Positions 1 to 64,000 of a stretch of 64,000 bases of DNA are shown here, piece after piece. The notes beneath the pieces are model-generated. The model searched no databases, had not been told where the DNA came from, and saw only the letters and a list, made by a program, of their open reading frames with translations. Position 1 is the first letter of the stretch. Each line of letters opens with the position of its first letter. The translations under genes and the position numbers were made by a program. The stretch comes from Perna viridis (lineage: Eukaryota): the NCBI GenBank assembly GCA_037379345.1, contig CM074520.1, positions 38,474,664 through 38,538,663 of the forward strand, given 5' to 3'.

Positions 1-597
1 TGCTATAGCAATTTCACCTTGCTTTACCTTGCCTTTGAAGAAGAGTGTATTCAACAGTTGTCGGGGGGGGGGGGGTAGTAATAAATAATAAAGTAACAGT
101 CGAAAAAAAGGCGTTCGGTTAACACCGCTTTACATTTCATTTAAACTGATATTAAGGAAGATATACCATTTGTCTTTTTTCCTTGTCAGAATTAAGGTCT
201 GGTAGTAGCGATCAATTAATATGCCGAACGTAGTTTTGTTAAAAACAGTTTACTTTTTACAAACAAGCCTGTTCACTTTTAAGTATGCATATAAAGGAAG
301 TTATTGTTTACCAATATAATTTCCCCATAGAAAGCAGTGCAATGACAGCTTGCATTAAATTTTCATATTCCACTTTTAGCAAATAATGTCAGGATTTGTG
401 ACACTTTCTGTGAAAAACATTCAAGTAAAAAGACCGAGTTATATTGCCATACAAAAAAATCTTATTTAAAAAAAAGTCTTATTGCATGAAAACTGGGAAA
501 TGTTATCCCTTGTAGATTGTATATTGCACTCGTTAACTCGTGCAATATAACATTTTACTCGATATTATATCCCCCAGTATGTATATATTTTATTCTA

Positions 598-968
598 TTA
601 CCACACTGTCCAGCGAGATAGGAAAGCTCCACGGCAAGATGCACGTGCTACTCGGGATAATATTTCCAGGTATTTGTGTAAAACCCTAAATCACTATTGT
701 GTAATTTCTTGAAATACAATTTATTCTTGACTTCAATAAAAATATATATCTTATTACCCCACACTGTCGAGCGAGTGTGGACAGCTCCACGGCAAATACA
801 TGTGCTACTTGGGGTTATATTTCCAAGGATGTATGTAATAACCCTATCATCATTGTATAATTTGTTGAAATTTTAGCGTAATACTTTTTTAATAAAAAAA
901 ATGTCTATATCTCATCTCCACAATGTCCAGCGAGAGTAGAAAGCTCCGCGGCAAAATGCACGTGCAAG
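598..968. repeat. Diverged tandem repeat, about 2.3 units of ~159 bp
   Basis: CCACACTGTCCAGCGAG...AAGCTCCACGGCAA...CACGTGC recurs near 600, 759 and 918. Confidence 0.85.
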
Positions 969-1492
969 TACAGGGGTACAGAATTATGAGAACAAAACTT
1001 TTCTACTAGAAAATGTTGTTTCTCGGGGAGATTGCTACATACCAAGACGTGATTCATTCCAATATATATTTTAAGAAATAAAAATATGTCATGAACGATG
1101 TTTCAAATCACATATTGTGTGTAAGTGGCTGTTGTCCTTCTCTTGACCAGCATGTCAATTTAAATACAGTTGACATTAATATATGGGGAGCATTTCAAAA
1201 CTTTATCTCGGGTATGTTATTTTGGCATTCTCAGCAAATGATACAACGATACAAACAAACAAGAAAAAATCATCTAATATTTGACACCACATTAATGTAA
1301 CTTTCTCATATCAAGGTGATGATATATCTAAAAACTTGTCTAGTTCCATAGATTTGTGTCTAGTCAGAGGAGACCTTGCGGTGAAAATTAGTCTAATTTT
1401 GTTGAAGATCAATAATAAACCTAAAATGAATTTAGTCTTCATTCTTGAAAATTCTGATAACATCGCAGCACCTTTCTATTGTGACATCAACT

Positions 1493-1827
1493 TTTTGACG
1501 TAACTTCATCGACCAATCATAAAAAATTGAATAATTATTTGAAGATAGAAACAATTTATTTGGGAATCTATGTTAGCAAAATAAATTACATAATCAATTC
1601 GTTATCGTGACTACTATGTAACCAAAATGTAACAACTCGTACCGGAGACGCTTGACGTAACTTATGTTTGGGAACATTAATCGACCAATCATAAAAATTG
1701 AATAATTATTTGAAGATAGAAACAATATTTTGGGGAAATCTATGTTAGCGAAATAAATTACATAATCAATTCGTTATCGTGACTACTAAGTAACCAAAAT
1801 GTAACAACTCGTGCCGAAGACGCTTGA
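1493..1827. repeat. Tandem direct duplication, 2 x ~172 bp
   Basis: ATCGACCAATCAT...GACGCTTGA is nearly identical at 1508 and 1680. Confidence 0.9.
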
Positions 1828-1925
1828 AGAATTAATAACTTGAAACTCTAACTTTTACTAGTAAATTGATAGCAGTAGTTATTTTTTCCACATATCCTAG
1901 AAAAAAAAGCCATTTTCGTTTTTAA

Positions 1926-2139
1926 AGGAGGTAGAGCTACGGTAAGAGACACAACGCTTAAAAAACATTGGAACGTTTGTAATCGGCATTTTACATCAAT
2001 CGTATGTGAGTATCTAATTAAATTGGATTCATTTTATTCTGCTTCAAATGAAAGCTTGAGAGTCTTTGGTGAAATTGAATCAAATACAAACGTATCACTG
2101 ATTTCAAGAGTTATGTTCCTTGCCCTAGGTCTACCTCCT
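1926..2139. mobile_element. MITE with ~21-bp terminal inverted repeats at a TTAA-like site (Kolobok-like)
   Basis: AGGAGGTAGAGCTACGGTAAG ... CTTGCCCTAGGTCTACCTCCT, flanked by TTAA and TAAA. Confidence 0.7.
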
Positions 2140-2529
2140 TAAAGGAAAATAACATAAAAAACAAGAAAACGTGGTTGGCGGTCTCATTAGGGAAAGGATT
2201 AAAAGTAATTGCTTATATAGGGAAAACTAAATTGGACCTATCAATTTCATATAGAGGCAGACTAAACAAACACTTTGATAGTAATTTCTTGAGGTTATGA
2301 GGTATAAATGCTTGGATAATACAAAAATATCACTGTGTTTCTTTCTTCGCGTGTCACATCTTATATACATTCTTAGACATAGAAGCACGTCAGTGGTTTG
2401 AAATAGGTTATTAATAAGTACTTACCAAAGCTGATATTAATCCTATGTTTAAAATTTTGCCTTCTGGTGTCTATTCCTTCAATGTGACAGTAACCAGTCT
2501 GTCAGCTTGGAAAATTGCAGCCCTTTGTT

Positions 2530-2808
2530 TCAACTCGGCGGGTTTTTTTCTAGAAAAGCAGAGGATGCTAACCCTACCGGTGCACTTGGTCCATGCCCCC
2601 CGGTTTTTTTTTTTTTTTTTTGTTTTTTTTTTTGTTTTTTGTTTTGTTTAGAGTCCGAGTTGCTCATTTACTTTTGTTACTTTGTATGTATGATTTTAGT
2701 TACTATATGTTCTTTGTTGTGTTTGTCTGTTTTCCATGTCTGGTCTTTGTCCCTGGATTACATTCTTTTGATTACCGCTAAAACCTTGGTTCCCTTGATT
2801 ACTCTTTC
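2530..2808 (+). mobile_element. 3' tail of Naiad-type Penelope-like element (solo)
   Basis: TTCTAGAAAAGCAGAGGATGCTAACCCTACCGGTGCAC...CCCTTGATTACTCT matches the sequence directly after the RT at 41040-41220. Confidence 0.85.
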
Positions 2809-4059
2809 AACTTTGGAAACTTCGGAAATGTGAAAATAATTATTTAATAAAAACATATGATTTTCTGTATTACCAATGTATATTCTAAACTTCAGCTTTC
2901 GACTTTGAAAGATATAACCAAAACAGAAGTTTGCATTGATGATTTTGTTTACTTTTAAAACACTTATTATGCCTACCTTGTAAAATATAGAAAATGTATA
3001 AATTTAACGATAATCTGGTTAATCTAATACACAATCTCATTACACCGTCCACTTGTATTAGTTGTTCATAGTAGGTGGCACTTAAAAAAATCAACATTTA
3101 TTATATTAGTAATGTTATGAAGTTGTGGTTAGGTTTGCAGGCCTATACTGAGGTAATTTCTATTCTTTTCGTTTATTTTTATGGTTTTTTTTTAATCTAG
3201 TCAGTCTAATGGATTGTATACGCAATATGGAACATTTACACATAGTTATAATACTGTCTTTTTAACAATAGCATGATTCCCATGAAAGTGTTAATAACCA
3301 AAATATGATCACGACTGCCGAAGAACGCCTAGACGGGAGAAAGTGCGAAAGTTATAAATTTACAAGCAACAGTTGCGAAAAGTGGCCCAGAAGGAACGAG
3401 TTGTAATATTTACCGGATTCCCACATTTCTGAAAACGGGACCTCAAATTCCAAAAAGTTTGCGGTCATATAAAAATTGTGACGAAGCAATGGAGAGCAGT
3501 TGGTAACTCCGTTCAACTAAGCGTTCAGTAGTAGGTTTTTTATTATGTTTATTATTATTAACTCTTGTGAAGTTAAAACTGTACTTGAAACTCTTTACTG
3601 GTACAAATATAAAGAAAGAATCACTCAAAACCCATCCTACACGTTAGGGTTAACCAATATGAAGTAGCGTTTGCCAAATACTACAAAATTGAAGGACACT
3701 CTAACTCTTTTTCACATATACACCCTAGCGAAAATAAGTATTGATTGTACCCATTATGGATGTCAGATATGCCTTTGTGACATATTTCATGCAAGTGACA
3801 AACCAAGTATTCTGTTTACATTTTTACATTAAATTGTAGTTCAATCATACAGTTCTTGAATCAATTTGATTTATTTTCAGTTAAGGTAAATTTCTCGCTC
3901 AATTTACTGGATTATATATCATTTCACAGAACCTCAAAACCCATTAGAGTATGGCATACTTAAGTTAACATATCAATACAATAACTAGACCATTCAATAA
4001 TCAGTGAAAAATTGGGTTTAATTTCATGCTTTTATCTTATTTAATTGCCTTATGACTAA

Positions 4060-4585
4060 TTAGTTTAGAGGTTTAGTTCATGGCATGATGTACACTTATG
4101 TGTTTTGAGGTCCAAGAATGTTATGCTAAACACTAATGTGTTTAGAGGTTTAGCCAGGGTCATGCTATATACTAATAGGTTAAGAGGTTCAGTTAATGCC
4201 ACGTCCAACACTAATGGGTTTGGAGGTTTAGGTAATGTCATGCAATACACTAATAGGTTTATAGGTTAAGTTAATGTCATGCCATACATTAATGGATTTA
4301 AAGATTTAGTCAGTGTCATGCTATACAATAAAATATTGTCAGGTTAAGTTAATTTCATGTTATACAATAATGAGTTAAAAGGTTCAGCTAATGTCATGTC
4401 ATACACTTATTGGTTTACATGTTTAGTTAATGTCATGCCATACACTAATGGGTTTAGAGGTTAAGTTAATGCCATGTTATACATTAATCGGTTTATAGGT
4501 TTGGTTAATGTCGGGCCATACGCTTATGGGTTTAGAAGTTCAGTTAATGTCATGCCAAACACTGATTGGTTTGAGGTGCAGTTCT
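4060..4585. repeat. Minisatellite, ~39-40 bp unit, about 13 copies
   Basis: Unit GTTAATGTCATGCCATACACTAATGGGTTTAGAGGTTTA repeated. Confidence 0.9.
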
Positions 4586-5324
4586 TGAGATGCCAGAATG
4601 ATAGGAATGTGCCTCAATTAGTTATTAGATTATGTTGAATTTCATGCAAGATTGACTACAGTGTAGTATATATATATAATAGGCTGGAAAATGTTTCATG
4701 CAAGTAAACGGACTACGAACGGCACCATATACCACTATGCTTGACAGGACCATTGTGGTATGACCAAAGGTGATTATGCCAGTCGGTGGTTGGCCTGAAG
4801 CTATCCAAGATGAACTCTGTAAATCCGCAGGGAGAATACATCCTACAGATTAAAAGTTTTCATAAACGATCCAGTAAGCTTTATTATAGTAAAAACGAAT
4901 AAAGGACACAGATTTAGCCGAACTTTCTTTTGACAAAAAGGAAACCTTTAAATTATTTATAATACAAAAAAGCATGTTATAACAATGTTTCATTAAATAT
5001 TTATTGAACACATGAATAACTTTTTATCAAATAGACGCAAACATTCCGTTTTTATCTTCTTTCATTACAATTATAAAATATAGATATACCTTAAAAAGTC
5101 ATTCGAACTTTTTTACATCTACATAACTTAGTAATATAATATTAATAGTAATATAATTATGAATTATTTTATAGATATAATTTCTTGGTAATTTTTGTTT
5201 TCTATAAACTTTTGGTAAAAGTATAGGGGAACGAAGCAGCACTAAACCAAAATGAATTTGTAAAGAATTAGAAAATAAACGACGTCAATCAGAAATCATA
5301 CACCTGTCAACCAATAGAGTAAAA

Positions 5325-5611
5325 AGGTATTTTTGATGTTTTTCTTTCCTCTGTCGGATTCCCAGGACTTTACTTTTTTATAAGCAACTTGGTGGGTGTT
5401 TCTAGAAAAGCAGAGGACGCTAACCCTACAGGTGCACCTGTTCCATGCTCCCAGGTTTTAATAGTCCGAGTTACTCATTTGCTTTTGTTACTTTGTATGT
5501 ATTATTTTAGTTACTTGATGTTCTTGTTGTGTATTTTTTTTTTCCATGTCTGGTCGCTGGATTACATTCTTTTGATTACCGCTAGAAATTTGGCTCCCTT
5601 TATTACCCTTT
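5325..5611 (+). mobile_element. 3' tail of Naiad-type Penelope-like element
   Basis: Same GGGTGTTTCTAGAAAAGCAGAGGACGC...GATTACC block. Confidence 0.85.
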
Positions 5612-5621
5612 GACGAGCAAA

Positions 5622-5623
<2 letters not shown>

Positions 5624-5671
<48 letters not shown>
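5624..5671. repeat. (TA)n microsatellite at the 3' end of the tRNA-headed element
   Basis: Direct reading. Confidence 0.95.
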
Positions 5672-5674
<3 letters not shown>

Positions 5675-6300
5675 CGTCTCAGAATATGACGACTCTATTC
5701 ACTGCACTGCTCCATCGGATCAAATTGATACAGGGAACATATGTAAACATATAGAAAGGTCTGAAAAATTCCCAACGATGTTAGAACTGTCAAATTTGCG
5801 ATACAAATGTTTGGTCGTTCCCTCCGCGGGACTCGAACTGCGGTGACATCTATGGCAACACCGCCTGCACAAAATCCAGCGCCCTAGACCACTCGGCCAG
5901 CTAGGCTATATAAAAATATAGCTTTTGCTGGCCGGGTCATTCCTCCTCTAAGGATTAATCTAGGGCTGTAACTTAGTACATGATGTATGGTAGTTCGGGA
6001 CAGTCCATTTAGATGTTATCATGTAGGATAGAGGATCAAATTAATGATGCATGTCACAACAAATCAATATTATACAAACGTCTCAGAATTTGACGACTCT
6101 ATTCACTACACTGCTCCATCGGATCAAATTGATACAGGGAAGATATGTAAACGATAATTATATATATAGAAGGGTCTGAAAAATTCCCAACGATGTTAGA
6201 ACTGTCAAATTTGCGAAGCAAATTTTTTTCGATCCCTCCGCTGGACTCGAACTCGTACCGCTGTAACATCACGAGTCCCGCGGACGGAACGACAAAAATA
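5675..6300 (-). mobile_element. tRNA-headed non-autonomous retroelement, ~1.5 tandem units of 404 bp plus a short inverted segment
   Basis: CGTCTCAGAA...TTTGCG repeated at 5675 and 6079. The minus strand carries an A box (TGGCCGAGTGG) and B box (GTTCGAGTCC). Inverted piece at 6272-6300. Confidence 0.8.
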
Positions 6301-6342
6301 TATACGCCAGTTTTTTTTGTACTGCAATGCACTACTTAAAAT

Positions 6343-6762
6343 TAGGCTTCTGGAACATGGTTATGTTGCTACAAGATTGAAGTCTTCACTATATAAGTTT
6401 TACAGTCGTCATCATTAACTGGTGGATCATTACGATGCATTCATCTGCACCATGAGAACAGATTTTATCAATGTGTCAAATTGAAGTTTTCATTTTTTCT
6501 TTCGTCGACCCTTGACTTTTTTATGAGCATCCCCGCGGATATTTTTTTTAAAGCAGCGGACGCTTACCTTACCGGTGTACCTGTTTCATGTTCCGTGTTT
6601 TAAAAGAAGTACAAGTTGCTCCTTTACTTTTAGTACTTTGTATTTATCAGTTTGGTTAAGTTATGTCCTTTGGTGTGCACGTCTTTTATACATGTTAGTA
6701 TTTGCAAATGGATTAAATTCTTTTGATTTTCTATAGAATCCTGGTTACCTTGATTACTGTCT
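6343..6762 (+). mobile_element. Naiad-type PLE fragment: RT C-terminus plus 3' tail
   Basis: Translates RLLEHGYVATRLKSSL..FY, followed by a diverged tail. Confidence 0.8.
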
Positions 6763-6767
6763 TATAC

Positions 6768-8928
6768 TAAACCTCCGCTGCCTTGCGGCTACACCCCTCG
6801 AAAGGAAAAGGCTTCAGGAGACAACCTCATGGAAAATCCAGAACTATGAATCTGTAACTTCCTACCTGTACTACCAGGATCAGAACTTCTGTTCAGAAGC
6901 TACGGGTGAGGTAACCCCGACAGACCACAACACCGAGCAGGAACAGCCAAAATGACACTTAAAACCATGAACAAACGATTTGGTGCTCGCCCTGTCAGGT
7001 CCCACCAAGGCAGGTACAGTGCCGGGCTCTCAAAGGAGCCCAACCAATGCTACTTGAGGTATCTTAGTTTTGTCTTATAGAGTCAGGGGACAAGGACAAA
7101 CAAGGAGAGCTACTGACCATATAAAGATCAAACCGAAAAGAAAAGAGCAACCACATATTAATATCGTGCAGTGGAATGCTGAAGGGGTATCAAACAAGTG
7201 AGAAGGACTTCAACGCTTCTTATTGAAAACAATGTGAACATCTGTTGTATTGAAGAAACACATCTGCAAAAGGATACCAAGTCTTCAAGAGTGATAGGAA
7301 GGAAAGAAAGAAAGGTGGTGTAATGACTCTTGGAAGAAACAATAGTAATGCCTTAGAGACAACAAAGTTTATGAAGGAAGCAGAATACATTGAAACCAAA
7401 GAAACTAATGGGAAAAGCTCGTGTAACATAGCACACGTCTACTGTCCCAATGATAAGAAACTGTCATTAGACACCATACAAATACCAGACGGTTCATTCC
7501 TCATAGTAGGTGATTTCAACAGCCAATCACAAATTTGGGAATATAATATCATGGAAAAAAGAAGGGAGACAATAGAAAACCTGCAGGATGAAAACCACCT
7601 TATCCTTGCAAACGACGCCACTGACGCGCCTACTTTTTATTCTCGTCGATGACATACAACCATCACATCAGATCTAGCTCTCTGTACTGACGATATAAAC
7701 CAACACATCAGTATAAAAGGTATGTGGCCATCTAGGAGGCAGTGATCATTGACATGTCATGACATCCACTGCAGAAATAACAGCATCTGAGTAGGCTCAG
7801 CTACCAAGATGGAATTACAAGAAGGCAAATAGGACTATGTTTCAAGCTAAACCAGATGAACTTACAAGGGACATAGAAATAGAAGAAAAGAATATTAACA
7901 ATGTGGTGAAAGCATTCAACTGTTGTATTAAAGACAGCAAAGGAAAGTATACCAAGAGGTGTAAGAAAGGACACAAGCTGGTCCAGTGAGATACAGGCAT
8001 CACACAGGGTATTCACAAGGGCAAGGGATGATGCAACAAAGATTAAATGTCAAAGAAAAGGGTGGGGAGAGAAAACATCATCTATGGATATGGAAAAGGA
8101 TTAAAAACAAAATTTGAAACTTGACAAAAGCACTGAATGGTTAAGGGAAGCAAAGGTGAAAAGATCACGCTAGAAGTTGAAGGAGAAACAACCACAGGGA
8201 AAGTGGCAGCAAATGAATTTGCTAAAGTCTATGAGAAAGAAAGCAACACTGACATACCACCATCACGGAAAAAAGAAGTAAAAACTGAATTGAAAGATCA
8301 AAGGTGCCAACACATTAACTTATGCAGAGAAATATCATCATGTTTCACATGAAGGCAGTCATCAGAAAAATTAAAATGAGAAAAGCACCAGGTCCAGATA
8401 ACATCACCAATGAAAACACCTTGGCACTTTAGCATTATCAACTGTGCTAGAGATTCTCAACCTGAGCTGGAGACAAGGTCACGTCCCTCAATGTTGGAAA
8501 GAAGCCATAATGATGCCAATACTGAAGAGGGGATATAACAAGTCGAAAGCCTCAAGTTACCGCCCAATTAGCCTAACAAGCAGGTGCTGTAATTAATGGA
8601 GCGTATAATCAACGAGCGCCTACAGACATACCCTGAATCGGAGAACATTCTTGGTCATGTCAGAAGATCAGACAAAACATCTATCTCAAGTAGTCGAGGA
8701 TGTGTTTCAATAAAAACAAATAACGCTAGCTGTCTTTGTAGATCTTCATAGAGCATTTGACAAAGTTTGAAGAGATGACCTTCTTGTGAAACTTCTTAGA
8801 TTTGGAGTAAGTGGAAGAATTTACAAATGGACCAATTCATATCTGTACAAGAGAAGGGCAAGAGTACTCGCAGATGGGAAGCATGGCCGAAAAATACTTC
8901 TAAAACAAGGTGTAACACAGGGAGAAGT
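6768..8928 (+). mobile_element. Decayed non-LTR retrotransposon (APE endonuclease + N-terminal RT, I/Ingi-like), 3'-truncated
   Basis: Motifs IVQWNAEG, ICCIEETHL, VGDFNS, APTFYSRR, KAPGPDNITNE, SYRPISLT, VFVDLHRAFDKV, QGVTQG, with many stops and frameshifts. Clade assignment is tentative. Confidence 0.85.
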
Positions 8929-8929
8929 T

Positions 8930-9700
8930 TAAAGTAAAATTTGAGGGATTTTTAATCATTTGTTCTAAGCTGCATGTGGTACAAATATGATTCATTCTCG
9001 AATTGGGGTTTTCATGGTTTTCATTAAAATCATCAGTTAATAAGACATAATCACAAGAGACATCATTGACGGTTGATTCCACAGAATGTTTTATTTTACT
9101 CCATACCTCGTTACTACTATGAGGCGGAACGTAAAAAGTTCCATATACAACGTTTTTGTCACGGATTTTTAACTGAACCAATATAACCTCAAGGTCTAAA
9201 CCAGGGCGCCTGACGGCGTTAATGTCGTCCTTGACATACACTATAGGTTCTGTAGAATCATCCCTGTCAGACTGTTTAACCATGTTTCTGTAAAAGACAA
9301 TATGTCAAACTCACTATATTCTGCTAATATCATGTATAATTTGGGTAATAAACTTTGTACATTCAAATGTAGAAACGACACTGAGTTAGATAATAATTCA
9401 TAAATGTGTGAAAACTCTGAAGCATCGCTATCAGATATGGAAATACTATCCCCAGATTCGCTTTCATGACCAAAAGGGCCTGGATTGAATTCCAACCCAG
9501 ACATAAGAAGCGACATCTCTAATACCAATAACAGTAGAACTGTTAATACATATCACATCTAATAATAACAGGCCCTGTGCTCTATTGTGTTTAATGGATA
9601 TATTAAAGAAACCCACTCTGATTCTATATTGCTCAATACCCATAATTATGTCACACTTGTCAGTACAGGTGAACGGAATGAGAGTGGGATAAACATAAAG
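8930..9700 (-). mobile_element. Decayed CR1/L2-like LINE 5' part (2A-like motif + APE endonuclease), 3'-truncated
   Basis: LLMSGLEFNPGP, SFLHLNVQSLLPK, DILSFTETWL, VYVKD, GTFYVPP, DDFN in ORFs 9241-9528 and 8900-9283. Confidence 0.8.
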
Positions 9701-10799
9701 CTGATGGATACATTCAAATACAAAGATCATAAATGGGTGCAATTTTGATAATTTCTATAATACAATGCATTTCATCAAAAGTATGTAAGTAGGAAATGTG
9801 TCAAGTAAGTGGGAAAGAATTAAAAAAAAACAAATATTTACAATGGTTTTTCCTGCGTTTAGACGCATTGTTTAGGTTGAATGTGAAAAAAAGTTGATCG
9901 TGTTAAAAATTGATCCACAATTATATTTATTTGTTTGCAAGATTTAACCTACACAGGTACACTTGAGATAAGTTCAATTAGTACGAAGTAACCGTAAAAG
10001 CATGTGGGATAAAATCATTATAATAACGATCGTGAAGACTAGACTAACGTTATGAAATAACGAATAAGATCTTGTCAAAATAATTTGTAGATCAATCGGT
10101 GTCTCTTGACCGAAGAAATAAACTATGAAAACAAGCTGTAATTTAGGTTTTTAATCATATTGTATTAAATTGTTGTAATGTTGATTTTGATACTGCTAGA
10201 TTGTATACTACGTTAAAGTCGTAGTTACACATTCAAGGGAAATAAAAAAAAATGTTGAAAAATTATTTCCATTTTTATTTCATCTTGCAGTGTCATGTTA
10301 AATGCAATTTTCAATTCCAAACAGTACAGAAAATACATATATATGGGTTAGCTATCAAAAGTTTATCGTAATGTCTTTGCACAATAAATATGTAGCGATT
10401 TCGCATTTTATGTAAATGTGATATGTTTAAGACATTTCTTATTTATACAGGTACAATTTGAACTTTCTTAAAAAATTGTTTTCAACGTAACACGAGTTAT
10501 CATCATAGATATTTGAAGTTGATGAACAATATGCCAGAATTGGGGTATTTTTGCTCTATACAAAAATAAAAACAAAAGCCAAATCAAAATTTGATAGTGA
10601 TTTTTACATACCCCCACCCCCACACACAAATACACCTCACCATAGTACTAAGGCAAGGAATACATGAATATAGCACTTACTCAAAAGGGAGCCAGAATTT
10701 TCATTATTATTAGGCAATTATAATAATTAACATAATTCTTGTTTTGTTCCCCATTTTGCATAATACTTGCAAAAACTTACATTTACGTTTGCTATGTGT

Positions 10800-13700
10800 G
10801 CAAATCCCATCCCACAGAAGACAACTTTTGGTTTTTACCTCATCCACGAGAAGGTAACTTTTGTTGTTTTCGATGGACTTGTTCCATTGAAGCCATTAAC
10901 TTAGATATTATAACCTAATGATTTTAGTATATGTTAATTTGTTTGTTCCAGTTGATGAAAATGAAATATTATTCAAATGTATAAAATATATTCAAAATGT
11001 CATAGTATGCATTTTGCCATGGTAATCATATTAAAGGAAGTATTGTCTTCAAATGATTCAATAACGTTGTGATTTTCTAACTACTCCTCCATTATATATC
11101 GATAGATGTCAGTGTTTAATTGTGTACTAGATTCATTCGCTTAAAGTTTTGATATAGTAGCAAAGTATTCCTTTGTAGCTACTGAAAACTCCGTGTATAT
11201 ATTATGTATAACTTATTTCATATAAATCAAAGGGAAGGAAATCTTGTTGTTCATTAATGTGAAGTTTTATTGAATCGCTCGTTGCATCCTACCCAGTCAT
11301 GTTTATTATGTTTAATTGGCAATTAAATGCTCATTGTGTACAAATAAAACTTTGGTATTCTTGAATCTTACTAAATGTTTTAGAGAATATCAAATAGCTA
11401 AAATGCAATGAAGGATGGTATGTATGTGATATACTTATGTCTTTGTATGCACATGTAGAAATTAAGAAGTCATGAAATAGGAGAAAACTAGAATATTTCA
11501 ACCTGGACGATTACACTACATGTAAGAATACATGTAATCAATATAAGTTTAAAAACATACAATTTAGTGCAATGAAAGCATAATTAATTGTATGAAAAGT
11601 CAACTGGCCAGAGACATTGAAGTGTATTTCTACCATTTCGTTTCATCAAACCTTGCAATTTTAATACATAGGATAGGTTATCTACTTTAATTATGTTGCA
11701 TTTCTTGTCATTTGAAACAACTGCATTTATATCCATGATATTGAATAAACATTCATCTTGCAAAAATCGGAGCATTGGTATCTAGATCAGTTTAACGGTC
11801 TATAAACAACATCAAACAAATATGAAATTTTGCAATTAACAGCGAATTTTAAGGTATTAACGGGTTCGATATTTTGCAAGCTGTTAATGCCACAGAAACG
11901 TGAAACCATGCATTTGCATTTAATTTACTGTCGATTTCAAGGACTTTTTTTTTGTTTTTGTTTTTTATTAATTTATATATTCATGATAATGTGTATTGTG
12001 TCCTACAGTTGTGCTATAGTAACTGTTTTCCAATCAAACAATGTTCTATTTTCACTATATTTTACTGTTTATCTTTTATTTATATAAAGATATTATTTAG
12101 ATTCATTTCACAAACAAGTTATTCCATGTCAATTTCTCTTGCTTTGTTTGTTAGGATACTAATAACTCAGCTTTATAAATTTATGTTGAGATAGTTGAAA
12201 ATGGGTTCCCATTTTTTTTTGTTTTCTTTTTGCAGTGTCATGTTTAATGCATTTGTTAATTCACAGTAACTAGAATGCATCTATAGATATGTGTAATAAA
12301 AGTAACTAACAAAAGTTAAAAGCAATGTCACTGCACAAGATTTGTTTATGTGCTATTACTTTTATTTTTTTTTTATTTTGCCAAATTTGAAGGGGAAAAT
12401 GGACACTGTCAACATTTTCGGGAAAAAATGACAAGTTTTACTATTTTTCTACGCCACATTTCATGAATCCTCTTAATCATATAATTAAACAGGTTAAAAC
12501 AGTAACTGTCGATGAATTGAAAAGAACAAAACAAAAAACAAAAAAAAACACAAACAAACAAACAAACAAAAAATAACAAAAACAAAATTAGACATCAAAG
12601 GTAATATTATGCTACATTTTTAGGTTAAATAAAGAGTCGACATGAAAATGTGTGTTGTTATAATCATGCATTTTCTTCATGGCCTTGATCATTTTTTACA
12701 ACAAAATATATGTTTCACTTGTTTTTGTGTGTTTTACCTGTGTTTGTTTGTTTTGTTTTTGAAGATATATTGTATACCCATTTCCACCATAGATGTCATT
12801 TTTCTTCGATAAGAAGATAGCGATTTGATTTCCAAACTAATGTTGTATTGAATAGATATTCATACAAAGGATATAATGCACTCATCCCGTTAGGTTACAT
12901 ACCAATTTAACCAATGATGTTTTAGAACATACTTCAAAAAAGTCCTAAACTAGTATTAATGCACTTGTGTTATGTTGCTGTGCAAACAGTGCATATAGGA
13001 TCTACAAAAGTGTGATTGTGTTTTGCAAAGAATTATATTTTCTTCATTTCTACATAGAATTATCACTGTAATTTACTGAATTAAATATTTTTCCAAGAGT
13101 TCTGCATGAAGACCCTTTTTTATGAAATGGAGGGAAATTCCCACTCTATTGTCCACTCATTGTCTTTTAGGAGCCATTGTCAAACTGCAAGGTAGTAAAC
13201 CCCACATAATATTGTCAGGGCTATTAGTGTAAACATGCAGTTTTTCAGGATAAACTTAAGGTGAAAGATCCATAACACATTACCTTAGTATTAATTAAAG
13301 TATAATGAGTAAAGTTTTGATATAATTATTTTTTTAAGAATTGTTCATGCATTGATCACTTTATTTCAACACAAGTCTTACAATATCTTTATCTTTTTTT
13401 CAGCCTTTATAGGTAAGTTTTGATATTATAATATTATTTTATTGTCAAGCATACTTTCATCAATGATTTTAATGGGTTAGTTTTACCAAAGAAATATATA
13501 TTAAGCAATTGCATGTCAAGAAGAAAATTGATATTTTAAAAATACGTTCATACCAACCATTCCACATTTATTTACTTATTCTGCTTCTGATTTAAATAAA
13601 AGTAAACTATATAAGGCACATTTCATATGTATAATTTAATGGAAAATGAATCATAACAAAAACAACAATACATTATTCATTTTACAACGGAGGTAATTAC

Positions 13701-15460
13701 TTTTTTTTCGTTATGTTTCGGATGTTCTTTACAGACACATTTATTTATTTAAGTAAGTCCTTCCTAATAATAATTATTATGTTCATTAACGAATATATAA
13801 CAATGATTATTCATCAAACCTGTGTATACATTTTCTTTGGTTTACTAGTAATCCATATATCTAGTTAACAATATCTTTCCAAATTTTGTTTCTTAATACT
13901 TGTCAATTGTCCATACATCATCGACTTTGTCTAAAAACATTTCACAGTATTTTGAAGATGTTAACAATATTATTTAACAACGTATTTAAACAATTCTTAT
14001 CATGATTAAAATTTCATAAAAACGTAAAGCGATTGACCATCAAGTAATGTATGTTACTTATAATTGAAAAATATATACTTCTAAGCAGACTCCTATGATC
14101 CCCCCCCAAAAAAAAAAACAAAAAACAAAAAACAAAAAAAAACAAATATATACAGTATATCAGATCATTCATCGATCTATCAACTCGATCCGTATAACTG
14201 GCAATTAGCCTCCTATTTCATCACATGACGGCTGAACAGTGACTACATTTTATTTTTACGGGTTCTCTCATTTCGGTTTTTCATTTTTACTCATACTTGG
14301 TAAATGGCTTAGAAATCAAATTATTTTTTTTAGAATAGAATATGAATGTAGATAAACTATTTTCAATAAAAAATAATACTTATATTGTATTATTTTGGAA
14401 TTTTCCAAACGAAAATCATGAAATGTACATGAACCGACCATCCGTTAGTTTACGTGACAGAAATATGATCAGATCGTTCATCGGTCATCGGTTATTGGAA
14501 CGTTAGCGATTATTCAATCGGCAGACATCGATAAATATTTGCGCAGATCGTATTAAGAACAGTATTGTTCATGATAACATATTTCACCTGCTCATTCCAA
14601 GTTGGAAAAAGAGTCATAATGTACACACTTCAATACAAAAATCTGTTTTTCTTTGATGCCTAACTGAACCCCAAAAACATCGCACATAATGTAACTGTAT
14701 TATCAAATGAAATGAACAATTATTATATTCTTACTTCATCAGTTTATTAACCTGGGTTGTAATTAAGGTCATACTGGTTTAGTGAAGTCTTCGTAACTAT
14801 ACAAAACAAACAACCATTATTTAACCTTGTTTTATGCAATTAATATGATCGAAAACATCGATGTGTTTTAGGTGCTGATGAAAGTTATACTAAATGAACA
14901 AATGTTAAAAAAGGGATGGGTGTTTTACTGGTTTTGCGAAATTGACAAAATTATTTTAAGAGTACACTCAACCAGGACACCCCTTTTAATAATACACTGA
15001 ACAACAGTAATACGAGCATGTGTTTGACTCTTTATGACGTGCTTGACTTTAAGACTAATATATCAACCGTAAACGCATGCCCGTTTCTGATAACTTAATA
15101 CAAATCAATAGAAGTATCATGCAATTAGTTAAATATACACCATAATTGTTTTTGTAGAATTATATGTCCATGTGTGTAGCGTTGTTTTAGACTTCAATGA
15201 ACAGAATATTTTTATCGCCGGTAAACCGCTTGGTCAAAGATTTGTGACCATAAATTAGTTTACACAATTCTTTGGTACATCGAATGATTTGATGCTGAGC
15301 TTTTGTTCCACTTAGTGATACTTGATAAAAAACGATATTTCACATCCAAGTTACGGTAATGTCATAAATAAATCGTGAATATTTAAACAGAAATCTTTTA
15401 GTTTTGATAAATAATACAACCATAAGAATTATCTTCGCCGTATCATTACTAGATATTTGG
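10800..15460 (+). repeat. Local segmental duplication, copy A
   Basis: Colinear matches to 31610-34860, 52545-53175, 56260-56700, 57780-58690 and 48780-49270. Confidence 0.85.
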
Positions 15461-17136
15461 ATTTAAACGAGTTTGTGTGCGCTCAAATCTCCTTTATCTT
15501 CGGTAATTGGTGCATACATAAAACAATAGAAGTAACTGTAAAAATCTGTTGAATTCGGAATTATCCCTTGAGATCGATACACAAAACAAACTATTAACAC
15601 ATAGAGCAAAAGACAACAACTTGAATGTATTTCGAAAGTGTACTCGATGTTTCTTTAAATGTTAGGTCTATAAACACTGTCTATTAACTTAATTCAATCT
15701 TGTTTCTATTTGTAATTCTGTAACTGCATTCATTTATTACAACTGAAATAATTCTAAAGATATAAAACATTAATGACACTTTGTAAATGTTTGATGAACA
15801 ATGGTTAACTTAAAGAGATAAGACAAAAAATGTTCTTTTCACATAGGGAAATAAAAACAACTCCCGAAAGGTTACAAATATTTGTATAAAACCATAAATA
15901 CATAATTCGTTTTTGAAATACATGTTTAGTTAATATTCTTGTCACAATTATTTAGAGATAGAAGATATTAAATAAATTAAAAACAAAATTTAGTTATTAC
16001 TAACTGTTACGCGGTAAAGCGATTTCTACGGCTAGCCCATTTAAGGCATTGATAAAATCGAGTTTTCACGATTTATTTTGATTCTAAAAGGATAGTTACG
16101 GTGTGTTTTATTTTTACTTAATTTAAGACATCCTTATACTTTTGCCATCTTAGTTAAAAGTAATTCACACACAACCAAATCAATCCCAACTTAAGCCCGT
16201 GCTTCCCATGTGGCAATAAAATAATAACAATGATTTTTAGAATCAGGAAAAATCACAGTCCTGAAATGAGTTTTATTTGCTTTACTTGAGGTTGTAATTG
16301 AAGATCTAATTTCTTACGTTTATTTCAACGTTAAAGTTTTATCTGTAATACACATAATAACCCTCCTTCGTATACAGTATAGGTAATATCATGTATGATC
16401 ATATATCAAAGTCTAGATTACACCCACAATATATCTTATTCAAGTAGTTTAATTGAAACATATTGGAATAGTTTTAGTTATTTACAGGCAGGTGTATTTT
16501 TTTTTTCATATTTTTTGTAACAATACTGATAATCCAGAATGAGATAGGACACATTTCAGCAATTGATGACGTATATAATTCTATTTAAACATAAAGAGAG
16601 AACCACACATTACAATAGACAGATACATATTCAAACTCCCTTGAGAATAAATTTGTTATGAAATGTAGTCAAACCAATTTTAAACATTACTAGAACTATT
16701 AAAGATATAGCATCGATATAATTTAATGGCAAAACCATACGTCGGTTATCAGACTATAAAATTTTGTTTTTCGTTTTAAAAAAACCGGGAAAACGTCATG
16801 AATATTTATATATGAACATATTCTAAATAATACCTTGTCGAAAAGAAGCCATCGCGACGATTACTGAGATTGACCCTGCCATAACAAATTGGCCATGGTC
16901 GATCATTCAAAAGTGTAGTTATCTGTTGCAGATTGCTACAAATACGAATGGGTAAATGTGGATATCCAACAGAACAATTTGTATAAATGTCTGAATGAAA
17001 ATTGTTTCATTGCAATGAATATATTTGAAGTTTTGATTGATATAATAATTAGTTCAGTAATAAAACATGTGTCGTTTTCTGGTCACTAGTATTCACTTAA
17101 GCAAGAATCATGGACATACACTAACACCTAGCATAC

Positions 17137-17185
17137 TAACACACACACACACACACACACATATATATTTATATATATATATATA
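17137..17185. repeat. Compound (AC)n(AT)n microsatellite
   Basis: Direct reading. Confidence 0.9.
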
Positions 17186-18561
17186 AAGAACGGATATTGT
17201 TAACCATAAAATAAATTCAATAAATCAACATACCTATCAGTAATACATTCAAAGCCCGACAACATATAACATAATTCACTGTAAACAATGAAGGAGAACA
17301 ATTCTTCAATCCCAAACTAAAAGTAATATAACGGCCATTAGACGCATCCATGACCAGCATTTCGTGACATTGGACGGAAGCATGACATTTGCGGTAGTGT
17401 TAAAGTAGTTTTTAAAGGCCTTGAAAATCCCCCAAAAATGAAAACACCAAACAAACATACCATGAAAATCATTCAATAATACATTTGTATATATTTATAT
17501 GTTTATACGGATTACAGCAAATGACATTCTTACATGTATACAGGTAAGTGATGTAAATCAAAACAAACATTCTCTGCACGAGGAACGCATCAAGTGAAAT
17601 ATTACAAATGTGAAAACTGTAAAACAACGTTAGGTTTGTTTATGCCAAGGTTTTTTTAATTTTTTTAAAAAATTATTAAATGTATTATTATTTCTTTTAT
17701 TCCTCCGAAACGTTATTTATGAATCAACTGTTAAAAACCTAAAATTAAAGAAACAAACAAAAACAAAACAAACTTTTTTTTTCAATTTCACTACAAGCAA
17801 TTTGTCAGCCAACAACAGATAAAACTGCCGTCCTCTTTCGATCTTCAAATCATTACACGGGATGAATATATCTTTCACAGTTAAAATGTAGAAAAGTTTA
17901 CTAGATTTATCCTCAAGTTGTCCTCAAACGTCGGTAAAGAATTCTAACAAAACCGATTTCATATTTAAACCTTATTTTGCAATAAAGATCTACACGTGTA
18001 ACTGTACATTACAAAGTGTTGTTTTGTACTGTGTATACAGTGGACATATCATGTTATAAAATGAATTTAAATGGGTTATACATACACTGCTATTTTTAAC
18101 CTTTATCAATTACATTATTGATTGTCGGATATGTGCGTACACAGTGTCAGTTATAATCCAAAAGTACATATTCCTAACTCCTACAAATAAAGTCGTTTGG
18201 TTTTTAATTGACATCATTCAAATGGGTTGAACTCACGCTATTTATTTTAGATTTTGATTACAACATATCGATATACGTATACACATTATCATGTATACAT
18301 CCAATGTACATGGGTTCATTAGATACATTTATGTTCAATTGGTCTTATTTTTAACTCAACTTTACCTGTGGTATTCTACTTCCCTATCTGGTTGGAATTT
18401 TCCATGACGTTTAATTGTATCAAAGTCGTAGTTCCTGGCTAGATATTACACAAAAGCAGTATGTATTTAAAGTATTTTATATAAAGTTTCTCCCTTCTCT
18501 TTTTGTACATAATGGCGTTTTTTAAACACATACTCTACTTAGTTCATTATCTTGTTTATAG

Positions 18562-19188
18562 TCGGCGTCACATAAATAACATACTGTTAAAATTTTAATA
18601 AAAATATTTTCTACGACTTTATTGACACCTACCGTCGTTTAAATTGTCTTAAATGACTTGCTCATTCGTTTAGCCAAACGGCTTCTCCCTAAACATTGAA
18701 TCGTTACATTCCGGTCATATTTTAATTCTAGGTGGCAATATTTACATTGTAAAAAGTCGGCCATGTTTACAGTGATCGGGTTGCTAGGAGATGTTGTTTA
18801 CGTTTAAATGGTTTGTCCAAAAACCGAAGAACCCAGAATGCAATTCGGCGTTATTTCGGATATCTCGGATTTATTTTACGCGAACAACGTACAATACCGA
18901 GAAGTTGATCAAGCAGACGATTGTCACCGGAGTTCGACGGGAACTTACGCACTTCGTTTGTAAACAAATCGTCCCGTAAAAACCAACATGGCGGATATTA
19001 GTATGGGATTTTCCCGTAAGGATTTGTTACGCATGATTTAAGCTAATAAGCGACTTGTTTTTGAGAAGCTGTTTGGCTAAACGAATGAGCAAGTCATTTA
19101 AGACAATTTAAAAGACGGTTGGTGTCAATAAAGTCATAGAAAATATTTTTATTCAAATTTTAACAGTATGTTATTTATGTCACGCCGA
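18562..19188. mobile_element. MITE / foldback element with ~125-bp terminal inverted repeats
   Basis: TCGGCGTCACATAAATAAC...CCAAACGGCTTCTC is the near-perfect reverse complement of GAGAAGCTGTTTGG...GTCACGCCGA. Confidence 0.92.
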
Positions 19189-19414
19189 GTTTAGTTTTAC
19201 ATTGACATGATACAGCATGAATTTATGTTGAATTTACCACTCACTTCAACGTTAAATAAAATACCAGTTTGGTGATATATAGCTGGCCAATTCTGTATGG
19301 TGAAATAGTCCCTATACACTTACAAAAATGCATACGCATTGTGTAATTTAAGATTTAATGGATTAATCTTAACCTAGTTGTATTTGTTTGTCGATGATAA
19401 AATGAATAAAAAGA

Positions 19415-19685
19415 TAAACGTGCAATAGAAGCGTTCGTTTAAACGCACGATAAGAGCGTTCAGTTGAACGCATGATTGGAGTGTTTGTTTTTAAACACAC
19501 GATACGAGCATTCGTTTAAAAGTACCACAGAAGCCTTTGTTTATGTTTGTACTCCGATTATTTCCTTGATTCAATTGTTATTTATATATGTTTTGCTATT
19601 ATTAATTTATATATTTTCATTTATTTTTTTAGCGTGCGTTTGGGTTTCGTGAGTGCGGGAAACCTAAACCTCTCAAGGAGTGTAT
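19415..19685. mobile_element. Interspersed repeat with internal ~25-bp GCGTTCGTTTAAACGCACGA units
   Basis: Relatives at 30220-30395 (inverted), 47870-47960 and 62145-62520. Confidence 0.65.
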
Positions 19686-19799
19686 CAAGTACATTACAGT
19701 GTAACTTGTCTTAAACAGACCCAGAAAAAGATAGAAAATGTCAAAATCGTACATCGTCTATGATTCCTTGAAGTCTGTTTTAACTAATTCAGATAATGC

Positions 19800-20108
19800 G
19801 TAAATCGATCAATTTAGAAAGTCCGTTGATTACGAGATGTTTTATGGTACTTTCTTTCCTCTTTCGTCTACCCCAACTTGACTTTTATGAACAACAGGGC
19901 GGGTGTTTCTAGAAAAGCAGAAGATCCTTACCCTATCGGAGCACCTGGTCCATGCCCCTAGTTTTTAGGGGATTCGGAGTTGCTCATTTGCTTTTGTTAC
20001 TTTGCCTGTATGTTCTGTGTAATGTATGCCTGTTTTTCATGTCTGGCTTTTGTCCCTGGTGTGCATTCTTTTGATTACCGCTATAAACTTGGTTCCCTTG
20101 ATTATTCT
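19800..20108 (+). mobile_element. 3' tail of Naiad-type PLE
   Basis: GCGGGTGTTTCTAGAAAAGCAGAAGATCCTTACCCTATCGGAGCACCTGG...CCCTTGATTATTCT. Confidence 0.85.
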
Positions 20109-21974
20109 TTTCCAGTCAGAAACAATATGGAAGACTGAGAATCCATATATAAAGGAATCGTTATAAAATATCTTTTGCACTTGTATTTATTTTTGATTTT
20201 ATCTATTTGCAATGTGTCTTCTCCATATTCGGATATTCTCTGTTCGGTCATAAAATAAAATGCATTTGTATAAAATATGTTCAAAGTTGGAACTTGAATA
20301 TCGTAAACGTTTGTTCAAAAATATATGTCTCTGCTAATAAGTTCATGTATTCTCCAATGTCAAAATTATACACGGCACACATATTAAGGGTATCATTAAC
20401 GATTTTAAAGAACAAGAGTTTCAAATGAACGTGTAAAGGGTGAAATGTACAAAAAAAATTAAAATTCATTACAAATTGGCTTTGGTAACCCTAACAGTTT
20501 TGCCTTTTCGCCGTAGTCACTTCCATATAACTTAAAGATGAGGTGTATATAGTAGTTTTGTAATAACATTTTTTCTATTTAAAAAAAGAACAAAATAATA
20601 AAGGGCGATAACTAAAAAAGATAGATTCACAAAGCAAACACGTTCTGTATGAAGTCGTTTATGCCAAAACAGTATTTTTTTTCCTTTATTTAAGGCCAAT
20701 ATATTTTTCAAAGTTTCAATAAAAGCAAAGAAATATAACATCACGATATAACGATGCTCTTTTAGTTGGGATTTGTTTTTCGTTTCGAAAACACAGTGTT
20801 ATCTAGAATGGATATTGTCAGTCGTATCCTTATACACCTAGCAGATAAAAAGATATCCCTATCTATAATTGTATATATACTCACCAGAACGATAAATTTG
20901 CGTTGGGGAAAATAAAAGTTTTTCATTTTGTGAAACAGGATTGTTAATGCGTTAACAACCGTCAAATCCGTAACGTATAGTTTTAGTGCATTGGTTGTGT
21001 AAGCTAAGGTATCCCATTAGAGTGTCATATATTCTTGTAGCCAAATCCACTTAAAACATTAGAGAATAAGAATTATAGTTACACTAACCAAAATGATATT
21101 ATTATACCACCCCATGTGGGATACAGTAATTATGATATTCATGATAATAGAAATAACAACAATCGTAACAGAACAGTTACCTACAATTGACTGTGTATGA
21201 CATATTTTATGCATTGCATATTACCGATGTAGATGCATATTCTTTAAATAACTACCATTGGTCTAAATTTAAATCATTTTGCCAATGAGATTTATTTGAC
21301 TTCCCTGTCTGGCGTATATCTAACACCAACGTTACTTCATTATTAAGACATTGGTCAACATAAGGCCAATGGGTAGGTATTTTGAATATGTTACTATCTG
21401 GTGGTGTGTCTCATGTTTTATACATAATAATATAAATAAAATAGTTTCGTTTTTGGTTTACAACAATCATGATTTATACAAAACTTGTCACATTGATACA
21501 TCAACACTGCTCAAAGTTTATGTGAACAGTGTTGTAAGCTGAAAAAAAAGTAAAGTCATTCATCTTTGTATACATGTACTTTAAACACCATTTATGATAA
21601 TTGAAATTGATTCCAAAACAGAAGAGGTAAATCCGTTGTTGAAGGTCAGATATTCATATCATGTGTCATAAAATTTTCTTAACCAAAATACCCAGGTTTT
21701 ACATTCAATTACCTTCCCCATGTGGTGCAAAGGTACATTTCCCCAGTTTAACACTTCCAATATTGAAATTTCATAGAGAAAATCTTCTGGAACATATCAG
21801 CTTGTGCTTAATAGATGATATAGTTATGTAGAGGTGTATATTTTCATGATAATTAGTAGTAATAAATTGTTGGTTTCCTTAACGAGCTAATTATTTACTA
21901 AAAATGAATACTAGTACGTATACTTTGTTAATTTTGTAATATTGATTTACACACATTTATTCTTTGTTTTATAT

Positions 21975-22610
21975 CAAATTCCCAACGATGTTAGAACTGT
22001 TAAATTTGCGACTCGTACCGCTGTGACACCTATGGTAACACCGCCTGCACAAAGTCCAGTGCCATAGATCATTGGGCTAGATAGGCTGTATATAAATATA
22101 GGAGGGCCTGAAAAATTCCCAACGATATTAAAACTGTCAAAGTTGCGAAGCAAATTTGTTGGCCGTTCCCTTCTCTACAGTGAATAGAGTCGTCACATTC
22201 TGAAACGTTGTATAATATTGATTTGTTGTGACATGCATCATTAATTTGATCCTCTATCCTACAGAATAACACCTAGATGAACAGTCCCGTACTACCACAT
22301 ATCGTGTAATAATTTAAAGCCCTAGATAATTCTACGAGGAGGAATGACCCGGCCAGCCAAAGCTATATTTTAATATAGCCTAGCTGGCCGAGTGGTCTAG
22401 GGCGCTGGACTTAGTGCAGGAAGTGTTGTCATAGATCTCACAACGGTACGAGTTCGAGGGAATGACCAAAAACTTTGCTTTGCAAATTTGACAGTTCTAA
22501 CATCGTTGGGAATTTTTCAGGCCCTTCTATAAGTTAACGTTATCTTCCCTGTATCAATTTGATCCGATGGAGCAGTGTAGCGAATAGAGTCGTCACATTC
22601 TGAGACGTTG
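21975..22610 (+). mobile_element. tRNA-headed non-autonomous retroelement: inverted 5' segment (21975-22172) plus a 400-bp unit with terminal redundancy, ending at TATATA
   Basis: GAATAGAGTCGTCACATTCTGA at 22182 and 22582. A box at ~22385, B-box remnant at ~22449. Minus-strand partial copies lie upstream. Confidence 0.8.
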
Positions 22611-22825
22611 TATATATATTAAAATAGCTAGTTACAACTTCAATTTGATTTTAAGTAAGATAGTTGCCTTTGCTAATATATGCTTTTGAATTTATGTACA
22701 ACTCAATTTGTCATAAACTGAATGATGAACATCAATGAACGATACTACAGAAAATTTATGTGACCCACCAGTCGTACTGGGAATTACTTTCTACATTCAT
22801 TTTTACAGGACTATTGAGATAAGCA

Positions 22826-23589
22826 ATGGCTCAAATAGCTTCTAAAACATGTGAAATTTGTGTCAGTGCCCCAGGTGAGTATCACTGTCAGCAGTGTGAG
22901 CAAATGTTCTGCAATAACTGTAAAGTAGGACACCTTAGATCGAAGTCGGCAAGGAGTCATACATTCGTGACCGGAGAGGAAATCGACAAAGAAGTAACAC
23001 TGATCTGTGGACAACATAAAGAACTTTTCATTTACCACTGTCTTCAGTGCGATACACAAATCTGCAAAATGTGTGTCGTAAAGACTCATAAAGGCCACGA
23101 TATTTCTGAATTGTCAGAATATACCGAAAACCTTCAGAAGAACGTGAGGACAGCTATTGAGGATAAGATACAGATTTTGCAGTTAAATGCAAACCGTATT
23201 GAGAAGGGAACCAGTCAGTACAGACTCGAAGTCAAAACCGCTATTTTTACCATCACTGAAGAAGGCAATCGACTTAAACAACTTATCGATAGAAAGGTTG
23301 ATGAACTTATTCAACAGGTAAAAAAACACGAATCGGAACAGATGACGAAATTGACCACTATGCAGAACGACTTAGAAAAAGATATTGACAATGTAAAAAA
23401 GTACAAGCAACAACTTGAAACCTTCCAAAGAGGTTGTCACGATGAAACAATAAACAAGCAAATAAAGCAACTAAAATTAGATGTTGAAACGTTAACAGAT
23501 CAACTCCCAACCATGCCCACATTGTCCTACAACCCTAAACAAAGATATGAAGAAGCCATTACTGATTTGTTTGGAATTTTGGATATGAG
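22826..23589 (+). CDS. RING-less TRIM-like protein, first coding exon (B-box1, B-box2, coiled coil)
   Basis: CEIC..CQQC..C..C...H...H and CGQH..HCLQC..ICKMC..HKGH followed by a heptad-rich region. Acceptor TTTTACAG ends at 22808, donor AG|GTTAGT at 23589 (phase 2). Confidence 0.93.
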
Positions 23590-24119
23590 GTTAGTTAATT
23601 AGCAAATTAAAAAATAGGGGTACGATTTACCGAAACAAGTTATTTTTTAAATGCTTTATGGTTACATGCGTTACTAAGAGCACCATCTTCCATTTTATGT
23701 GGTCGAATTCATTGAATATATTCTGCATTCTGTCTGTGTAAGTTTTTGTCCACAACCCAATGATGTTATACTTCATCTCATATGATGGCTTCAACTTGTC
23801 AATGTTTTGTCTTATTGCTGATTGATCTTTATCCTCATCAACCAGTCGTAATGCTGCTAGCCTCAATGGCACTAATGAATATACTTAGTTGTGTAACATT
23901 GTCTCCATTGGCTTTATTTTGATCTCATTTTAAACTTCCGCGTTTCATGATGAATAACCAAAACTTGTTTGTGTGTTATTTAACGTTATATTTGTTATTT
24001 ACCACACATATGTATAGGTATTGATTACTTGTTTTAGTAATTTGTACACACGCTGTAAGTTAGGAAAGTTGTAGACTTTCAGCTTCATTTCGTGCTTATA
24101 TTTGGTGACAATTTTTAAG

Positions 24120-24335
24120 AATAATCAAGGGAAAAAACTTTCTAGCGTAAATAAAAAAAAATAAACAAGGGACAAAGACCAAAAGTGGAAAACAGAAGCA
24201 CAAAAAACATAGAAATGAATCAACCAAATTAACACATACAAAGAAATAATAGCAAATGAACAACAAGGGCTCCTCTAAAAACTGGATGCATTGAAAAGAT
24301 GAACCGGTATGGTAAGCGTCCTTTACTTGTGTAGA
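24120..24335 (-). mobile_element. Diverged Naiad-type PLE 3' tail in a TRIM intron
   Basis: Reverse complement of the tail (TAATCAAGGG...GGTAAGCGTCC). Confidence 0.7.
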
Positions 24336-24642
24336 CATACCCTCCGAGTTGTCCAAGCACAATGGACACTACTGATTTTAACGTATGTGCAAGGTACGTA
24401 AAGAAAAAAAATTGGTATTTCAAGAATTTTACAAATATACAAGATGGGCCTAAAGTAACACACATCCATTTTTTTTCAGTCCTTCGTTTGATTTTGATAC
24501 ATTTAGACCCATTGAAGCACAATAGTCATAAGAAATAGGCAGAAAAAAACACATGTATTCCGCACATGTTTTAGGTGTTAGTGAAAAAATCATAAATACA
24601 ACAATGAAATGGTTTGTGCTCACTATAAATTATTGTTTTTAG

Positions 24643-24687
24643 GACCACACAAAGTGGGAAATATCTTTACAGATGTAGAGATTGCAG
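24643..24687 (+). CDS. TRIM-like gene, probable 45-nt exon (RTTQSGKYLYRCRDC)
   Basis: TGTTTTTAG| ... AG|GTATGT, phase 2-2, open in the continuing frame, encodes CxxC. Confidence 0.7.
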
Positions 24688-24993
24688 GTATGTTTGTGTT
24701 TCATGTATTGTTTTTCATTGGGCTACCATCAATATGAAAAATAAGAAAATATTTTTTGCATTTTATTTTTTTAATGTCAGTCTAGCATTATATTGCAGTG
24801 TAACCGATGTAAGTCGTCGTATTCGTGATATTTGAAAATGTAGATGAGTTCTCAAAGTTTACTAAAGTGAAGGTTTTTTTTTTTTTTTCATTTTTACGCG
24901 TATAAATTTTAGAGAATATAATGGCATGTGTTGTTTGATTTAAATATACTTTTACTTGAATAATGTAATATTGAAATGGCTTTTCTATTTCAG

Positions 24994-25011
24994 GACAGAA
25001 CAACGATTAGA
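24994..25011 (+). CDS. TRIM-like gene, probable 18-nt micro-exon (RTEQRL)
   Basis: TTTTCTATTTCAG|GACAGAACAACGATTAGA|GTAAGT, phase 2-2, open frame. Confidence 0.65.
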
Positions 25012-26437
25012 GTAAGTACCATACTATAATGTAGGGTCAATTTACATACAAAACATATATAATTTACTACTGCTTGTTGGGTTGCACTTTTTTAAAAATA
25101 TTTCTCTTTTAAAACAAATGTTTTCGAATTTTAGTCTCGGTTTACATGTTTTTTTTATTCGCATAAACAATATGAAAGAAAGGTTTCGATATCATTATAT
25201 CCAAACTTTACGTTAAAACACTGACATTATTGCAGCTTCGTAAACATGTCTAACAATTAAAAAAACCTTACAGAATTTCGATGTATATTGTTTTAAATGA
25301 ATTATTTCAACAAACTCAGATAGCTGTGTGTGTCAAAACTTAATGTCCATAGATAACAAAATTCTTAACTCTATACAGAACAGTTTTCATTAAGGCATGG
25401 ATGCTATTCATTATTTTGACCTTATAACAATATTATTTATTATTGCAAAGATAAAACAAAATCACAAATTTAATTCCTCTATTTTAGTATTGTGTAGTTG
25501 ATTCATTTAGTCAAAATATGATACAAAAGATGATTTTAGAATTGCAATAGTGCCTGTTTATTTTTGTCAAAAACATACCTACTGTGAATAATATTGAACT
25601 AGACTAAAATGCATTGTACTTCAAACAAGAGTTTCATGATTTTGTTCCAGGAATTCAAATTAATTTGGTATATATATTTTTTTCATTTCAAAATGTTGAA
25701 AATGTACACTTTTTTTCTTATGTCCATATTTTGTTTACATTTAAGGCGCAAGGCATGCTAAAAGAATCAAATAAAAATGTGCATGCTGATAAGTGTAGGC
25801 CACAGAAAAAAAAATATGCACAGAATATCCTTTTGAGTGCTTTTTAGAACAAACAGCTCCATCTTTGTAAGACCCACAAATAGCCCGTAATTGTTCAAAT
25901 TCATGTTATTTTCTTAATGATAATATTATTTGAATACATGAAATTAATTCTAGTTTAATAAGCTTGTAGCAGATAGCTGTTTTTTTAATACCTGAAACAA
26001 AATATAGTGTTCCATATTAATGATTTTATATGTTACCTGTTTTTTTCCTTCAAAGTAACATAATTTGATCTTGGGAGTTTTTTAATGGAATGCGTATTAG
26101 ATTTTTTTTTTTGCAAGATATTTTGTTTTATATCTTTTATATTTTAATAAAGATATTATAATGGCACATTCCAATACTACATTTATTCAGTTCCTTTTTT
26201 GACTTCTAATTGTTATTTCAATTGCTTAACTCAACAACATACTTTGTATTCAGTGAAAGACTCTGACTTTAATGAAAACAAAAACATGCACATTTTTACA
26301 CATTTATCTTACTAGTTATTGTTTGCATAGCAGTTTCATACAAATACAATAATGAAAGGACTGGATCAAAAATCGCAAGGATTTAAAATTTGCATAATTT
26401 TAGCATTTTTTTTTATTTATGTTGATTGCCATGGATA

Positions 26438-27915
26438 CAGTACCTGTATGGGATAAACTTCCCATTTTATGGGGTATGAGGCAATGGGGAATGTGGTATT
26501 GGGAAAATAAATAGGGCAATAGGAATGGGGCCAGAGAATAATTTGTTTGGTCAATCTAACAAATTGTTCTGCCTTTTTCCGCTAGCAACCAACCTATCAT
26601 AATTCTATGACAACAATTAAAATAATTTTTAAACAAGCTTGTTTTAAAGTCATTTTTAATTATTACAGGTGTCACAATTCATTATTCATTGTCATTTAAA
26701 AAAAAATAACCGGAAGTACATTTGTTCAATATTTATTTTCTTGTCGTTATAGATTGAAAAAGTTCGCGTTTACACGATTTCTAAACGTGAATCATTTTTG
26801 AAAAAAAATATACTGAAATGACTTTGTGTCAGAGACTATTAAGGATATTTCAAATGCATGCAATCATTCAATTTGCAAATTTGCAATTTGGTCTGAAATA
26901 TATGTATCACAGCCATAATAATGATCTAGACAATTTTAACCTTTTTTTACAATAATTTTAGACTAATAGGTATATTAAAAATGTTCGCACACATACCCTT
27001 TGCAGGAAATATGTCATTTTGAAGATTTTTGACTGTAATATGAGTGTCGCAACCACCATCTGGATACAAAGAGTAATCAAGGGGGCCAAGGTTATAGCGG
27101 TAATCAAAAGAATATAATCCAGGGACAAAGACCAGACATGGAAAACAGGCATACAAAACAAAGAACATAAAGTAACTAAAATCATACGTATAAAGTAACA
27201 AAAGTAAATGAGCAATATTGCCATTTTCAATATTTTTAACAATAATTTTGGACCATTATTGAAACTAAAATTGTTCGTACCCTTACAATCTGAGGAGATA
27301 TGTTATTTTCGAGACATTTTGCTTATTTTGACAATTTTAACATTTTAAACAATAATATAAGACCATTAAGGATATGTTTAGTGTATGTAATCATTTAATT
27401 TGCAAAAAAATATCTTATTTTCAAGAATTTTGTTTGCAAAATATTTATAACAACAATCAACAAAAATCTTATCTGGACAATTTTAACATTCTTAAGAATA
27501 GTTTTAGGAATAAAATTCATTTACAGTTTCTACATATATCCTTAGGTTTAAGGATATGTTGCATGATTATTTCTCATGTAGTTCGGAGTGGCGATAATAT
27601 ATGTTACAAACAATGCAATTTCGGTAATTTTCGAACTCGCCAGTGAGATTCTAAAATCAATACTTTCTTCATCCCAATGCATTATATATGTTTGATAAAA
27701 CATTTACTTCTTCTTTTTGGAATGGGAAAAGGCATCGGACAACGGGAGATAAGTCGATGTAATGGAGTATACAGCAATGGAGAATGAGGCGTTAGGGAAT
27801 AGGGGATGGGGTAATGAGGGATTGGCTATGGGGAATTGGGCATGGGGCAATGGGGAATGAGGGATGGGGCGATGGGGTATGAGGTAAGTTGGAAGTTTAT
27901 CCCATGCAGGGGCTG
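26438..27915. mobile_element. Non-autonomous TIR element (TA|CAG terminus, Tc1/mariner-like) with GGGAATG-type subterminal repeats
   Basis: CAGTACCTGTATGGGATAAACTTCC ... GGAAGTTTATCCCATGCAGGGGCTG form 25-bp imperfect TIRs. Left flank TA, right flank CA. Confidence 0.7.
27068..27215 (-). mobile_element. Naiad-type PLE tail nested in the TIR element
   Basis: AGAGTAATCAAGGGG...AAGTAAATGAGCAA. Confidence 0.8.
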
Positions 27916-29604
27916 CAATCTTTCGTAACATCAATATTTTATTATATGTTGTATGATGATTTTACAAATAAAAAACAAACAAAAAACAAAAGAGTTTACA
28001 TACGCACACACTCTATCAGAATATGTAGAGCTATATCTAGTCATAAGTGTGTCATGATGATTTTCTGCCCTTGGAATGTTGCACATTTTGTCAAAATATG
28101 GCCGATGCTTTGAGAGAAAATTGGTTGCCGTTACAAAATGTGTTTTCTTATATAAGGACCTTAAAGACCTGGATTTTTAGATGTGTGCATTATACAATAG
28201 ATAGCCAAGAAGATATCAAATGTCTTCATTGAAATCCTAACCATGGTATCCGGTTATATGTAAATTGTTCAGTTGTGTATATATAAATTTGTATAACAGT
28301 TTATATCTTGTTGGTGTTCTGGAATTTGCTAATTGACTTCAACAATATGTCTGTGTAGACGTGTTACTTCCGGGTATTTTTAAATTCAGTCGGAAACGTC
28401 AAGACCTTACCAGAACATGTTGTTTAAGACATAACAAATAGTATAATATATATAAAACCATGTGAAAATGATATTGATTATATTACTAGTACTTTTAAAA
28501 AAACACTTAGTAGAAATTGATATATTGCCAAGATAACATCTTCGTTATAACACTTGTAAGGTGTAACTTTTTTCATGTTTTTATCTAAAGTGAAGATAAT
28601 AATCATACAAAACCGAACAAATGTGAAAAATTCTTAATAAAATACGTAAAATCATTCACCTGTATGCATGTTTTCAAGCATTGAATCTAATTTCATAATG
28701 CAACTATCGTTTCTCACCAAGAACAAAAGTTGTGAAAACCGCTGAGAATATTATTATTTTTTTTTTTTGGTGTGTGCGTACATTTTTGCGTGAGTATTTT
28801 CAGATGGGTTCTGAATCGTCTTTGATTACTCTTGATGTAAGTTGTCACGGATTTTTGCACCTGTATTTCAAACTACCCTTCAAAGTACCAAATGTTTATT
28901 TTCGAAACAGTTCTATACATATTGGCATTTTTATGTAACATTATTATTTTTTTCATGTAGTATCCCGTTCGATGGTACCTAATTCAAATTTTGCTTTTGT
29001 AAAATTTCTTTTACATTTTGCTCAGTACTATGCACCTGTTGCAAGGTTACTTCCTAAAGCACGCGCAAAGCATATCAGAATTTAAAATATTAATATTCGA
29101 TTTGCAGTTTTGTATTTTGTATCACGGACGGGTACACATCTTAATGGACTGACCGACATGACCGATCATACAAGATATTACAACTTTACTCTTTCTTTAA
29201 TGGGTGTTTTGTATTGTTATTGCTTTGTTTTGTTTTCTGTTATATCTTATTAGATTATTAATATGGTTTAATTTCATTGATATTCACTTTCAAAGGTTTT
29301 TCCATTGAGTGACAATTATCCATAGATATTTATCCACTTTAAACATTTCTACCTCCTTTTTTAAATATTGTAATCCTGAATTTATATCCATACATGGCTT
29401 CAATATTGGAATTATCTACGTTCTATTTTTTGTTTTCAGCGAAAAACCGTATGAGTAAGTATTGAGAAATTTTTATCATTTTAGTTAAGTTCAACATTCT
29501 TTTTTTATGGTAATACAAAGTATTGAGTATTAAGTATTGTGTGACAAAAAGAAGGACCCATCGGAACAAGAAACAACATATCATTCTTCTATCATTCTGT
29601 CTAG

Positions 29605-29720
29605 AAGAGTAATCAAGGGAACCAATGTTATAGCGGTAATGAAAAGAGTGTACTCCAGGGACAAAGACCAGAAATGGAAAACGAAAATGGAAAAGTAACA
29701 AAAGCAAATGAAAAGAACAC
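29605..29720 (-). mobile_element. Short Naiad-type PLE tail
   Basis: AGAGTAATCAAGGGAACCAA...GCAAATGA. Confidence 0.75.
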
Positions 29721-30537
29721 ATAGTACTTCCAATGTCCCTTACTTTTTTCGTTACCTAAGTTAAAGCGTTAGACCGTCTTTTAAATGATGACATTACATA
29801 TATACATTTTATGATTCACGAGTTTGGGTGTATTCAAACATTTTAGTTGTCATATTTAATGGTTGACATCAAAACATGGTATTAAATGCATATTTTATGC
29901 AATTGTGTCTCTTATCACAATCTTTATAATATTAACTCTAATGTCTGACCACTTGTGTTAAGATGATAGTTTGAAGGATTAACTCATAGTAGACCCGGTG
30001 ACGTCATCATTTAAATTTTTTCGACATATTTCAATGAATCAAACCAATACATACATTTAAAGAAATATTTTGAGTTTGTCCACTGTTACTTAAACTGTTG
30101 TAATAAATCGCGTCAGTATTAAATTATATTTCTGTATTAATCCATGAAATCTCATGATAGAAAAAAAGTCGGAAAAATTGATGGTAAAAAGGTACATAGC
30201 TATTCAATGTGATCGAAATTTGCATTCCTTGTGACGTTTAGGTTTCTCGTACGCACGATACCCAAACGCACGCTAGACGCGCACTATCAACAAATGCTCC
30301 TATCGTACGTTTAAACCCATGACAAACGAAGGCTCCATTTAAAGGCACGATAGATGAACGTGTGCATCATGCGTTCAAACGAACGATAGACAAGCAAAGA
30401 AAAATAATAATATTAGCAAATAATGAAGAAAGAAACAAAATAACAAAATAAAAGTTTATGAAATAACAAAAGCAAAAAAAAAATAATAATAAAAAAAAGC
30501 AATAGTTTAATAAAAAAAAACAGCACATATATATATA

Positions 30538-30780
30538 AAGCCTAGCTGGCCGATTGGTCTAGGGCGCTGGACTTTGTGCAGGCAGTGTTGCCATAGATGT
30601 CACTGCAGTGCGAGTTCGAGTCCCGCGGAGGGAACGACCAAAAATTTGCATCGCAAATTTGACAGTTCTAACATCGTTGGGAATTTTTCTGACATTTCTA
30701 TACGTTTATATATCTTCCTTGTATCAATTTGATCCGATGGAGCAGTGTAGCAAATAGAGTCGTCACATTCTGAGACGTTC
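30538..30780 (+). mobile_element. tRNA-headed element, SINE-like partial monomer between TA runs
   Basis: GCCTAGCTGGCCGATTGGTCTAGGGCGCTGGAC...GAGTTCGAGTCCCGC...TTCTGAGACGTTC, with (TA)n on both sides. Confidence 0.85.
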
Positions 30781-31609
30781 TATATATATAGCGGCTTTAA
30801 AGAATCTTTAATAGCGATAATGGTTTTATTCTATTGATTCTCAATACACATTACACTTGTTTACTAATCATCAGCTAATGTCTTTTTTTAAAAAAAAAAC
30901 TTGCTTTTTTGGACTAAAACAACACTTCAACCAAGCTTATTCAAATACGGATTAGTCGATTATTGTAAAATAATAATCTTACTTTATAATACTAGTCAAA
31001 TGTAACACTTTTTAACTGGTACTTTACACCAAATTGCGATTCAGATCCTTTTTAAATATGCCTTCCGGAGCGGAACGGGAGTATTTGAACGTCCAACGTA
31101 TTTCAGCGTTGACCATCGCAGATCAGCGCGACCCTCGCACTTCGGCGTTCTATTTACTGAAACTGCTCTTGACAATTCTTAACGACATATATTGAATTTG
31201 CACTGAACTGCCACTGAAATTCCACTGAAACTCATAAAACTACTGAAATTAAGCTTGTTAAGAGTTTTCAGTAGATGTTTTCAGTAAAAAAAAAATCGGC
31301 AACTAATGAACAGGAACATTACATTTTGTTAATGTGTTGTATGTTTGACTATACAATTAAACCGAAAATGGCTGCTTTTAGATAACATTAACTATTGTGT
31401 CTTTTTTACCATAGTACATTTTTTTTGTACTAAGTTCAGCATCATCATTCAAGGAATACATGAATATAACATTTACTTTAAGGGGTCCATAATTGTCATT
31501 ATTAATATAAGGCAACTATAAATATTAGCATTATTTTTTCCATGTTGCCTAATATTTGCAAAAAAAAAAAAAAAGATTTAATATCTAAATAACAGAAAAT
31601 AATTTGTAG

Positions 31610-34600
31610 GCAAACCCCTTCCCATAGAAGCCAACTTTTGGTGTTTACCTCATCCACTTCAAGGTAACTTTAGTTGTCTTCAATGGACTTGTTTCCATTG
31701 AAGCCATTAACTCAGATATTATAATCTGATGATTTTAGTATATGTTAACTTTTTTTGTTCCACTTGATGGTAATGAAACATTACTTAAATGTATAAAAGA
31801 TATCAAAAGACTAGTATACATATAAAACAGTATACATTTTGCCATGATAACCATATTGAAGGAAATGTTGTCTTCAAATAAATAAATAGCACTGTAATTT
31901 TCTAACTACAATTCTGTTACATATTGATAGATGTCAGTGTTTTATTGTGTACTTGATTCATTCGCTAAAAGTTTTGATATAGCAGCGAATTACTGCTTCG
32001 TAACAACAGATAACTGCTGTCACGTTTTAATTTTAAATCTTAAAGAAAACATTTCTCTTATTTATAGCATGTGATAATACCCCTCCATTTTGTTGCTGAA
32101 CCTGTTTTCAATAATTCCAACCAATATACTGTAAAAAAATGTCTACGAAAACTCCGTGTATATATAAAGTATAAATTATTTCATAAAAATGAAAGGAAAG
32201 GGAATCTTGTAGTTCATTCATGTGAATTTTCATTGAATCGTTCGTTGTATCAAGTCATGTTTATTATATTTATAAAACATTATTTAAAAAAAAGTGTTCA
32301 TGGAACCTGGGCATTCATTTCTTTTGGTTTATTTATGGGTTATTTACATTAAGAATTGTTTTTAGACTTGAATTTCTAATAATTTTCTAGTAAAATATTT
32401 TTCGTTAGAAAATGATGTTGTGTTCAACTCAAACCAAAATACTATGACAACTGCATTAACAAAAAATGCAATCATATAAAAACCAATACATAAAAGAGGC
32501 TTGTCTATTTGGTGATAAATTTAGTGGTTTTCAGAAATAATTGTCAGGTCAATACGTGCATTAACACAAAATATTGACTTGTTTATCAAGCTAAATTAAA
32601 CTCAAGTAGATATTGCCTTCAAAGCACAATAATAATAATCTAAGGAACGATCAGGAATTAAAAACTGCGCGAAAGCAAATACAACACAAAGCTGCAAAAA
32701 TTATGATTCCACATGGATAGTTGGCCGCTTAATTTCTGCTCATTGTGTCCAAATAAAACATTAGTTTTCTTGAACCTTACTAAATGCTTCAGGGGATATT
32801 GAATAAGTTGAAATGCATTAAAATATGATATTTATGTGATCTACTTGTGTATTTGTGTGTACATGTAGAAATTAAGAGGTCATGGAATAAGAGGAAAACT
32901 ACAATATTTCTCTGTGTTTGTTTGCTTGGTTTTTTTTCTCTGTGTTTATTTGTTTTGTTTTTGTAGATATATTATGTCTCGGTGTAAACATTTCCACCAT
33001 AGAGATGTCATTTTTCTTTAATTAGAAGAGAAGATAGCGATTTCATTTCCAAACTAATGTTTTAATGGATAGATATTGATACTAAGGATATAATGCACTG
33101 ATCCTGTTATGTAAAAAATCCACTAATTCCACCAATGACCTTTAAGAATGTACTTCAAAATAGTCCTACACTAATTTTGTTGTACTTGTGTTATGTTGCT
33201 GCGGAAAAGTGCACATCAGATCTATACAAGTGAGCTTTTGTTTTGCAGAAAATTATATTTTCTTCGTTTCTACATAAAATTGTCACTGTAACTTACTGAA
33301 TTAAATATTTGTATGAGTTCTGCATGAAGAACCCTCTTTTTTATAAAAAAAAAATGGAGGGGGCTTCCCATTCTATTGTTTACGGATTGTCTTCTAGGAG
33401 CCAGTGTCACACTGCAAGGGTAGTGAACCCCATATAATTTTTCAGGGCTATTAGTGTTAACATGCAGCTTTTAGGTGATAGATAGTCTTCTTCAGGTTAA
33501 ACTTAAAATAAAAGATCCATAACTTAGTGAAAGTAGCATTGGAGCCTATGGGAAGTGACATTAGTGGTTTATAGCGTTTGTCACTTTTTGTCCGAAATTT
33601 TAAAGTAAACCTTTCACTTATTATTAATTGCAAATTTATACTAGTATCAAGCATCCGGGAGTACGCATACATTTTATTGCATTGTACGCTGAAGGCCATT
33701 AGGGAAATCTTTATAAAATGGTTTATTTCATCCTACCTAGTAATAACTATTATGTTCATTATCCAATATATAACAATGGCTATTCATCAAACCTGTGTAT
33801 CCATTTCTTTTTGTTAACTAGTAATTCATATATTTAGATAACAATATATTTTCCAAACTTAGTTTCTCAATACTTGTCAATTGTTAAAACATTTCAGAGT
33901 ATTTTGAAGATGTTAAAGAGTAATCAAGGAAACCAAGGTTATAGAGGTAATCAAAAGACCAGACATGGAAAACAGACCTACACAACTAAGAACAAAAGAT
34001 AACCAAAATCGTACACGCAAGGTAACAAAAGCAAATGAGCAATTCGGACTCCACCAAAAAAACTGGGAGCATGGACAATTTTGAATGAAAAGTCATCACG
34101 TTTGTCGTAAAGTTTGTTTGGTCAATAGTTTTCCTTTACCGTCGATTTCTAAGTGTAGGTCAAGATATGAGGCTGACCTTACAGTGTCTGTAGTATCCTT
34201 TATCTCAAGTTCTTTGTGGTAGATGCGAGGTATTAAATCCCCGACATTAGGATTGTTTAAAGATAATACGTCCGCTATATAGCAGAAACTGAGATTAAAG
34301 GATCTAGCCAATTGATATTTTTTCTTTCGGATCAAATCAGCCATAAAGTCAGCCTATAAGAGTGAAGAAATAGGTCAGCAAGTAAAGGAGGATTATTTGT
34401 TTCCATTGGAATGTCGACCGTTTGTTGAAAAATACACCCACCACACTGGACAAATATGTTGTCGATTAAAAATTCCAGCATTTTGTAAACATCTTCCTCT
34501 GTAAATTTGAAAGATGATTTGGAATTATTTCTTACAATGTATGAGGAATCTATTCCAAGAACTATATATTTGTATCTAAGTGTACCATCTTTTTTTGGAA

Positions 34601-37050
34601 AAAAACGACGATGTATAACGTTTTTAAGTCGGAATTTTAACTGAGTATGGGGAATAGAAGTATACAGTGTTGACAAATCATAGGTTTTAATGCTTTTATA
34701 TTCTGGTAATAGTCTTGAACTGATTGTCTCCAAAAAATCTTATTATTAAAAAATTATTTAACAATACATTTAAACAATTCTTATCATAATTAAAATTTCA
34801 TAAACACTTAAAAAAAAAAATACTGAAGAAAGTATATACTTCTAAAAAGACTCCAATGAATCACAAAATACGAAGTGTCCGATATCCTTCCAGGCTTTCA
34901 GCTGACTAACACCAAATATATACTTAGTATATAACCTTACTCCCTTGACCACCTGCAACGATGTCAGTATATTAAAATGATTTGACCGTTATCAAAAATG
35001 TCTATATTGAACGTGCTATATAGTCATTGATAACGTGCGTAGAAAATCAAATGGATCGATTGGTGTTTATATATGAACAAAATGGTAAAGTAGTTTCGAA
35101 GGAATGTTGATAGATATCAGCGTCTTTTTTAGGTACGAATTAGTTCAATATTCCACAACACGTTATGCAAAATCATGCTTTAGTTCGATGAACATCTGTT
35201 TTTAAAGTCATTCCCTTTGTAGTAATACGGGTAATGTTTAAAAATTTTATTCTGTGTTTTTCCGACGCAGTCAGTATTGCTTCGCTCTTTCACTCTTTAG
35301 CCTTAAGGACGCTCTTCTATGGAAACGCAAGTCACCTGATCGCAGGTCTTATTCCCGATTTGCCAAATACTGATAACTTAGTGGCGTTCGAAAATTTGGA
35401 ATAGCGTTCGTTCAAACAACTTTATTGGAACCTTAAAAACTGCATGGCACGTGTTCGTTTCTTGAAAGAAGTGTAGAAACTTAGAAGTAAAACAGAACTC
35501 AATTTGACAGCGTCGGGTATCTTTTTTAAAGATAGTGATTGTTTTTACTTATCTCCATAATTGAGAACAGTTACCCCATAAAATTGTGATTATCTATTAG
35601 ACAACAAATGCTTATAATTTATTTGTTGATAACCTTAGATCAAATCATGATATAGGGAGAAATATTGTGATACAACTACCATTTCATAATTTGTCATGCA
35701 ATGGTCAGTTTATTTCAACTCAGATCTATAATTTCTATTTTGTTGTTCAGCCGTGGACGGTACATTTTGGTATTTTTGCATCATTTTATTTTAAAACATA
35801 ATTTCACGAATGGTTGTAATAACTTTGTTCTAGCAAAGAAAACGTATGTGACTTATTTGCATATATATAGAAGTAGATTATTATCCTGAAAATACTTGAA
35901 AACACAAAGAAAACATTTCATTATGTTTAGTTCTACTATTTATTAAGTGTGCACCTGATTTAAGTGGAAGTAAACGATATAAGCCATATTTCACGTGTAT
36001 TATAACAGACATGGTATATTTTACAATGGAGACAAATTTTCGTCGAGTTTATTTTAAAATCAGTAATACTACCAATTTACTCGTGGAATGTGTTTATACA
36101 CGTAACAGGCCATTACAATTTACAGAAAGTGCTGCCTGTTTTCTTTTAATGGTAAACTCAAGATGATGTCAAATCAATTCATATTTTCCGATTGTAGCAA
36201 ATTTTCAGATAAAACCCATTTTAGGCAATAATGTATATAGTATCACAGATGTTATTCTGGGTCGGATAAAATTGCAAAACATTGACTAGAATTGATTTGA
36301 AACATTTCAAGAATGAATTCAAAATGATAAAGTATGTGTCTGATTCCTATTTAACAACACGCTATTGATTGAACGTAGACCTGATATGTTAATTCTGTTT
36401 GAAACAATTACATAATATGACAAAAGTATTTGATAAGAATTTGATTAAATATGTTGTAATTTAAAACTTTAAACTTTGCATACTCAGTGTTATTTTTTTT
36501 TTGTGCTTTTTTGAGTGTGCGGAACAAATTACGCACACTCTAAACATTCTTTGCTACTCGTGACCATATTTTCCTTTTTCACTCCATCTAGTTATTTAAA
36601 ATATTAATCATGTTATTCTTTTGGTTACTTTGTGTGTTATTTTCGGAGTTATTAGAGGCAATACTTGGCATCTATTACAGTAATGGATGAATGTCGCCTC
36701 GTGCTGCTGTTCATGGTACCATGACATATAATAACATTTGTGATGTATGACTTACAGATAAAACGTAAACGTAAATGCTTTTCTTATAACTTATTGCAAA
36801 GAAGTACTACCAGTATCTAGTAAAGATATGATAAACCCGATTTTTCTGGAGGCATTTTTAAAATTTATAAATAGTGAAACCAATAATAGTGAATATAACG
36901 TTGATCGCCCTTTAGTTTTTATCATTTATTATATATCCTATAACTAGATATTTCAATGTAATTTCTTTATCATGATAAATGATATTATATATGTAGCAAA
37001 ATACATTGACTGCCCAGCTATTTATGCAGATTTTCTGTTGTTTGTAATAT
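31610..37050 (+). repeat. Local segmental duplication, copy B
   Basis: 31610-34860 matches 10800-14095. 34400-35420, 36340-36670 and 36870-37050 match 52700-54485. Confidence 0.85.
33917..34740 (-). mobile_element. Naiad-type Penelope-like element RT fragment plus tail, internally deleted
   Basis: TYDLSTLYTSIPH, LEFLIDNIFV, IPMETNNPPLLADLFL, YIADVLSLNN, ASYLDLHLEID. Confidence 0.9.
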
Positions 37051-37539
37051 ATTACTGATTAATTTCCCTCTGCACATTCTAAACTATAGCACTTTATGAT
37101 GTGTATAAAAGTAAAACTATTATTTTGTTCAAAATAACCGAACTTGATTTCCCTTTCCAATCTCTGATACCTATATATTTAGCTTTTTTTAAAATTTTTT
37201 ATCAGGCATTTATATAATAAAATTTTCTACTTCTCCGTAATTGTTTCCGCTAAAGGTGTAAATTAATTAATGGTGCATGACTTTTGATTGAGCGGTAATA
37301 TAAGATAAACTGGAATGTTAGTTCCTGTATACTGAGTATTTTACAGGGACAATTATTATTATTGTTTTAATGCACACAAGTCATAAATAAATACAGACAT
37401 AAAATTCACTACCTCTCCTTAATTGTTTCCGTTAATGGTGTAAATTAATTAATGGTGCATGACCCTTGATTGAGTTTTAGTCTAATTTGAGACAGACAAT
37501 GTATTTATTTAATTTATATTTATATTTATTTTTTATATT

Positions 37540-64000: not shown

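Follow-up and report, generated by a model that had tools for sequence, protein, structure and literature searches.

The locus at 21975-22612 of a 64,000-nucleotide stretch of Perna viridis DNA (contig CM074520.1; the whole stretch is called the window below) raises the question of how a short non-coding repeat with a tRNA-like segment came to lie beside TA repeats as a partial tandem with flipped pieces, and which enzymes copied it. The original prediction was of a tRNA-headed, Pol III-driven element mobilised by Penelope-like elements (PLEs). From the analysis below, the repeat is probably a 410-bp non-autonomous retroelement that is copied by the reverse transcriptase and the GIY-YIG endonuclease of PLEs in the same genome. 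Its insertion at TA repeats, in partial tandems that include flipped pieces, is the habit of PLEs and makes a PLE parasite, and not an ordinary SINE, the most likely reading.

Structure of the three loci in the window

A unit of 410 bp is common to three loci of the window, as had been predicted, and was recovered by direct reading, by a repeat finder and by BLAST to the consensus. It consists of a linker, a tRNA-like segment with A and B boxes, a body and a tail, the terminus of which is GAGACG|TTGTATA+(TA)n. All three loci end in ...GTCGTCA[ACT]ATTCTGAGACG followed by a TA run, which confirmed the claim of one and the same terminus beside TA repeats; the strings TGGCCGAGTGGTCTAGGGCG and GTTCGAGTCC were both found in the window sequence. 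Loci 1 and 2 are partial tandems, arranged head to tail, and have inverted pieces at the 5' end. Their periods, predicted as 404 and 400 bp, were about 403 at locus 1 and exactly 400 at locus 2 (direct repeat D1 of the repeat finder), and the inverted 5' segment expected in both was located at 6272-6298 and 21976-22171, respectively.

Locus 2 opens with three inverted pieces on the minus strand (consensus positions are prefixed with c). The first (21976-22011; inverted repeat I3) runs from c318 to c283 in the body and is a 97% BLAST match to the consensus, and the second (22011-22101; I1, 80% complementary) is the tRNA-like segment reversed, from c247 to c157, with 87% identity to the consensus. 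The third (22097-22171; I2, 88%) runs from c334 to c261 and is bounded on the outside by c334, the alternative 3' terminus, beside a TA-rich stretch. The upstream partial unit, or 'pseudo-LTR' copy, follows on the plus strand at about 22179-22207 (to 22212); it is 5'-truncated to 29 nt of tail (c382-410) and leads into the full unit at about 22208-22607 (to 22612; plus strand), which is 93% identical to the 410-bp consensus. Within the full unit the plus-strand linker (22208-22364) is succeeded by the tRNA-like segment (about 22365-22470, plus strand), with the A box at 22385-22395 and a partly deleted B box at 22449-22455, and by a run of five T (T5) on the plus strand at 22513-22517, after which the body and the tail continue to GAGACG. 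The 3' extension TTGTATA (22608-22619, plus strand) merges into a remnant of the (TA)n target, so that the end reads GAGACG TTGTATA TATAT.

Locus 1 lies on the minus strand. Its full unit (5675-6077) ends at a long (TA)n run (about 5612-5674) and is the only one in the window with both Pol III boxes intact (5829-5899). An upstream partial unit at 6077-6270 (minus strand; c228-412, 5'-truncated) is joined to it head to tail, and a 27-nt inverted piece (6272-6298, plus strand; c249-275) forms a snap-back at the 5' end. Locus 3 is a 5'-truncated solo copy on the plus strand (30527-30782; c159-415), which starts at the TA-rich site shortly before its A box, has TA runs on both flanks and carries one point change in the A box. 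An equivalent solo copy (c158-412) is present at the genomic locus L054.

Two subfamilies of the unit were distinguished around c330-350: TATAAGTTTACGTTATC marks the young, major subfamily and TATACGTTTACATATC the older one, to which window loci 1 (5675-6270) and 3 (30527-30782) belong; the subfamily comparison also used L051, L005, L008, L025 and L053. An open reading frame of 258 aa with two B-box zinc fingers, transcribed on the plus strand, occupies 22826-23602 (plus strand), about 210 bp downstream of the unit at locus 2. The locus 2 complex and its flank have a second copy (L002) 216 kb upstream on the same contig with 99% identity, which by sequence comparison is a recent segmental duplication.

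A young and abundant family with two 3' termini

The window's own genome (723 Mb) was searched for the unit. The first look returned 2,115 candidates, the best 40 of which were about 90% identical to the window copy, and a consensus of 410 bp was made from 29 genomic copies. As the copies are 96-98% identical to this consensus, the family is young. The consensus comprises the linker (c1-158), the A box TGGCCGAGTGG (c179-189), the B box AGTTCGAGTCC (c244-254), the body and a tail ending in ...GTCGTCACATTCTGAGACG.

Genome-wide pattern counts allowed up to two mismatches, and the reversed-pattern control was 0 in every case. A 25-mer of the unit tail had 5,571 matches against 0 for its reversed control. 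A tail running directly into the next unit was matched 1,198 times, and a tail followed by TTGTATA(TA)n, the canonical terminus, 974 times. The internal site c334 (..CAGACCCTTCTATA) followed by (TA)n had 1,233 matches; a control TA-rich site at c160-172, which is without the AGAC..TT context, was followed by (TA)n in 11 matches. The unit family is thus real and far above chance.

The 3' ends of the unit lie at two sites, the c410/c1 boundary and the internal c334, which share the context AGAC-N1-3-TT-S-TATAA; the termini read GAGACGTTG|TATA and CAGACCCTTC|TATA. The junction GAGACG TTGTATA(TA)n was present in nearly all copies examined. Of the 34 exact c334-plus-TA matches listed for C1 and C2, 6 lie 318-324 bp past a tail-to-c1 junction and represent arrays that end at c334. 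A number of the c334-plus-TA matches reflect small TA expansions inside the unit, the upstream copy of window locus 1 being an example; among the loci with sequence examined they were mostly true ends, and the loose ends of RNA-seq reads, which enter (TA)n at both termini, agree. At the level of coordinates, same-strand tail pairs were also found 476-516 bp apart and not at about 410 bp (C1 126093/126609, 566595/567092 and 45986309/45986785), a spacing that suggests a longer-period variant or internal expansions.

Insertion architecture

The structure of the insertions was compared across 28 non-redundant top loci, a sample biased towards whole-unit copies since the loci had been chosen for holding a full unit. 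A 5'-truncated partial unit abuts the full unit in 21 of these 28, with a 5' start that varies from c75 to c390, and about half of the 28 have one or more inverted pieces further upstream. The inverted pieces have an outward-facing 3' terminus, at c410 or c334, each with its own TA run. The 5' ends of the pieces concentrate at c152-228, in the tRNA-like segment and the stretch just before it. TA runs adjoin the complexes nearly always on the 3' flank and in about half of the cases on the 5' flank. The arrays are dispersed and measure 1.1-2.7 units, more than 2-3 units being rare, and the unit-unit junctions are always precise. Less biased complexes, from the window, its flanks and the PLE loci, showed the same kinds of structure together with many short 3' fragments.

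The prediction of a non-coding retroelement associated with TA microsatellites and inserted in the style of Penelope was well founded: the 3' end is constant, an upstream tandem copy is 5'-truncated at variable positions and inverted pieces occur at the 5' end. The sampled loci, mostly selected for a full unit, were largely partial tandems with inverted pieces and not simple monomers with a LINE-like tail. The published signature of PLEs comprises a constant 3' end, 5' truncation and a second, 5'-truncated tandem copy, the pseudo-LTR (PMC8557442, Craig et al. 2021; PMC8969392, Goubert et al. 2022), as well as a frequent inverted 5'-truncated upstream copy, a short 3' extension and a strong microsatellite bias; for non-autonomous PLE derivatives, multicopy head-to-tail insertions are described (PMC8557442; PMC8969392). 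The bias is towards (TA)n in Naiads, and for Neptune a CX2-5CxxC linker has been invoked (PMC8557442; PMC8969392).

The relatedness of the partial and the full unit of one insertion (mean identity 94.4%, compared with 93.1% to other loci) was uninformative in this star-like, young family. The idea that the linker consists of rearranged pieces of the rest of the unit was dropped, the similarity not being significant.

The tRNA-like module and the predicted transcription by Pol III

The A/B-box pattern, expected 0.00 times per window by chance, is present in most copies. The tRNA-like segment was accordingly probably derived from a class II tRNA, and presumably resembles the D-arm sequences of tRNA-Leu or tRNA-Ser. 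The description of the element as tRNA-headed was not supported: the boxes are internal to the 410-bp unit (c179-254), ARAGORN called no tRNA in the window and 50 loci, and the 131-nt tRNA-like part had no match to the Rfam tRNA model at E<=10.

Transcription by Pol III, also predicted, fared no better, given the conserved sense-strand T5 runs and two-stranded RNA-seq coverage without defined ends. Pol III is known to terminate at runs of at least four T. One T5 run on the sense strand (c316-320), about 140 nt downstream, is kept in 44 of 46 copies, and a second lies at c164-168, just upstream of the boxes. A Pol III transcript from the boxes would therefore be about 150 nt long and lack the tail, because of the downstream T5 run; and since such runs would stop the transcript before the tail is reached, the RNA that is reverse transcribed is unlikely to be a Pol III product. 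Most likely, the A and B boxes are left over from a tRNA-derived ancestor, or serve at most as the promoter of a short (about 150 nt), non-mobile RNA, and they are unlikely to drive the template of retrotransposition.

These observations bear on the simplest alternative, an ordinary tRNA-derived SINE, transcribed by Pol III and mobilised by a LINE, whose tandems and inversions arose by template switching, twin priming or repeated hits at TA. Twin priming is known for LINE-1, and the A and B boxes retain a tRNA-like spacing in most copies; moreover, the solo copies at 30527-30782 and at L054 start just upstream of the A box, and the clustering of piece 5' ends at c152-228 points the same way. 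The unit also resembles tRNA-derived SINEs (PMC11481361, PMC4758252) in its class II-type boxes, its length (a few hundred bp) and its 3' microsatellite. Unlike them, it has most copies not starting at the tRNA part, boxes that are internal to the repeated unit, no tRNA fold, and, in the loci sampled, a tail that ends in TTGTATA(TA)n in place of poly(A) or a LINE-type tail; internal T5 terminators on the sense strand are kept almost throughout. Partial tandems and inversions prevail in the loci sampled, against no more than about 3% tandem or palindromic copies in bivalve tRNA-SINEs (PMC11481361), and the unit has its 3' ends at two particular TA sites, as in PLEs. We consider a LINE-mobilised SINE unlikely.

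Ribozymes, RNA folding and RNA-seq

Scans against Rfam at lax thresholds (E<=10 and E<=1) revealed neither a tRNA nor any hammerhead, twister, HDV-like or other ribozyme in the locus, in seven family loci including their tandem junctions or in the 131-nt tRNA-like part. A hand-written scan for a minimal hammerhead (CUGANGA, helix II, GAAA) likewise gave 0 hits in about 60 unit copies. The same scan made seven hits in about 280 kb, all in the 3' UTRs of one of the PLE families described below (PLE-B), and these serve as a positive control for the absence of the hammerhead from the unit. The original statement that no canonical hammerhead is present was thus supported by both approaches. Rfam detected no known ribozyme in 12 PLE loci, the gathering threshold having missed the PLE-B motif.

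The motif in the PLE-B 3' UTRs is minimal and hammerhead-like: CUGAAGA, helix II and GAAAG are followed by a palindrome (GUAC or AGCGCU), and three helix II sequences occur, with the pairing kept in all. It was located at L049:6652-6890 (minus), L051:7640-7878 (plus) and L054:7385-7640 (plus), and in L055 (both strands), L050 and L053. A candidate 'dead hammerhead' in the unit tail (CCGATGG..GCAGTG..GAAT) was rejected; two core positions are wrong, helix II is absent and there is no significant alignment to the hammerhead region of PLE-B.

The RNA of the unit folds somewhat better than shuffled sequences (z -3.2), mostly owing to a palindrome around c140-188, and the unit junction folds worse than shuffles (z +1.9). 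The palindrome is imperfect, 16-17 bp long (window 22347-22393; GGCCAGCGAAAGCTATA / TATAGCCTAGCTGGCC), encloses the T5 run just before the A box and yields weak, spurious microRNA matches in Rfam.

Two stranded RNA-seq runs were examined; an exon of a neighbouring gene was covered on one strand only, which shows that the libraries are stranded. Coverage of the unit family was two-stranded, the sense strand exceeding the antisense about 1.1-1.8 times, and in neither run did a site stand out by a pile-up of molecule starts or ends. Reads cross the unit junction and are indistinguishable from transcripts of genomic tandems. The pattern looks like passive transcription of dispersed copies and lends support neither to site-specific cleavage nor to a discrete Pol III RNA, although an RNA of 150 nt would escape the libraries.

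A second alternative is a retrozyme-like cycle without a hammerhead, in which the unit RNA would be excised, circularised (perhaps by tRNA-processing enzymes) and copied by a PLE reverse transcriptase in rolling-circle fashion, the insertion product being a unit and a fraction of another. A cycle by way of circular RNA and a PLE reverse transcriptase has been proposed for metazoan retrozymes (PMC7229834). The precise unit junctions are in keeping with such a cycle, as are the insertions of 1.1 to 2.7 units, which need a multimeric template regenerated in each generation, the junction-spanning RNA reads and the favourable fold of the unit RNA (z -3.2). Genomic tandems explain the junction reads equally well, however, and no known self-cleaving ribozyme was detected in units or tandem junctions even at lax thresholds, with minimal-hammerhead counts of 0 in about 60 unit copies versus 7 in PLE-B. 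RNA-seq has no site at which many molecules begin or end, the junction folds poorly (z +1.9) and the tRNA-like part is not recognised as tRNA. This cycle appears quite improbable. A more specific version, a ribozyme-less retrozyme counterpart in which host tRNA processing would cut the multimers, tRNA ligase would circularise the units and the PLE reverse transcriptase would copy them as a rolling circle with telomerase-like alignment of TA on AGAC..UU-S-UAUAA, is a speculative idea that we regard as very unlikely to be correct.

Metazoan non-LTR retrozymes (Cervera & de la Pena 2020, PMC7229834; Li et al. 2026, 10.64898/2026.07.22.740005) resemble the unit in being small (150-450 bp), AT-rich and tandem, and in their presumed dependence on PLEs. 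A type I hammerhead in every unit and the formation of circular RNAs are their defining features; the unit described here, by comparison, is without a known ribozyme, no defined RNA ends were seen, and its arrays are short (1.1-2.7 units) and dispersed, unlike those of retrozymes. A further comparison is offered by Schistosoma Sm-alpha, which Ferbeyre et al. in 1998 reportedly described as SINE-like, with a tRNA-type Pol III promoter, also tandem and with an active hammerhead. The unit differs from Sm-alpha in lacking the hammerhead and in having boxes that are internal and followed by a T5 terminator.

Finally, a DNA-level repeat, that is, a short satellite or Helitron-like element propagated by recombination or slippage at TA microsatellites without an RNA intermediate, would suit the tandem arrangement and the TA/AT-type flanks, Helitrons being known to insert at AT and to form tandem composites, but is largely refuted and exceedingly improbable: a constant 3' end with variable 5' truncation over thousands of dispersed loci is a hallmark of target-primed reverse transcription, Helitron termini (5' TC, 3' CTRR and hairpin) are lacking, the 3' end being GAGACGTTGTATA and the 5' ends variable, the junction and tail region is unstructured, arrays rarely exceed 2-3 units, and the inverted pieces have their own outward-facing 3' termini.

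Penelope-like elements in the same genome

Searches for GIY-YIG and translations of open reading frames identified two PLE families, PLE-A and PLE-B, with a C-terminal GIY-YIG endonuclease after a CX4CxxC motif. By the criterion of this motif and the C-terminal endonuclease both are classed as Neptune-like. PLE-A ends in ..CCTTTAGACTT (..AGACTT), and a TA-rich stretch comes next in 4 of 6 sampled ends, two of which lie in L056 and are parts of a single duplicated block. The terminus of PLE-B is ..GAC(AAC/GAA/AAA), with (TA)n after it in 4 of 4 copies. A terminal GAC-N2-5-TA pattern is common to the unit, PLE-A and PLE-B, a resemblance that was spotted post hoc.

The unit and these PLEs are frequently neighbours. 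The unit was found within 1.5 kb at 10 of 18 GIY-YIG loci, and a PLE-A-type endonuclease within 1.5 kb at three or four of 28 unit loci, both figures being far above the background density. The neighbours are arranged tail to tail across one TA run at L049, L052, L014, L009 and L054, and in the same orientation at L051 and L056. This arrangement fits a shared (TA)n target, which alone can explain the physical association, and is no proof of co-mobilisation.

At L056, a 62-nt mini-piece (c387-410 plus c1-38, with similarity to about c50) spans the unit junction (1499-1560, plus strand; 6808-6869, minus strand). It lies directly after (TA)5 at a PLE-A 3' end, in the same orientation and within the duplicated block, and could have arisen either as a chimera by template switching or as a tiny insertion of its own.

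Comparison of the unit with the 3' UTRs of PLE-A and PLE-B, which represent few of the PLE families of this genome, showed no homology beyond a few terminal bases (nhmmer; Smith-Waterman with shuffles). Published non-autonomous PLE derivatives usually share a pLTR or the 3' end with their partner (PMC8557442), and the lack of detected 3'-UTR homology to PLE-A and PLE-B counts against the PLE reading as far as sequence comparison goes. Because of this lack of homology, the partner is one that we infer: a Neptune-like element, PLE-A or PLE-B, would mobilise the unit in trans.

Naiad-type PLEs, with the order GIY-YIG, CxC, RT (L043, L060), are also present and extremely abundant (58,166 first-look candidates genome-wide). 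The window itself contains four Naiad-type RT fragments, at 39614-40979 (plus) and, on the minus strand, at 34047-34739, 59892-60407 and 52669-53002, which are 53-86% identical to the L060 ORF. The Naiad family N1 was rejected as the partner, its 3' end (..CCTTGATTACTCC) not being at a TA run.

A model for the insertion of the unit

The architecture and the termini can be accommodated in a scheme of PLE-mediated insertion. The PLE endonuclease would nick a (TA)n microsatellite, and the exposed TA 3' end may then anneal by microhomology to the UAUAA of the element RNA at either AGAC-N1-3-UU-S-UAUAA site (c410/c1 or c334). Reverse transcription would cover more than one unit length of a template that is multimeric or regenerated by template jumping. 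Synthesis of the cDNA would stop at variable points, often in the GC-rich tRNA-like part or slightly upstream of it, leaving a 5'-truncated partial unit and a full unit. The other nicked strand may often prime a second cDNA, from which the inverted 5' piece and the outward-facing TA run beside it would arise. As every insertion is 5'-truncated, the tandem state must be regenerated in each cycle; this could occur by template jumping, as is presumed for the pseudo-LTRs of PLEs, or by rolling-circle copying of a circular RNA.

Relation to known elements and significance

The closest parallels are the non-autonomous derivatives of PLEs, MRC1 and other non-autonomous Chlamys elements (PMC8557442), which like the unit are non-coding and form pseudo-LTR partial tandems, or insertions of several copies head to tail, with inverted pieces, have a microsatellite bias and are without a canonical hammerhead. 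The non-autonomous Chlamys elements share 3'-end sequence with an autonomous family, whereas the unit has only the terminal GAC-N-TA in common with the local PLEs. A tRNA-like A/B-box module and the use of either of two 3' priming sites also set the unit apart from these derivatives. Its most plausible reading is that of a non-autonomous, PLE-dependent element that targets TA, lacks a hammerhead and retains a relic tRNA-type promoter.

Such repeats are liable to be mislabelled as SINEs or satellites, which is a warning for annotation. As a probable PLE parasite, the unit shows that these parasites need not carry a hammerhead and so widens the concept of the retrozyme. The integration of PLEs, with its pseudo-LTRs, inverted copies and microsatellite targeting, is still unexplained, and an experimental system has been called for (Craig et al. 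2021, PMC8557442). The two-site rule for the 3' ends offers a testable candidate for the signal by which a TERT-related reverse transcriptase recognises or aligns the 3' end, and this short, young and abundant family, which bears the PLE signature in full, provides thousands of natural events in which 3' priming, 5' stops and second-strand priming can be read base by base.
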